Of a DNA stretch of 64,000 nt, positions 1 to 64,000 are shown piece by piece (the first letter of the stretch is position 1; every line of letters begins with the position of its first letter). The notes under the pieces were generated by a model, which saw only the letters and a list, made by a program, of their open reading frames with translations, made no database searches and was not told where the DNA came from. The position numbers and the translations under genes were made by a program. The DNA comes from Candidatus Bathyarchaeia archaeon. Lineage in GTDB: Archaea > Thermoproteota > Bathyarchaeia > 40CM-2-53-6. The stretch lies in NCBI GenBank assembly GCA_049513715.1, contig JBEKVV010000001.1:704001-768000 (forward strand). The letters run 5' to 3'.

Positions 1-117
1 GGCGATTGGCGCTCCCATCTCAAGCTACCTATTTCCTTCGAACGAAGTTAAGTAGCAACTGCCAATAGGCAATAATGAAGGTTTGTGACGATTTCTTGAA
101 CTATAATTGACTATGCA

Positions 118-294
118 CTATCCTACGGTCTCGTGGGCAAGTCTCTGCAAGAGCTCATCTAAGACTTGAAGCACAATCTCCAGGGTGACCCGAGGATTCG
201 AATAGCGGGTATGAAGCGCGATCTCTAACCGTTTCCGACTGCCCTCTAACCATTCGCGGCTTAGCTGTTTTCTGAGCATTACGGTCGATTCCAA
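118..294 (-). CDS. small hypothetical protein (58 aa, helical)
   Basis: Manual translation from TTG (alternative ATG at 279): MESTVMLRKQLSREWLEGSRKRLEIALHTRYSNPRVTLEIVLQVLDELLQRLAHETVG; tightly packed with neighbouring small minus-strand ORFs. Confidence 0.45.
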   Translation of the reverse strand: MESTVMLRKQLSREWLEGSRKRLEIALHTRYSNPRVTLEIVLQVLDELLQRLAHETVG

Positions 295-314
295 CCTTAA
301 CCCTTACCCTAGGT

Positions 315-416
315 CTACCTGTTGGTCTCGTATCCGCAGCTTAAACAGCGAAACTGGGTTCTTGCCAGTGGTCCCGTGTTCTCTCGCATCGTTGCACGGC
401 AACTTGGACACTTCAA
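315..416 (-). CDS. zinc-ribbon microprotein (33 aa)
   Basis: Manual translation MKCPSCRATMRENTGPLARTQFRCLSCGYETNR; CPxC...CxxCG pattern; TTG start 1 nt after the stop of the upstream ORF. Confidence 0.6.
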   Translation of the reverse strand: MKCPSCRATMRENTGPLARTQFRCLSCGYETNR

Positions 417-417
417 C

Positions 418-648
418 CTAACCCTTACCGCCCTTCTTGCTCATTGTGATCTGGTGGTCATTCAGCCCAATTACTAGGGTGTCTCCGTCCTCGATTTTGA
501 GGGCTCGCGTTATCGGTGCGGGTATCAGTTTTCGCTCATAACTTATACCCGCAAGTGGCGCATATTTCTGGCACATTACCTTGTGGGTAACGATTGCCAC
601 ACGTTTTGCATACGTGGTAGTGGGATAGTAGTAGCTTGAGACGCGCAT
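418..648 (-). CDS. AbrB/MazE/SpoVT-like DNA-binding protein, possibly internally deleted; true start uncertain
   Basis: C-terminal IPAPITRALKIEDGDTLVIGLNDHQITMSK matches the AbrB pattern; YERKL joins IPAP directly without the usual beta-hairpin. Confidence 0.5.
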   Translation of the reverse strand: MRVSSYYYPTTTYAKRVAIVTHKVMCQKYAPLAGISYERKLIPAPITRALKIEDGDTLVIGLNDHQITMSKKGGKG

Positions 649-724
649 GACATAGTAGTAGCTTGGGAAGCGTGTGACCTAGTTCACGTATTGTGATGAG
701 AGATTGGCGGATGGTTTTATCCAA
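536..724 (-). CDS. small CxxC..CxxC zinc-finger protein
   Basis: HVCKTCGNRYPQGNVPEICATCGYKL; overlaps the AbrB-like frame. Confidence 0.45.
   Translation of the reverse strand: MDKTIRQSLITIRELGHTLPKLLLCHARLKLLLSHYHVCKTCGNRYPQGNVPEICATCGYKL
625..665. repeat. 14-bp direct repeat ATAGTAGTAGCTTG (625-638, 652-665)
   Basis: Exact duplication with a 27-bp period. Confidence 0.8.
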
Positions 725-959
725 ATGTACTCTTCACTCAACAAAAAATACGAGGCGATTTACAGTTAAATCTACCGACTTCGCCCACTTGGCCGCAGTC
801 GCTGCATGTAAATTCACCCATTTCATTCACCTCTGTTTTTGCCTAGTGTGAAGGCTAGCCCCCGACCAAATTGGCAAGAAAACGGGGAACGTCATTGCCT
901 GCCTTGAGGATTGGCTTAAATTCCAGGCCGGGAGGCAGGGAAACAAAGCTGGGTCTTGT

Positions 960-2108
960 TTGAGGGACGTTGCAATCGTCGGCGTTGGCGTAACGCAATT
1001 GAGGCCTTCAACGCCCGAGGTTTCATACAAGGAACTGATTTTCGAGGCAGCTGTGAAAGCGTACGAAGATGCTGGTCTTGATCCACGGCGTGATGTTCAG
1101 AGCTTTGTGTGCTCATCTGAGGATTTCTTGGAGGGAACAAGCATCTTTGACGAATATGTGCCCGATCAATTGGGCGCGGTTCAGAAGCCAGTGTGCACGA
1201 TTTCCGCGGATGGAATGTTCAGTTTGGCAACGGGCTACATGCAAATACTGACGGGTTTGTTCGACATTGTTGCCATTGAGGCCCACAGCAAGGCTTCCGA
1301 TATCGTAAACCTCTCCCCAATCTACGATCTTGCTCTTGATCCAATCTACACGCGGCCGTTAGGCGTAAACGCATCATTCGTTGCGGGCTTAGAAATGAAC
1401 AAATTCCTTCATTCAAGCGGAGCTGAGTTGAAACACTGCGAAGCCGTTGTTTCAAAGAACAGGCGAAATGCTCTCTCAAACCCCTTGGCCATGAACGGTG
1501 CTAGCGTAGACGAACCGGATGCTGGCGCTGAATACATCTCGTACCCGCTTTCTGTCAGCGATATCGCGCCTGTGGCGGATGGAGCCGCGGTCGTTGTTCT
1601 TGCATCCGGGGAGGTCGCGAGAAGACTACGTGACGACCCCATTTGGGTGAATGGAGTTGGTTGGGCGTCAGACAGCCCAACACTTGAAACGAGAGAGTGG
1701 ACGGAAGCGAACTATGCGAAAATCGCCGCCAAACACGCCTACAAGCGGGCGGGCATACGTGATCCCTCAAAGGACATTCAATTAGCTGAGATCGATGATA
1801 CTTACTCATACAAGGAACTGCAGCACGCAGAAGCGTTAGGGTTGAACGGGACCGGAAAGGTGCATCAATTGTTGGAGCAGGGTGTTTTCGATGCCGACGG
1901 GAGCCTTCCAATCAATCCTTCAGGAGGGAGCATAGGCATGGGGCATACTCTGGAGATGAGCGGACTCGTCAGAACCATTGAGCTGGCGCAGCAACTTCGC
2001 GGTCAAGCAGCAGCGCATCAAATTCATGGCGTGCAAACAGGTGTAGCACAGTGTTGGAGGGGCATCCCCACAACAACAGGGGCAGTAATAATCCTGAGCA
2101 ACAGGTGA
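960..2108 (+). CDS. thiolase-like (SCP2-type) protein, subunit 1
   Basis: VAIVGVG start, DGAAVVVLAS, AEIDD, INPSGG motifs; catalytic Cys position reads ISADG. Confidence 0.9.
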   Translation: MRDVAIVGVGVTQLRPSTPEVSYKELIFEAAVKAYEDAGLDPRRDVQSFVCSSEDFLEGTSIFDEYVPDQLGAVQKPVCTISADGMFSLATGYMQILTGLFDIVAIEAHSKASDIVNLSPIYDLALDPIYTRPLGVNASFVAGLEMNKFLHSSGAELKHCEAVVSKNRRNALSNPLAMNGASVDEPDAGAEYISYPLSVSDIAPVADGAAVVVLASGEVARRLRDDPIWVNGVGWASDSPTLETREWTEANYAKIAAKHAYKRAGIRDPSKDIQLAEIDDTYSYKELQHAEALGLNGTGKVHQLLEQGVFDADGSLPINPSGGSIGMGHTLEMSGLVRTIELAQQLRGQAAAHQIHGVQTGVAQCWRGIPTTTGAVIILSNR

Positions 2109-3280
2109 AAGCCTTGCACATAAAGAGACGAGTTGCAGTAGTCGGCGCTGGCATGACGAAATTCATGAGAAGGGCGCAAGAGACAGGCAAGGAACTCTCA
2201 TTTGAAGCCGTCCGCCGCGCATTGGATTCCTGCAATATGCGAATAGAAGACATAGAATCAGTAGCCATGGGAACCGGACCAGACGCCTTCGACGGCATCC
2301 ACATGAAGGGAGAATACCTGCTTGACGGGGCGGGAGGCTGGGGAAAACCATACTCACGCAACTTCGTAGGTGGCGGAACAGGTGTCTTCAGCCCCATTCA
2401 CGGTTGGCTCCACGTAGCCTCCGGCCTATACGACACATGCCTCGTCGTAGCTGAAGAAAAAATGTCAAGCTGCCTGCCACACCCTCAGGCCGCGTTCCTC
2501 ACCATATTCGACAATATGATTGAAAGACAATTGGGCCCCAACTTGATTTGGATTTTTGCGTTGGAGATGCAGCGCTACATGCACAAGTACAACATTCCGA
2601 AAGAACAGATCGCCCAAGTGGCAGTGAAGAACAAGCGGAACGCCCTCGACCACCCATCGGCGCAAATTGCCAAGGCAGTCACGCTCCAAGACATAATGGA
2701 TTCCGAAGTTTTGGCGTGGCCTGTCCAACGCTTGGACATAAGTCCCGTTAGCGATGGGGCAGCCGCCATAGTCCTGGCATCGGAGGAAGTTGCACGTAAG
2801 ATCACCGACTCGCCAGTCTGGATTGACGGAGTGGGTTGGAACCTAGATACAACATATTGGGCAAACAGGGATCTTTACTTTCCCCGATACGTAGCGAACG
2901 CCGCTCGCATGGCGTACGAGATGGCTGGCATTCACAACCCACGCAAAGAAATCGACTTCGCCGAACCTTACGATCCCTTCGACTACAAGGAACTTCACCA
3001 CATGGAAGGTTTGCTCCTATGCAGAAAGGGCGAAGCCCCTAAGCTCACAGCAGAAGGGGTGACCGAGAGAGACGGAAAACTACCGATATGCCCCTCAGGC
3101 GGTCTACTTGGAGTCGGGAACCCAATTGGTGCAGCCGGAATGATGAAGATTTGCGAACTGTTCTGGCAACTACGTGGAGAAGCAGGAAAACGGCAAGTCG
3201 CAGGCGATCCTCGAACAGCGGTGGCACAGGCATGGGGCGATTTGATGCAGATTGGGACAGTAGTAGTGATGCGTTCATAG
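2105..3280 (+). CDS. thiolase-like (SCP2-type) protein, subunit 2
   Basis: VAVVGAGMTKF, SDGAAAIVLAS, CPSGGLLGVGNPIGAAG; GTGA overlap with the previous stop. Confidence 0.9.
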   Translation: MKALHIKRRVAVVGAGMTKFMRRAQETGKELSFEAVRRALDSCNMRIEDIESVAMGTGPDAFDGIHMKGEYLLDGAGGWGKPYSRNFVGGGTGVFSPIHGWLHVASGLYDTCLVVAEEKMSSCLPHPQAAFLTIFDNMIERQLGPNLIWIFALEMQRYMHKYNIPKEQIAQVAVKNKRNALDHPSAQIAKAVTLQDIMDSEVLAWPVQRLDISPVSDGAAAIVLASEEVARKITDSPVWIDGVGWNLDTTYWANRDLYFPRYVANAARMAYEMAGIHNPRKEIDFAEPYDPFDYKELHHMEGLLLCRKGEAPKLTAEGVTERDGKLPICPSGGLLGVGNPIGAAGMMKICELFWQLRGEAGKRQVAGDPRTAVAQAWGDLMQIGTVVVMRS

Positions 3281-3293
3281 GAGGCAAAGTGAC

Positions 3294-3806
3294 TTGAGTA
3301 AAGAAGCCCTCACGAATCCTCCCGGCAATCCCTTGAAAGAGGAAGACATTGAACGCCAAAAAGTGCTCTCCGTAATCTACCATCCCAAAGCAAAGTATTC
3401 ATGGGCGGCTGGAATCGCGGTAGGCCGATTCCTATCGGATCTGAAGCTTGGCAAGATCACAGGGAGCAAGTGCCAGCATTGTGGCAGAATAGTAGTCCCT
3501 CCCAGGATTTTCTGCGAACTCTGCTTCAAACCAAGCGCCGGCTGGGTCTCCCTACCTGATACGGGCGTTGTGAACACTTACTCAATTTCCTACATTACGG
3601 CAGACACAACAAGGGTCAAGGAACCCATAATCCCTGCCGTAATTGAGATTGATGACACCTCAAACGCTGGGTTCCTTCATTTACTGGGCGAAGTGAAACC
3701 AAATGACGTTAGAATAGGCATGAGAGTAAAAGCTGTCTGGGCAGACCCATCAAAGCGAACAGGTTCTATCACGGACATCAAGTACTTTGCCCCCGCGAGG
3801 AAGTAA
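3294..3806 (+). CDS. DUF35 Zn-ribbon/OB-fold protein
   Basis: CQHCG..VPPR.FCELC and IGMRVKAVW..RTGSITDIKYF. Confidence 0.9.
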   Translation: MSKEALTNPPGNPLKEEDIERQKVLSVIYHPKAKYSWAAGIAVGRFLSDLKLGKITGSKCQHCGRIVVPPRIFCELCFKPSAGWVSLPDTGVVNTYSISYITADTTRVKEPIIPAVIEIDDTSNAGFLHLLGEVKPNDVRIGMRVKAVWADPSKRTGSITDIKYFAPARK

Positions 3807-3808
3807 TT

Positions 3809-4252
3809 GTGATGATTCCGGAATCGATCAGAGTTGAAGGAGACTTTCCGGTCTATTTCCGCTACACTGTGGGAGTGGCAGCAGAGAGATTCTTCCGCGA
3901 AATCAAAGACAATGGCCGCCTAGTTGCGAGTCGCTGCGTGAAATGCAACCTAAACTATCTGCCTCCCCGCATGTACTGCGAACGTTGCATGTCAAAGTTG
4001 GATGAATATGTTCCAGTTGAGAGCGCAGGGACCGTGTACACTTGCACCACGTGCAGAAAAGACCCTGAAGGAAATGACCTCCTGCATCCCATATCCATTG
4101 CTCTTGTCCGCTTTCCCTCAGCTCATGGGGGGATTGTACACAAGACCAAGACGCAAGTGGAGATCGGCGACAACGTACGTGCGGTATTCAAGGAGAAATC
4201 AAAGAGAACTGGATCCATATTAGACATCGAATACTTTGAAAAGAAAGAATAG
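3809..4252 (+). CDS. DUF35 Zn-ribbon/OB-fold protein
   Basis: CVKC..YLPPRMYCERC and RTGSILDIEYF. Confidence 0.9.
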   Translation: MMIPESIRVEGDFPVYFRYTVGVAAERFFREIKDNGRLVASRCVKCNLNYLPPRMYCERCMSKLDEYVPVESAGTVYTCTTCRKDPEGNDLLHPISIALVRFPSAHGGIVHKTKTQVEIGDNVRAVFKEKSKRTGSILDIEYFEKKE

Positions 4253-4253
4253 G

Positions 4254-4693
4254 TCATTCCCGGCGCTCTTTCTTCACGCGCCCAGTGATGTGGTCAACGA
4301 TAGTCTTCAGCGATGTGCCGGGCCCGAAGTTCCCTGTAATCCCCAACTTCTCAAGTTTCGGTTTGTCCTCTTCGGGTATGATTCCGCCACCTACTAGCAA
4401 GATGTCGTGAGCGTTGTTCTCTTTGAGAGCCTTTGCTACCTTTGGGAAAGCAGTCATGTGGGCACCATTCAATAGACTCATGGCGACCACGTCGACGTCC
4501 TCGTCTATCGCCATTTGCGCGACTTGCTCGGGGCTAGCTAGTAACCCCGCGTATATTACTTCCATCCCTGCATCCCTGAGTGCCCTACACAGCACCAGAG
4601 CGCCCCTGTCGTGCCCGTTTGGCCGTTTTCTTACGCAAGCCCGGGCTTAGCGACGAGCACTCTAATTCTGTGTTGTTGTGACGTTTTGCTCAT
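4254..4693 (-). CDS. acyl-CoA mutase small (cobalamin-binding) subunit, intron-containing: exons 4693-4636 and 4618-4254, 140 aa after splicing
   Basis: Exon 1 gives MSKTSQQHRIRVLVAKPGL plus one G; exon 2 begins AC GGG CAC GAC AGG GGC; the join restores KPGLDGHDRGA...RDAGMEVIY...SLLNGAH...GGGIIP. Confidence 0.92.
4619..4635 (-). other. 17-nt bulge-helix-bulge intron in mRNA (CGTAAGAAAACGGCCAA)
   Basis: hBHBh': exon helix GCCCG/CGGGC, central helix GGCU/GGCC, bulges UG|C and AA|A, intron helix GU/AC; canonical cut sites restore both frame and motif. Confidence 0.88.
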
Positions 4694-4726
4694 CGTCTTT
4701 GTTACTGAAATCTCCCGAACCTCCTC

Positions 4727-6487
4727 CTAGAATATTGATGGTTCCTTCCAATCGCCAAAAACCTCTCTTCCCACATCGATAATCTCTCCCAACGTGGCAT
4801 ATGATTTCACCGCTTTAAGCATTGGATAAATACAGTTAGAGTCCGGGTTCATGAAAGACCGTCTCAACTCTGCCAAGGCCTCTTTTACGGCCGTGGCGTC
4901 CCGACTCTTCCTCACTTCCTGCAAGCGTTCAATTTGCCTTGTTCTAGCTTTCTCTTCGATCCGCAAGGTCTTGATTGGGGAAGGCGCGTCCATTTTGTAG
5001 GCGTTAACACCGACGATCGTTCGTTTCTTGTCTTCCATTTCCCTTTGATATCTATAGGCAGTGTCAGCAATTTCTCTCTGTATGAATCCCGTCTTCAACG
5101 CAGCGAGAATACCGCCGAGTTCATCGATCTTAGCGAGATACTCGTACGTACGCTGTTCCATTTCATCGGTCAACCATTCCACATAATAAGCGCCGCCCAG
5201 GGGATCGATGACATCAGCCGCCCCAGTTTCCTCAGCCATTATCTGTTGAGTCCTGAGAGCTATCAACGCGGCTTCCTGAGTGGGCAGCGCCCAAGCTTCG
5301 TCGTACGAATTAGTGTGAAGTGATTGCGTGCCCCCCAGTATCGCGGCCAACGCTTCCACAGCTGTTCTGACAATGTTGTTAAGTGGTTGTTGCCAAGTCA
5401 AAGACGCGCCCGAGGTCTGCGTGTGAAATCGCATTAAGAGCGACCTCGGGTTCTTGGCACGGTATTTCTCTCTAAGAACTGTGCTCCAGATTCTGCGGGC
5501 CGCTCTGAATTTCGCTACTTCTTCAAAAAAGTCCATACCACAGTTGAAAAAGAAGGAGAGGCGCGGAGCAAAATCATCCACCTTCAATCCTGCTTCCAAC
5601 CCTAAGTCAATGTATGCGAACCCATCTGCCAGCGTAAACGCCAGTTCTTGGAGGGCGCTGGAGCCAGCCTCACGTATATGATAGCCGCTCACGCTGATGT
5701 AATTCCATAATGGCAGGTGTTTGGTTGAGTAAAGCATCATGTCTCGAATTATGCGAAGATGTGCTTCCGGAGGATACACCCACTCCTTCTGTGCCGCATA
5801 TTCTTTCAGAATATCAGTCTGCACAGTTCCACGCAGCCTGGCGGGTGAAATTCCATTTCTCTCCGCAACCGCAACATACATGCAAGTGAGAACAGATGCT
5901 GGAGCGTTAATGGTCATGGATGTGCTGACTTCATCCAGTGGAACCCCGTCAAGGATGACTTCCATGTCCTTCAAAGATGAAACCGAAACACCGCATTTTC
6001 CGACTTCGCCTTCGGCCCTCTGATGGTCAGCATCTACCCCGTACAGAGTTGGCATGTCGAATGCTATACTGAGACCCGTCTCTCCCTCCTTCAACAAATA
6101 CTTGAGACGCGCGTTAGTGTCTTCCGGAGTCCCGTAGCCGGAAAACATCCGCATGGTCCAAAGTCGGCCTCGATACATCGTCGGGTACACCCCCCGGGTG
6201 TATGGGTATTCACCGGGCATCCCCAATAGCGCTGAATAGTCATTGGATGCAACATCTGTCGGCGTATAGACCCGTTTTACGGCTATGCCTGAGGGATTTG
6301 TGACCTCGATTTTTCGCTCTTTGGATTTTGATGTCCACTTCCTAACTGTAGTGTTCTCCCATTGCTTAGCTCGTTTCGCAAGAAGACGCAGTTGTTTGGA
6401 ATTGTGGAGGCCCGCGTCCTTTCTTCGGGCATTCGAGATCTCCACCAGTTTCATTGCCCAGAAATTCCTCGATTTTCTAGATGACAT
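4727..6487 (-). CDS. B12-dependent acyl-CoA mutase large subunit with isobutyryl-CoA mutase-type signature
   Basis: PGEYPYTRGVYPTMYRGRLWTMRMFSG, DILKEYAAQKEW, SGYHIREAG, GGTQSLHTN. Confidence 0.92.
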   Translation of the reverse strand: MSSRKSRNFWAMKLVEISNARRKDAGLHNSKQLRLLAKRAKQWENTTVRKWTSKSKERKIEVTNPSGIAVKRVYTPTDVASNDYSALLGMPGEYPYTRGVYPTMYRGRLWTMRMFSGYGTPEDTNARLKYLLKEGETGLSIAFDMPTLYGVDADHQRAEGEVGKCGVSVSSLKDMEVILDGVPLDEVSTSMTINAPASVLTCMYVAVAERNGISPARLRGTVQTDILKEYAAQKEWVYPPEAHLRIIRDMMLYSTKHLPLWNYISVSGYHIREAGSSALQELAFTLADGFAYIDLGLEAGLKVDDFAPRLSFFFNCGMDFFEEVAKFRAARRIWSTVLREKYRAKNPRSLLMRFHTQTSGASLTWQQPLNNIVRTAVEALAAILGGTQSLHTNSYDEAWALPTQEAALIALRTQQIMAEETGAADVIDPLGGAYYVEWLTDEMEQRTYEYLAKIDELGGILAALKTGFIQREIADTAYRYQREMEDKKRTIVGVNAYKMDAPSPIKTLRIEEKARTRQIERLQEVRKSRDATAVKEALAELRRSFMNPDSNCIYPMLKAVKSYATLGEIIDVGREVFGDWKEPSIF

Positions 6488-6716
6488 GTGAAATCACGGT
6501 AAGATTGAAGGAGCTTCACGGAAGGCGACTATTTTTCTTTTGGGTAAGCTCAGTTACTTGCCACTCCATGCTCGAACTGGGCAACGCTATGGATGGTCTA
6601 ATTCGATCAACGAGTGTAGGACCGACAACAACCTAGATAAGCGAAGTCATAAAGGGAGCTTCGACGAGTCACGTCCAAACTTTAGAGTATAGCTAAGTCA
6701 TCAGGAGTCATGGTCC

Positions 6717-7682
6717 GTGCCTAAGGCTGAACCAATGCTAGGAGAAATGGTTCGGAAAGCCTTGCGAGGTGAGCGCCGCGCAATTTCCAGGCTAATGTCA
6801 ATCGCTGAAAACGACCCAAGCTCGCGAATTAGGATACTCTCACTTCTATACTGGCGTACGGGTAGAGCGCACATAATCGGAATTACGGGGCCACCAGGTT
6901 GTGGTAAGAGCACTCTGATTGCACAGCTCGCCAAAAGCTACAGTGCGAATGGGTCGACCGTGGGGATCGTTGCGGTTGATCCATCCAGCCAGATAACGGG
7001 AGGAGCTTTGCTTGGCGACCGAATTCGTATGACTGACCTAGCCTGTGACCCTAAGGTCTACATCAGGAGCATGGCTACCAGAGGACACTTCGGTGGCATC
7101 GCTCGCGCAACCGAAGACGCAGTTCGGATACTGGACGCGTCCGCGAAGGATTACATTGTAGTAGAAACCGCTGGAGCGGGCCAATCAGATGTAGACGTCA
7201 AGAGTCTGGCGCACACAACAATCGTCGTCACTGCTCCAGGTTTGGGTGATGAAATACAGGCGCTTAAGGCCGGAATCATGGAGATCGGGGACATTTTCGT
7301 CGTTAACAAAGCCGACAAGGAGAACGCGGACCGAACAGCCCAAGAGATACATTCAATGGTTATGATGACAGAGCCATCAAACGGATGGAGACCTCGGGTT
7401 ATCAAAACTACGGCGTCTTCTGGTGAAGGCTTGGTCGCCCTGATTGAAGCAATCTCTCAACACGCAGAACTCGTAAGAGGTTCTGCGCGAAAGGAAGAGC
7501 AGGAGAACCAGCGATTGCAACGCGACGTTCTCGAAGCCGCAAAGCGGTATTTCGAAGACGTCACATTGCAGAAAATAACATCTACGCGAAGTTTTGATAG
7601 AGTGATGTCTCAAGTTTTAGCTCGAAAATTGGACCCATACACAGCAGCCCGCCGACTTGTTTCGGGACTCTGCAAGGACTAA
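6717..7682 (+). CDS. meaB: MeaB/ArgK GTPase chaperone of the acyl-CoA mutase
   Basis: GITGPPGCGKST, AVDPSS..GGALLGDRIRM, VETAGAGQS, NKAD. Confidence 0.95.
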   Translation: MPKAEPMLGEMVRKALRGERRAISRLMSIAENDPSSRIRILSLLYWRTGRAHIIGITGPPGCGKSTLIAQLAKSYSANGSTVGIVAVDPSSQITGGALLGDRIRMTDLACDPKVYIRSMATRGHFGGIARATEDAVRILDASAKDYIVVETAGAGQSDVDVKSLAHTTIVVTAPGLGDEIQALKAGIMEIGDIFVVNKADKENADRTAQEIHSMVMMTEPSNGWRPRVIKTTASSGEGLVALIEAISQHAELVRGSARKEEQENQRLQRDVLEAAKRYFEDVTLQKITSTRSFDRVMSQVLARKLDPYTAARRLVSGLCKD

Positions 7683-7835
7683 TATCGAAGACAAGTGACG
7701 AGTCTCTGTTTAGAAAAGTGTAACGAAAGGCCCTTTATCCTTCAAATCTCTATACGAGAAATAGCTAAAATGTCAAAATCGCAGCAAATCGTTAAGAGCA
7801 CAATCTTAGCGAATACTATTCGGGAGTGTGCTGCT

Positions 7836-7889
7836 ATGGAAGATAATCAGGACGAAGCGCCTTTCTGGGATCCCCCTCGCCCGTGGTAA
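7836..7889 (+). CDS. candidate micropeptide MEDNQDEAPFWDPPRPW
   Basis: GGAGTG upstream of the ATG; pyrimidine/T-rich tract at about 7918-7942 downstream. Confidence 0.25.
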   Translation: MEDNQDEAPFWDPPRPW

Positions 7890-7960
7890 ACGGCTGACCT
7901 CGCGTGGAACGATCCCCCCTTCCTTTTCTTTTCTGTTTTCTTCGCAAACCGGTTTTACCC

Positions 7961-10114
7961 TCATTTCGTGAGAGCCAAGTATCTTGATTCATCGAATAGC
8001 CATCGTCCATCGTCACTAAACAGATGCCAAGGTGTTGATTCGTCGGGGTCCACAGGCAACCATCTGGCCACTACCCACTCGCCAACGGAGTTCATAGACT
8101 CCGGCTGAGCAAGGCCAGCCCTAACGAGTCTGTCATCAATAGCCTTGAAGAACTGTCGCACTTCCCCATTCGGGCACCAGACGATCGCAAAGAGTCCTTC
8201 AAAATCACCCGTGACTAATCCCCCTCTCCAAGCAGGTAGCAATGACAAAGATTGTGCCAAGGTGCCTGCAACTTGCTTAGAGCAAGTCAATCCAATCATC
8301 CCCCAATCCTCTGCGCCAATTTTGAGTGGCCAAAGAGCATATTTGAATGCCATCTCTCGCAGCATTTTCGACACCTTCTTTCCTATGTATGCGCCGGACA
8401 CATTCAGGGACCGGCCTAGCGCGGAGAATGGCGATCTACAATCGAGTTGGAGATTCAACAATATGTTGAGGTCAAGTTTGTCTAGTTGAATATTCCGTTC
8501 CTGCCTTGCATAGTCCAGGCTACTCGAAGATCCCTTCGCGAGGTTCTCCCGAAGGCCGATTCCCCACGTGTCCCAGTGAACATCCCAACTTGCGCGTTCG
8601 ACGTTATAATTGTCAAAGTTGACTGCTTGAAGATCGCGTTGAAGCTCAAGGATTTTGTATCGAGTTATGACTCTGGTGCCCACCATAGCTTCCATGAACT
8701 CCCTTGTGAAGGCCCTATGTTCGACGGGTATGTCCAGAACTGTGAACAAATCGAATGATCCGTAGGTACGAAATACCTGCCTGCAATAAGGAAATCTCGA
8801 AAGTACACGTATTACATCCGCTTGTTTCGCAGCATTGATGAGGATCAGGTTCTCGATCAAACCCAGTCTCTGCATGTCAACGATAACATTGAACCGCAAT
8901 CCGGCTTTTTTCGACAAGTCCCTTATAGCCTTCATCGCGGTAGGCACACTGACCTTCAACAACCCTGCAGCCTCGCCTGCTTTTACGTCTGGTCGTTTTG
9001 AAAGCAAAACCAGCAGTTCTTTTTCCTGTCGACTAAATTTGGGATTTGTAGGACGAGACGCCAGAGTGTTGAATATGGTGTAGTAATCCGAGACTGTCAG
9101 GCGAATCTCGCCAAATTCATTGAGTCTTGACCAGAGTTCACGGTATAGTGAATCCCCGACCATCATCTCGTAGAAGTGGAAGAAGTCAATCAGCTCATGC
9201 CCGAATACTCTTGTTTGTTTTCTAAGACCGTGTCTTGCTTCTGACCACAATTCTCTATCATTCTTGCGTTCGAACAGTTTGGATGCTAGGTATTCTGCCT
9301 GTTCGCAAAGAACTCTAGGGGCGTTTTCCATCGTTTCGAGATTTCTTGGTGAAAGCAGAATCGCAGCTTCTCGTGCAAGAACTCCTTTCCGCAGGACATC
9401 AAAAAACAACATAGGCGGATTAATGTTCAAGATTCCAATTTTGGGAAACCATTGACTTCCCCATCGCCACGTATCCTCATCCTCTGCAATGTTTGGTGGG
9501 AAGAAGGAAGTAAGCGAGAGCGTTTTCTGGTAGCGCTCGCTTTCCTGCCATGAGAGCCCGATTATGTTTTCGAGTTGTCTAAAGAATGACTTGAATTCCT
9601 GCCTAGCAAGGCTCAATTTGCTGGTGTATTCTGAGCCAAGGTCGATTCTGTCAGTTACGTGGCGCTTCATTGCAGCATTGACCGAGCCCAAGGCTTCGTC
9701 TGGAATCTCAGGAGATAGCGTTTGGTGCAGGGTGGTGGCTGATTGTGTCAGATGCGCTGCCTCAGTAATCTGGACGAGCCGCTTGAAAAATTGCTTGCGT
9801 GCAGCCTCGTTCCTGTATTTAGCCGTAATTTTTGAATAAACTTCAGCCACGCTTTTGGCAAGCACACATCGCAGGTAGTCATCTGAAGCTCGTGCGATTG
9901 TATCTTTGCTTATTTGATCCGTGCTCTGAAGGGGTGTTCGAGTCCGTTTATGTGAAGGCCTCTCTAGTAACAGAAATTGAAGGATTTGTTCGGTTTTTTC
10001 GGGGTTTTGTGGGTTGAAGAGGCTTTGTTGCCTCAGTAGCAGGCTCTGTTTCAGCTTGGCTTCGCTGAGCCAAGTGACGGGGAATGAACTGAGCTGGGTG
10101 CTTGCTTTGGCCAT
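7961..10114 (-). CDS. large multidomain regulator: about 350-aa unknown N-terminal region plus tandem wHTH/Lrp-AsnC modules
   Basis: HTH at KAGEAAGLLKVSVPTAMKAIRDL, AsnC-like FRTYGSFDLF, second HTH LDKLDLNILLNLQLDCRSPFSALGRSLNVS. Confidence 0.7.
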   Translation of the reverse strand: MAKASTQLSSFPVTWLSEAKLKQSLLLRQQSLFNPQNPEKTEQILQFLLLERPSHKRTRTPLQSTDQISKDTIARASDDYLRCVLAKSVAEVYSKITAKYRNEAARKQFFKRLVQITEAAHLTQSATTLHQTLSPEIPDEALGSVNAAMKRHVTDRIDLGSEYTSKLSLARQEFKSFFRQLENIIGLSWQESERYQKTLSLTSFFPPNIAEDEDTWRWGSQWFPKIGILNINPPMLFFDVLRKGVLAREAAILLSPRNLETMENAPRVLCEQAEYLASKLFERKNDRELWSEARHGLRKQTRVFGHELIDFFHFYEMMVGDSLYRELWSRLNEFGEIRLTVSDYYTIFNTLASRPTNPKFSRQEKELLVLLSKRPDVKAGEAAGLLKVSVPTAMKAIRDLSKKAGLRFNVIVDMQRLGLIENLILINAAKQADVIRVLSRFPYCRQVFRTYGSFDLFTVLDIPVEHRAFTREFMEAMVGTRVITRYKILELQRDLQAVNFDNYNVERASWDVHWDTWGIGLRENLAKGSSSSLDYARQERNIQLDKLDLNILLNLQLDCRSPFSALGRSLNVSGAYIGKKVSKMLREMAFKYALWPLKIGAEDWGMIGLTCSKQVAGTLAQSLSLLPAWRGGLVTGDFEGLFAIVWCPNGEVRQFFKAIDDRLVRAGLAQPESMNSVGEWVVARWLPVDPDESTPWHLFSDDGRWLFDESRYLALTK

Positions 10115-10344
10115 GGGGAAATTCCTTTTGTTGGTGAGGCCACTTGGGGTCTTCCCGTTTTGCTCTGCTTATTAGGGTAACACTGGTGAAGATATCGCCC
10201 CTACGTGTTGATGCTTAGACATTGTTGCTGGGGTTACATGATTTTTCATGGAAAGGATAGGGAGGGCTGTAGTTTTGGATACCTCACTCCACGTAATGCC
10301 CATCTTACAGTGTTCTTCAACCGTTGCTGAAACACTTGTGACAC

Positions 10345-11388
10345 ATGGAATCAACATGTAAAATTGAGCAACTCCAAGAACTCTGGCCTCAGGTAGGCAG
10401 TCAACCAACTTCAGAAGAAGAACCACCGAAGAAACGTGTATACGTCTACTATTGCGAGGTCTGTAATTCCGTCTTAGCGTTACGGAGCACGCTGGAAAAT
10501 CAATACCGTTTCCTGTACGCCGCTGCTGACGAGTGTCCAGCCTGCCATTTTCGGTTAGAGTCATCACTCAGATGTCGCGCTGTTACAGCCAGGGTACCTA
10601 GCAATTCACTTTCTGAACCAAGAAAGCAAAACGTTTCACTATGTCGCTTCTCCGGTTTGATGGGGAACAAAGCACACTCGTCGTTAAGCTTTGGCGAGAT
10701 TCTCGGTGAGCTGCGCGCGTATTCGCGGCAGCTTACTCTTCTATACGGAGAAAAAGCATGTCAAACGGTCGCCGAGCAACTTTGTGTTCGCTCGCAGTTA
10801 TCACATGACGAGGGCGGTTTAGATGCAACAAGCGTGTTCATTGACGGAGGGAACACTTTCGACCTATACCATGTATCCACCTACGCCAGTATGTTGGAAC
10901 TAAACCGCGATACTATCCTTCGTAGAATCAAAGTATCCCGTGCTTTCACCTGCTATCAACTAGTAAACCTAGTAGTTGAAAAGCTACCTAAACTTCTCCT
11001 CGAAGAAAAAGCTGGTTTGGTAGTTGTCGCAAACCTTCTGGACATGTTCATGGACCCCGAAATCGATTGGGCAGAAGCAAAGCGTACGATCAATTTCCTT
11101 TCAGGGCGCCTAGCTCGGCTTGCTCGCGAAGAAGACATTGTGTTGGTGGTTACGTGCCCGAAACAAAAAGATGACTGCGACGTTGCCCTACGCCAATTCA
11201 TAGTGAGCCGTGCGCATGTTGTGCTAAGAGCTGAGCAGATGGGACGTGAGCCTAGCTTTATACTCGAAAAACATCCTACCCGAGAATGGCCCACAAAAAT
11301 CAGCAATCGTGGCCAGCAGCCCGGTCGATTAAGTGCCGAGGGGGGGCAGACAACATTGCCTGTCCTGTCGGATTATGCGAGCGTCTGA
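10345..11388 (+). CDS. RadA/Rad51-like (aRadC) protein with N-terminal Zn finger and degenerate Walker A
   Basis: CEVC..CPAC; VFIDGGNTFDLY, IKVSRAFTCYQL; no GxxxxGK[ST]. Confidence 0.85.
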   Translation: MESTCKIEQLQELWPQVGSQPTSEEEPPKKRVYVYYCEVCNSVLALRSTLENQYRFLYAAADECPACHFRLESSLRCRAVTARVPSNSLSEPRKQNVSLCRFSGLMGNKAHSSLSFGEILGELRAYSRQLTLLYGEKACQTVAEQLCVRSQLSHDEGGLDATSVFIDGGNTFDLYHVSTYASMLELNRDTILRRIKVSRAFTCYQLVNLVVEKLPKLLLEEKAGLVVVANLLDMFMDPEIDWAEAKRTINFLSGRLARLAREEDIVLVVTCPKQKDDCDVALRQFIVSRAHVVLRAEQMGREPSFILEKHPTREWPTKISNRGQQPGRLSAEGGQTTLPVLSDYASV

Positions 11389-11397
11389 GTAGAACGG

Positions 11398-13647
11398 GTG
11401 GTCATTTTGGAAGGCTGGCTCTTCGACCTCTATCCATCTCCTCAAGGGGGGATGGTTCTTTGGCTCATAACGCGTGAAGGTAAACCCATTCGGTTATGGG
11501 ACTCATGGCGCCCCAGCATTTATGCGTGGGCTAAGACCCCTGAGCACCTTCCTTTCATTCGGAACCCTGCTCTTTCCAATGTCGAGCTGGCTGTTGATTA
11601 CAAGTACATAAGCCCGAGTGATTTCGAGCGCTCTAAGGTTCTGCGTTTAACCTTTCAACGTTCAGGCGATATCTCATCTTTCTTGAGAGAAATTGACCCG
11701 ACAAGGTTGACTGATATCCAGTTATTCAATGCCGATGTCCCAACCCCACAACTGTACCTATACGAAAAGAACCTCTTTCCCTTGGCCTTTGTTCGCGCAC
11801 AAGTTGAAAACAATGGCATAGCGTGGAAGCTGCTTGATGATGCAGACTCATCCCAATATGAAACACCCCCGCTGAAAGGCATGAGCATAACGCTTCATGT
11901 GAAAAAGTTCGGGAAAGTACCCGCGTTCAGTGACCCAATTGAATCAATAACGGTCACCGCATCAAGAACGGTTACAAAAATCGACCACGGGTCCGAGGCT
12001 GACAAATTACTTGACCTCGTAAGATCAGTCAAGGAGATAGACCCTGACGTCATTCTGACGAAAAATGGCGACTCGTTCATTTTTCCTTACTTGGTTCAAC
12101 GAGCGCTACAGAATAATGTGCTACCAGAATTGGTTCTTGATCGTGAAGGTAGGCATTTACGGGCACCTAACAAAGATGGAAAATCATACTTCTCATACGG
12201 ACGAATTTACTATAAACCCACTCCAACCCACCTACTTGGCCGGTTACATCTCGACGAGTACAACGATTTCATTTTCGAGGACTGCGGACTTCATGGACTC
12301 TTTGAGATAGCCCGAACATGCCGTACGCCACTGCACCGCGCTTCACGTGAGACTATTGGCACCAACATGACATCCCTCCAGATGTACCAAGCTTTTCGGC
12401 GTGACATACTAATACCATGGAAGAAGAATGAGCCAGAGAATTTCAAGAGCGCATGGGAGCTGCTCAAGGCAGACCGAGGCGGCTTCATATTGGAGCCCAA
12501 GATCGGCCTTTTTGATAATGTCGGCGAAATTGATTTTGCCTCCCTCTACCCCACTCTGATGATGAAGTATAACCTCACACCAGAATGCGTCTCTTGCCGC
12601 TGCTGTGCGCACACCAAAACCAGCGCACAAGTTCCAGAATTGAACTACAACCTATGCGAAAGGAAGATCGGGATAGTTCCGCACACTTTGCGGATACTCC
12701 TCGACAAACGGGCAAAATACAAGGCGCTAATCAGCAAGACGGATGATCCAAAGTCAAGAGCGGTATATGACCAACGCCAAGCTGCACTGAAATGGGCTCT
12801 GGTTTGTTCCTTTGGATATTTAGGGTACAGGAATGCGCGGTTCGGAAAGATAGACGCGCATATTGGCGTTTGTGCCTTCGCACGCAAAGTTCTCCAGGAC
12901 ACAGTTGAAATCGCCCAGAAACGTGGCTTCTCAATAGTTCACGGAATTGTTGACTCAGCGTGGCTGCGAAAAGAGAACGCTGGTGAGGATGACTATGTTG
13001 GGTTGTGTGAAGTAATTGAGCGGAAGTTGGGTCTTCCCATTTCTTTTGAGGGAATTTACCGCTGGATTGTTTTTCTTCCTTCAAAAGTTCACGCAGAACT
13101 CCCCGTGTTGAACAGGTATTATGGAGTTTTTGAGCGTGGAGGAGTCAAAGTCCGCGGAATAGAATACCGTCGGCGCGACGCACCTACTTTCATAAAGAAC
13201 TGCCAGCTCAATGTGATAAATTACTTAGCGGCCGCGCAAAACCGTGCAGAATTTTTCACACTACTCCCGGGCGTTTTTCAGTTAGTTCGTGATTATGTGC
13301 GAAAGTTGAGCAGTGGACAAGTGAACGTTAAGGACCTGTTGATAACTAAACAGCTTTCCAAGAACCCTTCAGAGTACAAACATAAGGTTGTGCAGGCTAT
13401 CGCTGCGAAACAACTAGTTCATGCGGGAGGGCAGGTCTCTGCGGGACAAACTGTATCGTACATGTTACAGAGTGGTGTGGGACCAGAAAACTCCATACTC
13501 CCGGATGAGTTGATTGACGGCCCTGTTCATTATGATGTGAAAAAATACACCGACTTGATGCTCGACGCCGTCGCTGGACTATTAGGGCCAGTAGGATACG
13601 ACAAAGGATGCTTGAAGCAGCTTACATTGCAGGAAAACCCTAACTAA
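11398..13647 (+). CDS. polB2: family B DNA polymerase, PolB2 subfamily
   Basis: DFASLYPT, RQAALKWALVCSFGYLG, motif C variant HGIVDS, KVRGIEYRRRD; degenerate exonuclease domain. Confidence 0.9.
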   Translation: MVILEGWLFDLYPSPQGGMVLWLITREGKPIRLWDSWRPSIYAWAKTPEHLPFIRNPALSNVELAVDYKYISPSDFERSKVLRLTFQRSGDISSFLREIDPTRLTDIQLFNADVPTPQLYLYEKNLFPLAFVRAQVENNGIAWKLLDDADSSQYETPPLKGMSITLHVKKFGKVPAFSDPIESITVTASRTVTKIDHGSEADKLLDLVRSVKEIDPDVILTKNGDSFIFPYLVQRALQNNVLPELVLDREGRHLRAPNKDGKSYFSYGRIYYKPTPTHLLGRLHLDEYNDFIFEDCGLHGLFEIARTCRTPLHRASRETIGTNMTSLQMYQAFRRDILIPWKKNEPENFKSAWELLKADRGGFILEPKIGLFDNVGEIDFASLYPTLMMKYNLTPECVSCRCCAHTKTSAQVPELNYNLCERKIGIVPHTLRILLDKRAKYKALISKTDDPKSRAVYDQRQAALKWALVCSFGYLGYRNARFGKIDAHIGVCAFARKVLQDTVEIAQKRGFSIVHGIVDSAWLRKENAGEDDYVGLCEVIERKLGLPISFEGIYRWIVFLPSKVHAELPVLNRYYGVFERGGVKVRGIEYRRRDAPTFIKNCQLNVINYLAAAQNRAEFFTLLPGVFQLVRDYVRKLSSGQVNVKDLLITKQLSKNPSEYKHKVVQAIAAKQLVHAGGQVSAGQTVSYMLQSGVGPENSILPDELIDGPVHYDVKKYTDLMLDAVAGLLGPVGYDKGCLKQLTLQENPN

Positions 13648-14260
13648 CGATTTGCTGTACAATCTCCCTATGTTGCCCTTCGTCCAGCGTTCCCCGATCT
13701 AACAGCACGTCAGCGATGCGTCGAATGGTTGTAAACGCGTGAAGCTTCACACCAACCTTCGCTAAATTCGCTTCGCCGCCTTGTTTCCTGTCCAAAAGCA
13801 CGACGGCATGCTCAGCTATACCCCCTTCAGCCCGAATGGCGTCGACGGCCTCGATGACGTTCTTTCCTGTCGTGATCACGTCGTCCAAGACCACAACGCT
13901 CTCCCCCGGCCGCAGCAGGCCTTCAATTCGGCGGCCTCGGCCGTGTTCCTTGGGTTCTCTTCTGACATACAGGAAGGGTTTGCTGAGCTTGAAGGCCAGG
14001 ACGGCAGCATAGGCAATGCCCGCGGTGGGAATCCCAGCCAGACGTTGAGCTCTTCTAAGTGGGCCTGCCTCAAGCAATGAACTGTAGAACCCTATCACCC
14101 TTTTGAACGCCTCCGGGTCGCTTGGAATCAACCTTAGGTCAATATAGTAAGGGCTGAGAATTCCGCTTGTAAGTTTGAATGTTCCAAACCGAAGGCTATC
14201 TGTCTTAAGGAGAATGTCGCAGAGTTCGCCTTCCTCGCGGGCCTTAGTAGAGCGTACCAT
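13640..14260 (-). CDS. pyrE: orotate phosphoribosyltransferase
   Basis: FGTFKLTSGILSPYYIDLR, VVLDDVITTG. Confidence 0.95.
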   Translation of the reverse strand: MVRSTKAREEGELCDILLKTDSLRFGTFKLTSGILSPYYIDLRLIPSDPEAFKRVIGFYSSLLEAGPLRRAQRLAGIPTAGIAYAAVLAFKLSKPFLYVRREPKEHGRGRRIEGLLRPGESVVVLDDVITTGKNVIEAVDAIRAEGGIAEHAVVLLDRKQGGEANLAKVGVKLHAFTTIRRIADVLLDRGTLDEGQHREIVQQIVS

Positions 14261-14414
14261 TTGTGGTCGATATCTCTTAGGGGGGTCAGGTGGTTTATTC
14301 TTTTGCAATCAACAGATGGTTAGTCGCTCTGATGGATGCGAGGCCAGACTAAGCTTTAACACAAATACAACAGTCACACTTGAAGCATACAGATCCTGTT
14401 GGAGGAGGCTAGTC

Positions 14415-15626
14415 CTGGTAGAGATTTGGTTGCCCTACGGGTCTTCGGAAATCCCTGCCCGCATTCCCGAAGAAAGACTAGTTGACATCATCAGGCCGCA
14501 TAAGACGAATCAGATTCAAAACTTACAGGAAGAGGTCAAACGACTGATCGAAGCCAACCTTGAGCTGAGAGAGAAGGCCACTAAGGCAGGAAAGATATGC
14601 ATCGCCTTAGGCGCAAGCTCGAACACGCAGGCACTGTGGGATTCAGCAACGAGTTTGGCTCAAGCACTAGTTGACACAGGTGTTTCTTCCACATCTTTCA
14701 CAATGCTTTGCACGCCCGATTCCGGAAAATACGACGCAACCAACTTCCCGGACATCAAGCTTGACTACCATGACCCCACATCTTCCGCGACCAGTTCACT
14801 TGATGGTTTCGAAAGTGATTTCTCGCCAGAAGTCAACACGGCGTTTATGGGAGCGGACTTGAAGATAGTCGTTGGGGAACTCAAACCTCACCATTTCTTT
14901 GGATGCGCCGGCATTTCGGACGTAATATTTCCCGGTTTGAGTTCTGCGGCCTCAGCGCAGGCGCAATTGTCAAACCGGAAGGGTTTGGGGGTTGCGGATA
15001 TCATGAAGGAACGCTTGCGTATCACGAACGCTGTGGAGGATCTCTATGCGCTTGGTTACGTGCTCAATTCAGAACTCGCACCGGCAAAAGTCTCACTTGG
15101 AAATATGAATAGTTGCATGAAGGAATTGAAACCGACACTAGATGATGTCTGTTCATGGGAGATCAAGAAATTCGCCGATATCGCCGTCATCAGTGCCGGG
15201 GGAATGCCTACGGACGAATCTTTACTTCGAGCAGTTGAAACGTTTCCATCAGGACTTGGCATTTTGAAGAGAGATGGCGCGATGATTGTTGCAGCTGAAT
15301 GTACGGGAGGTCATGGTGGTGGAGATTTCTATGGATGGTGCACTGAACGGAAGGAGCCTAGGCACCTTGAAGCCAGGCTGAGACATAACTTCAACTACGA
15401 GGGGTTCAAGGCTGCGTTCTTGATGCGAGCCTTGGAGAACCACAGAATATACTTGGTTTCGACTGTTCCTGATCATTATGTTGAGAACGTATTTGGTATG
15501 AGGGCGGCGCAGACGGTGAATGCTGCGTTGCAGACCCTTCAACGCTCACTTGGGTCTGATTCCACGATATCTGTGATTCCGGATGCTAGCAGAGTTATAC
15601 CAAAGCGCACTCAAACGGACGCCTGA
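14415..15626 (+). CDS. LarA (lactate racemase) superfamily protein, divergent; probable CTG start
   Basis: GGAGG then CTG GTA GAG ATT TGG TTG CCC TAC GGG (MVEIWLPYG); ADLKIVVGELKPHHFFG, SAGGMPTD, IVAAECTGGHG. Confidence 0.8.
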   Translation: MVEIWLPYGSSEIPARIPEERLVDIIRPHKTNQIQNLQEEVKRLIEANLELREKATKAGKICIALGASSNTQALWDSATSLAQALVDTGVSSTSFTMLCTPDSGKYDATNFPDIKLDYHDPTSSATSSLDGFESDFSPEVNTAFMGADLKIVVGELKPHHFFGCAGISDVIFPGLSSAASAQAQLSNRKGLGVADIMKERLRITNAVEDLYALGYVLNSELAPAKVSLGNMNSCMKELKPTLDDVCSWEIKKFADIAVISAGGMPTDESLLRAVETFPSGLGILKRDGAMIVAAECTGGHGGGDFYGWCTERKEPRHLEARLRHNFNYEGFKAAFLMRALENHRIYLVSTVPDHYVENVFGMRAAQTVNAALQTLQRSLGSDSTISVIPDASRVIPKRTQTDA

Positions 15627-15685
15627 CCGTCGGTTCAAGAAATGTCCTTAAACGATGCTTGTGCATTAGCGGCGGATGGTCAAAA

Positions 15686-16261
15686 TTGCTGGGCAAACTC
15701 AGAGCAAGATACGAAGCAGCCATGCAACCAATCGGCAACCAACTTGGGAGACTAGGCGCTCGGCCGAACATGATAACCACTCTGAGTCTCGCGGTCTCAA
15801 TAGGAGCAGGGATAGCTTACGCACTTATGTTGCCGGTTTTTGGCGCGGTCGGGTTGCTTGCGTCTGGTTTCGTGGATATGTTGGATGGCGCAGTTGCACG
15901 GGCAACTGGTTCTGCAACCAGATTCGGCGCTGTGTATGACCATGTTCTCGACCGGTACGCTGAGTTCGCAGTACTGTTGGGGATTGGGTTTGGGGGGCTG
16001 GTGAATTGGGTTTGGGTGATTTTCTGCTTATTTGGGATGGTGATGGCAAGTTTCACGCGTGCGAAGGCAGAATCAGTCGGAGGACTATCGAGTTGTGCGG
16101 TTGGAATTGCCGAACGACAAGAGAAGATTGTTATTCTATTTATCGGCTCGGTTCTCCAACCGATATTGCCTGTTGCATTAATCGCAGCAGTCATCATTGT
16201 GGGTTTGTTGTCACACATCACGGTCGTGCAGCGACTCTTCTACACGTTCAAACATGCTTGA
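15686..16261 (+). CDS. CDP-alcohol phosphatidyltransferase (archaetidylinositol phosphate synthase-like)
   Basis: PNMIT; DMLDGAVARATG..TRFGAVYDHVLDR. Confidence 0.92.
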   Translation: MLGKLRARYEAAMQPIGNQLGRLGARPNMITTLSLAVSIGAGIAYALMLPVFGAVGLLASGFVDMLDGAVARATGSATRFGAVYDHVLDRYAEFAVLLGIGFGGLVNWVWVIFCLFGMVMASFTRAKAESVGGLSSCAVGIAERQEKIVILFIGSVLQPILPVALIAAVIIVGLLSHITVVQRLFYTFKHA

Positions 16262-16270
16262 GGTTTTACG

Positions 16271-17203
16271 TTGACTTTTGACCTTGTCGGTATCGGGAAC
16301 CCAGTCTACGACACTATCATAACTCCGTGGAACAGAACTGAAGGCCGTGTTCTATCAGGATGCAGCACTAACGCCTGCTTGGCCGCTAGAAAACTCGGCA
16401 TGAACAAAGTGGGGCTTGTGGGAACCGTAGGCTCCGATTACGCGGAAAGATTCGAACAGGACATGAAGAACTACGGTATCGACGCATTCATTGACAAGTC
16501 GGGGAAAGAAACTGGTGGATTTCGCTTGGTGTATGACGAGAAAGGAAACCGGACCCTTGACGTTTTGGGCGTTGCGAGCAAGATCACAACCGAGACCTTT
16601 CCCGATGCATTCCTGAATAGTAAGTTTTTTCTGATAGGACCGATTCTCGGCGAAGTTGACGTAGAGCTGGTGGAGCTTATACATTCCTCCTCATCGGGGA
16701 GGATTTTCCTGGACCCACAAGGCTTGATCAGAATAATCGGAAACGATAGGAGAATTATTCACAAATGCAATTGGAACGAGTTTGCAAAGATCGCGAGGCT
16801 GGTTGATTTCATAAAGCCAAATGAACAGGAGAGTGAAACCATCACGGGCGAAACCGACCACGAAATAGCATTGCGGCAACTCGGAAAGCTAGGCAAGGGC
16901 CTCCCGATTGTGACACTCGCCGATCGAGGTTCAATAGTGCTTGAAGATAACAGAATTCATAGCATACCTGCGTTCGCAACACAAGCCGTGGACCCGACGG
17001 GGGCAGGCGATGTTTATGGAGGGTCCTTCATAACTGAATACCAGCGCACAGGTAGCATCATTGAGTCTGCACTTTATGCGTCCGCAGCGGCCTCGCTAAA
17101 GGTCGAGCAGGTTGGCCCGGATTTTCTCCTCGCGGAGGAGAATGTGCGAAAAAGGAAGGAAACGCTCCGTGACAAGGTCGTCACGGAACACGCCGATCTA
17201 TAG
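16271..17203 (+). CDS. PfkB family carbohydrate kinase
   Basis: IKPNEQE, VDPTGAGDVYGG. Confidence 0.92.
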   Translation: MTFDLVGIGNPVYDTIITPWNRTEGRVLSGCSTNACLAARKLGMNKVGLVGTVGSDYAERFEQDMKNYGIDAFIDKSGKETGGFRLVYDEKGNRTLDVLGVASKITTETFPDAFLNSKFFLIGPILGEVDVELVELIHSSSSGRIFLDPQGLIRIIGNDRRIIHKCNWNEFAKIARLVDFIKPNEQESETITGETDHEIALRQLGKLGKGLPIVTLADRGSIVLEDNRIHSIPAFATQAVDPTGAGDVYGGSFITEYQRTGSIIESALYASAAASLKVEQVGPDFLLAEENVRKRKETLRDKVVTEHADL

Positions 17204-17318
17204 GCATCCTACCCCGTGGGTTTTGAAAGGTTTCCGGGTTTAGCGCGGAGTTCGATATTCCTTTTGAGGCGGGGTTGAGGGAGGACCTCTCGAGCTGTTC
17301 AGAGCTGTTGTATGCCAA

Positions 17319-17450
17319 ATGTGCGCCTTGCCAGGATGCGAGTTTCCGCCCCGGTTGCGTTTGCGTTGGTGTCTTCAACATGAACGGGAGCATGAGAAGG
17401 AAGGTGCGAGGCTTCGGCAACGCAGGCGACGGAATCACGTTGACAGGTAG
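17319..17450 (+). CDS. candidate Cys/His zinc-finger microprotein (43 aa; alternative CTG start at 17295)
   Basis: Manual translation MCALPGCEFPPRLRLRWCLQHEREHEKEGARLRQRRRRNHVDR; GGAGG upstream. Confidence 0.45.
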   Translation: MCALPGCEFPPRLRLRWCLQHEREHEKEGARLRQRRRRNHVDR

Positions 17451-17451
17451 A

Positions 17452-17608
17452 GGTGTATACACACAACGTTTGGGTGTATACACCCGCGGATGAAAATGCA
17501 TACACCCAATCATCAGGTGTAAGCAATCTTGCGAACTTCACCCTCGGGTGGCCGCCACCCTGACAAGGAAGGGACGTGATGTCACCTCACCCCGGGGTGG
17601 AGTCACCC
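17452..17608. repeat. array of GGGTG/CACCC palindromic sites
   Basis: GGTGTATACAC 17452-62, perfect GGGTGTATACACCC 17472-85, TGCATACACCC 17497-507, CACCC-N2-GGGTG at 17539-50 and 17588-99, each followed by another CACCC. Confidence 0.75.
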
Positions 17609-17644
17609 TATCCGGGCCGCAACTATTAGAAACCTTCAGGAACC

Positions 17645-17920
17645 TTAGTAGAAGTGTCTTTCGTCTCTAGCGCGCACTTTCGTGAGCCCAAAGTGAACTG
17701 CACAAGAAACGCAATAGAACTTAACGACTCTTTCTCGAGCGATATAGGTGCCGTGTGCGCGCAGTTCTCGAGCTAGTGAAGGTTCCACCAGGCTCGTCCA
17801 TCTTGTTTCGCGCTTCGCCTTGTCTCTTGGAACAGGCCTACCACAGTGTGAACATTGAATCATTACTGCGCTGCCCTTGCCGCCTTTGCTGCGGCCTCGC
17901 GATTTCCTTTTCTTAGTCAA
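17645..17920 (-). CDS. rps26e: 30S ribosomal protein eS26
   Basis: MTKKRKSRGRSKG, CSHCGRPVPRDKAK, YCVSCAVH. Confidence 0.97.
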   Translation of the reverse strand: MTKKRKSRGRSKGGKGSAVMIQCSHCGRPVPRDKAKRETRWTSLVEPSLARELRAHGTYIARERVVKFYCVSCAVHFGLTKVRARDERHFY

Positions 17921-17995
17921 GCATAGTCCACGCGTTAGAACACTTGTTGCTGCGCTTAAATGTTGTTGTGCCTCTACAACAGTATCTGGCCTTTG

Positions 17996-19450
17996 CTAGT
18001 AGGATTTTGCGAAGTACACGACCCTTGCCGCCGGTTTGCTGCAATGAATGCAACCTGCGAACGTCTTCTCATCGCCAAATGGGATTGTGCGTATTGTCGC
18101 GCTCGTTTCATCTTTGATGGTTGCTTCGCATTCAGGGCTGCCGCACCAGCAGGCACGCGCGAATCCACCGGTTGAAGCGATTTTTCCCTTGAATTCCTCG
18201 TAGCTTGCGGGCTGGCTGATTGATGAGTCTAACAGCGATTTTGCTTTCTTGAACAGATCTTGTTGGATTGTGTCCAAACATCGTTGCACTTCGGCAACAG
18301 CGGTCTCTTGTGGTACGTTAGTTTTCTGTGAGTTGTCTCTCCTTACCAAGACCACTTGCTTTTTCTCAAGGTCTCTTGGGCCGATCTCCATCCTCAGTGG
18401 AACGCCCTTTAACTCCCACTCGTTGAACTTCCATCCAGGCGTGTACTGTTCCCGGGTATCTACTTGGACAGCCAACCCCGCCTTAGTTAGTTCCTGGCCT
18501 AGAGACCGGGCCTTGTCGAAAATCGCCTCAGTGTCACGCCCTTTGAAGTAGATCGGAACAATGACCACCTGTATCGGTGCAATCAGAGGTGGGACCACTA
18601 AGCCTCTATCGTCACCATGAAGCATGATCATTGCACTGATCAGGCGCCAGGAGACACCCCAGGATGTCGTCCAAGCGTAGTGAGTTTGCTCGTCTTTCCC
18701 AAGGTATTTGATTTCGAAGGGTTTGGAGAAGTTCTGGCCTAGGTTGTGTGATGTTCCCATCTGGATGGCTTTACCATCGGGCATCATTGCCTCCAGTGTT
18801 GTGGTGTAAAGAGCCCCCACGAACTTCTCCTTGTCACTCTTGTAGCCTGTCAATACGGGGACTGCTAATCGGTCCTCTATCAGTTGTCGATAGAATTCCA
18901 GTATCATCATAACTTCTTTGTCCGCGTCCTCCTTTGTGGCATGGACAGTGTGCCCCTCCTGCCAAAGAAACTCGGACGTGCGGAGGAAAGGCCGGGTCGC
19001 TTTGATCTCAGCGCGTAGGACCGAGTTCCAGACGTTGATGAGCAGCGGCAGGTCGCGCCAGCTTCGAACCCACTTAGCGTAGGCGTCGTAAATGATTGTT
19101 TCCGAGGTCGGGCGGATGGCCAATCGCTCCGACAGTTGATTCTCCCCAGCATGAGTGACCCAGAATACTTCGGGCGTGAATCCCTTGAAGTGTTCAGCTT
19201 CCCTCTTCAGGAAACTCTCAGGAATAAGTAAGGGGAAATATGCATTTGAATGGCCTGACTCTTTCAATAGCTTATCGAAGTACTCTCTGATTCTCTCCCA
19301 CAATGCGTACCCATAGGGGCGGAGAACCATGAATCCCTTTATTGCCGCGTAGTCCGCGAGCTCCGCTTTCATGACTACTTGCGTGTACCACTCAGATAGG
19401 TCTTGAGCCTTCTTTACAGTGATACCGATTTCCTTACTCAACTGATTCAC
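17996..19450 (-). CDS. proS: proline--tRNA ligase (archaeal/eukaryotic type)
   Basis: IRPTSET, FLRTSEFLWQEGH, GTSHNLGQNF, C-terminal AKSY. Confidence 0.97.
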   Translation of the reverse strand: MNQLSKEIGITVKKAQDLSEWYTQVVMKAELADYAAIKGFMVLRPYGYALWERIREYFDKLLKESGHSNAYFPLLIPESFLKREAEHFKGFTPEVFWVTHAGENQLSERLAIRPTSETIIYDAYAKWVRSWRDLPLLINVWNSVLRAEIKATRPFLRTSEFLWQEGHTVHATKEDADKEVMMILEFYRQLIEDRLAVPVLTGYKSDKEKFVGALYTTTLEAMMPDGKAIQMGTSHNLGQNFSKPFEIKYLGKDEQTHYAWTTSWGVSWRLISAMIMLHGDDRGLVVPPLIAPIQVVIVPIYFKGRDTEAIFDKARSLGQELTKAGLAVQVDTREQYTPGWKFNEWELKGVPLRMEIGPRDLEKKQVVLVRRDNSQKTNVPQETAVAEVQRCLDTIQQDLFKKAKSLLDSSISQPASYEEFKGKIASTGGFARACWCGSPECEATIKDETSATIRTIPFGDEKTFAGCIHCSKPAARVVYFAKSY

Positions 19451-19574
19451 ACTTCCGAGAATTCGTCAGGATTAACTGTGTTCGATAATTGCGCTTAGGC
19501 TCGTGGAACTGGAACACCGGTAGCTTCCATCTGCATTGCCTCAGGTGAGTTGACAGCATCTGGCCCGAATGTAT

Positions 19575-20069
19575 TTAGTGTTTGCTGCTTTTGCCGACAT
19601 GTCCTGAGAGCTGTTCCAAAGGGGCCGTCATTACCAGGCAGTTCGCAGAGCGAACGACTCTTTCACTAACGCTACGATTGAAAAATCTTTTCCAGCCGCT
19701 ATGAATCCGACGTTTCATCAGGAACACAACCATGTAACTGTCATTTTCAGTTTCAGCGACGATACCCTCCGCCACGCTCCTGGCCACCGCGACTTTTGAC
19801 CGTACGCTCATTCCTTGACGGGTCAGCCATTCCGAGAGAGCGCCAAGCCTATTCTCCGCGTCCTTGATTTCGTTCAGATAGGGTTCCGGGTCTAGAGTAG
19901 CGGTTCGGCTAGGAACCTCGATGACGTGAAGCAAGACGATAGGGGGGCTCTTGAAGGCGGAAAGCAAGTGCAGAGCTTTGGTGATGAGTTCTTTGCTCAC
20001 CTGGTTGCCTACGGGTATTAGGATCTTCGACGAACCTGCTGAGTTGGGTTTTCCGCGTTTCGTGGTTAT
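19575..20069 (-). CDS. universal stress protein; probable ATA start
   Basis: USP beta1 KILIPV lies upstream of the first canonical start (GTG 20000); LLHVIE, SVSERVVRSANCLV. Confidence 0.8.
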   Translation of the reverse strand: MTTKRGKPNSAGSSKILIPVGNQVSKELITKALHLLSAFKSPPIVLLHVIEVPSRTATLDPEPYLNEIKDAENRLGALSEWLTRQGMSVRSKVAVARSVAEGIVAETENDSYMVVFLMKRRIHSGWKRFFNRSVSERVVRSANCLVMTAPLEQLSGHVGKSSKH

Positions 20070-20335
20070 TCAGCGACCGATTTTCCATCTTTTTTCAGAG
20101 TGTGGATGATTACCATCGAGTTTGTTCCTCTGATTCCTTCGATTCGTTGAATCTTGTGTGTGAGCCGCCTGAACTCAACGATTGAATCGGTTTGGAGTAG
20201 GGCGACCAAATCGTACTCTCCCGTAACCTCGGAGAGGTCTACTACCTCGGGAAGCTTTTCGAGAGCGGCTGTTACTTTCTCCAATTGTTGCGCTTGAACG
20301 ACTACGTTGAGGATTACCATAACTCCGCGTGGCAC
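20066..20335 (-). CDS. stand-alone Lrp/AsnC ligand-binding (RAM) domain protein
   Basis: LPEVVDLSEVTGEYDLVA. Confidence 0.88.
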   Translation of the reverse strand: MPRGVMVILNVVVQAQQLEKVTAALEKLPEVVDLSEVTGEYDLVALLQTDSIVEFRRLTHKIQRIEGIRGTNSMVIIHTLKKDGKSVAE

Positions 20336-22261
20336 TTACTTTGACCTTCTAGCTATCATTACTTTCCCTGGATATTTAGATAGTATTGCCAACGCAGAAT
20401 CCTCTGCGCTCTTCTCGATGTGGCGTCTCATTGTCTTGCGTTTCAGCAGTAGTATCACGTCGTTCTTTTCGGCGCCCGCTTCTTCGTCAAGGGTTTTCAT
20501 GAACGGCCCTATTTCGACTCTCGGCGTAACTTGGTACCCCTCCGATCTGAGCTGCCCTGCTATTGATTGCAGGTCGTCGAGTGTCTCAGTTTGGTATTGC
20601 TTGATCTGTGAGTAATCTGACAATGTATCAGTACTCAAGGCGAGGTCCAGGGGGTCAAGGATGTTGAGTAGAGTTATGTGAAAACGCTTGTCTAGGGCTC
20701 CCCTGATTGAGGCCAGTACCTCTTCCTCGTCCTCTGGAATTCGAACTAGCACCACCGCATTCATGATATACCCGCCGGGGAGAATTCGCTTCCCTGTCTG
20801 GGTTGTCCAGATAGGCATGTGTTTCATTTTGCGGAGCGCGACAAATCCAACTACGCCTATTATGATCCATGCTGTGCCTAGGAGTCTACCGCCCTCGTGG
20901 AAAGTGAGAATCAAGCTCCAAAGGCCAGCGCACGAAATTGCCCCGACGACACTGATCAGGGGAACCGTGACTTTTTGCTTGCCGATTCTCAGATTGATCG
21001 CTCCGGGGACTTTCCATGCGCGGTAGGCGCTGGCCTCTTTGTTGCGGAGGACGATTAGACAAACGTTTACGATGATGTATGAGAGGAGCGCGCCGTAGTT
21101 GTAGAGGTCTGCAACGAAGGTGAGTTCGCCTATGAATGCGAGGGCCATCCCAATTCCCCCGAATACCAGGATTGTTCTGACAGGTGTCTTGAACCTGCGG
21201 TGGACTTTGTAGAACCATCTTGGGAGGAGGTCGAACCTTCCCATGGAGAAAACAATGCGTGACACTCCGATGACGCCTGTGTTCGTAGAAACATAGCAGA
21301 TGGCGAAGCCTGTTAGGGCGACAATAGGGGCCAGGTAAGTCCCTATTACAGGAATGTGCCCCGCTATCGCACTGATTGGGTCGTTTCGTGCGTTTGCGAG
21401 GTCGGCCCACCCCATCATTCCCATGCTGAGTGCGGAGAGCCCAATTGCAAAGATGACCACGGAGATGATGGATAATTTGTTGGCTCGTGGAATCCATTTG
21501 TCTGGGCGGCGGGTTTCCTCTGCAGCTTGCGCGATCGATTCGATTCCGATGAAAGAGGTCATCGCGAGCGTAATGCCATAAACGAAATTCTGGTCCTGCA
21601 CCCCTAAACTCGGTAGTGCATATGCAATGTTAGGGTGGAGTATGGGAGAGCCGAATGTGGTCACTTGACCGAGGAAACGGGCAAGGCTGAATGCGAGAAC
21701 GAACCCAGAGACTAGGATAATGGCTTCGACGAACAAATCGAATGAAACTAGGATTTCATTGAACATTGAAGACTCTCTGATTCCTATGATGTTCACTGCA
21801 AGCAGCAGCAGGACAAGAGCGCCGGCGATGATGCCCAAGTATGGGATAGCCAACTTGAGGCCTAACAAGTCAACGAGAACCTGTCCCCCGATGATTCTAG
21901 GAAAGAAGAAACTAAGGTATCCTGCGGACGCGAGCGAGAATAAGGCAATGTCCACCGTATAGTCCAGCATCACCGCCCAACCTGCGATAAATCCCACCAA
22001 ATCGTTGAACGCTTTCATCGCGTAGATGTGTGCGCCGCCTGCGTAAGGGTAGATTGTGGCGAGTTCAGAGTACGCGAGCCCTGTCGTAATGTAAGTAATG
22101 GAGGCGATAAGGAAGGCTAATGGCGATGCTCCGGCGGCAAAAACAGCCACGAGGCCAATTGCAACGTAAATGTCGGCGCCGACATCTGCGTAGCCCATGG
22201 CAAAGGAGCCATACCAGCCGACTTCCCGCCGCAAGGATTGTTCTTCTGTTTTTCTTGCCAA
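20336..22261 (-). CDS. APC family amino acid permease with C-terminal USP-like domain
   Basis: GYADVGADIY, YSELATIYPYAGG, FIGIESIAQAAEE; soluble C-terminal tail. Confidence 0.9.
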   Translation of the reverse strand: MARKTEEQSLRREVGWYGSFAMGYADVGADIYVAIGLVAVFAAGASPLAFLIASITYITTGLAYSELATIYPYAGGAHIYAMKAFNDLVGFIAGWAVMLDYTVDIALFSLASAGYLSFFFPRIIGGQVLVDLLGLKLAIPYLGIIAGALVLLLLAVNIIGIRESSMFNEILVSFDLFVEAIILVSGFVLAFSLARFLGQVTTFGSPILHPNIAYALPSLGVQDQNFVYGITLAMTSFIGIESIAQAAEETRRPDKWIPRANKLSIISVVIFAIGLSALSMGMMGWADLANARNDPISAIAGHIPVIGTYLAPIVALTGFAICYVSTNTGVIGVSRIVFSMGRFDLLPRWFYKVHRRFKTPVRTILVFGGIGMALAFIGELTFVADLYNYGALLSYIIVNVCLIVLRNKEASAYRAWKVPGAINLRIGKQKVTVPLISVVGAISCAGLWSLILTFHEGGRLLGTAWIIIGVVGFVALRKMKHMPIWTTQTGKRILPGGYIMNAVVLVRIPEDEEEVLASIRGALDKRFHITLLNILDPLDLALSTDTLSDYSQIKQYQTETLDDLQSIAGQLRSEGYQVTPRVEIGPFMKTLDEEAGAEKNDVILLLKRKTMRRHIEKSAEDSALAILSKYPGKVMIARRSK

Positions 22262-22394
22262 ATTCTCAGGGCCGCCCTAGTGTTGTCCAAGTACAGCTCG
22301 CGCTATCGTGTTTGGGTACCCTCACATAGAGGTTGCTGCGGTTCAGGCTAAGGCCTTTATTTCTGCTCCGTAGACTCCGCAGCTCGGATCATAC

Positions 22395-23819
22395 TTGTCT
22401 GGGCTTCACGGGTTTAGGGCTGAGAAAGATTCGTTGGGGATAATGCGGGTTCCCGAGGATTCGTATTATGGGCCCGAAACGGCGAGGGCCGTCGAAAACT
22501 TTCCAATAAGCGGGATATTGCCACTTCCCGACTTCATCCGTGCTACGGTGTTGGTCAAGAAGGCCGCTGCGAAAGCGAATGCTAGCCTCGGGCTGTTGGA
22601 CAAGAGAGTTGGAGATGCCATTATGTCGGCGGCGGACGAGATTTTGCAGGGGAAGCTGATGGATCAGTTTGTTGTAGATGTTTACCAGGCGGGAGCCGGT
22701 ACATCACACAACATGAACGCCAATGAAGTCATAGCCAACAGGGCAGCGGAGATACTTGGGGGGCGAAAAGGTGACTACAAACTCGTCAGCCCGCATGACC
22801 ACGTCAATATGGCGCAATCAACTAACGACACCTATCCAACATTCATCCGCGTTTCATGCGCGTTGCTCTGTAAACCGTTGATTGAAGTTCTCAAGGGGCT
22901 TTGCAAAGCATTCGAAGATAAGGCGAAGGAATTCGACCACATTGTGAAGTCTGGTCGAACGCACCTACAAGACGCAGCCCCAATTCGTCTGGGCCAAGAA
23001 TTCGCCGCCTATGCCAATATCGTAGCGGACGACACTACAACTGTTCAGAATGCGTTGGACAAGATTCTAGAATTGAACATTGGCGGCACAGCCGTGGGAA
23101 CAGGCCTCAACGCGGACCCTCGGTATGTGGCGCTTGCAGTGAAGTACCTGAGTGAATTCACTGGCTTTGAATTTAGAGTCGCACGCAATTTTGCATCACT
23201 GATGCAGTCTATGGCAGATTTCGTCGAACTGTCAGGCGCTTTGCGAACAGTCAGCGTCGACCTGACGAAAATCTCGAACGATGTCCGGTTGATGAGCTCC
23301 GGCCCGATAACGGGAATCGGGGAGATAATCTTGCCAGCAGTCCAACCAGGCTCCTCAATAATGCCTGGAAAAGTCAACCCTTCAATCGCGGAAATGCTGA
23401 ACATGGTGTGCTTCGAGGTCATAGGCAATGATCTGACCGTCTCCATGGCTGCTCAGGCTGGGCAGTTTGAATTGGACGTTATGATGCCTGTGATCGCATA
23501 CGACTTGACACAGTCATTGATGATTTTGACAAACGGAATCAAAACATTCACAGAACGCCTCGTTAAAGGAATCAAAGCGAACGAGGAGAGGTGCACTTAC
23601 CTACTGGAAAAGAGTGCGGGGATCGCCTTAGCCCTGAACCCATTCATTGGCTATGAGAAGGCCGCGGAGGTGGCAAAAGAAGCCCTCGCGCGAAACGTGC
23701 CATTGCGCCAAGTTGTCCTTGAGAAGGGGTTACTCACAGAGAAACAATTGAAGGAGATCCTTGACCCTTACGCCATGACGACACCAGGCGTTCATGGTAA
23801 GGCAGACAAAAAGGGATAG
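22395..23819 (+). CDS. class II fumarate hydratase / aspartate ammonia-lyase
   Basis: GAGTSHNMNANEV, QSTND, GRTHLQDA, GSSIMPGKVNP. Confidence 0.93.
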   Translation: MSGLHGFRAEKDSLGIMRVPEDSYYGPETARAVENFPISGILPLPDFIRATVLVKKAAAKANASLGLLDKRVGDAIMSAADEILQGKLMDQFVVDVYQAGAGTSHNMNANEVIANRAAEILGGRKGDYKLVSPHDHVNMAQSTNDTYPTFIRVSCALLCKPLIEVLKGLCKAFEDKAKEFDHIVKSGRTHLQDAAPIRLGQEFAAYANIVADDTTTVQNALDKILELNIGGTAVGTGLNADPRYVALAVKYLSEFTGFEFRVARNFASLMQSMADFVELSGALRTVSVDLTKISNDVRLMSSGPITGIGEIILPAVQPGSSIMPGKVNPSIAEMLNMVCFEVIGNDLTVSMAAQAGQFELDVMMPVIAYDLTQSLMILTNGIKTFTERLVKGIKANEERCTYLLEKSAGIALALNPFIGYEKAAEVAKEALARNVPLRQVVLEKGLLTEKQLKEILDPYAMTTPGVHGKADKKG

Positions 23820-23949
23820 TAGCAGGGGCTCTGGGTTTTCTGTGCCCAGTTTAGGAATGTTGGTTGTTTATCGTAGAGGCAGCATGTGGTTGAGGCTAAC
23901 TCCCGTGAAAAAGCGGATGTCAGCCTGCACTCCGACGCAAATTAGATGG

Positions 23950-26725
<2,776 letters not shown>

Positions 26726-26859
26726 TTCTCATACCCTCTTGCAGTTTGCCACTATTCTGTCGGCTATTAGGTTTGCGAGGCCTAAAACTTCACCTCGTTG
26801 CGTTCCAAGGGAGAGTGTCGTTTGGGTCGAGTGCGACATACAATGGATGATTTGGAGGG

Positions 26860-27273
26860 TCATTCTCCGACTATTTGCAGGTCAACTTCTCTCCGCGATC
26901 GTGGTCCGTCCAATTCGACTAGGAAAATGTTCTGCCATGTTCCGCGCACAAGCTGTCCCCTAGCGATTGGGAATGTTCGTGAGTGCCCGATGAAGGCGGA
27001 GGCGAGATGTGCATCAGCATTGTCGTCAATTGCATTATGTGCATATGCGCCGGATTGCGGAAAGAGGTCGCCGAGCTTGCTAAGAATATCCCTTACCAGT
27101 CCATTTTCGTTTTCATTGGCGATTATTGCGGCGGTTGCATGCGGGGCACTTACAAGGCATATGCCACTAGCAACGCCTGCCCGCTCAACGAAATCTATGA
27201 CCGTGTCGGTGATATCGATTAGTTGCCTTCTTTCTGAGGTTTTGATCGCTAGTGCCTTACTTACGACGACCGT
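26860..27273 (-). CDS. yjbQ: YjbQ/UPF0047 family protein (absent from ORF track); probable ACG start
   Basis: Manual translation (M)VVVSKALAIKTSERRQLIDIT...PHATAAIIANENE...YAHNAIDDNADAHL...GTWQNIFLVELDGPRSRREV; 137 aa. Confidence 0.88.
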   Translation of the reverse strand, partial: TVVVSKALAIKTSERRQLIDITDTVIDFVERAGVASGICLVSAPHATAAIIANENENGLVRDILSKLGDLFPQSGAYAHNAIDDNADAHLASAFIGHSRTFPIARGQLVRGTWQNIFLVELDGPRSRREVDLQIVGE

Positions 27274-27351
27274 GGTGCCGCACCTACGGCTTACACTAGT
27301 GCCACAACGAGGAGAAAAAGAGATTGAAAGAGGGGGGAAGTCGTGCCAGGT

Positions 27352-27957
27352 TTACATTCTGGCTTCGTGGGCTGGTATGGGTGGTAGCTCGGGGAAGCGT
27401 TCCTTCATCTTCTGCTCTGCAACTATGTTTGCCTCTGAGAGTATCTTTTGTGATTCTTCACTGGAGGAGTCCACTGCGAACCCTGTTTCGGTGGTTTCTC
27501 CCACTTCAACTGCCAGCCCCTCTAATGTCTCGTTGACTTCGGACAGTTCTAGCGACACCTCTGGCATGACGCCCTCGAGTTGCGATTTCAGAGTCTTTAC
27601 TACGTTCGCTACCGGAAGCATTGTGTTGGCTATGTCGCCGAACTCGCGAATCGTGTCCAGCCTTAGGGTCACTTGTTCGAGTGCTAATTCGCTGTGGAGG
27701 ACGACTTTGGCCATTTTCCTGAGTTCAGCGCATTCGTTGGCGTACATGGATGCTAGTTGCGTGTTTTTTCCCTGCACTGCGAGGACGCACTTCCCATATA
27801 GCGCTTGGTCGCGTTGTTGCATATGGTAAGATGTGCGTTCCAGTTTGCGCTCTTGAACTTTCAGTTTGAAGAGGCATTCGTTGACTCGCTGTCTGATTGG
27901 CGTGGGGTGTACTGCTTCTTTGATTCGGCTTGTCCAAGGCTTTCTTTCTTTAAACAT
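27352..27957 (-). CDS. ESCRT-III/Snf7 (CdvB paralog)
   Basis: ASMYANECAELRKMAK, LRLDTIREFGD, ERFPELP. Confidence 0.9.
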   Translation of the reverse strand: MFKERKPWTSRIKEAVHPTPIRQRVNECLFKLKVQERKLERTSYHMQQRDQALYGKCVLAVQGKNTQLASMYANECAELRKMAKVVLHSELALEQVTLRLDTIREFGDIANTMLPVANVVKTLKSQLEGVMPEVSLELSEVNETLEGLAVEVGETTETGFAVDSSSEESQKILSEANIVAEQKMKERFPELPPIPAHEARM

Positions 27958-27971
27958 TCATTCTATCCCCC

Positions 27972-28481
27972 CTATGCAAGCATTACATCCTTCCGGTCCT
28001 GGCTGTGTGTGTTTTCGTGTTCACTGGCGAGAATTTTCAAGAAGTTGCCAAGACGGCCTTCCTCTAGGGTGCGGATTATGGAGCCAGTGTACTCGATTCT
28101 GATGTTTAGCGATCGGAGTTTCGTCATCAGTTTTTCGATCTCTGATTTGTTCTTTCCCACGAGGAAGACTAGGCTTTCGGGTTCGCCGAGTGAGCTTACG
28201 ACCTTAACCGTCTGAGGGATGGCAGCGATCTTCTCGATTATGTCATCCCTTTCAACGTCGCGCGGGAAGCTTGCGCCGACCAGTATTTGCTCAGCGACCC
28301 CCAGCTTCTCTAAGTCGATGTCTGCAGTGTATTCCTTGATTATGCCTGCTTTCTCGAGTTTGTTCACCCGGTAGGCGACTACGTTGGGGTGAAGGCTCAG
28401 TTTTCTGCCAATTTCAGCGAAGGAATATTTGGCATTCTCTACAAGTTCCGCCAGGATTTTGAAATCTGTTGAATCAATCAT
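27972..28481 (-). CDS. Lrp/AsnC family transcriptional regulator
   Basis: IDSTDFKILAEL..SFAEIGRKLSLHPNVVAYRVNKLEKAGII. Confidence 0.9.
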   Translation of the reverse strand: MIDSTDFKILAELVENAKYSFAEIGRKLSLHPNVVAYRVNKLEKAGIIKEYTADIDLEKLGVAEQILVGASFPRDVERDDIIEKIAAIPQTVKVVSSLGEPESLVFLVGKNKSEIEKLMTKLRSLNIRIEYTGSIIRTLEEGRLGNFLKILASEHENTHSQDRKDVMLA

Positions 28482-28493
28482 CTTGACTTCATC

Positions 28494-29642
28494 TCAAAGT
28501 GCCTTGTAAGTTTCAAACCAACGGTCGTAGGAGATTAGCATCTGTTGTGACACGCTAGGCCTACGATTTTGGAGAATCTCATCAAAATCCTCCATTGTTA
28601 TGGCCCGAGCTTGTCCCTGACCTTTCGAGGAACTCCTCTCGAAAACTTCACGAACAACTCGACTCTGGGCATCCCGGAATATCTCCCGGAAGTCACTGCC
28701 CGAGTATCCCTCGGTTTTTTGGGCTAGTATTCCCGCGTCTACGTCTGGGGCTAGCTTGAGGTCCTTCGCGTAAATCTTGAACAGCTCGCGCCGTGCCTCA
28801 TGTGCGGGGAGTGGGACGTAGATCCGTTTCTGAAAACGTCTTATGAATGGCCCGTCAAGAGCCCATGGCTTGTTGGTCGCCCCGATCACGTAAACGTGGC
28901 TCGGGCGATTCTTGTCGAGCACGCTATCCATTTCGCCGAGGAATTGGTTCCTTGTCCTGACCTCTCCGCCTACCTCATCAGCTCTGATGCCGACAAGAGA
29001 GTCGATTTCATCGATGAAAATAATGCCCGGATGTCCCCCTTCTGCTTCTCGGCGCGCGTTGCCGAATAGTTCCGCCACATTCTTCTCGGATTCGCCCAAC
29101 CATTTCGACATTATGGAGGCAGCATCGACACTGTAGAAAGCTGCATCAATCTCGGTGGCTATGGCGGCCGCCAGAAGGGTTTTGCCACATCCAGGTGGAC
29201 CGAAGAAGAGAATTCCTCTAGGCCATCCGAGGGGGAACAAGTCTGGTCGCTTTACGGGAAAAACAATTGCTTCTTCAATTGCTTTCTTTGCATCATGCAA
29301 ATTGGCGATTTCGTTCCATTTGATGTTGGGCTTTTCTGTTAGGATTAGCTGTTCGAGTTTAAGTGGGGCTTTCGAGTTTGTGGTTTGACTGCCCTCAAGG
29401 TGGCCGTTCTGCTCTTTGAGCTCCCTTATCCTGCGTCTGCAGCTTTCAACTTGTTCAAGGAAGAATCGGTTTTGGGGGGCCTCAGGGTAGAGAGCGCAGA
29501 GTTTGAGAAGTATCTCAATGGTCCGTTCGTAGCGGTTGACGGCATTGGTCTTGGTTCCCTGTTTGTCGAACTTGATGGCCTCATTGAGGAACTTTACTGC
29601 CATCTGCTCGAGTTCTTGGGAAGCCGAGATTTGCAATGCCAT
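28494..29642 (-). CDS. cdvC: Vps4-like AAA+ ATPase CdvC
   Basis: N-terminal MIT domain, GPPGCGKT, SKWLGESEK, IFIDEID, RRFQKRIYVPLP. Confidence 0.95.
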   Translation of the reverse strand: MALQISASQELEQMAVKFLNEAIKFDKQGTKTNAVNRYERTIEILLKLCALYPEAPQNRFFLEQVESCRRRIRELKEQNGHLEGSQTTNSKAPLKLEQLILTEKPNIKWNEIANLHDAKKAIEEAIVFPVKRPDLFPLGWPRGILFFGPPGCGKTLLAAAIATEIDAAFYSVDAASIMSKWLGESEKNVAELFGNARREAEGGHPGIIFIDEIDSLVGIRADEVGGEVRTRNQFLGEMDSVLDKNRPSHVYVIGATNKPWALDGPFIRRFQKRIYVPLPAHEARRELFKIYAKDLKLAPDVDAGILAQKTEGYSGSDFREIFRDAQSRVVREVFERSSSKGQGQARAITMEDFDEILQNRRPSVSQQMLISYDRWFETYKAL

Positions 29643-29664
29643 TCATCTTCAGCTTCTTTGATGC

Positions 29665-30456
29665 CTATTCAATTACGATTTTTCCAGTGTCCCGAAGTTT
29701 CTGGAGAGCAACTTTCACGTCTTCTGGTGACCTTCCGAGATCGCCGGCGCATGTTTGGATGCTCAGCTCGCCATCATGTTTCTTCGCATAATCGATGATG
29801 CGTTCTTCAATGTCACCATCAAACCCAGCAGCGTTCGATGCCGGCTCCAAGGTTGGTCGGGAATAGTCGAAATTGGGCTCAATTGTCGGAAGCTCGGGGA
29901 AGTGGTCGCGCAGTCTCTCTTCAGCAATTTGACTGGTCTCTGCCAAAACCTTCTTCGCCTCGTCGTCGCTAGCCTCAATGGGTAGATCTGTTGCCGTTAT
30001 CTCCCCTGTTTCATTACTGAGGTCGCCTAGCATTTCGTTGATGCCCCCTAATTCGTTGGCAACTTGTGGGACGATTCCTGCAATCTTTGACTTCGTTTCC
30101 TTAACGATCCCCATAACCGGCGCCATTTGCGCCATGATTGTGCCAAACTCCTCGACAGTCTCGAGTCTGAGAATTACCTTCTCCAAGGCAAGCTGGCTGC
30201 CTAGAACGACCTTGGCGATTTTCCTGATCTCTGCGCATTCATTTGCGTAGATTTTCGCATGCGCCGCGTCATTTGATAATTGTGCACCCACGCACCTTTG
30301 GAAGAGGTCAGTGTCTCTTTGGCGTAGGCGTGAATACATGTGTTCGAGTTTTTCTTGTTGTGCACGAAGCCTGAATGATGCCTGCTCCACGCGCTCCTTC
30401 AGACCAATTGGGTGCAGTTTGTCCTCGAATTTCTTGATTATTGAGAACGTAATCAC
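29665..30456 (-). CDS. cdvB: ESCRT-III CdvB with C-terminal wHTH
   Basis: AKIYANECAEIRK; C-terminal ERIIDYAKKHDGEL..LQKLRDTGKI; lies between cdvA and cdvC. Confidence 0.92.
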   Translation of the reverse strand: MITFSIIKKFEDKLHPIGLKERVEQASFRLRAQQEKLEHMYSRLRQRDTDLFQRCVGAQLSNDAAHAKIYANECAEIRKIAKVVLGSQLALEKVILRLETVEEFGTIMAQMAPVMGIVKETKSKIAGIVPQVANELGGINEMLGDLSNETGEITATDLPIEASDDEAKKVLAETSQIAEERLRDHFPELPTIEPNFDYSRPTLEPASNAAGFDGDIEERIIDYAKKHDGELSIQTCAGDLGRSPEDVKVALQKLRDTGKIVIE

Positions 30457-30472
30457 GCTCTGTCTTGCGAAG

Positions 30473-31150
30473 CTACGCTGACTCTTTCATCTTGATGACT
30501 ACAACATCAGGAACTTTCGGGGGAGCTTCGGTCGGTTCTGTGGGCTCTTGGACCTCCAGAGAGGCTATTTCCTTGAGGTATTCCCTTGTGTTCTCGACGT
30601 CTTTCAATTCTTTGCGAGCAATTTCGAGCCCCGCGCGGATGGATTCAGTCACTGCATGATAGGTTTGTTCACTTACCTCGGACGAAGTGAAAAACATCTT
30701 GTCGTTAGTTAGTGCGGTTTGGAGGCTTCGGATTTGCTTTTCAAGTCTGCCCTCGACTTGCTTCAATGTTTCTGTTAATTCCTCTCGTTTTGCGAGAATC
30801 TCTTTGTTTAGGTCCTCGTAGCTGCCACGAAGTTGGTTAAACTCTGACTGCTCGATGTCACCGTCTTTGAAGAGGAGTTGGAGCGCTTGATTGCGTCGTT
30901 TGATGATAACGTGTTCCCTTCTCAAGTCCTCAGCTTCGACGCGCCACGTCTCTAGAAGCACCGGATGACCATTAACTACTCTAACCGAGTTTATCGGAAA
31001 CTCATTGACTTCGCCGCTACTTTGTGCGATTTGGATGGATTGAACTTCGTCTTTGATGTCAGCCGCGAGCCCCACGAGTTTGCCGGTGGGCCGTCCCATA
31101 GCGTCCTCGATGGTCTGCCCAAGGTACTTTCCGATTTCCTCAACAGTCAA
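30473..31150 (-). CDS. cdvA: cell division protein CdvA
   Basis: PRC-barrel N-terminus KYLGQTIEDAMGR, coiled coil, C-terminal VVVIKM; synteny with cdvB and cdvC. Confidence 0.88.
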   Translation of the reverse strand: MTVEEIGKYLGQTIEDAMGRPTGKLVGLAADIKDEVQSIQIAQSSGEVNEFPINSVRVVNGHPVLLETWRVEAEDLRREHVIIKRRNQALQLLFKDGDIEQSEFNQLRGSYEDLNKEILAKREELTETLKQVEGRLEKQIRSLQTALTNDKMFFTSSEVSEQTYHAVTESIRAGLEIARKELKDVENTREYLKEIASLEVQEPTEPTEAPPKVPDVVVIKMKESA

Positions 31151-31172
31151 GGTCAACCTAGCACAAGACCCC

Positions 31173-31829
31173 TTAGTGTGAAAGGCCTGCTTCGCCAACT
31201 CTTGTTGGGCTGAAACCGTTCGCCGGTAGCTCTGGGAACCGATCTTTCATGTGCTGGTCCGCGATCGTGTTAGCTTCTCCTAGAATCCTCTGCGCTTCTA
31301 TGCCTGATGCTTCAACGTCGTAGGCTGTGCCAGTAGTTTCGCCGACCTCGTCTACGACATTACTTAGAACCTCCCCGATTTGGCTAAGTTCGAAACCGAC
31401 TTCTGGAATGACACCCGTGATTTGGTTCTTTATTGAATGTACGACGCTGGCCACTGGGGCCATCATTCGGGCGACGTCGCCGAATTCCTCGATCGTTTCA
31501 AGCCGTATTGAGACCTGCTCCAAGGCCAATTGGCATTGAAGAGTGACTTTAGCCATTTTGCGCACTTCTGCGCACTCATTCGCGTACATTGCGGCTCGCG
31601 CCGTATCGTGGCCCATCTGAGAACTAACACATTTGTTGAAAATGTCTTTGTCGTGCTGTTGCATTCGGATTGTTGCCGATTCGAGTTTGTTCTTCTGAAC
31701 TCTTAGTCTGTAAAGGGCTGAAGCAATCTGTTCCTTTACCGGTACCTTATGGTGGAACCTTCCGCTCATTCTGGAGACTAGGGGTTCGGATGGTTCTCTA
31801 TCCCAGTCCTTGAGAAATCCGCTATTCAA
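31173..31829 (-). CDS. ESCRT-III/Snf7 (CdvB paralog)
   Basis: AAMYANECAEVRKMAK, DRFPELP; GGAGGT before TTG 31829. Confidence 0.9.
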   Translation of the reverse strand: MNSGFLKDWDREPSEPLVSRMSGRFHHKVPVKEQIASALYRLRVQKNKLESATIRMQQHDKDIFNKCVSSQMGHDTARAAMYANECAEVRKMAKVTLQCQLALEQVSIRLETIEEFGDVARMMAPVASVVHSIKNQITGVIPEVGFELSQIGEVLSNVVDEVGETTGTAYDVEASGIEAQRILGEANTIADQHMKDRFPELPANGFSPTRVGEAGLSH

Positions 31830-32173
31830 TGTCCTGACCTCCAATTTGTGGTTGCAACAATTCTTGTCGTCGGTTGTCCGTACGAGAACGAATGCTATTC
31901 AAATTTCGTGCAAGAAAGCTGTCAAGAATCGGTGAGCCAACGAAATTAGTTTCTCATAATCAGCAGTCACGAAGCCTATTTGTTCAGCATTCTGACTTCA
32001 AACAGAATAGAAAGGAGTTGAAAGTCTCTGAACGCTAGACCTTTCATGTACGAGATATGTTGAAACCACTATGCTCTCTATCGAATCAACGAAAGTCAGC
32101 CAATTGCCATGTTCTACCAACAAAAACCGATGAAAACAGCAGAAAGACGGTCGTTTAGGCTCCGGAGTGATCA

Positions 32174-32312
32174 TTACGCGTGCTTCTCCAGCTTGATCTC
32201 GATTGTTGAGACATTTCTCGAGTCGCCTCCTTCACCTAACCCCTGAGTACCAATGCTGATTCCCGAAACTTTCAATTTGCCGCCGAAGAACCAGCTTCGT
32301 GCACACCTGCGC
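32174..32312 (-). pseudogene. 5'-truncated, frameshifted Alba remnant
   Basis: AQVCTK/(+1)WFFGGKLKVSGISIGTQGLGEGGDSRNVSTIEIKLEK matches the Alba C-terminal half; N-terminal GKKP/ARG motifs are absent. Confidence 0.7.
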
Positions 32313-32339
32313 TTTCGGAGGACTAGTGGCAGAGTTGTG

Positions 32340-33638
32340 CTATGTTGGAATGATTTTGAACGGGAACATGAAGTAGAAAGCCAACAGCACCACGCCCAAG
32401 TAGAACGCCAAAACGAGCTTGGGCGGGTTCTGGTCTGCAATCATGTGGGCAATGACTGCGCATACTGCCGGCATTGGGAGCAGGAAATAGAATAGGTAAG
32501 TGACCCGGTGCCCGATTATGACCAGCGGAAGGTAGGCCATGTATGCGACTGCGAACCATACGACAGAGAACAGTGTCAGGTTGCTCTTTTGTTGGTAGTA
32601 ACTGTAGCCTGCATAGAGCATTGCAGGGATGGTGAGGTACAGGATCGCGGGGTTCAAGGCCCCCGTGAAAGAGACAGAGGTGAAGCTTCGAGTCACGTTA
32701 CCTGCGGTCACAGCCACATTAACGGTCAGGTAGGGTATCTGCACTTGATTTAGGAGCCACTGCCAAGGACAACTGATAATCCCGTTCGGACACGAAGAGA
32801 CGAGCCCAGCAGAGTAGTTCAAGATGAACTGAACATGACTGAGAGGGTTTGAGTACCCGCCCCAAAACCTGTCGAGCACAGTAAGTATCCCAAGAAATGC
32901 GACAGCGAAGACTGCAACATACTTCTCAAACCAACCAAATAGTGACCCCCATGATTTCGCTTCTCGGTCTGTTGTGATGAATTTGGCCACTTGCATTATG
33001 ATGATTATTATGAAACCGAAAACACCGTTGATTTTTGTCAGTGTGCTCAGCGCCATGCCGAGGGCGCTCAGGTAGGTGTGGCCAGAGAAGTACCAGTAGA
33101 AACCTAGCAACATGAAGGTTAGAGTGAAAATGTCCAAGGTTGCGATTCGGCTTTGGACGAAAATCAGGTTGTCGAAAGAGAAGAGGAATGTTGCGACTAT
33201 TGGAACGATAGGGTAGGTCGCCAGTCGCTTCATGAGCAGGTAGAAAACGAGAATTGCCAGGGATCCGAAGATTACGCTTGGAATTCTCCACCCGAAACCA
33301 TTGTCGCCGAGGAAGTGCATTGACAGGGCGATCAGGAGTTTTGCCAGTGGGGGATGTTCATGGTTGGGGTCAATTCCGATGGGCGCGTTCTGGTACGGTG
33401 GTAAGCCGTTGCTGCCCTTGCTCTGTGGCAGGCCGAGAACAACGCGAGCCACGTTGACGTAGTACCATTCATCGAATATCAGTGACCCGTTTGGTTTGTC
33501 CAACCAAAGGAGGCGGAGGATCACATCGACGACGAGAAGGATCAGAAACATTCGGTCATAGATGTTCTTGAAGTTCAAGTCTAGCTTGATGGCTCGAAGT
33601 GAGAGCCCCGCCGGTTCTGCCGGTGCTCCAGTGCTCAA
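32340..33638 (-). CDS. GT-C fold glycosyltransferase family 39 (protein O-mannosyltransferase-like)
   Basis: IFDEWYY, EHPPLAK, GWR, SRIATLD; multiple TM segments. Confidence 0.85.
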   Translation of the reverse strand: MSTGAPAEPAGLSLRAIKLDLNFKNIYDRMFLILLVVDVILRLLWLDKPNGSLIFDEWYYVNVARVVLGLPQSKGSNGLPPYQNAPIGIDPNHEHPPLAKLLIALSMHFLGDNGFGWRIPSVIFGSLAILVFYLLMKRLATYPIVPIVATFLFSFDNLIFVQSRIATLDIFTLTFMLLGFYWYFSGHTYLSALGMALSTLTKINGVFGFIIIIIMQVAKFITTDREAKSWGSLFGWFEKYVAVFAVAFLGILTVLDRFWGGYSNPLSHVQFILNYSAGLVSSCPNGIISCPWQWLLNQVQIPYLTVNVAVTAGNVTRSFTSVSFTGALNPAILYLTIPAMLYAGYSYYQQKSNLTLFSVVWFAVAYMAYLPLVIIGHRVTYLFYFLLPMPAVCAVIAHMIADQNPPKLVLAFYLGVVLLAFYFMFPFKIIPT

Positions 33639-33642
33639 TTGC

Positions 33643-35583
33643 CTACATCCTTTCGCTTACTTCTATCCCAAGCAACCGCAACGAATTGCGCAATGCAACT
33701 TGAACTGCTCTGACCAGTATAGCCCTTGCGTTCTTAACGTTCTCTTCTGCGTGAATTACGTCCACTTTCTCGTAATATTCATGGAACTTTTCGGCCAGGC
33801 TACTTGAGTAGTTGGCCAACTCCTCTGGTTTTAGTTGATCGGCAGCTTCCTGGAAGGCGTCTGGCATTTGGCCTACCTTGAATATGAGAAGGTGTTCAAG
33901 GGGATGAGTGAGAAGTGAGCAATCCGCCTTTTCCGGAACCTTGCCGAGTTTTCTAAGTATGCTGCCCGCCCTAGTGTAGGCGTAGTTGATGGATGGGCCA
34001 CTGTTGCGCTCCAGGCTCAGGACACGGTCCCATGTAAACGTCAAGTTCTTTGTACTACTCACGGTCAACATTGCGAACTTGATGGCTCCAAGTGCTATTG
34101 ATTGAATAACATTCTCTGCTTCATCTTTCTCCAGCTCTTCTTTCCTTCGAGCCATGGTCTGGCCCACTCTGGCCTTTGCTTGGTCAACGACTTCGTCTAA
34201 GGAAATGAAGTGTGCCCTTCGTTTTGACATCTTCATTCCGGGAAACTCAACTAATCCGTATGCGTAGTGAACTAAGTTGCGGGCTGCATCGTGTTCTCCT
34301 AGTGCATACAATGCGAGCCGGATTTGTAGCTGGGGCAGGGACTGCTCGCGTGCGATTACGTTGACCACTTTGTCAGAATCAGTGAACTTGACCAGTGTGT
34401 AAGCAATGTCTCGAGTGGCGTATAGGGTGGTTCCGTCGCTGCGGACCAATGTCAGGGGCGGTACTTCGTACGTGAGTGAGAGCCCGAATTGTTCGCGGAG
34501 TGAGTAGGCGTCAACGATGGCGTTTATGTCCAACGAGTATGAGGTGCCTTCGCTTCTCGCGAAGGGCAGTTTGAGAAGGCGCTTCACGGCATCTTCCACC
34601 CTGCCGTCCCAGAGAAGTTGGCTCTCCCAGTCCCAAGTGTCGAAGGTGATGCCTATCTTGGAGAGGCTGGTCTTGATCCCGTCCAGGCATGGATTAGCAA
34701 CGCCGTGAACGAGCGTGACTGTCTCTTTGTCTCCTTCTTCGTACTTCTTTCCAATTTGTTGAATAGTTTTCTCTGGGTCGGGGTCTTCCTGAACAGCTTT
34801 TAGGACTCTTTCGAGGATGTCTTTGTCGGTTGATTCCAGCTCGGCCGCTATTGCGACCCATTCGTCAAGGTTTCTTTGAAGTTCAAGCCGCTCTTCAGAA
34901 TCAACTGAATCGGCGCCTAGCTCTTTCAACTTCTTTCTTGTTGTCTGGATTTGTACTGCGCAATTGGTGCTTGCGTATAGTCGCCCAAACCAATGGTCAA
35001 CCTTGCCCACCGGTTTCGGTTGCTCCAGTAACCTGTACCCGTAGGCGAGGATTGAGACTTGCCTGCCAACATCGTCAACATAGAACCTTCTGTTGACTTT
35101 GTGGCCGCGGCCCACAAGCAGGCGAGCCAGGGTGTCCCCGAGTATTGAGTTTCTTGCGTGGCCCATCGTGATTGGACCGCTGGGGTTGACGCTGGTGTGC
35201 TCGACTGAGATTCTGGCCGGTTGATCCACCTTCTCAATGCCATAGCCAGCATCTTCCATGGCAGCTGCCTCAAGTATGCGATTTCCAGCGACAGCGTAAT
35301 TGAGCCTGAAGTTCGCGTACCCGCCAACAGCTTCCACCGATGCGATGTACGTGCTCTCCCCGACTTGGATCTCTTTTTCAATCTTCTTGGCGGTTTCTTG
35401 CGGCGAGAGTTTCGATTCTTTGGCTATGTCAAAGGCGATGGATGAGGAAAGTTCCCCGAATTCTAGGGTAGGGGGGACTGCCATGCGGGGTATTCTTTCG
35501 CTCCAACTTGGGTAAACTTTCTTCAGTGCGAAGTCGAGTGCCTGTGTGCATTCATTCCTGAATTCTTGAAGAAAGTTAGTCAA
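33643..35583 (-). CDS. argS: arginine--tRNA ligase
   Basis: EHTSVNPSGPITMGHARN, RSDGTTLYATRDIAY, KMSKR, C-terminal ERM. Confidence 0.96.
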   Translation of the reverse strand: MTNFLQEFRNECTQALDFALKKVYPSWSERIPRMAVPPTLEFGELSSSIAFDIAKESKLSPQETAKKIEKEIQVGESTYIASVEAVGGYANFRLNYAVAGNRILEAAAMEDAGYGIEKVDQPARISVEHTSVNPSGPITMGHARNSILGDTLARLLVGRGHKVNRRFYVDDVGRQVSILAYGYRLLEQPKPVGKVDHWFGRLYASTNCAVQIQTTRKKLKELGADSVDSEERLELQRNLDEWVAIAAELESTDKDILERVLKAVQEDPDPEKTIQQIGKKYEEGDKETVTLVHGVANPCLDGIKTSLSKIGITFDTWDWESQLLWDGRVEDAVKRLLKLPFARSEGTSYSLDINAIVDAYSLREQFGLSLTYEVPPLTLVRSDGTTLYATRDIAYTLVKFTDSDKVVNVIAREQSLPQLQIRLALYALGEHDAARNLVHYAYGLVEFPGMKMSKRRAHFISLDEVVDQAKARVGQTMARRKEELEKDEAENVIQSIALGAIKFAMLTVSSTKNLTFTWDRVLSLERNSGPSINYAYTRAGSILRKLGKVPEKADCSLLTHPLEHLLIFKVGQMPDAFQEAADQLKPEELANYSSSLAEKFHEYYEKVDVIHAEENVKNARAILVRAVQVALRNSLRLLGIEVSERM

Positions 35584-35937
35584 GATGATCTGTGGTCCAA
35601 GTTGGGTTCCCGGTATCGCTTATTTCGTTTCCTAGATGTGCTTCCATGCTATGAAATTAGCGACGTCTTCAATGGGGGCGTTCAGCCCTTGTGAGAACGC
35701 AGGATTGAAGTTCCACGGCCAGGAAAACCTTTGATTTGGTAGGAAAAAACCGGAAGTAACCGCTCAGTGCAGGTTTGTTTCCTTGCAGTTTCACGAACAG
35801 GGGCTATTTTGGGCAAGAAAAACATGTGTGCATGAGTTCTCGGTGATGCCCATTCGGTTTTTCTTGCTTATGAAGCTCCAGCGCTCATTTGGGCTATAAG
35901 CGCCTAAATCGTAGTGACTATTTGTGACGTGTCTCGT

Positions 35938-36015
35938 GGGCGGGTAGCCTAGCCTGGATAGGGCACAGGCCTCCGGAGCCTGAGGTCGGGGGTTCGAATC
36001 CCTCCCCGCCCGCCA
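35938..36015 (+). tRNA. tRNA-Arg(CCG), intronless, CCA encoded
   Basis: Acceptor GGGCGGG/CCCGCCC, anticodon arm CAGGC-CTCCGGA-GCCTG, T loop TTCGAAT. Confidence 0.97.
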
Positions 36016-36119
36016 ACTCCCAAGCCGTATTAGGGCAGGGTTCTTGCGTAAGCTGTCCTAGATTGGAGGTGGCAGGGAAACTGAGTTTCAGGGTAGAGTG
36101 AATAGTGCGTGTTTTGGAA

Positions 36120-36614
36120 TCAAAGTCTCTGCCTAATCTGATGTCCCTTGTTCAGTCGTCGATTTTGTGCCTCCTCGAAAACCTTGAACCAAGACGGATG
36201 TTTGCCCACAAAGTCAACAAAGTGCTCCATACGATTTATGGTATCCTCGTGGACGTGGTGCTCGATGCCTTCCGCGTCCAATTTCGTGGTTTTCTCTCCG
36301 ACGCCCAGAATAAGAAGGAATCTGATTATTGTGATGTGCTTCTGTTTAATGAACCGCGCCATCTCCTCTCCTTTGGCGGTGAGTCTAAGACCGCGGTACC
36401 GTTCATAGACAATGAGTCCCATTCCATCCAATCTTTGAAGCATGTTCGTGACACTAGGAGTCTTGACGCCCAAACGTTCCGCAATGTCCGTTGATCCGGC
36501 GTAGCCTTTTGTCTGGACGAGGTCATATACGACTTCAAGGTAATCTTCAACTCGTGTGAGGTCGAAAACTGGGTTCAGTCGCGAACTGTGAGTCATCACA
36601 TTGGCACTTCCCAT
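36120..36614 (-). CDS. mntR: DtxR/MntR family metal-dependent repressor
   Basis: EDYLE, wHTH IAERLGVKTPSVTNML, DAEGIEHH. Confidence 0.92.
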   Translation of the reverse strand: MGSANVMTHSSRLNPVFDLTRVEDYLEVVYDLVQTKGYAGSTDIAERLGVKTPSVTNMLQRLDGMGLIVYERYRGLRLTAKGEEMARFIKQKHITIIRFLLILGVGEKTTKLDAEGIEHHVHEDTINRMEHFVDFVGKHPSWFKVFEEAQNRRLNKGHQIRQRL

Positions 36615-36793
36615 ACTGATGAGAAAAGCAGGTAGGCATTAAGCTCAATGATTATGGCGGCTGAAATCAAAGCTGGGACCAGTGTGATTGTTCTGCTGAC
36701 GAATCCTTTCATCATTTTCTCATCCCTTATATCTCAACAGCCTTCTGGTTTCGCCATCATTGTCACTGGTCAGTTTCTTCTCAGCAAGCCAAT

Positions 36794-38125
36794 TTATTGC
36801 AGCGTAGCGTAGACAAGGTACAGATGATAGGCGCCATAAGCGCCTAGAATAATAGCCTGCAGGTAGACGCTAGATTGAGCGACAAGATAGTATATCAGGT
36901 ACGTGTTTAGCGCCACAATTACCGTCCCGGTTAACAAAGCGAGGAATGTGGTTAAGCGTTTGTTAACAAGCGGGCCCATGAGGTCCTTCTTGGCGGTGAA
37001 TGTTATCAAAGGTATCATGGGTAACGCGATCATCAGGCTGAGCAGTACTTGGCTGTAGACCAACAGGAACAGCGGATCGAAACCTAGGAGCACCGCTATC
37101 GTCGTTGGGAAAACGTTGATAACTCTCGTAATAATCCGCCTGACGGTTTTGTTTACTTTTGTTCCCAGTAACCCGTCCATGATCGCTTGGCCGGCTAATG
37201 TTCCGGTCGTCGAGGAGGCAATGCCGCTGCATAGCAGCGTCACAGCGAACATAATGGCGGCAAGCGATCCGTAGATGGGTATCATTATGCGATACGCCTC
37301 GTCTACTGCTGATATGTTGCTGAACTTCGGGTAGAAGGCCTGGGCGCTCACGATCAGGATGGCCGCATTGACCATTCCGGCGATCGTGAAAGCAACGAGG
37401 CATTCGCCGGTATGGAGCTTCAACAAATGTTTCTTTTCTTCACCGGTTCGGTCCGCCACTTTATCCCTAGTCAGCGTGGAATGTACGTACAGTGCATGTG
37501 GCATAACGGTCGCGCCGATGATGCCAACTATCAAGACTATGTTGTTGGGGTTAAGATCTGGCGAGACGAAGGCGTGAACAAGTTGAGTTACGTCTAGGCC
37601 GGTCACTGCAACTTCGTATAGGAAACCGACGCCGATGATCGATATGAACACCATGAAGAAGTATTCGAGTGACCTGAAACGTCGCGATGTCAGAGCTAGG
37701 AGAATTAGGATGTCAGCGGCTCCGAATAGCGACGCGTAAAGTAGGGGCACGTGGAACAGTATGTTCAGTGCGATGACAGTGCCCAGGTACTCGGCGAGGT
37801 CGGTGGACGCGACTGCAGCTTCGGCCCCAATCCAGTTCAGAAAAATGTCAAACCTTCTTCTGCTCGACTTCTTAAGAGACTCTCTGACGAGTCCCGCCAA
37901 ATCATTGCCCGTTGCTATTCCTAGCTTTCCTGAGAGATACTGGAGGAACATCGCCATGAAATTCGCCATCCAGACAACCCAAAGCAAACCGTAGTTGAAA
38001 GCCGCACCCGCCTGTATGTCTGTCCCGTAGTTCCCTGGGTCCATGTATGCCATACTGGTAATCAATGCCGGACCGGCGAAGATGAAAAGTGCACGATACT
38101 TGCTAACGAATCGCCTGATCTGCAA
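36794..38125 (-). CDS. mntH: Nramp family Mn2+/Fe2+ transporter
   Basis: YMDPGN, GATVMPHALYVHS, GTLAGQ. Confidence 0.95.
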   Translation of the reverse strand: MQIRRFVSKYRALFIFAGPALITSMAYMDPGNYGTDIQAGAAFNYGLLWVVWMANFMAMFLQYLSGKLGIATGNDLAGLVRESLKKSSRRRFDIFLNWIGAEAAVASTDLAEYLGTVIALNILFHVPLLYASLFGAADILILLALTSRRFRSLEYFFMVFISIIGVGFLYEVAVTGLDVTQLVHAFVSPDLNPNNIVLIVGIIGATVMPHALYVHSTLTRDKVADRTGEEKKHLLKLHTGECLVAFTIAGMVNAAILIVSAQAFYPKFSNISAVDEAYRIMIPIYGSLAAIMFAVTLLCSGIASSTTGTLAGQAIMDGLLGTKVNKTVRRIITRVINVFPTTIAVLLGFDPLFLLVYSQVLLSLMIALPMIPLITFTAKKDLMGPLVNKRLTTFLALLTGTVIVALNTYLIYYLVAQSSVYLQAIILGAYGAYHLYLVYATLQ

Positions 38126-38127
38126 AT

Positions 38128-38141
38128 TTAGATGAACCTAA
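38128..38141. promoter_or_regulatory. DtxR-family operator candidate TTAGATGAACCTAA
   Basis: TTAG-N6-CTAA inverted repeat 2 nt upstream of the mntH start; minus strand matches the TTAGGTTAACCTAA Sir/DtxR-type core at 12 of 14 positions. Confidence 0.65.
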
Positions 38142-38234
38142 CTAATCTAGAAGCTACTATTTTACATAGCCAAGTCAAGCTTTAAGTCTTTAGTTCTTTG
38201 CTTTGCCATTAGCAAGATCAGCACAGCATCCGAT

Positions 38235-38245
38235 CCCGCCCGCCA
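38235..38245 (+). repeat. 11-bp duplication of the tRNA-Arg 3' end (att-like scar)
   Basis: CCCGCCCGCCA is identical to 36005-36015. Confidence 0.55.
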
Positions 38246-38379
38246 TTTGGCTTTGTGTGATGGGGTAGAGGTTTTGTGCCCAAAGGCTTTCCAATAGGGC
38301 ATTTAGATTGACCAGGTGGAAGAGACCGTAGTCGTTTTATGGCAAGAAAACGATGCTCAAATGCTGTGGAAGTGAGCCC

Positions 38380-38784
38380 ATGCTATCCGCTCAAGAAATA
38401 GCGTATTTGAAAACCCAACGTCTTGCAAGGGTTGCAACTGCATCTCCAAACGGAGACCCCGAGGTTTCGCCCGTGGCCTTTGAATTCGATGGCGAGTATT
38501 TCTACGTCGGAAGTCATGACCAGTCTATTTTCTTCAGAACCAGACGGTACCAGAACATCAGGAAAGGCAACGCCAGAGTTTCATTTGTTATAGACGATTT
38601 GGAATCGGTGGACCCCTGGAAGCCGCGTGGGATAAAAGTCCGGGGAACTGCCGAGGTCGTAGAACACAAAGGAATTTTCGGAAAAGGAAGTTATCTCCGT
38701 ATCACTCCGCAGGTTTCGGTAAGTTGGGGAATTGAACCGGCGAAAGAGGGGCAATGGGCATCAAGGAAGGTGCATAATCGATGA
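38380..38784 (+). CDS. PPOX class (F420/FMN split-barrel) oxidoreductase
   Basis: LARVATASPNGDPEVSPV, NARVSFVIDD...WKPRGIKVRG. Confidence 0.88.
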   Translation: MLSAQEIAYLKTQRLARVATASPNGDPEVSPVAFEFDGEYFYVGSHDQSIFFRTRRYQNIRKGNARVSFVIDDLESVDPWKPRGIKVRGTAEVVEHKGIFGKGSYLRITPQVSVSWGIEPAKEGQWASRKVHNR

Positions 38785-38906
38785 GTGCTCAAGACAGGCC
38801 CAAAGGCGAATTCTAACCGGACAGGCAACACAGTCACCCGGCTTGGGTGATTAGATGAAGAAAGAAGACTTAACTATCCTAAGTTATCGTTGCGGTGCGA
38901 TGGATT

Positions 38907-39932
38907 TTGCCGCGCACGGTCGCACTGATAAGGGGAGACGGAACAGGGCCTGAATTAATTGAGGCCACACTAAGAATTCTGAAGGCTGTCGGTACATCGG
39001 TGAATTTTGTTGAGTGTGCTGCAGGTTTCGAATGGTGGCAAACCCATGGCGGTTCCACACTCATCCCTGACGATAGTTGGAAGATAATTGAATCCGCTGA
39101 TGCTTGCTTGAAAGGCCCCACCACAACCCCCGCAGGCCCAAACACCCCACGGAGTGTCGCTGTCTCAATCCGTCAAAAGAAAAACCTCTACGCAAACATT
39201 CGGCCAGTTAGAACCTTCCGAGGCACCAAGCGCCCCTTGGGCGACGTTGAGCTCGTCTGCGTCCGCGAAGCCACCGAAGGGCTCTATTGCGGAATCGAAC
39301 ACCGGCTATCGAAGGATGTGGCCATTGCGTTTCGGAAGATTACCCGCGAGCCGAGCGAGAAGCTATGCAAGACCGCATTCGAAGAGGCCAAACGGCGTGG
39401 TTGGAAACATGCTTTCGTCATAACCAAGCAAAACATTCTAAAGGAAACTGATGGCCTGTTCATGGACGCTGCAAACAACGTTCACAAGAAGTACCCAGAG
39501 ATTGACATGCAGGAATATTTTATCGACAATTTCGCACAACAGCTCGTCAAAAACCCCCAGAGGTTCAACCAAAGCGTAGTCTTCGGAACCAACCTCTTCA
39601 TGGACATCATTTCCGAAGAAGTCTCAGGGCTTGTGGCAAGTATCGGCTGTATTTATTCCGCTAACTTTGGCGACGACTATGCGATGTTCGAGCCCGCCCA
39701 TGGTAGTGCCCCACAATACAAAGGCCAGGACAAGGTGAACCCTACCGCCACCCTTCTAGCAGGAGCCTGGATGGTCGACTACCTTGGCGAGAAGAAGAAA
39801 GCCGAAGCCGTATTCAAAGCCACGGAAGAAGTCATCGCCGAGGGAAAGAAAGTCACCTACGACTTAGGCGGCACCGCCAAACTATCTGAAATGTCTGTGG
39901 AGATTGCCGAACGAGCTAAGAAATTGGTGTAG
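38907..39932 (+). CDS. isocitrate/homoisocitrate/isopropylmalate dehydrogenase family
   Basis: GDGTGPE, LYANIRP, REATEGLY, FEPAHGSAP. Confidence 0.93.
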   Translation: MPRTVALIRGDGTGPELIEATLRILKAVGTSVNFVECAAGFEWWQTHGGSTLIPDDSWKIIESADACLKGPTTTPAGPNTPRSVAVSIRQKKNLYANIRPVRTFRGTKRPLGDVELVCVREATEGLYCGIEHRLSKDVAIAFRKITREPSEKLCKTAFEEAKRRGWKHAFVITKQNILKETDGLFMDAANNVHKKYPEIDMQEYFIDNFAQQLVKNPQRFNQSVVFGTNLFMDIISEEVSGLVASIGCIYSANFGDDYAMFEPAHGSAPQYKGQDKVNPTATLLAGAWMVDYLGEKKKAEAVFKATEEVIAEGKKVTYDLGGTAKLSEMSVEIAERAKKLV

Positions 39933-40106
39933 GAAAGCGCAGCGGTCGCCTCAGCCATAACTCTGAATTGTATGCTGATTCGTGACGAAGAACATACAAC
40001 TCATCCCTTGACCACAGTGTGGATTTCCTCCAAGAAGACTTTACTTGGCAACCACATCTTTCCCCCACGTTGCGTTGCCCTGCCTGATTTTTCAGGAGTT
40101 GGGCGA

Positions 40107-41375
40107 CTAGATGGTGCCACCGAAGCTCAAGTAAAGCAGAATGGCGTTTAACGCTATAATGAATATGACAAAAACGGCTGCAATAATCGTAGTCCGCTTT
40201 TTGTTGACGAATTCACCCATCAACTTCTTGTTCCTCGAAAGAACCAGGAGTGGTACGAGTGGGAGAGGGAGTAGCAGGCTGAGGGCAACTTGGCTATAGA
40301 CCAGAATTGCCAAAGGCTCGATGCCGGCAAGAATTGCTAGGACTACAGGAATCGTGTTGATTAATCTGGTCACTATTCTGCGCGCCCACAGGTTGACCCG
40401 CCGGCCTAACATGCCTTCCATAATGGCTTGACCGGCAATGGTTCCTGTAGTTGAAGAGGAGAGGCCTGAAGCCAGCAAAGTTATTCCGAAGACAATGGCG
40501 GCCACCGGGCCAAACAAAGGTTCGAGGGTCAAGTACGCGTCTTGAATGGTGGCCACCGCTATTCCGTGAGTGGAAAAGGCAGCGGCAGCCATGACCATGA
40601 TGGCTGCGTTGACCAATCCTGCAAAGGTGAACATGATTATGCTCTCTACAGTATGAAGACGCAAAACGCGCCGCTTCGTCTCGACACTTGGTGTTGTGAT
40701 CTTGTCATTGGCGAGAGCCGAGTGTACGAAAAGAGCGTGCGGCATGACAGTCGCGCCGACAACCCCGACCGCGAGAAGAATTCGGTCCGTGGACCATAGA
40801 TTCGGAACAAATGACCCAGCAAGCACGGGACCCAAGGCAGGAGCGGTGATGAAGATTTCGAAAACGTACCCAATACCTATTGTGGAGACGAGCGTCATGA
40901 AGAAGTACTCTAGACGTCGGACGTTTCCGCCGGTCACCCCCAACACGAGCACGACGTCCACGACTGAGAGGAAGGTTCCGTAAAGCAGGGGTATTCTGAA
41001 GAGCAGATTCAGCGCAATCACGGTCCCTAAGAACTCTGCTAGGTCCGTCATGGCGACGGCGACTTCAGCCGTAAGCCAATACGGTATGACGTAGATTGGT
41101 TTCTTCAGGTGTATCCGCATTAGTTCCGGGAGCGAGTGGCCTGTGGCTATGCCAAGTTTACCGGAGAGGTATTGGAGTAGCATGGCCATTATGCCTGCGA
41201 GCCAAACGACCCAGAGCATGCTGTATCCGTAGGTTGCTCCCCCGCTGATGTCTGTGCCATAGTTGCCTGGGTCCATGTACGCAACGCTGACAATGAGGGC
41301 GGGGCCGAAGTAGGCCCAGAGGTCACGCCAAAAGGGTCTCGTTGATTCGACTTGGGTGGACCCAGATTGTGTCAT
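40107..41375 (-). CDS. mntH: second Nramp family transporter
   Basis: YMDPGN, GATVMPHALFVHS. Confidence 0.93.
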   Translation of the reverse strand: MTQSGSTQVESTRPFWRDLWAYFGPALIVSVAYMDPGNYGTDISGGATYGYSMLWVVWLAGIMAMLLQYLSGKLGIATGHSLPELMRIHLKKPIYVIPYWLTAEVAVAMTDLAEFLGTVIALNLLFRIPLLYGTFLSVVDVVLVLGVTGGNVRRLEYFFMTLVSTIGIGYVFEIFITAPALGPVLAGSFVPNLWSTDRILLAVGVVGATVMPHALFVHSALANDKITTPSVETKRRVLRLHTVESIIMFTFAGLVNAAIMVMAAAAFSTHGIAVATIQDAYLTLEPLFGPVAAIVFGITLLASGLSSSTTGTIAGQAIMEGMLGRRVNLWARRIVTRLINTIPVVLAILAGIEPLAILVYSQVALSLLLPLPLVPLLVLSRNKKLMGEFVNKKRTTIIAAVFVIFIIALNAILLYLSFGGTI

Positions 41376-41599
41376 TCTTTGATTGGCCTCGAAGCATGAC
41401 CATTCTCCAACGTAAGGCAATCTTCCGACGTGGAGAAGCTAGACTAGGGGAACCGTGAGGTTCTAATAAAGCTGGACCGCCCCCCGAGCCTACTGAATAT
41501 CATTCCAAAGCAGAGGGTTTCCATCCAACTGCAACCAGATGTATCTTGAAAGATGATAATGCATATTTGCAGGTGGCTTCGATATCGCACTAGAGAACA

Positions 41600-41803
41600 T
41601 TGACGACACAGGAATCGAAGAGAAAAGAATTCTCTGACGATGAAGTCGAAGCAATTATGGATATGCACGAGCCTGGAAGCCAAATCACGATCAGAGAGAT
41701 TCGAGAGACGATACAGGAGAACCCGCTCTTGGTTACCGGTCTCGTTTTCGCTTTCGGTTTGCTTGTAGGCGTTTCGCTCTCTTCTGGCCGAAGACGCCGT
41801 TGA
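41600..41803 (+). CDS. ElaB/YqjD(DUF883)-like tail-anchored protein
   Basis: IQENPLLVTGLVFAFGLLVG followed by RRRR. Confidence 0.65.
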   Translation: MTTQESKRKEFSDDEVEAIMDMHEPGSQITIREIRETIQENPLLVTGLVFAFGLLVGVSLSSGRRRR

Positions 41804-41892
41804 AGGCCCAGTCATCCTAGTCAATGGTCATCTTGATTTTAGGTGGCTCTTGAACCACCCGTGTTCACTGCCAGCCAGCATGAAGGTAATCT

Positions 41893-41909
41893 TTTATCCA
41901 CTGGATAAA
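41893..41909. promoter_or_regulatory. perfect 8-1-8 inverted repeat TTTATCCA-C-TGGATAAA over the probable TATA region
   Basis: Lies 23-39 bp upstream of the TTG at 41932. Confidence 0.55.
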
Positions 41910-41931
41910 CACGTACCGTTCGGCGAAAGGT

Positions 41932-42153
41932 TTGTCGAAAGACAAAGAGATGCAAGAGATCAAGCACTTGGAAGAGTACGTGAAGGACCTCACGAAGGAC
42001 GTGGACAAGAATTTGGCCGACCTGAAGGTTCAGCTTAACGATGTTCGACGGGTGGCGACTCGGACCTTCGCACGCAGACCAATGTTGGCTCTCGCCGTTG
42101 TATTCGTTGCCGGTATGGCTTTCGGTGTGGCCTTATCAAAATCAAAGGACTAG
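41932..42153 (+). CDS. ElaB/YqjD-like tail-anchored protein
   Basis: Coiled coil followed by RRPMLALAVVFVAGMAFG. Confidence 0.65.
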   Translation: MSKDKEMQEIKHLEEYVKDLTKDVDKNLADLKVQLNDVRRVATRTFARRPMLALAVVFVAGMAFGVALSKSKD

Positions 42154-42162
42154 GCGCAAAAA

Positions 42163-42471
42163 TTGCCGGACAAAGAAGAAAAAAACAGGACAACCTTCGT
42201 AGACAGGCTCCTTGAAATTGTGCTCCGACAAGCCCTAGGCGCTGCCACCAAGACAGCCGAACGGATTGTGAAGCGGACACTCCGTCTGGTCGGACTCGTC
42301 CTTGCAGGGATAGTCATTGTGGTCCTTGGGGTTGCTTTTCTGGCGGTTGGCGCGGTAAGATGGCTGGCCGTTCTGATGCCAGGCTGGTTGGCTTGGGCAG
42401 TCGTGGGCATCGTCTTATTTCTGATCGGTATAACGCTAACGTTAGCAGCGTTGGTTAGTTCCAGGAACTAG
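42163..42471 (+). CDS. YqjE-like two-TM membrane protein
   Basis: Helical N-terminus plus two TM segments with PGWLAWAVVG; follows the YqjD-like gene. Confidence 0.55.
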   Translation: MPDKEEKNRTTFVDRLLEIVLRQALGAATKTAERIVKRTLRLVGLVLAGIVIVVLGVAFLAVGAVRWLAVLMPGWLAWAVVGIVLFLIGITLTLAALVSSRN

Positions 42472-42582
42472 ACGCGGAAAGAAACGTAACGAGCACTTGA
42501 AGATAAAGGGACCTGTCCATTCAGGGCTCATTCCGATATAGAAAACCCTCGAAAAACTGCTCGTCACAATAGCTGCTGGCAG

Positions 42583-42873
42583 TCACTCGTGGGGTTCACT
42601 GGATAGGAACTTCACAAGTTTGCCTGCTCCAAGCTTTTCCGCTACGATCTTACGCTCCTCTTCGTTGAGGGGTTTGTACTTGAGGTGCGTATCGGTAACG
42701 CCAACATATCGGCCTGCAACAACGTAGGCATTAGCGTTCTTCTCTTTGTAGATGGTGATTGGCTTGTGGACGGCCGCGGGGTCAGTTCCGGCGTAGAGGT
42801 AGGTCGTCGAGTCTTCAAACTTCAGCTTATCCTCAATCTTGAGGAGCACAAGCTGCGAGTCGTCAGCTTTCAT
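42583..42873 (-). CDS. hypothetical protein
   Basis: 96-aa ATG ORF with protein-like composition filling the gap. Confidence 0.6.
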   Translation of the reverse strand: MKADDSQLVLLKIEDKLKFEDSTTYLYAGTDPAAVHKPITIYKEKNANAYVVAGRYVGVTDTHLKYKPLNEEERKIVAEKLGAGKLVKFLSSEPHE

Positions 42874-42941
42874 GGAGCAGCCAGCCTCATACCCATACCT
42901 AAAACCCTTGCGGGCCAGTGTGGTGGCAGCGAAGTTTTAGT

Positions 42942-43087
42942 TGGAGCCGGGGATGGGAATTGAACCCACATCAGCGAACGCTGCTTCTATACTGCGGGTT
43001 GCGGCAAGCTTGTATCTACTGCAGCCCGCCGCCTGAACCGTTCGGCCTTCGGTGATCCTTAGGCAAGGCCAAAGGACCAACCCCGGC
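42942..43087 (-). tRNA. tRNA-Cys(GCA) with three introns: 43079-43048 (8/9), 43018-43000 (37/38), 42988-42970 (48/49); CCA encoded
   Basis: Spliced sequence GCCGGGG TG GCCG AACGGTTC AGGC G GCGGG CTGCAGA CCCGC AGTAT GTGGG TTCAATT CCCAT CCCCGGC T CCA; each insert is bounded by a BHB-type structure. Confidence 0.88.
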
Positions 43088-43164
43088 ATTCGCCCCGGCA
43101 ATAGAACCGTTCACACACAAATCTCTAATCAACCTTTCCAATGTATAGAACTCGTGTACTAGCC

Positions 43165-43467
43165 ATGGCTTCTGACCAGCGTGAGCATAATCAACTGTTT
43201 TTCAGACTTTGTTCTGACCACCTTTCCATCGAAGCCATTCCGAAAGGACACGTTAGGATGAATTTCGACCAAATCAAAGAAGCCCCTCTCCCGAATTATG
43301 AGCTGCTAATGTGGACTCCGCAATTTGTGGTCCTCAGAAACATGAAGGGGCACGAGATTACTGTGAGAAAAGACGGCCGAATGGTCATCCGCAAGGCTGT
43401 TTCTGAATCCGCCGCCAGAACCTCGGCAACTGAAACTTGGGACATCCTGCTAAGCAGAGATAGGTAA
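43165..43467 (+). CDS. stand-alone homolog of the C-terminal domain of the nearby MoeB/ThiF protein
   Basis: WTPQFVVLRNMKGHEITVRKDGRMVIR versus TTPMLIVFDYEGHEVSVFKKGRMLIK. Confidence 0.7.
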   Translation: MASDQREHNQLFFRLCSDHLSIEAIPKGHVRMNFDQIKEAPLPNYELLMWTPQFVVLRNMKGHEITVRKDGRMVIRKAVSESAARTSATETWDILLSRDR

Positions 43468-43471
43468 CCTA

Positions 43472-44167
43472 TCAGACCGTAATTACCCGGGCATTTTCAA
43501 TGTCTCGTCGCACCATAGCCTCAAGATCCAAAGCTCCCTCAACCTCGGCAAGCCTGTCACGTCTGGCAGCGGTGCTCGGGTTGCTTGTGGGAACGCCGCA
43601 AGTTGCGACTCCTGGGCGAATTGACGTCTCATATGTTCCAATTGCTTCCGCGTATCGAACAATCTGCTGCTTGTTCATGCCCACTAATGGCCTGAGTACG
43701 GATATTTTGTTCAAAACGCAGTCTGCTGAAGTGATGTTCTGGAGTGTTTGGCTGGCCTTTTGTCCTATAGCGTCACCTGTTACTATGGCGGTGCAGTTTT
43801 CCTTCGTCGCTATTTGTTCTGCAACTCGCAGCATAATGCGTCGAGAGAGAACACATGCATACTTCTCTGGGCACTTGGAAACAATTTCCTGTAAGTCAGG
43901 TGAGTGGGACACTAGATATACGGGAACATCATGAGCGTCTAGATTGCCGCAAACCTTTCTGATTGTTTCGAGGGCTATGCTCTCAGCGGCCTGGTCGCAG
44001 AGTGGGTAATTGTCAAAGTACGCAAAGACCGGGTCGATACCCTTCCTGATTAGGAGCCAAGCTGCTACTGGGGAATCGATTCCGCCTGAGACGAGGAAGA
44101 GCGCGCGGCCTCGGAGCCTGAGGTCCGACTGGGGTCTTCTGATCGGTTTAGGTGAATTAAGAGTCAA
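43472..44167 (-). CDS. ThiI-like PP-loop sulfurtransferase lacking NFLD/THUMP domains
   Basis: SGGIDSPVAAW, TGDAIGQKASQTLQN, LRPLVG..IGTYETS; only 231 aa. Confidence 0.88.
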   Translation of the reverse strand: MTLNSPKPIRRPQSDLRLRGRALFLVSGGIDSPVAAWLLIRKGIDPVFAYFDNYPLCDQAAESIALETIRKVCGNLDAHDVPVYLVSHSPDLQEIVSKCPEKYACVLSRRIMLRVAEQIATKENCTAIVTGDAIGQKASQTLQNITSADCVLNKISVLRPLVGMNKQQIVRYAEAIGTYETSIRPGVATCGVPTSNPSTAARRDRLAEVEGALDLEAMVRRDIENARVITV

Positions 44168-44173
44168 GCTGCA

Positions 44174-45208
44174 TCATTTCGTCTCAATGATTTTCGTAAT
44201 ATGGCGGTAGACTTCTAGGGCTTCGTCTTCGGTGCCCACGTTCTTGATGAGCATTCTCCCCTTCTTGAAAACGCTCACTTCATGCCCCTCGTAATCAAAT
44301 ACGATGAGCATTGGCGTAGTCAGGAGAACCTTATGGGTTTTCCCAATTGATTTCGTCAGCGCATCCAAGTTTAGCGACATAGGTAGCTCGGGATTTACAT
44401 TGGCTGTGTTGGATCCGCACAGCCAAGCTAGCCTTTTGGCGATTTGCATGGGCTTGCGGGCTTTTATTTGGCAAACCTCGCAGTCCGGCCTGATGCTTAA
44501 TTCAACGGTTCTGAATTCTGACTGGGCGAAATCGAAGACCATTAGTTTAGCCTTTGAGTGAGGTTCGATTCCCACGAGAACCTTTACCGTTTCCATGGCC
44601 TGAATTGCACCCACGATGCCTGTTGTGGCTCCAAGAACTCCGCGGATTTCGCATGTGGGCAAGTCCGCATCGTCCAATCCGGGTAGGATGCATTCGAGGC
44701 ATGGGGTCTCTGGGCTTCTGAAGACTGCTACGTTTCCTTCCATTCCAATCGCACCACCAAACACGAAAGGAATCTTGTGCTCCACACAATAGCGGTTCAC
44801 CACGTACCTTGTTCGCATGTTGTCCAAGCCGTCCACTACACAGTCAGAGTCAGCGATTATGGAGCGGATGTTGTCGGGTCCCAGGTTCTCTGGGAATGGC
44901 TCCGTTCTGATTTCAGGGTTGACTTCTTTGATCCGTCGGGCCGCCGCCTCGACTTTGGGGTAGCGTAGATCGTTTAGTGAGTATAGGGCCTGACGGTGCA
45001 GGTTGTTGAACTCAACAGTGTCTTGGTCAACAAGTTTCAACGTCCCCACTCCAGCCAAGGCGAGAAATAGCGCCGAAATGCTGCCTAAGCCGCCCAAGCC
45101 GACGATTGTGATCTTGGAACCCCGTAGCTTCTCCTGGCCAAGCTTCCCAAGCTCACTCAGGATTGTCTGGCGGCTGTAAAATTCTGAACTGTTGAACTGC
45201 ATGCTCAT
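44174..45208 (-). CDS. HesA/MoeB/ThiF family E1-like adenylyltransferase
   Basis: YSRQ, GLGGLG, NLHRQ, CLEC..CEVC Zn site, catalytic PTC. Confidence 0.93.
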   Translation of the reverse strand: MSMQFNSSEFYSRQTILSELGKLGQEKLRGSKITIVGLGGLGSISALFLALAGVGTLKLVDQDTVEFNNLHRQALYSLNDLRYPKVEAAARRIKEVNPEIRTEPFPENLGPDNIRSIIADSDCVVDGLDNMRTRYVVNRYCVEHKIPFVFGGAIGMEGNVAVFRSPETPCLECILPGLDDADLPTCEIRGVLGATTGIVGAIQAMETVKVLVGIEPHSKAKLMVFDFAQSEFRTVELSIRPDCEVCQIKARKPMQIAKRLAWLCGSNTANVNPELPMSLNLDALTKSIGKTHKVLLTTPMLIVFDYEGHEVSVFKKGRMLIKNVGTEDEALEVYRHITKIIETK

Positions 45209-45266
45209 TGACGGTCGGTAAGATAGATGGCAGAAGGAGGCTTTCAGCATATGGGCGCAGCTTGGT

Positions 45267-46460
45267 TCACGAGTGGAAGGGTAGGCCGAGTTTTGCGAGC
45301 CGGTACTTGAAGTAGGGCCACGCTATTTTGGTTCTAACATCTCTGTATCGCAAGGTTCCATCCATCAGGCCAACCATGCTCTGTTGCACCCTCTCCTCGC
45401 CGAAGAAAAATCGGGCGACGCGCTCCATGTCATATTGCTCCAGGTAGGTGAAGCAGGCCACACCATACGCGATCTCAAAATCTAACCCGAACATTTCCCT
45501 GCATTGTCGTTGGTATTCGTTCAAGAAGGTCTTATCGTAACGCTCATTATGGCAGGCCCGCACTGCGACCTGTGCAGCTATCTGAGCACCCAAGATTGAA
45601 AAGTAAATTCCCTCACCAAGTAATGGTTCAGCGAAGCCCGCTGAATCACCCGCGAGCATAACTCTGTCAGTCACGGTTGGGACTTTTGCGTAGCCGCCAA
45701 GTGGGATTAGGTGGGCTTGGGGGTTTGGAATATCAACGCCGTCAAGTTGGGGAATTCGCTTAACAAAGTTATCAAACAGGTCGCGGGCATGCCTGAGCTT
45801 ACTGAGCCTGCAACCAACGCCGACCGTCAAATGGTCGTCTTTGGGAAAGACCCAACCATAACCTCCCGCGGAAACCCCAAAGTAGACGTCGAAAAAAGCC
45901 TCGCTGCCAATGAAGTCCTGTACAACCTTTTCCCCGACCGGAACCTCGCTCTCTATTGCGTACGCAACTTGGTCAGGCTTCCAGCGGTGATAAAGTCGGG
46001 TCGCGCGTGCTGTCGGGCCCCCCATTCCATCAGCTCCTATGAGCAACTGGGAATGATAGGAATTGCCCGGTGTTTTGACTTCGATATATGAGTCAGTTTG
46101 GCTGATGGTATGCACAGGGCTTCCATCCCTGAGTTCGGCACCTGCCTCCGTCGCCTTCTCGGTGAGGTACGCGTCGAACTTCGTTCGAGAAGTCATGTAG
46201 ACGAGCGTGCGGTTCGTCTCGAATGTGTGACACGAGTCTCCCACATGGGTTCTGGTTGATTTTGGGGCGCACTCGACGAGCTCGTTTGGAAGCGGAAAAT
46301 CAAGAAGTTTCAGAACTTTGGGTGTCACCCCGCCCCCGCATAACTTACTCCTTGGAATGTGGTCCTTTTCGATCAGTAGCGTCTTCAATCCTTCCTGCGC
46401 TGCGGCTCGTGCGGCTGACGCTCCGGCTGGGCCTGCGCCGACCACAATCAAATCGTACAT
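45267..46460 (-). CDS. geranylgeranyl reductase family FAD oxidoreductase
   Basis: GAGPAG, KLCGGG, GYGWVFPK, GDSAG..PLLGEGI. Confidence 0.9.
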   Translation of the reverse strand: MYDLIVVGAGPAGASAARAAAQEGLKTLLIEKDHIPRSKLCGGGVTPKVLKLLDFPLPNELVECAPKSTRTHVGDSCHTFETNRTLVYMTSRTKFDAYLTEKATEAGAELRDGSPVHTISQTDSYIEVKTPGNSYHSQLLIGADGMGGPTARATRLYHRWKPDQVAYAIESEVPVGEKVVQDFIGSEAFFDVYFGVSAGGYGWVFPKDDHLTVGVGCRLSKLRHARDLFDNFVKRIPQLDGVDIPNPQAHLIPLGGYAKVPTVTDRVMLAGDSAGFAEPLLGEGIYFSILGAQIAAQVAVRACHNERYDKTFLNEYQRQCREMFGLDFEIAYGVACFTYLEQYDMERVARFFFGEERVQQSMVGLMDGTLRYRDVRTKIAWPYFKYRLAKLGLPFHS

Positions 46461-46607
46461 TTTGGTCCCGTAGTTGCCAAGACAGACGAGTAGAACGTTT
46501 TTACCTTTCTGGAAACAATTTGCTCACAGTGGGAGGACGTATTTCTTCCGTTCATCGCAGTGCAAAGTTGAGTTCGGCAAGAACTCAGCTAAGTACGTAA
46601 AGTGGCT

Positions 46608-47567
46608 TTACGGGAACTTGGGGCTCAGCGAGCCGTGCGGGCAAGCGTCGACGCACTCCATGCACATTATGCATTCAGGGTCATTGAACTTCTCCCAAGG
46701 TAAGTCAAGGATATTGATTTGCATCGGGCATTTTACTTCGCAGTGGGGGCACTTCATGCATTTTACGGGGTCGCGTTTGATTCCCGCGTAACTATATCGC
46801 TGGAACACTGCCATCAGGGCTCCCGTCGGGCAAATGTACCTGCAAAAGAATCTTGGAACTTTCCACGCAGCCCCAAAGAATGCCACCAGGACCAGAATCC
46901 GTACTGCAAGTAAGGCTGGTATTTGGGTCAGTTGTGTCCAAACCTCCTGCATCGTTGGCGGTTGAGATAGGAATGACCCAAAGTTCTCGCGTGCCATGTT
47001 CAACAGTACTGGGAGGGTTCCGAACAATGTTCCGTCAGGGGAGATTGCTAAGAACGGGCCGGCAGCCAAAGCACCCAGCGCGTTCTTGTAGTCCGAACCT
47101 GATCCCAAGTAGAGGGCGAGGCCTAGGGTCCCGCTAATCAACAGCGTCATGAATAGAACTAGGTACTTGAAGTTCTTCGAGGCTGTGTGGGTCCGAGGCG
47201 AGACCACGTCCAATTTACCTTTCAGGGTGGTGATTATGTCCTGTATGAAACCAACCGGGCAAACCCAACCGCAAAAGGCACGCCCCACTACCGCCCCAAT
47301 CAGGAAGATGGTTCCGATCACAATCCATGGGAACTCTGGCTGGGCTAACTCAACTTGAATTAGGTCGAAAGAGCTGTAAATTGTGGTGAAATGCGAGTTC
47401 ACGCTAGCAAGAATCGGAAGGCCGAACGGGATGGTTTGCACCTTCAAGGGGTAGATCAGCGAGAAGGCAAGAGCGTTAACAGCCAGAAGAGAGACTAGCT
47501 GCACAATCATGCGGGGAAGTGTCCACTTGAACTTGAACCTGCGAAGGTCTTCCTCTTTTTCACTCAA
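46608..47567 (-). CDS. NapH/MauN-type membrane 4Fe-4S protein
   Basis: GRAFCGWVCPVG, FCRYICPTG, two ferredoxin clusters at the C-terminus. Confidence 0.88.
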   Translation of the reverse strand: MSEKEEDLRRFKFKWTLPRMIVQLVSLLAVNALAFSLIYPLKVQTIPFGLPILASVNSHFTTIYSSFDLIQVELAQPEFPWIVIGTIFLIGAVVGRAFCGWVCPVGFIQDIITTLKGKLDVVSPRTHTASKNFKYLVLFMTLLISGTLGLALYLGSGSDYKNALGALAAGPFLAISPDGTLFGTLPVLLNMARENFGSFLSQPPTMQEVWTQLTQIPALLAVRILVLVAFFGAAWKVPRFFCRYICPTGALMAVFQRYSYAGIKRDPVKCMKCPHCEVKCPMQINILDLPWEKFNDPECIMCMECVDACPHGSLSPKFP

Positions 47568-47577
47568 CTTTCAAGCC

Positions 47578-47703
47578 TCATGGAAGTGGAAGAACATAGG
47601 CGCGTAACATGTCGGCAAGGATCTTGAAGTCATTGAAATACAGTCCTACCATGATTGCAGTCAACCCGACCAGTATTGTGAAAGCAGCAATTGTTTGCTT
47701 CAA
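47578..47703 (-). CDS. small single-TM protein (41 aa) upstream of the 4Fe-4S protein
   Basis: Manual translation MKQTIAAFTILVGLTAIMVGLYFNDFKILADMLRAYVLPLP. Confidence 0.55.
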   Translation of the reverse strand: MKQTIAAFTILVGLTAIMVGLYFNDFKILADMLRAYVLPLP

Positions 47704-47905
47704 AGAGCTTCTTCTCAGTGATTGTGAAGGATTTTGTTAGCGTTGAGGACCCTTGTAATTATACCTTTCCAACCCCGACTAAGTGCAGACCTTCATGGAA
47801 AAACTAGTTGTTTGTGGGCCTGATTGTTTTGTCATTGGCGAGTACTTAGTTTCGCTGCTTTTCGTATTGGACCGACGATATCGGATCGAGGGCGTAATAG
47901 CCACA

Positions 47906-49321
47906 TTAGTGGTGCCCTTGTATTCCTGTTGTGTTGTGGCTCTTCCACAATGAGTCTGTCAAGTCGCTTAGTCTTTGGCTTAGTCTAACGGGAGGTGTTT
48001 CTGAGCCAGTTAGCTTCTTGTATTTCGCGGGCAGTGAAGCAACTCCTTTCTTAGCTTTCTCCTGTATTTCGTCAATCTTGGGTAGCGAGTAAACCAGTCT
48101 TCCATTCTCCAAGACTTTCGTCAGTAGCGGAATCGTGCCATTAGGCGCCTTTTCGTCTTCCAAGGAGAGAGTGTCTTCAACGATTTCTCCGCTCGCTGAG
48201 AAACGCCGGTAGATTTGCTTCGGACCCGGAATCGTCCGCTTGCCTTCGCTTGTCTTGGCTCTGTAGACTTCCTTTCCATCCCGCTCAAGAGCCACTAATT
48301 TGTAGATTCCGGAAAGCGCCGGGTCGTCTCGTGATGTTACCAATTCGGTGCCAACGCCAAACTGGTCCATCGGCGCACTTCTGGACGTAAAGTCGTCCAA
48401 GATGAACTCGTTTAGGTCACCGCTCACGAAGATCTTCGTGTTGTTCAAGCCAGCACGGTCGAGCATCTTTCGCACCTGTTGGCTCAGGCTGAAGCGGTCA
48501 CCGCTATCAAGCCTAACAAGAGTGGGTTTCACCTTGCCCGAAATGGCCTTCTTAGCTCCCTCGACTGTATCATATGTGTCCAAGAGCAATGCCGGGTTGG
48601 ACGGGAACACTTTGCAGAATTTCTCGAATGCTTCCTCTTCCGTATCATAACTCATAATGTATGAATGAGCCATTGTTCCGTAGGTTGGAATGCCGAATAG
48701 GTAACCTGCGAGCACATTTGATGAGCCAATACACCCACCTATGTAGCTTGCCCGCGCAGCCAAAAGTGCCGCTTCTGGTCCGTGAGCTCTCCTCGAACCG
48801 AACTCCACAACACCTCTGCCCCGGGCGCTTTGTACAACACGGGAAGCTTTCGTGGCAATCAGCGTCTCAAAATTCATAATGCCCAACAGATAGGTTTCAA
48901 CGATTTGGGCTTCGATAATAGGCGCCCTAACACGCAGGATAGGTTCATCGGTGAAGAAGACAGTTCCTTCGGGCAGTGCAAATACCTCTCCCCCAAACCT
49001 GAAGCCCAAAAGGTAGTCAAAAAATCCTTTGCTGACATGTTTGAAGCTCGGATGCCGCTCAAGGTACTTGACATGCTCCTCAGTGAAACGTAGTCTTGTC
49101 AGGTAGTTGACAGCCTGTTCGAGCCCCGCGGCTAGAAGATAGGAACGGTTCTTCGGCAAGTTTCTTACGAAAAGCTCGAACGTGGCAGTACCGTTTTCGT
49201 GGTTATCAAAATATGCAGCCGCCATGGTCAACTCGTAAAGGTCGGTTGACAGTGCCGCATCAGGAATCAGAAAATGTGACACGCTTCGAGTACCCCACTT
49301 GTTCGACCTCGATGGTTTCAT
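47906..49321 (-). CDS. pncB: nicotinate phosphoribosyltransferase
   Basis: TDLYELTM, EFGSRRAHG, GTMAHS, RLDSGD, FGVGT. Confidence 0.95.
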   Translation of the reverse strand: MKPSRSNKWGTRSVSHFLIPDAALSTDLYELTMAAAYFDNHENGTATFELFVRNLPKNRSYLLAAGLEQAVNYLTRLRFTEEHVKYLERHPSFKHVSKGFFDYLLGFRFGGEVFALPEGTVFFTDEPILRVRAPIIEAQIVETYLLGIMNFETLIATKASRVVQSARGRGVVEFGSRRAHGPEAALLAARASYIGGCIGSSNVLAGYLFGIPTYGTMAHSYIMSYDTEEEAFEKFCKVFPSNPALLLDTYDTVEGAKKAISGKVKPTLVRLDSGDRFSLSQQVRKMLDRAGLNNTKIFVSGDLNEFILDDFTSRSAPMDQFGVGTELVTSRDDPALSGIYKLVALERDGKEVYRAKTSEGKRTIPGPKQIYRRFSASGEIVEDTLSLEDEKAPNGTIPLLTKVLENGRLVYSLPKIDEIQEKAKKGVASLPAKYKKLTGSETPPVRLSQRLSDLTDSLWKSHNTTGIQGHH

Positions 49322-49495
49322 GCGAGTTTAAAACTGTTAGTGCAACTCCACGAAGTCGCGCGCCGAATGAACAACCTCAGTTGGTGTCATATTTCGACGA
49401 GAGAGGATTTTGGTTGCTGAAAGACTTAAATTGGATGTCTTTTGTTACTCGCACGAACATTTCAGGCTCAATCCAAGAAACCAGTGGTGAACTTG

Positions 49496-50167
49496 ATGAT
49501 GCCCCGCCACAAATCCGCCGGGTTCGGAGGCAGAAGCATCAAGTACCGAGGCAAAACATACTCTAACTCTTGCCTTTCGTGCCAAGATTTCGTGAACTGT
49601 TGCGGGAGCTCTAATCAGACCGCTTTCGATGGTGCATCACCATCTAAGAAAGGATTGGGCTTGTCTCGCAGGGATTTTCTAAAGATCATGGGCGGGGTTT
49701 CAGCGGTTCTGGCTGGCGCACCGTTCATTGCGGCCGGGCAGTATTTGATCCCGCAAATTCCCAAGACGTTCAAAGAGGTATTGATCGCCAAGAAGAGTGA
49801 TGTGCCTGTGAATGGGTCAATAGTTTTCTGGTTCCCGTTCACAACCGACCCGACCTATACGAACATGTTGATTCATCTGCCCCCCAACTTGGCGCAAGAG
49901 GCTAAGAGTGAGTTCGTTGCGTTCAACAGGACTTGCATACACCTCCAATGCCTAGTCTCCTACCTCTCGAACTCACAGTTGATCGGATGCCCCTGCCACG
50001 GCAGCGAATACAGGCCTACTGACGGCTGGCCTGTGGCGGGGCCAGCGGCGCAGATCGGCCGTTACCTGCCTAATGTTCAATTGAGAATTGACGGTGAGGA
50101 CATCTACGCAGTAAACGTAAACTTGGATGATATCGGATATGGCAACACAACGCCCCCCTCCCAATGA
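49496..50167 (+). CDS. Rieske 2Fe-2S protein with Tat motif; start at 49496 or 49661
   Basis: SRRDFLK, CIHLQC, CPCHGS. Confidence 0.92.
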   Translation: MMPRHKSAGFGGRSIKYRGKTYSNSCLSCQDFVNCCGSSNQTAFDGASPSKKGLGLSRRDFLKIMGGVSAVLAGAPFIAAGQYLIPQIPKTFKEVLIAKKSDVPVNGSIVFWFPFTTDPTYTNMLIHLPPNLAQEAKSEFVAFNRTCIHLQCLVSYLSNSQLIGCPCHGSEYRPTDGWPVAGPAAQIGRYLPNVQLRIDGEDIYAVNVNLDDIGYGNTTPPSQ

Positions 50168-51527
50168 AGAGAAAAACCCAATTCAGCTCTTAGTCGACTG
50201 GCTGAACCAGCGACTTGAGCGAACCATATTCATGGGACTCAAGTTTACGCTTCCACGAAAATTCGTGAGCCCACTTGGGTTCTTGGGATTCCTGACCTTT
50301 ACCACGTTTGCATTGTTAGGCATCTCAGGAGCGTTGCTGATGCTCTACTACAGCCCAACGGTCATTTTCAACACGGTCACAGGTGGTTCAACGACTCCCT
50401 TTGACAGCGTGAAGAACATTGATAGCGTCGTTCCTTTCGGGTCAGCTTTGCGCAATATCCACTACCACGCTTCCAACGCGATGGTCTTACTAGCCGTAGC
50501 TCACATGTTCTACCAGTACTTCTCAGGCCGCTACAAGTTGCGCTACGAGGTCTTGTGGGTGACTGGAATAATCATAGGCATACTCACAATTATCGAGGCG
50601 TACACAGGTTACGACCTACTGCTGAATGTTCGAGGCATGTTGGCAATCAACATTGGCCGTGCACTGGCGCGTAGTACCCCGTTCATGGGACCAGAGGCTT
50701 TTCGCCTTATGGCTGGCACAGGATTGGCTGACTTGATACTAAGGTTCTACGCAATTCACGTCTTCATTTTTCCAATGATAATGATTCTCGTGATGATGGT
50801 TCACTTTCCAAGGTACATGGTTCTCGACATACCAGTGGTATCCATGGTCGCGGGAACCATCATGGTGATTGGGGGACTCTTCCCAGTCGAGATCGGAGCG
50901 AAATTTATCCCCACGGCTGAGGCGGGCATAACGATGCCAGAATGGTACCTCACCGGAATGTACGCAATAATCAGGACCGGAATCGACCGGTTTCTCGCAG
51001 GCGTCGTAATACCCATGATCTTCGTAATGGTCTTCCTCGTCATCCCGTTCTTAGACACTAGCAAGAAACTCTCAATCCGCGACAGGCCATTCTACACGGC
51101 CATGGGAGTTGCAGCGTTGGGACAGCTTGCACTAACAACGGCTTGGGGTTTCAGAGCCAACAACATATTCTTCCCCCTCGACACTATTCCCCAACTGGAA
51201 ATCGACCCGTTCATCTTCTTCGGCACAGTCGTCTTCATAGGAGCCGTAGGCTACGCGAGCGTGTACCTCTGGTTCAAGGCAACCGCTCCCCCTCCAGGCG
51301 CCCGTTCAATGCACGGCCGAAAAGAGTTCCCCATTTACAAGATGTCGTCAAATGAATGGCGGGCGGTCGTGATCTCACTTCTTGGCTTCCAGGTGCTCTT
51401 CGACATTTACTCGTCACAAGCATTCTTCGCCGGCTTCAAGAATGTGCTACTTCTGCAAATCGGCGTAGGGCTGATCGCGTTCGGAATCTTGGTCCACCTG
51501 TACCGCATCGGAGCTGATTCCAAGTAG
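50139..51527 (+). CDS. petB: cytochrome b of a Rieske/cytb complex
   Basis: Four heme His ligands (RNIHYH..AH; AIH..VH) and PEWY. Confidence 0.93.
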   Translation: MATQRPPPNEEKNPIQLLVDWLNQRLERTIFMGLKFTLPRKFVSPLGFLGFLTFTTFALLGISGALLMLYYSPTVIFNTVTGGSTTPFDSVKNIDSVVPFGSALRNIHYHASNAMVLLAVAHMFYQYFSGRYKLRYEVLWVTGIIIGILTIIEAYTGYDLLLNVRGMLAINIGRALARSTPFMGPEAFRLMAGTGLADLILRFYAIHVFIFPMIMILVMMVHFPRYMVLDIPVVSMVAGTIMVIGGLFPVEIGAKFIPTAEAGITMPEWYLTGMYAIIRTGIDRFLAGVVIPMIFVMVFLVIPFLDTSKKLSIRDRPFYTAMGVAALGQLALTTAWGFRANNIFFPLDTIPQLEIDPFIFFGTVVFIGAVGYASVYLWFKATAPPPGARSMHGRKEFPIYKMSSNEWRAVVISLLGFQVLFDIYSSQAFFAGFKNVLLLQIGVGLIAFGILVHLYRIGADSK

Positions 51528-51539
51528 AGAGGAACAGAA

Positions 51540-52004
51540 ATGACACAACAGCAACCTAAAACGGTTCAAGGGCCTTGGGTCGGCGCGACAGCGATACTGC
51601 TAGTTCTACTGATGGGCACTGGAATGTTCTACTACCAGTTTTACGTCCTGCCCGCGACCATTGGGCCAGCACACACACCGCAAAACGTTACAATCAATAT
51701 CGTCGCACAGCAATGGGCCTTCATGCTCAATGGAACCATAGACACGCGCACCACTCCCATCGTGGTTCATGTAGGAGACAACGTAACGTTTCACATACAC
51801 GCCATATTTCAGCAGGACCCAAGCTTCAATCAACACGGGTTCTTCATCCAGGGGATTATGGAGACGCCCCTGACCGTGCCTGCGGGTCATGACGTCACGT
51901 TCACGGTCGTTCCCACAGATCCGGGAGAGTACACGATCATTTGCACAATCTTCTGTGGTGCAGGACATGGCGATATGCACGGGCTCCTAGAAGTGCTGCC
52001 ATAA
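51540..52004 (+). CDS. membrane-anchored CuA cupredoxin (oxidase subunit II-like)
   Basis: One TM segment, AQQWAF, HGF, CTIFCGAGHGDM. Confidence 0.85.
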   Translation: MTQQQPKTVQGPWVGATAILLVLLMGTGMFYYQFYVLPATIGPAHTPQNVTINIVAQQWAFMLNGTIDTRTTPIVVHVGDNVTFHIHAIFQQDPSFNQHGFFIQGIMETPLTVPAGHDVTFTVVPTDPGEYTIICTIFCGAGHGDMHGLLEVLP

Positions 52005-52021
52005 TCTAGGGGCACCCACGA

Positions 52022-52909
52022 TTGCAGGCTACCGTAAATGAGACCGTAAGGAATTACGTCGAAGTCACTAAACCACCTATAGTGTTGCTTCTTGTCTTCA
52101 CCTCATTGGCCACGATGCTCATTGCTTGGAAACACACCGTTTTTCCTCTCACCCCCACCCTGCTAATCATTGCGACCGTAGCCATCACGGCAGCGAGCGC
52201 TGGATGCGACACTATCACCTCCTACGTGGACAGGGACATCGACGCGATCATGCACAGAACGCAACACCGACCCATTCCCAGTGGCCGCATAACCCCCAGC
52301 AGAGCACTAGCTTGGGGCATTTTCCTAGCCGCAGTAGGGTTGATCCTAGCTCTATGGATTAACCTCCTGGCATTCATCTGGATTGCATTGGGAATAATCG
52401 ACAACGTCATCATCTACAGCCTCTATCTGAAACGACGAAACCCACTCAACATAATACTAGGCGGAGTAAGCGGGGGACTTCCCGTTATGTTTGGCTGGAG
52501 CGCGGTAACGAACAACGTTCAGTTGCTTCCAATCCTGCTGGCGGCCTTGGTTGTGCTTTGGATTCCCGGCCACATCTGGAGCTTGGCGATCTTTACTAGG
52601 GCGGATTACAAACGGGCGAAAGTCCCAATGCTCCCCGTTGTCACGAAGCTAAGCACCGCTTTGAGGTGCATCGTCTCGACCATACTCCTGATGATTCCGT
52701 TCTCGTTGTGGATATACCTAGAAGGCGGATTCGGAATCGTCTACTTGGCAGTGGCGATTCTGTTCGGGGTAGCGGTCTTGTACGTAAACCTCAAACTCTT
52801 CCTACATCCAAACGACAAGATGGCTTACCTTGCCTTCAAAATCTCAAGCCCCTACCTTTTCGCGTTGTTCCTTGCGATGATTATTGACAGCCTGATACCG
52901 CTCGCTTGA
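52022..52909 (+). CDS. ctaB: protoheme IX farnesyltransferase (heme o synthase)
   Basis: DRDIDAIMHRTQHRPIPSG, YLKRR, WIPGHIWSL. Confidence 0.94.
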   Translation: MQATVNETVRNYVEVTKPPIVLLLVFTSLATMLIAWKHTVFPLTPTLLIIATVAITAASAGCDTITSYVDRDIDAIMHRTQHRPIPSGRITPSRALAWGIFLAAVGLILALWINLLAFIWIALGIIDNVIIYSLYLKRRNPLNIILGGVSGGLPVMFGWSAVTNNVQLLPILLAALVVLWIPGHIWSLAIFTRADYKRAKVPMLPVVTKLSTALRCIVSTILLMIPFSLWIYLEGGFGIVYLAVAILFGVAVLYVNLKLFLHPNDKMAYLAFKISSPYLFALFLAMIIDSLIPLA

Positions 52910-52913
52910 GTGA

Positions 52914-54080
52914 CTACGAGGTCAGTGGGCCCAGCCCCGTTGGGGGTCGGCAGGTAATCACGTCCTTAATGCCCTTCGTTCCTAAGACCTTCAGCAAGAA
53001 GTGGAATAGCAAATCATTTCCCATGAAGTGGTCCGCAAGCCTTCGCAGCTTTGTGGAGACGCGCATCTCCTTACCCAAAACTTCCTTCCACCGCCTCTCA
53101 TACTCTGAGAGTGGAACGCCTTTCTGAAGGTGGTTCGCTGCGACTTGTCCCGCAATTTCACCTGTAATCATCGCAGTGGAGATTCCGCCACCGTTGGTTG
53201 GCATAACCATTGCAGCAGCGTCACCAACCGCCATCACGTGGTCCGAATAGGTCCGTTTCAAGGGACCATCAACCGGCAAGACGTCTGCAATCATAGGGCC
53301 AGCCTTTCCCCCCTCGAGCTTCTCCTTGGTCAGTGGGCATTTGTCGATGAAGAATTCCAAGTACCCTTTGCCATCTTTTCTTTTTGAGAACGAAGTCCTT
53401 ATTCCGATGCCAACATTCGCCGTACGGTTGCCCTTCGGAATAATCCACCCGTAACCGCCCGGCGCGAACTCCGTCCCCATGTACATCTCTGTCACACTCT
53501 GGTCAATGGTGAGGTCGCTCATGAGGTACTCGTAGTTGATTGCGATGTTGTTAGCGGTCATGTACTCGTCTGTTAGGATGCCAGCTGATTTCGCAATCTT
53601 CGAGGGAAAACCATCTGCGGCTACAACAACACGGGCTTTCACCGCCTCCGAAGCATTCCTGCCGACCAAAAGGTCTCCGTTTTGCGTGAACAGGTCAACT
53701 GGCGAGCGCAGTTCAACTGTTCCCCCAAGCCTCTCAACTTCCTTTGCAGACGCCTGCTCCAGTGTCGTGCGGTCGAGGACATAGGCCTCGAAGTCAAATT
53801 CGTACTCTTGCCCTTTAGGCGAGATAACCCGTATGGTCTTGCAGAAGTTGTTCACAGCCTCCTTTGGGACGTCGAAAACATGCATGTAATCCCCCGCGCT
53901 CGGTAGTAGGTACTCCATTTCCTTTCGAACGGGGAAATATTCGCCGCATTTTACTGGAACGCCGATAACGTTCTTCTTATCGAAGACGTGGACAGAGAGA
54001 CCTCGTTTGAGCGCCTCGACAGCAGCGTACAGCCCGCCCGGCCCAGCCCCAACCACTACGAGGTCAACTGACTTCTCCAT
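52914..54080 (-). CDS. digeranylgeranylglycerophospholipid reductase-like
   Basis: GVPVKCGE, APGGYGWIIPK, GDAA..PTNGGGI. Confidence 0.9.
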   Translation of the reverse strand: MEKSVDLVVVGAGPGGLYAAVEALKRGLSVHVFDKKNVIGVPVKCGEYFPVRKEMEYLLPSAGDYMHVFDVPKEAVNNFCKTIRVISPKGQEYEFDFEAYVLDRTTLEQASAKEVERLGGTVELRSPVDLFTQNGDLLVGRNASEAVKARVVVAADGFPSKIAKSAGILTDEYMTANNIAINYEYLMSDLTIDQSVTEMYMGTEFAPGGYGWIIPKGNRTANVGIGIRTSFSKRKDGKGYLEFFIDKCPLTKEKLEGGKAGPMIADVLPVDGPLKRTYSDHVMAVGDAAAMVMPTNGGGISTAMITGEIAGQVAANHLQKGVPLSEYERRWKEVLGKEMRVSTKLRRLADHFMGNDLLFHFLLKVLGTKGIKDVITCRPPTGLGPLTS

Positions 54081-54186
54081 TGACACCAACGCTGACGAAG
54101 TATTCTACTGAACCCGTGAAATCAAACAGAAAAGGGTTCTGGGAAACAATGGGCAGTTGCTTGCTATCACCGGAGATGGGCTCTGA

Positions 54187-55629
54187 TTACGGGTGAGCCA
54201 GGAACTGGGCGACCTGCATTAGGTAGGTGAGAATGGGGCCAGGATAGATCCCAACTAGGATGGTGATTATTGTGCATGCGACTAGAACCGCGACGAGTGA
54301 GGTTGGTTCGCTCAATCTTTCCGAAATGGGAGCTTCATCAAAATACATTCGTTTCACAACCCACCCGTAGTAGGCCATGGAAAACGCGCTGTTCAAAACG
54401 CCAGCAAGCGCGAGCCACCACATCTGCCCATCGACGGCTGCTGTGAAAAGGACGAGCTTGCTCATGAAACCGCTGAGCGGCGGTACTCCCGCTAGTGCGA
54501 ATAGCGAAATAGTGAGAGTAAGGGCAGTGATGGGCATGCGTTTGCCTAAGCCTTGGTAAGAGTCCAGTGAGGTTGTGGAAAGCCTACTGTATACAGCCGC
54601 AGCCCCCATGAAAGCCGCCGTCTTCATGACGCCATGGTTTAGGATATGAAAGAGCGCACCAGCAATGCCAAGGGTGCTAGGCGCTGCTAGCCCAATGAGG
54701 ATGTAGCCTGCTTGGGCGATGCTGGAGTACGCGAGCATCCTTGTGAAGTTCTTCTGCATCAGAGCGCCGACGTTGCCAAGAGTCATCGTTAACAATGCGA
54801 CAATTGCGAACGTGCCGGTCCAATCCAGTCGAAGCGCGATGAGGGCAACTGCGAAGACCCTGAAGAGTGCCGCGAATCCTCCGTTCTTCGTTCCCGCCGC
54901 CAGAAAGGCACCGATCGTTATTGGGGCACCTTCGTAAGCATCGGGAATCCACATGTGAAACGGTACAGCCGCGACCTTCATGCCGAACCCTGCGATGAAT
55001 AGAACCATCGCCAAGAGTGCCAGCGGCTGCATTTTTGGTAAGGCAGCACTCAATCCCGATGCCACGACGTACATGTTTGTTGAGCCTGTTATCCCGAAAG
55101 TAAGCGATATCGCGTACACTATGAGCGCTGAGGATAAGGCGCTGAGAATGAAAAACTTCAACGCAGCCTCATTTGAAATTGCATCATCTTTCTGAATTCC
55201 CGTGAGAACGTATGACGGGATGTTCATCAACTCCCACGCCAGAAACAGGGCGATTAGGTCGACGGAAAACGAGATCAGAATCATTCCGAAGGTTGCAAAC
55301 AGAAGGAGGCCGAAATAGGTGTCAAGGTTCTTGTTTTCGCGCATGTAGTAGATTGAGCCAACGCAGATGAGTAGAGTAACGATTACGAAAACTGCAGTGA
55401 GATAGATGGAGAAGGGGTCTATCGACAGTACTCCAAGTATGAGCTGGGGCCGTGAAATCCCTTGAAGGAGCAACATGGCAACTCCTCCTAGCGTAATTAA
55501 GAGCCCCGCGATCGACCAGTAGGCCACAACGGTTCGTTTATGGATGCGTTTCGAGAGCGCCTGAATCAGCGGAACGACGATGGCAAAGATAGGCAGAGTG
55601 TACAGAAGAATCGCGTTGGGCAGTTGCAT
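54187..55629 (-). CDS. nuoN: complex I subunit N
   Basis: SNEAALKFF, KVAAVPFHMWIPDAYEGAP, RMLAYSSIAQAGY. Confidence 0.93.
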   Translation of the reverse strand: MQLPNAILLYTLPIFAIVVPLIQALSKRIHKRTVVAYWSIAGLLITLGGVAMLLLQGISRPQLILGVLSIDPFSIYLTAVFVIVTLLICVGSIYYMRENKNLDTYFGLLLFATFGMILISFSVDLIALFLAWELMNIPSYVLTGIQKDDAISNEAALKFFILSALSSALIVYAISLTFGITGSTNMYVVASGLSAALPKMQPLALLAMVLFIAGFGMKVAAVPFHMWIPDAYEGAPITIGAFLAAGTKNGGFAALFRVFAVALIALRLDWTGTFAIVALLTMTLGNVGALMQKNFTRMLAYSSIAQAGYILIGLAAPSTLGIAGALFHILNHGVMKTAAFMGAAAVYSRLSTTSLDSYQGLGKRMPITALTLTISLFALAGVPPLSGFMSKLVLFTAAVDGQMWWLALAGVLNSAFSMAYYGWVVKRMYFDEAPISERLSEPTSLVAVLVACTIITILVGIYPGPILTYLMQVAQFLAHP

Positions 55630-55756
55630 TGAATCCGCCTTGCCAAGAGCGTGCTAGTTGGAATTCCTTCGCGTAAATAACTCTTCTCAACTCAACCAAA
55701 CGTTTTTCTTGTCCACCCCAATGTCAATGCGACTTCCAGAAACCTGTGAGCAACTT

Positions 55757-56080
55757 ATGTCGGGCATTGAGACCATCAAAATCATAGTCGAAGCTGAAAA
55801 AGAGGCTGCGAAAATCCTCGAGGACGCCAAGTCTAAGGCCACAGCAGTTCGAAAACAGTTGGACATTCAGATCCAACAACAACGTAATGAAATATTACAG
55901 GCTGCTAAGAAACGCGCCGAGGACATTCTTCAGCGCGCAGAGCAGGAAGGCAAAACTGAGGCAGAGAACTACGAGAAGGCCTCAGAGGCAACCGTTCGTG
56001 ACTTGGTGGCGAAGACCTCATCGAAGAAGAACGCCGCCGTGGAAAAGCTAGTTGGAATAGTCCTAGAAGGGAAAGCATGA
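55757..56080 (+). CDS. A/V-type ATP synthase subunit H (G-like)
   Basis: IKIIVEAEKEAAKILEDAK coiled coil; first gene of the cluster. Confidence 0.8.
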   Translation: MSGIETIKIIVEAEKEAAKILEDAKSKATAVRKQLDIQIQQQRNEILQAAKKRAEDILQRAEQEGKTEAENYEKASEATVRDLVAKTSSKKNAAVEKLVGIVLEGKA

Positions 56081-56697
56081 TGTCGGCAACAAGCAAATTC
56101 ACAGCGGACATACTCACAGTGGCCAAAGAGAAGGCCCACAGCATAATCGCGGATGCTGAAACTGAGAGCCAGAAGACCCTCCAGGACGCCAAGGCTCACC
56201 TGTCCAAGGAAGCGGAGGATGTTGTTCGAAATGCGCAGACGGAGGCAGAGGGAGTCAAACGACGCCACATGAGTGAAGCCCGGCATAGAGTCAAACTGAA
56301 GATGGAGCAGGAGAAGAGCAAGATCCTCCAAGAGGTTCTCGAGCGGACAAGAGAACGTGTAATGGATATGAGAAAAGACGAGAGCAAGTATTTACCCTAC
56401 CTGGTGGGCTTGGTCGAGATCGGCATACGAGAACTAGGCATTGAGAACGTTATAATTCACCTGAACCAAGAGGACCTCACACGAATCGCTAGGGCGAAGC
56501 TTGAAGGTGAAGTCAGCAAGAAACTGGGCAAACCTGCCAAAATCGAATGGGCAAAGGAACCGCTAGACACTTCGGGCGGCGTCATAGTGTCAAGCAGCGA
56601 CGGCAAGACCCGAATCGTGGGAACCATAGACCAAACGTTCGAAGCATTAGAGTCAAAAATGCTCATTGAGGGAGGAAAAGTTCTCTTCGGTGATTAG
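56077..56697 (+). CDS. A/V-type ATP synthase subunit E
   Basis: Coiled coil plus SGGVIVSSSDGKTRI..LF. Confidence 0.88.
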   Translation: MMSATSKFTADILTVAKEKAHSIIADAETESQKTLQDAKAHLSKEAEDVVRNAQTEAEGVKRRHMSEARHRVKLKMEQEKSKILQEVLERTRERVMDMRKDESKYLPYLVGLVEIGIRELGIENVIIHLNQEDLTRIARAKLEGEVSKKLGKPAKIEWAKEPLDTSGGVIVSSSDGKTRIVGTIDQTFEALESKMLIEGGKVLFGD

Positions 56698-56721
56698 CGA
56701 ACCAGGAAGAGGTAACTGCCA

Positions 56722-57747
56722 ATGACGGGCGCAGGAAAATACGCCGAACTCGCAGCAGCAGTCCGCTGCTTCAAAGCGGACTTGATTCGGACTAGTGAAA
56801 TTGAGAGAGTCATAGAATCCGGCAGCCTATCAGAAACAGTCAGCATGCTCACCGACGGAAAGGTGACCGCTGTAGACAGCTCAGACCTGACCTCCGTCGA
56901 ATCCTATTTGATTCAAGCATCTAGTGAATTAGCTAAGCGACTGGTTTCTTATGCGCCCCAAGTCTCACGGCCGCTGATTCGCCTATTCTCAAGAGGGTTC
57001 GAGTTGTCATGCGTGAAGGAGATTCTCCGGTCAATCATCGATCAAGAAGGCCTTGAAGAAGCGATGCGGCACATAGTTCCAGCAGGCAAATTCACGGTGG
57101 AAAGGTGCGAGGAACTCATAGAGGGACACAACCCGAACAGGGTAGTCGACTTGCTAGACGATGAAGGGCTGAAGCGCCATCTCAGCCCGAAGCTCACTGG
57201 CGAGAAGGGCGGTTTGGGCGTCGTATCTGCTATAGACCAGTACTACTACTCGAAGCTGTGGTCAGCTTCAAACTTACCCGACCTGTTCGATGCCCAATCA
57301 GCCAGAGGTTTGATTGGCGAGTTAATCGATCACCTGAACATACTCTTCGCATTCCGCACGCGGTTAGTCGGCTTGGACGCAAAAACCACTTCAGACATGA
57401 TGATTCGGGTCAACTATGCATTGGGCCACGCGCTCACCGAGCTCGCAGAGGCAACGAACGCACAAAACCTTATGCGTGTTCTCGACAAGACGCGATACGC
57501 CCGCGCCCTTCAAGGAGCAGCCACCTCGGAGGCGAATGTTGCAGATGTTGAGCGGTCCTTGAACCGCAGCCACGCAACCAGCTGCTTCAATATGTTTGCA
57601 GGATCGCCCTTCAAGGTTGGCCTCGCGGTAGCATTTCTATTCTTGAAGAACTACGAACTACATGACCTCTTCAGCATAATCAACGCAAAAGCAAACCATG
57701 TTCCAATGGAACGCGTTGTCGACTCTTTGATTTTGCGTCGCGCTTGA
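56722..57747 (+). CDS. A/V-type ATP synthase subunit C (AC39)
   Basis: IDQYYY, IDHLNI..FR, FLFLKNYE. Confidence 0.82.
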   Translation: MTGAGKYAELAAAVRCFKADLIRTSEIERVIESGSLSETVSMLTDGKVTAVDSSDLTSVESYLIQASSELAKRLVSYAPQVSRPLIRLFSRGFELSCVKEILRSIIDQEGLEEAMRHIVPAGKFTVERCEELIEGHNPNRVVDLLDDEGLKRHLSPKLTGEKGGLGVVSAIDQYYYSKLWSASNLPDLFDAQSARGLIGELIDHLNILFAFRTRLVGLDAKTTSDMMIRVNYALGHALTELAEATNAQNLMRVLDKTRYARALQGAATSEANVADVERSLNRSHATSCFNMFAGSPFKVGLAVAFLFLKNYELHDLFSIINAKANHVPMERVVDSLILRRA

Positions 57748-57812
57748 GTCCCAGAAAGCATTATAATGTCAATGCTCGTTCTTAGCGCACGCAATACAGG
57801 TGCTGATGAACC

Positions 57813-58151
57813 GTGAAACCGAAACGTGAGATGATTTTGAGCTTCCTTCTGATGGCAATTGGCGTGGTTGCAATCTCGTCCATGGTTGCGGTTGCGTACT
57901 CGCAATCCCCAGCACAGACATCCGGCCAACCTGCGAGTGAGAAAGGCCTATTCTTGATCGGGGCAGGAATAGCTGCAGGATTGGCGACTTTCGGCGCTGG
58001 CATCGGCTTGGGAACTGCTAGTGCTGCCGCCATTGGCGCCATAGCCGAGAAACCAGAAATGCTCGGCAGGACACTCCTGTTCGTGGTGTTGATCGAGGCT
58101 ATCGCAATTTACGGTCTAGCGATGTTCTTCATCATATACTCCAGAATCTAG
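57813..58151 (+). CDS. atpK: A/V-type ATP synthase proteolipid c (K) with signal-peptide-like N-terminus
   Basis: GAGIAAGLA..AIAEKPE..LIEAIAIYG. Confidence 0.92.
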   Translation: MKPKREMILSFLLMAIGVVAISSMVAVAYSQSPAQTSGQPASEKGLFLIGAGIAAGLATFGAGIGLGTASAAAIGAIAEKPEMLGRTLLFVVLIEAIAIYGLAMFFIIYSRI

Positions 58152-58209
58152 TGCAGCCCACGAGTCTTCCAACAAACCCTTTTTTCATTCCACCGTCTGA
58201 CTGCACACC

Positions 58210-58649
58210 ATGAAGAGTACATCGGACATCAAGGCAGCAGTTCAGAGCAAGTCACTCACGAACTTAACCAAGGTCCTAAGTGCGCTCGCAGAAGAACTAA
58301 CCTACCAACTCAAACCACCTTACACCGAAGTAAAGCAGAAGAAGCCGAACGTTTCGCAATCGAATTCTCCGCAATCCCACACTTGCACTACTTCAGCCTC
58401 GCTACGACATCTGAAGGATTGGCATTCACAATTGACTTCGCCGGAAACGCCCTCGCAGACTCACCAAACCCTCCAATCCACGAGCTCTTCTACGCTGCGC
58501 GCGTGGAGGGCCTGAAGATCTACGGATATGGTACTCGCTGGAAGGGCAGAGCCGTTCCGACTGCCGAAAAGTTCGCACAGAACCTAGAGGTAACGTCTCA
58601 GACGTTGAATGAAATGGAGCTTGATGGCTTTTCTGCGGCTCTGGGCTAG
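58210..58649 (+). pseudogene. hypothetical protein split across two frames
   Basis: Frame 1 MKSTSDIK..KKPNV continues in the -1 frame as FAIEFSAIPHLHYFSL..; switch at about 58310-58355. Confidence 0.5.
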
Positions 58650-58679
58650 ATAGCGTAGAACCTTTGCGTTGACTAGTCT

Positions 58680-60122
58680 CTAATGAGGAATCCCTTGGAC
58701 CGCGTTGATGATTATTTGAAGAAGTGGCGCAGGGTACAAGCCCAAGATGAGCAGGGGCACGAGAAATGCCGCTAGAGTAGCGAGCGTGTACCAGGGTGCT
58801 TCCCTTCGCCCGAGTTGTATTGCCGTTGGTTTGAGCAAAACTCTGCGGAGCATCCAAACAAAGTACCCAGCTGTGATTCCTGGCACAAGGACGGCAATCG
58901 CGTAGTATCGGTTCACCGAAATACCGGCCAAAATCACAGTGTATTCGCTGATGAAGTTACTGAACCCAGGAAAACCCATAGCGGCTAATGACGCCAGCAC
59001 TAAGAGGAAACTCGTAATTGGCATGGCAGCGCCAAGCCCGGCTAGTTCGCGTATGTTGCGTGTTCCCATATGCTCGAGGATCACGCCTGACATCAGGAAG
59101 AGGCATCCGATTGCGATGGCGTGGTTGAACATCTGAAACACCGCTCCACTCAGACCGTAGGTAGTTAGCGTGAATGCTCCGAGCAAAACGTAACCCATGT
59201 GATTTATGCTCGTGAAAGCGACCATGCGCTTGAAGTCAGTTTGGAACATAGCAACAATTGCGCCGTAGAACATAGTCACCAAGGCGACCCCAATGAAGAC
59301 CGGAGCCAGGAGTTTAGAGGCCTCAGGCATCAGAAACAAGTTCATCCGGATAAACCCGTAGCCCCCCATCTTCAGAAGCAACCCGGCCAATAGAACACTG
59401 ATAGGTGCAGGGGCCTCAACATGGGCGTCCGGGAGCCAAGTGTGGAAGGGAACAATGGGCAGTTTGACGCCGAACCCGATGAAGAAACCGATTGAAATCA
59501 GAACCTGAATGGTCAGGGGCAAGTGTAGGTTCATGAGGTTCGTGAAGTTGAATGTGTGAGGAGTTGAAAGTACGTATAGTGCGATGAAGCTCAATAGGAT
59601 GAGGATGCTGCCAACGTGGGTCATGATCAGGAATTTCATCGCCGCGTATTTCTTCCTCGGCCCACCCCACACCCCGATGAAGAAGAACATCGGAATTAGG
59701 ACAAGTTCCCAGAAGACATAGAACGCAATCAAGTTCAGCGACGTGAAAACGCCTACAATCGCACCTTCGAAGAGAAGCAATAGGGCATTGTACTCTTTCA
59801 CTTTGGTGTTGATTTGTTCCCATGAGCCCGCTGCTGAAAGCGTCGTTAGAAACGATGTGATAATCAACAATGGCAGGCTGATTCCATCAATGCCAACCGT
59901 GTAGGTTAGGCCGAAGGAGCTGGCCCAATCGTAACTCTCAACGAACTGAAAACCAGAACCAGTCCAGTTGAATCCTATGAAGATGTAGAGTGTTAGTGCA
60001 ATTGTGGCTGCCGAGATGGCAATTGTAATTGCTTTCGATAGTTTGGCGCTTATGAATCCGGCGAAGTATGCGATGAGGCCGCCAATTATTGGGGCGAAGA
60101 TCAAGAGAGTGAGGAGCACCAA
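58680..60122 (-). CDS. nuoM: complex I subunit M (copy 2)
   Basis: FYVFWELVLIPM, KLPIVPFHTWLPDAHVEAP, LLLKMGGYG. Confidence 0.94.
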   Translation of the reverse strand: MVLLTLLIFAPIIGGLIAYFAGFISAKLSKAITIAISAATIALTLYIFIGFNWTGSGFQFVESYDWASSFGLTYTVGIDGISLPLLIITSFLTTLSAAGSWEQINTKVKEYNALLLLFEGAIVGVFTSLNLIAFYVFWELVLIPMFFFIGVWGGPRKKYAAMKFLIMTHVGSILILLSFIALYVLSTPHTFNFTNLMNLHLPLTIQVLISIGFFIGFGVKLPIVPFHTWLPDAHVEAPAPISVLLAGLLLKMGGYGFIRMNLFLMPEASKLLAPVFIGVALVTMFYGAIVAMFQTDFKRMVAFTSINHMGYVLLGAFTLTTYGLSGAVFQMFNHAIAIGCLFLMSGVILEHMGTRNIRELAGLGAAMPITSFLLVLASLAAMGFPGFSNFISEYTVILAGISVNRYYAIAVLVPGITAGYFVWMLRRVLLKPTAIQLGRREAPWYTLATLAAFLVPLLILGLYPAPLLQIIINAVQGIPH

Positions 60123-60132
60123 GTTCCATGCC

Positions 60133-62229
60133 TCATGTCAGAAAGAATAGTATCACAACTACCAAAGCAAACAGGCCAAGGGCGAAGACGGTGACGTATT
60201 CCTGTGGGATGCCTGTTTGGAGCCGCTTAAGCGTTGACGAGAACTTGCGCCCAACAGAGGCTATGCCGTTGATGATTCCGTCGATTACCCCAACGTCAAT
60301 ACGCTGACCGCGGCTGGAAAGCCCGACCGAGAAGGTGGCGACTGAACCGCTGATTCTATCGAAGAAACCCGTTTCAAGCGAGTCCTTCAACGCGCCTGCA
60401 GCTGATATGGTTCCGTAAACGAAGGCTCTGTAGTAGGCAGGGTTGATGTACCATCGCTCCCATAGGAAGTTGTAGAGGCCTCTAACGAATCCTTTCTCGC
60501 CAACGATCGAGGTCGGTTTGAGTCTACCGGAAATGTAGAGTAGGTAACCGAAAGTTCCCCCCACAGCGAGCATGATTAACGAGCCTGAAGTGGCCACTAA
60601 AGACGCGTGTTGCTCGACAGCCGGGTCGAGCGGAACCCCGGTTGCGGCTAGGGGAGTTGCGGTATTCGCCAGAGATTGTGCGAAGAAGGCTTCAACGTAA
60701 GGGCCGGCTAGGCCGATGGCTACTGTCGCGAGCGCCAGCAGCAGATATGGAACCCACATTAGTGCCGGTGCTTCGTGCACGTGGTGTCCCTCGTCTTCCA
60801 GTTTCTTCAAGTGCTCGCTTTTTGGAGCCATGAAGACCATGCCTATCACCTTCAGGCTGTATAGGAACGTCAGCGCCACTGTGCCCCAGGCGAGAAGGAG
60901 CAGGGGCATCTGTCCAGTCAGAACTGTAGTCGCAATTACCGCATCTTTACTCCAGAATCCGCTCAGGGGTGGCACACCTGAAAGTGCGAGCAGTGCGATC
61001 ACCATTGATGCGAAGGTGATCTTCATCGAGTGGCGTAGCCCACCCATGTCGCCCATATACCGTGACTCGACGGCGTGCAAGATTGCTCCTGCGGCCAGGA
61101 ACGCAGCTGCCTTGAAGAGTGCATGGGTCATCAGATGGAAGATCCCTGCTGTTAGGCCGGTTACAAATTCCGACGCAAGCCCACCTGCTCCAATGCCCAA
61201 CATCATGTAACCAATTTGAGAGATTGTTGAGTAGGCAAGTAGTTTCTTCAGTTCTTTCGAAACAACAGCCTGTGTTGCTGCCATGAATGTTGTGAAGGCG
61301 CCAATCCAGGCGACTGCCTCGAAGAATAGTGTTGGTTGGCCGTATTGGAGGACTATGTTGTAGAACATTGGTCCCGCTCTGCCGGCGAGATAGACTCCTG
61401 CGGTAACCATCGTTGCTGCGTGTATGAGTGCGGATACTGAGGTCGGGCCGGCCATGGCGTCGGGCAACCATTCATGCAACGGGAATTGCGCCGATTTCCC
61501 AATCGGTCCCCAGAAGAACAACAATGCAACTGGTATCAGCAATCCTAGGCGGCTGAGGGGTAAGGCCCATGAAACCTCTTTTGAAAGCTGCACGAAATTC
61601 AGTGTGCCCGAGTAGGCGTAGATCATGAAGATTGCGATGAGCAGTCCTATGTCTCCGATTCTGGTTACGATGAGAGCCTTCATTCCGGAATGGCTGGGTG
61701 AATAAGCCATCGGCACACCCAAGGCTTTGTCGCCAATAGTTCCAACCCATTTGTCCAACGGATCCCTGTACCAATGCCCAATCAAAGCGTACGAGCATAA
61801 GCCAACGCCTTCCCAGCCGAAGAAGAGTTGGAGCAAGTTGTCGGACATGACGAGGAGAAGCATGCTTCCGATGAAGAAGTTCATGAAGAACCAGTATCGT
61901 GTGAGCCCTTCGTCGTCCTTCATGTAGGCGAGGCTGTAGATCATGATCAGAAAGCTGACCCATGCGACTGTGTTGGCCATGATTATGCTGAGGGGGTCGA
62001 GGAGAACACCGGCTTTGATGTTGAGGCTCGTGATCCAGTTGACCTGAACGTCCTTTGTTGCTCCAGAGAGAATTATCGGAAACAGGAGTGCGGCTGAGAC
62101 TGCACCCAAGAACGCGAAGGCAACGGCCCCGTAGTCTCTCATCTTGAGATGAATGCGAGCGAATAGTGGAGTGAGAATTGCGCCGATGAACGGCAACCCC
62201 CACGTAAGCCATCCGAAGATCTCGTTCAT
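60133..62229 (-). CDS. nuoL: complex I subunit L with lengthened lateral helix
   Basis: GWEGVGLCSYALI, KSAQFPLHEWLPDAMAGPTSVSALIHAATMV, C-terminal LQTG. Confidence 0.95.
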   Translation of the reverse strand: MNEIFGWLTWGLPFIGAILTPLFARIHLKMRDYGAVAFAFLGAVSAALLFPIILSGATKDVQVNWITSLNIKAGVLLDPLSIIMANTVAWVSFLIMIYSLAYMKDDEGLTRYWFFMNFFIGSMLLLVMSDNLLQLFFGWEGVGLCSYALIGHWYRDPLDKWVGTIGDKALGVPMAYSPSHSGMKALIVTRIGDIGLLIAIFMIYAYSGTLNFVQLSKEVSWALPLSRLGLLIPVALLFFWGPIGKSAQFPLHEWLPDAMAGPTSVSALIHAATMVTAGVYLAGRAGPMFYNIVLQYGQPTLFFEAVAWIGAFTTFMAATQAVVSKELKKLLAYSTISQIGYMMLGIGAGGLASEFVTGLTAGIFHLMTHALFKAAAFLAAGAILHAVESRYMGDMGGLRHSMKITFASMVIALLALSGVPPLSGFWSKDAVIATTVLTGQMPLLLLAWGTVALTFLYSLKVIGMVFMAPKSEHLKKLEDEGHHVHEAPALMWVPYLLLALATVAIGLAGPYVEAFFAQSLANTATPLAATGVPLDPAVEQHASLVATSGSLIMLAVGGTFGYLLYISGRLKPTSIVGEKGFVRGLYNFLWERWYINPAYYRAFVYGTISAAGALKDSLETGFFDRISGSVATFSVGLSSRGQRIDVGVIDGIINGIASVGRKFSSTLKRLQTGIPQEYVTVFALGLFALVVVILFFLT

Positions 62230-62232
62230 GCC

Positions 62233-63702
62233 TTAACCTCCTAGAATCGCCTTCACTGTCGGAAGCAGTAGCCCCTCTATGATGTCGGGGAAGATGCCGA
62301 TGATAACGGAGATTGCTGAGAGCACGAGGAGAGGCAGAGTAATCGTCAACGGCGCTTCATTCACGCCGCTGAGTTCGTCAGGGAGCTTGCCGAAGAATAT
62401 GCGTTTCACAGCCCAAAGAGAATACCCGGCAGTAATCGCGGTTGAAGCTACTCCTAGGAAAGCCAGCGCGATTCGTAGCATTGAGTCGAGTTTGAAAGCC
62501 ATCTGAAAGCTTCCGGCGAAGATGAGAAACTCTGAGATGAAGCCAGACGTTGGTGGGATGCCCATGATCGTCAGGAACCCGATCACCGCGGCAGTGGCGG
62601 TTATTGGCATCTTCGCTGCCAACCCGCCCATTTTGCTGATGCTGCGCAGGCCATGAGTCTGAAGAATTATGGTCCCGGCAACCATGAAGAGAATTCCTTT
62701 CCCAATTCCGTGAGTTACGTATTGAAACATCGACCCTGAAACGCCCAGAACTTGGAAGGATGATATTCCGAGCAAAATGTAACCCATCTGGCTAACACTG
62801 GAGTAGGCCAATAGTTTCTTGATGTCGTCCTGAACCAGGGCCATGGCTCCGCCGTAGAACATAGTAACCACTGCCCAAACGGTGAGCGCCGTTGAGATTT
62901 CGAAGAATGAGCTTGGTAAGATTGCCATCACCAACCGAACGATTGCGTACCCTCCAATTCCAATCATCGCCGGCGACAAGAGCGCGCTGATTGGGGTAGG
63001 GGCTTCCGCGTGGGCGTGTGGGAGCCATATGTGCAGACCGAATGCAGCCATCTTCACCAGCAAACCAAGAACCATCAAGACCACGATCCACAACCTCAGG
63101 TCAGCAGACATTGTGGCTGTGACAATCTTGTCGAGGTCGAATGTTCCGCTCAAGTATCCTACGGAGAGGATACCTGCAAGGAAAGCGAGCGCCCCAATGT
63201 GCGTCCACATAAAGTACATGAACGAGATCCTATCCCGGTCGCCATAACCCCACTTCGCGATCAGGAAGTATGATGGAATCAACATGAGTTCGAAGAAAAG
63301 GTAGAACTCGATTAAGTTCGTGGCTAGCACGGCGCCCATCATTCCAACCGAGTATAGCATGAGGAGGGCGTAGTAGAGGGCGAACTGTTCCTTCTTGTCA
63401 CCGATTATGTGTTGCATGTAGGGGATTGAGTAGATCGACATCAGGGCACAGAGCAATGATATCGTGAAAAGAATCGGTATGCTCAGTCCGTCTGCGTTGA
63501 GGCCGAATAGTCCGATGGGGCTCCAGTTGTAGAATTCTCGAGCACCCCCCTGCCAGCCTGTGAGCAGTGTGAGAAATGTTGAGTATGCGAGAGCGATGAA
63601 TCCTACATAACCTGCTTTGGCACCCCATTTGAGTCCGGCGAGATATGATACGAAGACGAAAAGTAATGGCACTAGCAGTATCTGAAGGATTTGCATATAC
63701 AT
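62233..63702 (-). CDS. nuoM: complex I subunit M (copy 1)
   Basis: FYLFFELMLIPSY, HIWLPHAHAEAP, LAYSSVSQMGY. Confidence 0.9.
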   Translation of the reverse strand: MYMQILQILLVPLLFVFVSYLAGLKWGAKAGYVGFIALAYSTFLTLLTGWQGGAREFYNWSPIGLFGLNADGLSIPILFTISLLCALMSIYSIPYMQHIIGDKKEQFALYYALLMLYSVGMMGAVLATNLIEFYLFFELMLIPSYFLIAKWGYGDRDRISFMYFMWTHIGALAFLAGILSVGYLSGTFDLDKIVTATMSADLRLWIVVLMVLGLLVKMAAFGLHIWLPHAHAEAPTPISALLSPAMIGIGGYAIVRLVMAILPSSFFEISTALTVWAVVTMFYGGAMALVQDDIKKLLAYSSVSQMGYILLGISSFQVLGVSGSMFQYVTHGIGKGILFMVAGTIILQTHGLRSISKMGGLAAKMPITATAAVIGFLTIMGIPPTSGFISEFLIFAGSFQMAFKLDSMLRIALAFLGVASTAITAGYSLWAVKRIFFGKLPDELSGVNEAPLTITLPLLVLSAISVIIGIFPDIIEGLLLPTVKAILGG

Positions 63703-63709
63703 TGAGCGT

Positions 63710-64000
63710 TTATCCCTTCAGCTTGTCCAGTTTCCTCACGTCAATTGATGAGTTGAGCCGGAAGGCGACGAGAATGAGCGCCAAGCCAACGGCCGCCTCC
63801 ATCGCGGCTGCAGCGATCGAATAGAACACAATAACCTGACCTGTCACTTGTGCCGGGTTCATGTAACGAGAGAACGCGGCGAAGTTAAGGTTCGCTGCGT
63901 TGACGATCACTTCAATTGCGAAGAGGATGCGTATGGCGTTTCTCTTGACGGTGAGGCCGTAAATGCCAATCCCAAGCAGCGCTGCTGAAACGATAATGTA
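63710..64000 (-). CDS. nuoK: complex I subunit K (5' end outside the window)
   Basis: GIYGLTVKRNAIRILFAIEVIVNAANLNF..AAMEAAVGLA..LKG. Confidence 0.93.
   Translation of the reverse strand, partial: YIIVSAALLGIGIYGLTVKRNAIRILFAIEVIVNAANLNFAAFSRYMNPAQVTGQVIVFYSIAAAAMEAAVGLALILVAFRLNSSIDVRKLDKLKG

Follow-up and report, generated by a model that had tools for sequence, protein, structure and literature searches.

Introduction

Transfer RNA genes of the Thermoproteales contain up to three introns each, at non-canonical positions and with relaxed splicing motifs, and in some of these genes one intron is removed before the motif of the next one forms, as described in the available portions of four papers (PMC4033280, PMC4390854, PMC4090602, PMC8450103). 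Pyrobaculum calidifontis tRNA-Glu(UUC) and P. islandicum tRNA-Pro(UGG) are three-intron genes of this kind, in which one canonical intron is accompanied by two others (PMC4390854, PMC4033280, PMC8450103). The passage of one review that lists noncanonical positions gives 3/4, 20/21, 22/23, 25/26, 29/30, 30/31, 45/46, 53/54, 56/57, 59/60 and “etc.”; positions 8/9 and 48/49 are absent from that list (PMC4090602). In Aeropyrum pernix's (alpha-beta)2 splicing endonuclease, a loop and its residue K44 give the enzyme a broad specificity for non-canonical, relaxed motifs (Hirata et al., PMC3241643, in the text available).

According to the same review, as far as its accessible text goes, the tRNA genes of Nanoarchaeum equitans are split, with flanks that pair in trans and form the splicing motif itself, and the eukaryotic nucleomorph of Guillardia theta has a tRNA-Cys(GCA) with three very short introns, whose mode of splicing is unknown (PMC4090602). 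In a published case from another phylum, many tRNA introns were missed by annotators and revealed by compact relatives, and introns had been gained repeatedly at motif-compatible sites; a leader-encoded helper is not mentioned in the portion of that account available to us.

Here we describe a tRNA-Cys(GCA) gene with introns after tRNA positions 8, 37 and 48. It lies in the window, i.e., the whole 64,000-nt stretch of DNA that was analyzed (G000:C1:704001–768000), which is part of a metagenome-assembled genome (MAG) of 2.79 Mb in 11 contigs, with 51% G+C, an estimated completeness of 99.4% and an estimated contamination of 8.8%. The host does not belong to the Thermoproteales but to the Bathyarchaeia, and, unlike the hyperthermophilic Thermoproteales, it is an organism of soil and peat. 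The gene resembles the Thermoproteales genes, as these are described in the portions available, in that it combines one canonical intron with two others and has motifs made partly of exon bases, a two-subunit endonuclease and a genome in which most tRNA genes are interrupted. It differs from them in its 8/9 and 48/49 introns, which fall outside the review's list, and in having, together with the 8/9 intron, a conserved leader segment that repeats the 5′ acceptor strand; those portions of the Thermoproteales papers do not mention such a segment. As in N. equitans, sequence outside the mature tRNA would fold the precursor for the endonuclease, but here the proposal is that a leader strand acts in cis, occupying the 3′ acceptor strand and thereby allowing the motif to form elsewhere. 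The likeness to the other-phylum case lies in the missed introns, their disclosure by compact relatives and their motif-compatible sites, and that to G. theta in the isoacceptor and the number of introns, with no evolutionary link to the bathyarchaeal gene.

Genes with three introns are thus already known as a kind, and what is new here is the lineage and the positions; the accessory leader strand may be a new piece of mechanism. In the texts that our literature searches returned, we found nothing on tRNA introns in Bathyarchaeota or Bathyarchaeia and no account of a leader copy (searched as leader, acceptor stem and bulge–helix–bulge), and searches for introns at 8/9 or 48/49 returned only papers on tRNA modification.

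Results

A tRNA-Cys gene with three introns

The earlier note, made from the DNA letters, had read part of the window as a gene for tRNA-Cys(GCA) that is interrupted at 8/9, 37/38 and 48/49 by introns (Table 1). The gene runs from 43087 to 42942 on the minus strand; it starts with a G/C-rich 7-mer followed by U and ends with the complementary 7-mer, U and CCA. Removal in silico of inserts of 32, 19 and 19 nt left a 76-nt product, which ARAGORN called as tRNA-Cys(gca); its acceptor stem has 7 bp, its anticodon and T stems have 5 bp each, and its variable loop has 5 nt. The identity elements for cysteinyl-tRNA synthetase (CysRS), namely anticodon GCA and discriminator U73, are present in the spliced tRNA and in all of its 38 orthologs. 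The unspliced gene was not called by ARAGORN, with or without the -i option, or by Rfam, and a permissive Rfam scan of 42700–43300 gave four weak matches and no tRNA call. The only tRNA found in the whole window by ARAGORN and by Rfam at the gathering threshold was an intron-free tRNA-Arg(CCG) at 35938–36015.

Table 1. Features of the tRNA-Cys(GCA) locus (window coordinates) and the other two genes with a leader copy (genome coordinates).
Feature	Position	Strand	Remarks
Whole tRNA-Cys(GCA) gene	42942..43087	(-)	Four exons, three introns, discriminator U, encoded CCA (42942–42944); 146 nt including CCA; has a leader copy
Exon 1, tRNA positions 1–8 (5′ acceptor strand and U8)	43080..43087	(-)	Same in 38/38 distinct orthologs; directly joined to exon 2 in 8 orthologs without intron 1
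Intron 1, between positions 8 and 9	43048..43079	(-)	32 nt; relaxed bulge–helix–bulge motif
Exon 2, positions 9–37 (D arm, 5′ anticodon stem, anticodon GCA, G37)	43019..43047	(-)	At least 6 variants in 38 orthologs, 1–4 bases apart
Intron 2, canonical 37/38 position	43000..43018	(-)	19 nt; in 38/38 orthologs
Exon 3, positions 38–48 (3′ anticodon stem, 5-nt variable loop)	42989..42999	(-)	Unbroken with exon 4 in orthologs without intron 3 (L026–L031, L029, L043)
Intron 3, between positions 48 and 49	42970..42988	(-)	19 nt; strict bulge–helix–bulge motif
Exon 4, positions 49–76 (T arm, 3′ acceptor strand, U73, CCA)	42942..42969	(-)	Product spliced in silico
Leader copy of 5′ acceptor strand	43093..43099	(-)	7 nt, identical to positions 1–7; proposed surrogate for pairing with the 3′ acceptor strand
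Spacer, leader copy to mature 5′ end	43088..43092	(-)	Purine-rich; 5 nt here, 4–13 nt among orthologs, sequence not conserved
A/T-rich box	43123..43132	(-)	Putative TATA element, from position only
tRNA-Phe(GAA)	C2:195041-195178		Has a leader copy
Class II tRNA	C5:220120-220321		Has a leader copy

A DNA search of this genome and 40 relatives found homologs in 32 of the 41 genomes, and 19 of the 22 genomes of the same genus hold the three-intron gene. From this search 31 loci were taken, and a pattern scan of the whole genome collection, anchored on the 3′ end of intron 1 and exon 2, added 27 stretches, many of them from genomes already sampled. In total, 57 loci were parsed, yielding 38 distinct sequences; L019, which contains a run of N, was left out.

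Introns at all three sites, in identical positions, were found in all genus members and in two further genera of the family. One family (L029, L043) has only the 8/9 and 37/38 introns, two families (L022, L024, L025) have only those at 37/38 and 48/49, and five loci (L026–L028, L030, L031) have the 37/38 intron alone. In the intron-lacking orthologs, which belong to other families of the same order, the DNA is contiguous exactly over the predicted 8|9 and 48|49 joins. Together with the ARAGORN call, this agrees with the reading of the earlier note, and splicing restores a standard cloverleaf. Over the 38 orthologs the exons are near-invariant (exon 1 fully so), while the introns differ in length and sequence and keep their motif geometry.

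A loose pattern for the 8/9 intron, run on 251 genomes of the class, matched in 54, many of these matches being spurious; 27 were judged from the matched strings to be the Cys gene, all within families f1, f6 and f10. A pattern that included the leader copy matched in at least 15 of the 251 genomes, with a gap range that missed the 16–17-nt introns of genera g2 and g3. Four extra pattern matches consisted of one coding region, two ambiguous cases and one class II tRNA. The same gene was present in 27 database records, 24 named Bathyarchaeota or Bathyarchaeia, one “Crenarchaeota archaeon” and two with bacterial names, and the 24 listed sequencing runs with this stretch are wetland and peat metagenomes, none of them recorded as RNA.

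Splice motifs are conserved while intron sequences turn over

A bulge–helix–bulge motif was defined as two 3-nt bulges on opposite strands with a 4-bp helix between them, cut after the second base of each bulge. Intron 3 has this motif in its strict form: the central helix (CAGU/GCUG) is fully paired, the bulges are AU|A and AU|G, and there are 6 bp in the outer helix and 3 bp in the intron stem. Introns 1 and 2 share this geometry with three of four central pairs in this genome, i.e., a relaxed motif: in intron 1 the central helix CGGG/ACCG contains a G·A mismatch, the bulges are GU|U and AA|G, and the intron forms a hairpin of 7 bp, and intron 2 has CUGC/GCCG with a U·C mismatch. Every helix, bulge, mismatch and intron length listed in the earlier note was present in the sequence.

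In the orthologs, the central helix of intron 1 has three pairs and the G6·A mismatch in 30/30 cases, which makes the 8/9 motif a relaxed one, and its outer helix has 2–3 pairs. The intron stem is 2–7 bp long and varies on both sides (GC, AU or GU at pair 2), in introns of 16–33 nt and 24 distinct sequences. Intron 2 is 11–34 nt long, with 28 distinct sequences, and has a variable partner for U33 (C in 16 orthologs, A in 15, G in 6 and U in 1); all central pairs form in 45% of orthologs vs. 1.3% of shuffles. For intron 3 (12–26 nt, 30 distinct sequences), all four central pairs are present in 31/31 orthologs, the outer helix has 5–6 bp, and both bulges have 3 nt. The motifs exceed what chance would produce. 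Shuffled introns were scored for a central helix of at least 3 pairs and at least 2 intron-stem pairs, which 3.3%, 1.4% and 1.7% of shuffles reached for introns 1, 2 and 3, respectively, compared with 30/30, 14/38 and 30/31 orthologs; these figures are descriptive and do not represent probabilities, since the orthologs are related and not independent.

An AU repeat flanks intron 3, and in this genome cuts at 46/47, 47/48 and 48/49 all yield one and the same product. The cut was placed at 48/49 because of the bulge geometry and because there are orthologs in which this intron ends in AG, AC or AA. In the energy model, none of the three motifs was ever part of the minimum-energy fold, and forcing them cost 5–9 kcal/mol.

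The genome encodes a crenarchaeal-type splicing endonuclease and a ligase

The genome has two paralogs of the tRNA splicing endonuclease EndA, each with both tRNA-intron-endonuclease Pfam domains, and one gene for the ligase RtcB. The 186-residue paralog aligns over its full length with solved crenarchaeal catalytic subunits (3p1z_B, E 2.5e-41; 3ajv_B; 2cv8_A), PDB entries that we take to be A. pernix and Sulfolobus proteins. It retains the C-terminal Trp and all of the Tyr/His/Lys triad, and the position equivalent to K44 of the Crenarchaea-specific loop is occupied by a Lys. The 192-residue paralog does not have the triad His, as would be the case for a structural beta subunit. The host machinery for splicing includes one catalytic EndA with the loop Lys, one EndA paralog that lacks the His, and RtcB. 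The end-to-end alignment and the shared residues connect the catalytic subunit to the (alpha-beta)2 enzyme of A. pernix, whose residue numbering and specificity we take from the available text (PMC3241643). A crenarchaeal-type catalytic subunit with the loop Lys would be able to cut mismatched motifs outside the anticodon loop. The introns of the tRNA-Cys are presumably spliced out, at the junctions predicted here.

A leader copy of the acceptor strand accompanies the 8/9 intron

An exact 7-nt copy of the 5′ acceptor strand is located twelve to six bases 5′ of the mature end, followed by the purine-rich 5-nt spacer. With the copy scored as present when at least 6 of 7 bases matched, it was found in 30/30 distinct orthologs with the 8/9 intron vs. 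0/8 without it, an association among related genomes that are not independent samples. Some of these loci had been gathered by a pattern with the intron as a prerequisite; in L001–L031, which were not selected in this way, the counts were 22/22 with intron 1 vs. 0/8 without. Upstream of the copy, the leaders of different families cannot be aligned. In families outside genus g1, the last spacer base pairs with position 12, extending the outer helix of the motif to 3 bp.

The same arrangement was found in two other tRNA genes. We scanned the genome for intact T arms that precede an acceptor strand whose complement lies at most 400 nt upstream, a scan that sees only uninterrupted T arms. It gave 59 candidates, 29 of them tRNA-like with an encoded CCA. 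Only one of these, at 75 nt, is as short as an uninterrupted tRNA, and the remaining 28, at 89–202 nt, were read as intron-bearing; being too long, they indicate that heavy interruption is the rule in this genome, in which standard finders detect less than half of the expected tRNA set. A leader copy is present in three of the 29 genes, a set that coincides with the genes whose intron follows position 8 or 9, namely tRNA-Cys, tRNA-Phe(GAA) and a class II tRNA (Table 1); by hand calculation, the chance of this exact 3-of-29 coincidence is 1 in 3654. All three fit the general pattern of a copy at most about 25 nt upstream of a tRNA with an intron just behind positions 7–10, kept among relatives. 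For tRNA-Phe, copy and intron are both present in 30/30 orthologs, which represent every sampled family of the order; parsing succeeded for 29 of them, and in L067 the upstream copy was mistaken for the exon. For the class II tRNA, 12 orthologs have both, and of two orthologs without the intron, one (L109) retains the copy and in the other (L101) it has decayed. In another family, a class II tRNA combines an 8/9 intron with a leader 7-mer in which one C is replaced by U, a change that would still allow pairing, as U·G, with the 3′ strand.

An A/T-rich box, TTTATTAGAG in most genus members, is conserved and starts 31–33 nt upstream of the leader copy, and in orthologs without intron 1 (L024, L025) it is about 30 nt from the mature 5′ end. 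By the spacing rule for archaeal promoters, transcription would start at or just before the leader copy.

Three other explanations of the copy were rejected. It is not a generic promoter element, as its sequence follows the acceptor of each tRNA; nor is it the true exon 1, as the next base is mostly not U; and pairing with the intron would require a pseudoknot.

Folding of the leader copy and its possible role

The motif of the 8/9 intron occupies acceptor bases 1–6 and D-stem bases 10–11, and that of the 48/49 intron occupies bases 38–46 and 49–55 as well as the final base of intron 2. Both are incompatible with the cloverleaf, unlike the 37/38 motif, and the precursor must therefore refold. 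Since the leader copy is 5′ of exon 1 and the 3′ strand is at the far end, pairing of the copy with the 3′ strand makes a nested helix around the body of the precursor and leaves exon 1 free; the opposite arrangement of copy and exon 1 is a pseudoknot. In free minimum-energy folds, the 3′ strand paired with the leader copy and not with exon 1 in 21/30 orthologs, and in 26/30 when the 8/9 motif was enforced. On average over the 30 orthologs, forcing the 8/9 motif cost 15.2 kcal/mol without the leader vs. 8.2 kcal/mol with the native leader. However, a shuffled leader gave 10.3 kcal/mol and a leader with the 7-nt copy reversed gave 8.1 kcal/mol, and the native leader was cheaper than the reversed one in only 10/30 orthologs: in the model, any G-rich leader can hold the C-rich 3′ strand. 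As the model does not single out the native leader, the case for a helper is made by conservation and association. A covariation test is nearly impossible here because the acceptor sequences are invariant within each tRNA.

We lean towards a helper role, in which the leader copy holds the 3′ acceptor strand while the true 5′ strand forms the 8/9 motif. The copy could instead have no part in splicing and be a neutral by-product of the origin of the 8/9 intron, such as a small duplication or an integration scar, that merely persists. We consider this the less probable reading, though a credible one: native and reversed copies are not distinguished by the thermodynamic controls, and the intron-less class II ortholog L109 has kept its copy. 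Under neutrality, however, the 7-mer would not be expected to stay intact next to a spacer that varies in sequence and length and a leader that diverges fully further upstream, nor to match the acceptor of each of three unrelated tRNAs. The copy is also missing in all eight Cys orthologs without the intron and decayed in the intron-less class II ortholog L101, and the C-to-U variant of the other class II tRNA preserves pairing with the 3′ strand. At seven bases, with no element in between, it is far below the length of an attachment-site repeat.

Order of splicing

The motifs of introns 2 and 3 share nucleotides 38–43 and are consequently mutually exclusive in one molecule. The earlier note had recognized this competition, which holds, and had taken it to imply ordered splicing, which our modeling does not bear out. 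Each motif was forced, by nearest-neighbor folding, in the full precursor and in all six intermediates, and costs were averaged over 28 orthologs. The ranges over precursor and intermediates were 5.0–5.8 kcal/mol for intron 3, 8.4–8.8 for intron 1 and 8.6–9.7 for intron 2. Intron 3 cost 5.1 in the full precursor vs. 5.8 after removal of intron 2, and intron 2 cost 8.7 vs. 9.7 after removal of intron 3. In this genome, the 3′ part of intron 2 can form a 10-bp helix with exon bases 24–33, which makes the 37/38 motif especially costly in the model (13.7–16.9).

The model gives no reason for an obligatory order, and either order looks possible through refolding. A strict order, with intron 2 or intron 3 removed before the motif of the other forms, would suit two motifs that cannot coexist, and some multi-intron tRNAs do require the prior removal of one intron, according to the portion available of the tRNAscan-SE 2.0 paper (PMC8450103). 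We nevertheless regard it as unlikely, given that the modeled costs are nearly equal in the full precursor and in the intermediates and that, once intron 2 is gone, G37 can stand in for the last A of the intron opposite U55.

Position of the 37/38 junction

Because every ortholog has intron 2, the 37/38 join was placed by the motif rule. An A follows the intron, and a cut one base earlier, at 36/37, would put A37 in place of G37 and still give a 7-nt anticodon loop. In that register, however, the 4-bp helix loses pairing in this genome (checked by hand), while the 37/38 register has 3–4 pairs in 36 of the 38 orthologs even though the partner bases vary, and we consider the shifted cut highly improbable.

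The only tRNA-Cys gene found in the genome

The earlier note had suggested a check for another tRNA-Cys gene. ARAGORN with -i made 33 genome-wide calls, of which many are implausible and none is Cys, the Rfam tRNA model gave 18 matches, and blastn-short with each exon matched no other locus above noise. The genome has two CysRS genes.

That the locus is a decaying pseudogene, with cysteine decoded via another gene that is unassembled or unrecognized, might be raised on account of the 11-contig MAG with its contamination, the restriction of the T-arm scan to uninterrupted T arms and the presence of two CysRS genes for only one tRNA-Cys, but is hardly conceivable for a gene whose exons are near-invariant across an order of archaea while its introns turn over, which has every identity feature intact and is found with the same three introns in most genomes of the genus, and of which no exon has a further copy in a genome estimated to be 99.4% complete. 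The locus is very probably a real, functional three-intron tRNA-Cys gene.

Discussion

In all likelihood, this locus is the single working tRNA-Cys(GCA) gene of a member of the Bathyarchaeia, with three introns, after positions 8, 37 and 48, that are spliced by proteins. A precursor of about 160 nt would be transcribed with all three introns in place, and each intron with its adjoining exon bases would form a bulge–helix–bulge motif, strict at 48/49 and relaxed, with one mismatch, at 8/9 and 37/38. The two-subunit (alpha-beta) endonuclease with its crenarchaeal specificity loop would then cut in both 3-nt bulges, and RtcB would ligate the exons. During refolding, the leader copy may pair with the 3′ acceptor strand and thereby make the true 5′ strand available to the 8/9 motif; removal of the leader would come later, at maturation of the 5′ end.

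The three tRNAs with a leader copy suggest, with about the same slight preference as for the helper role itself, a general rule: introns at 8/9 or 9/10 may persist only where the leader encodes a spare strand that clamps the 3′ strand, with the promoter shifted upstream to let transcription begin at this strand or just before it. If this is true, the helper strand would represent a general, so far undescribed principle of how archaeal pre-tRNAs are built, seen here in three unrelated tRNAs and conserved across an order. The copy would explain how an intron can exist whose splice signal is in competition with the tRNA's strongest helix, and would offer intron finders a simple, testable criterion at the sequence level.

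The 8/9 and 48/49 introns occur in all combinations among related families, which makes them a clean comparative series for dating intron gain and loss. Extreme interruption of tRNA genes, known from the Thermoproteales of hot springs and lately from Asgard archaea, also marks mesophilic Bathyarchaeia of soil and peat. With tRNA genes so heavily interrupted and so often missed by standard finders, annotations of MAGs from these abundant archaea therefore under-report their tRNAs.

Other tRNA genes with a leader copy

The arrangement seen at tRNA-Cys(GCA), in which an upstream repeat of the 5′ acceptor strand (the leader copy) is proposed to pair with the 3′ acceptor strand during splicing of the 8/9 intron, was also found at other tRNA genes. 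The tRNA-Phe(GAA) gene of the same genome (G000) has an intron directly 3′ of U8 and a 7-nt leader copy 17 nt upstream. Both intron and leader copy were conserved in 30 of 30 orthologs, which came from all families sampled within the order. The central helix of this intron, between the two bulges of the splice motif, carries a C5.A mismatch in 26 orthologs and has all pairs formed in the other 4.

In a class II tRNA of G000, an intron of ≈32 nt is inserted 3′ of position 9; here the leader copy is 6 nt long and lies 22 nt upstream. Two orthologs have no intron; the leader copy is retained in one (L109) and decayed in the other (L101). A class II tRNA from a different family (L123) has an 8/9 intron, the 3′ end of which resembles that of the tRNA-Cys 8/9 intron. 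A single C-to-U change sets the leader 7-mer of L123 apart from the acceptor strand, and the changed base keeps its partner in the 3′ strand through a U.G pair.

Locations of the features described
Feature	Location	Strand	Remarks
tRNA-Phe(GAA) and leader	G000:C2:195041-195195	minus	L061/L063
Class II tRNA and leader	G000:C5:220120-220343	minus	L062/L093
Class II tRNA, different Bathyarchaeia family	G059:C24:6720-6990	minus	L123
Conserved stretches, other Bathyarchaeia families	G047:C73; G088:C4		L125, L126
Possible 10-bp helix, tRNA-Cys	window 43000-43047	minus	
ThiI-family and ThiF-family genes	window 43472-45250	minus	immediately upstream of tRNA-Cys, same strand
CysRS genes, both full-length	G000:C1:655255-656148; C7:39440-40321		386 and 324 bits

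The tRNA-Cys gene and its surroundings

The conserved stretches L125 and L126 start like exon 1 of tRNA-Cys. A short hairpin and a segment resembling exon 2 come next; no T arm was seen within 190 nt.

A helix of 10 bp could form between exon bases 24–33 of tRNA-Cys and the 3′ part of its 37/38 intron, in competition with the splice motif of that intron. Within this stretch, nine bases are conserved in most of the genus, more than the 4-bp helix of the motif needs.

The genes upstream of tRNA-Cys encode two proteins, one of the ThiI family (231 aa; PF02568, E = 3.4e-54) and one of the ThiF family (358 aa). ThiI produces 4-thiouridine at tRNA position 8, which adjoins the 8/9 intron. The proximity of a ThiI-family gene to a tRNA-Cys with an intron next to the ThiI target base is probably a coincidence.

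G000 has two CysRS genes, but a single tRNA-Cys gene; the second CysRS gene may be a paralog or contamination (estimated at 8.8%). Two of the 27 records with the archaeal tRNA-Cys gene carry bacterial titles (L048 and L057; an Acidoferrum and a Methylomirabilota MAG), and are likely mis-binned or mislabelled contigs.

tRNA genes across the genome

The Rfam tRNA model reached its threshold at only 18 loci in G000, which is 99.4% complete. A count of genes in which the T arm is intact and CCA is encoded gave 29 tRNA genes. CCA is encoded in all 29 of this set, in which a single gene is of intron-free length (75 nt), the others ranging from 89 to 202 nt.
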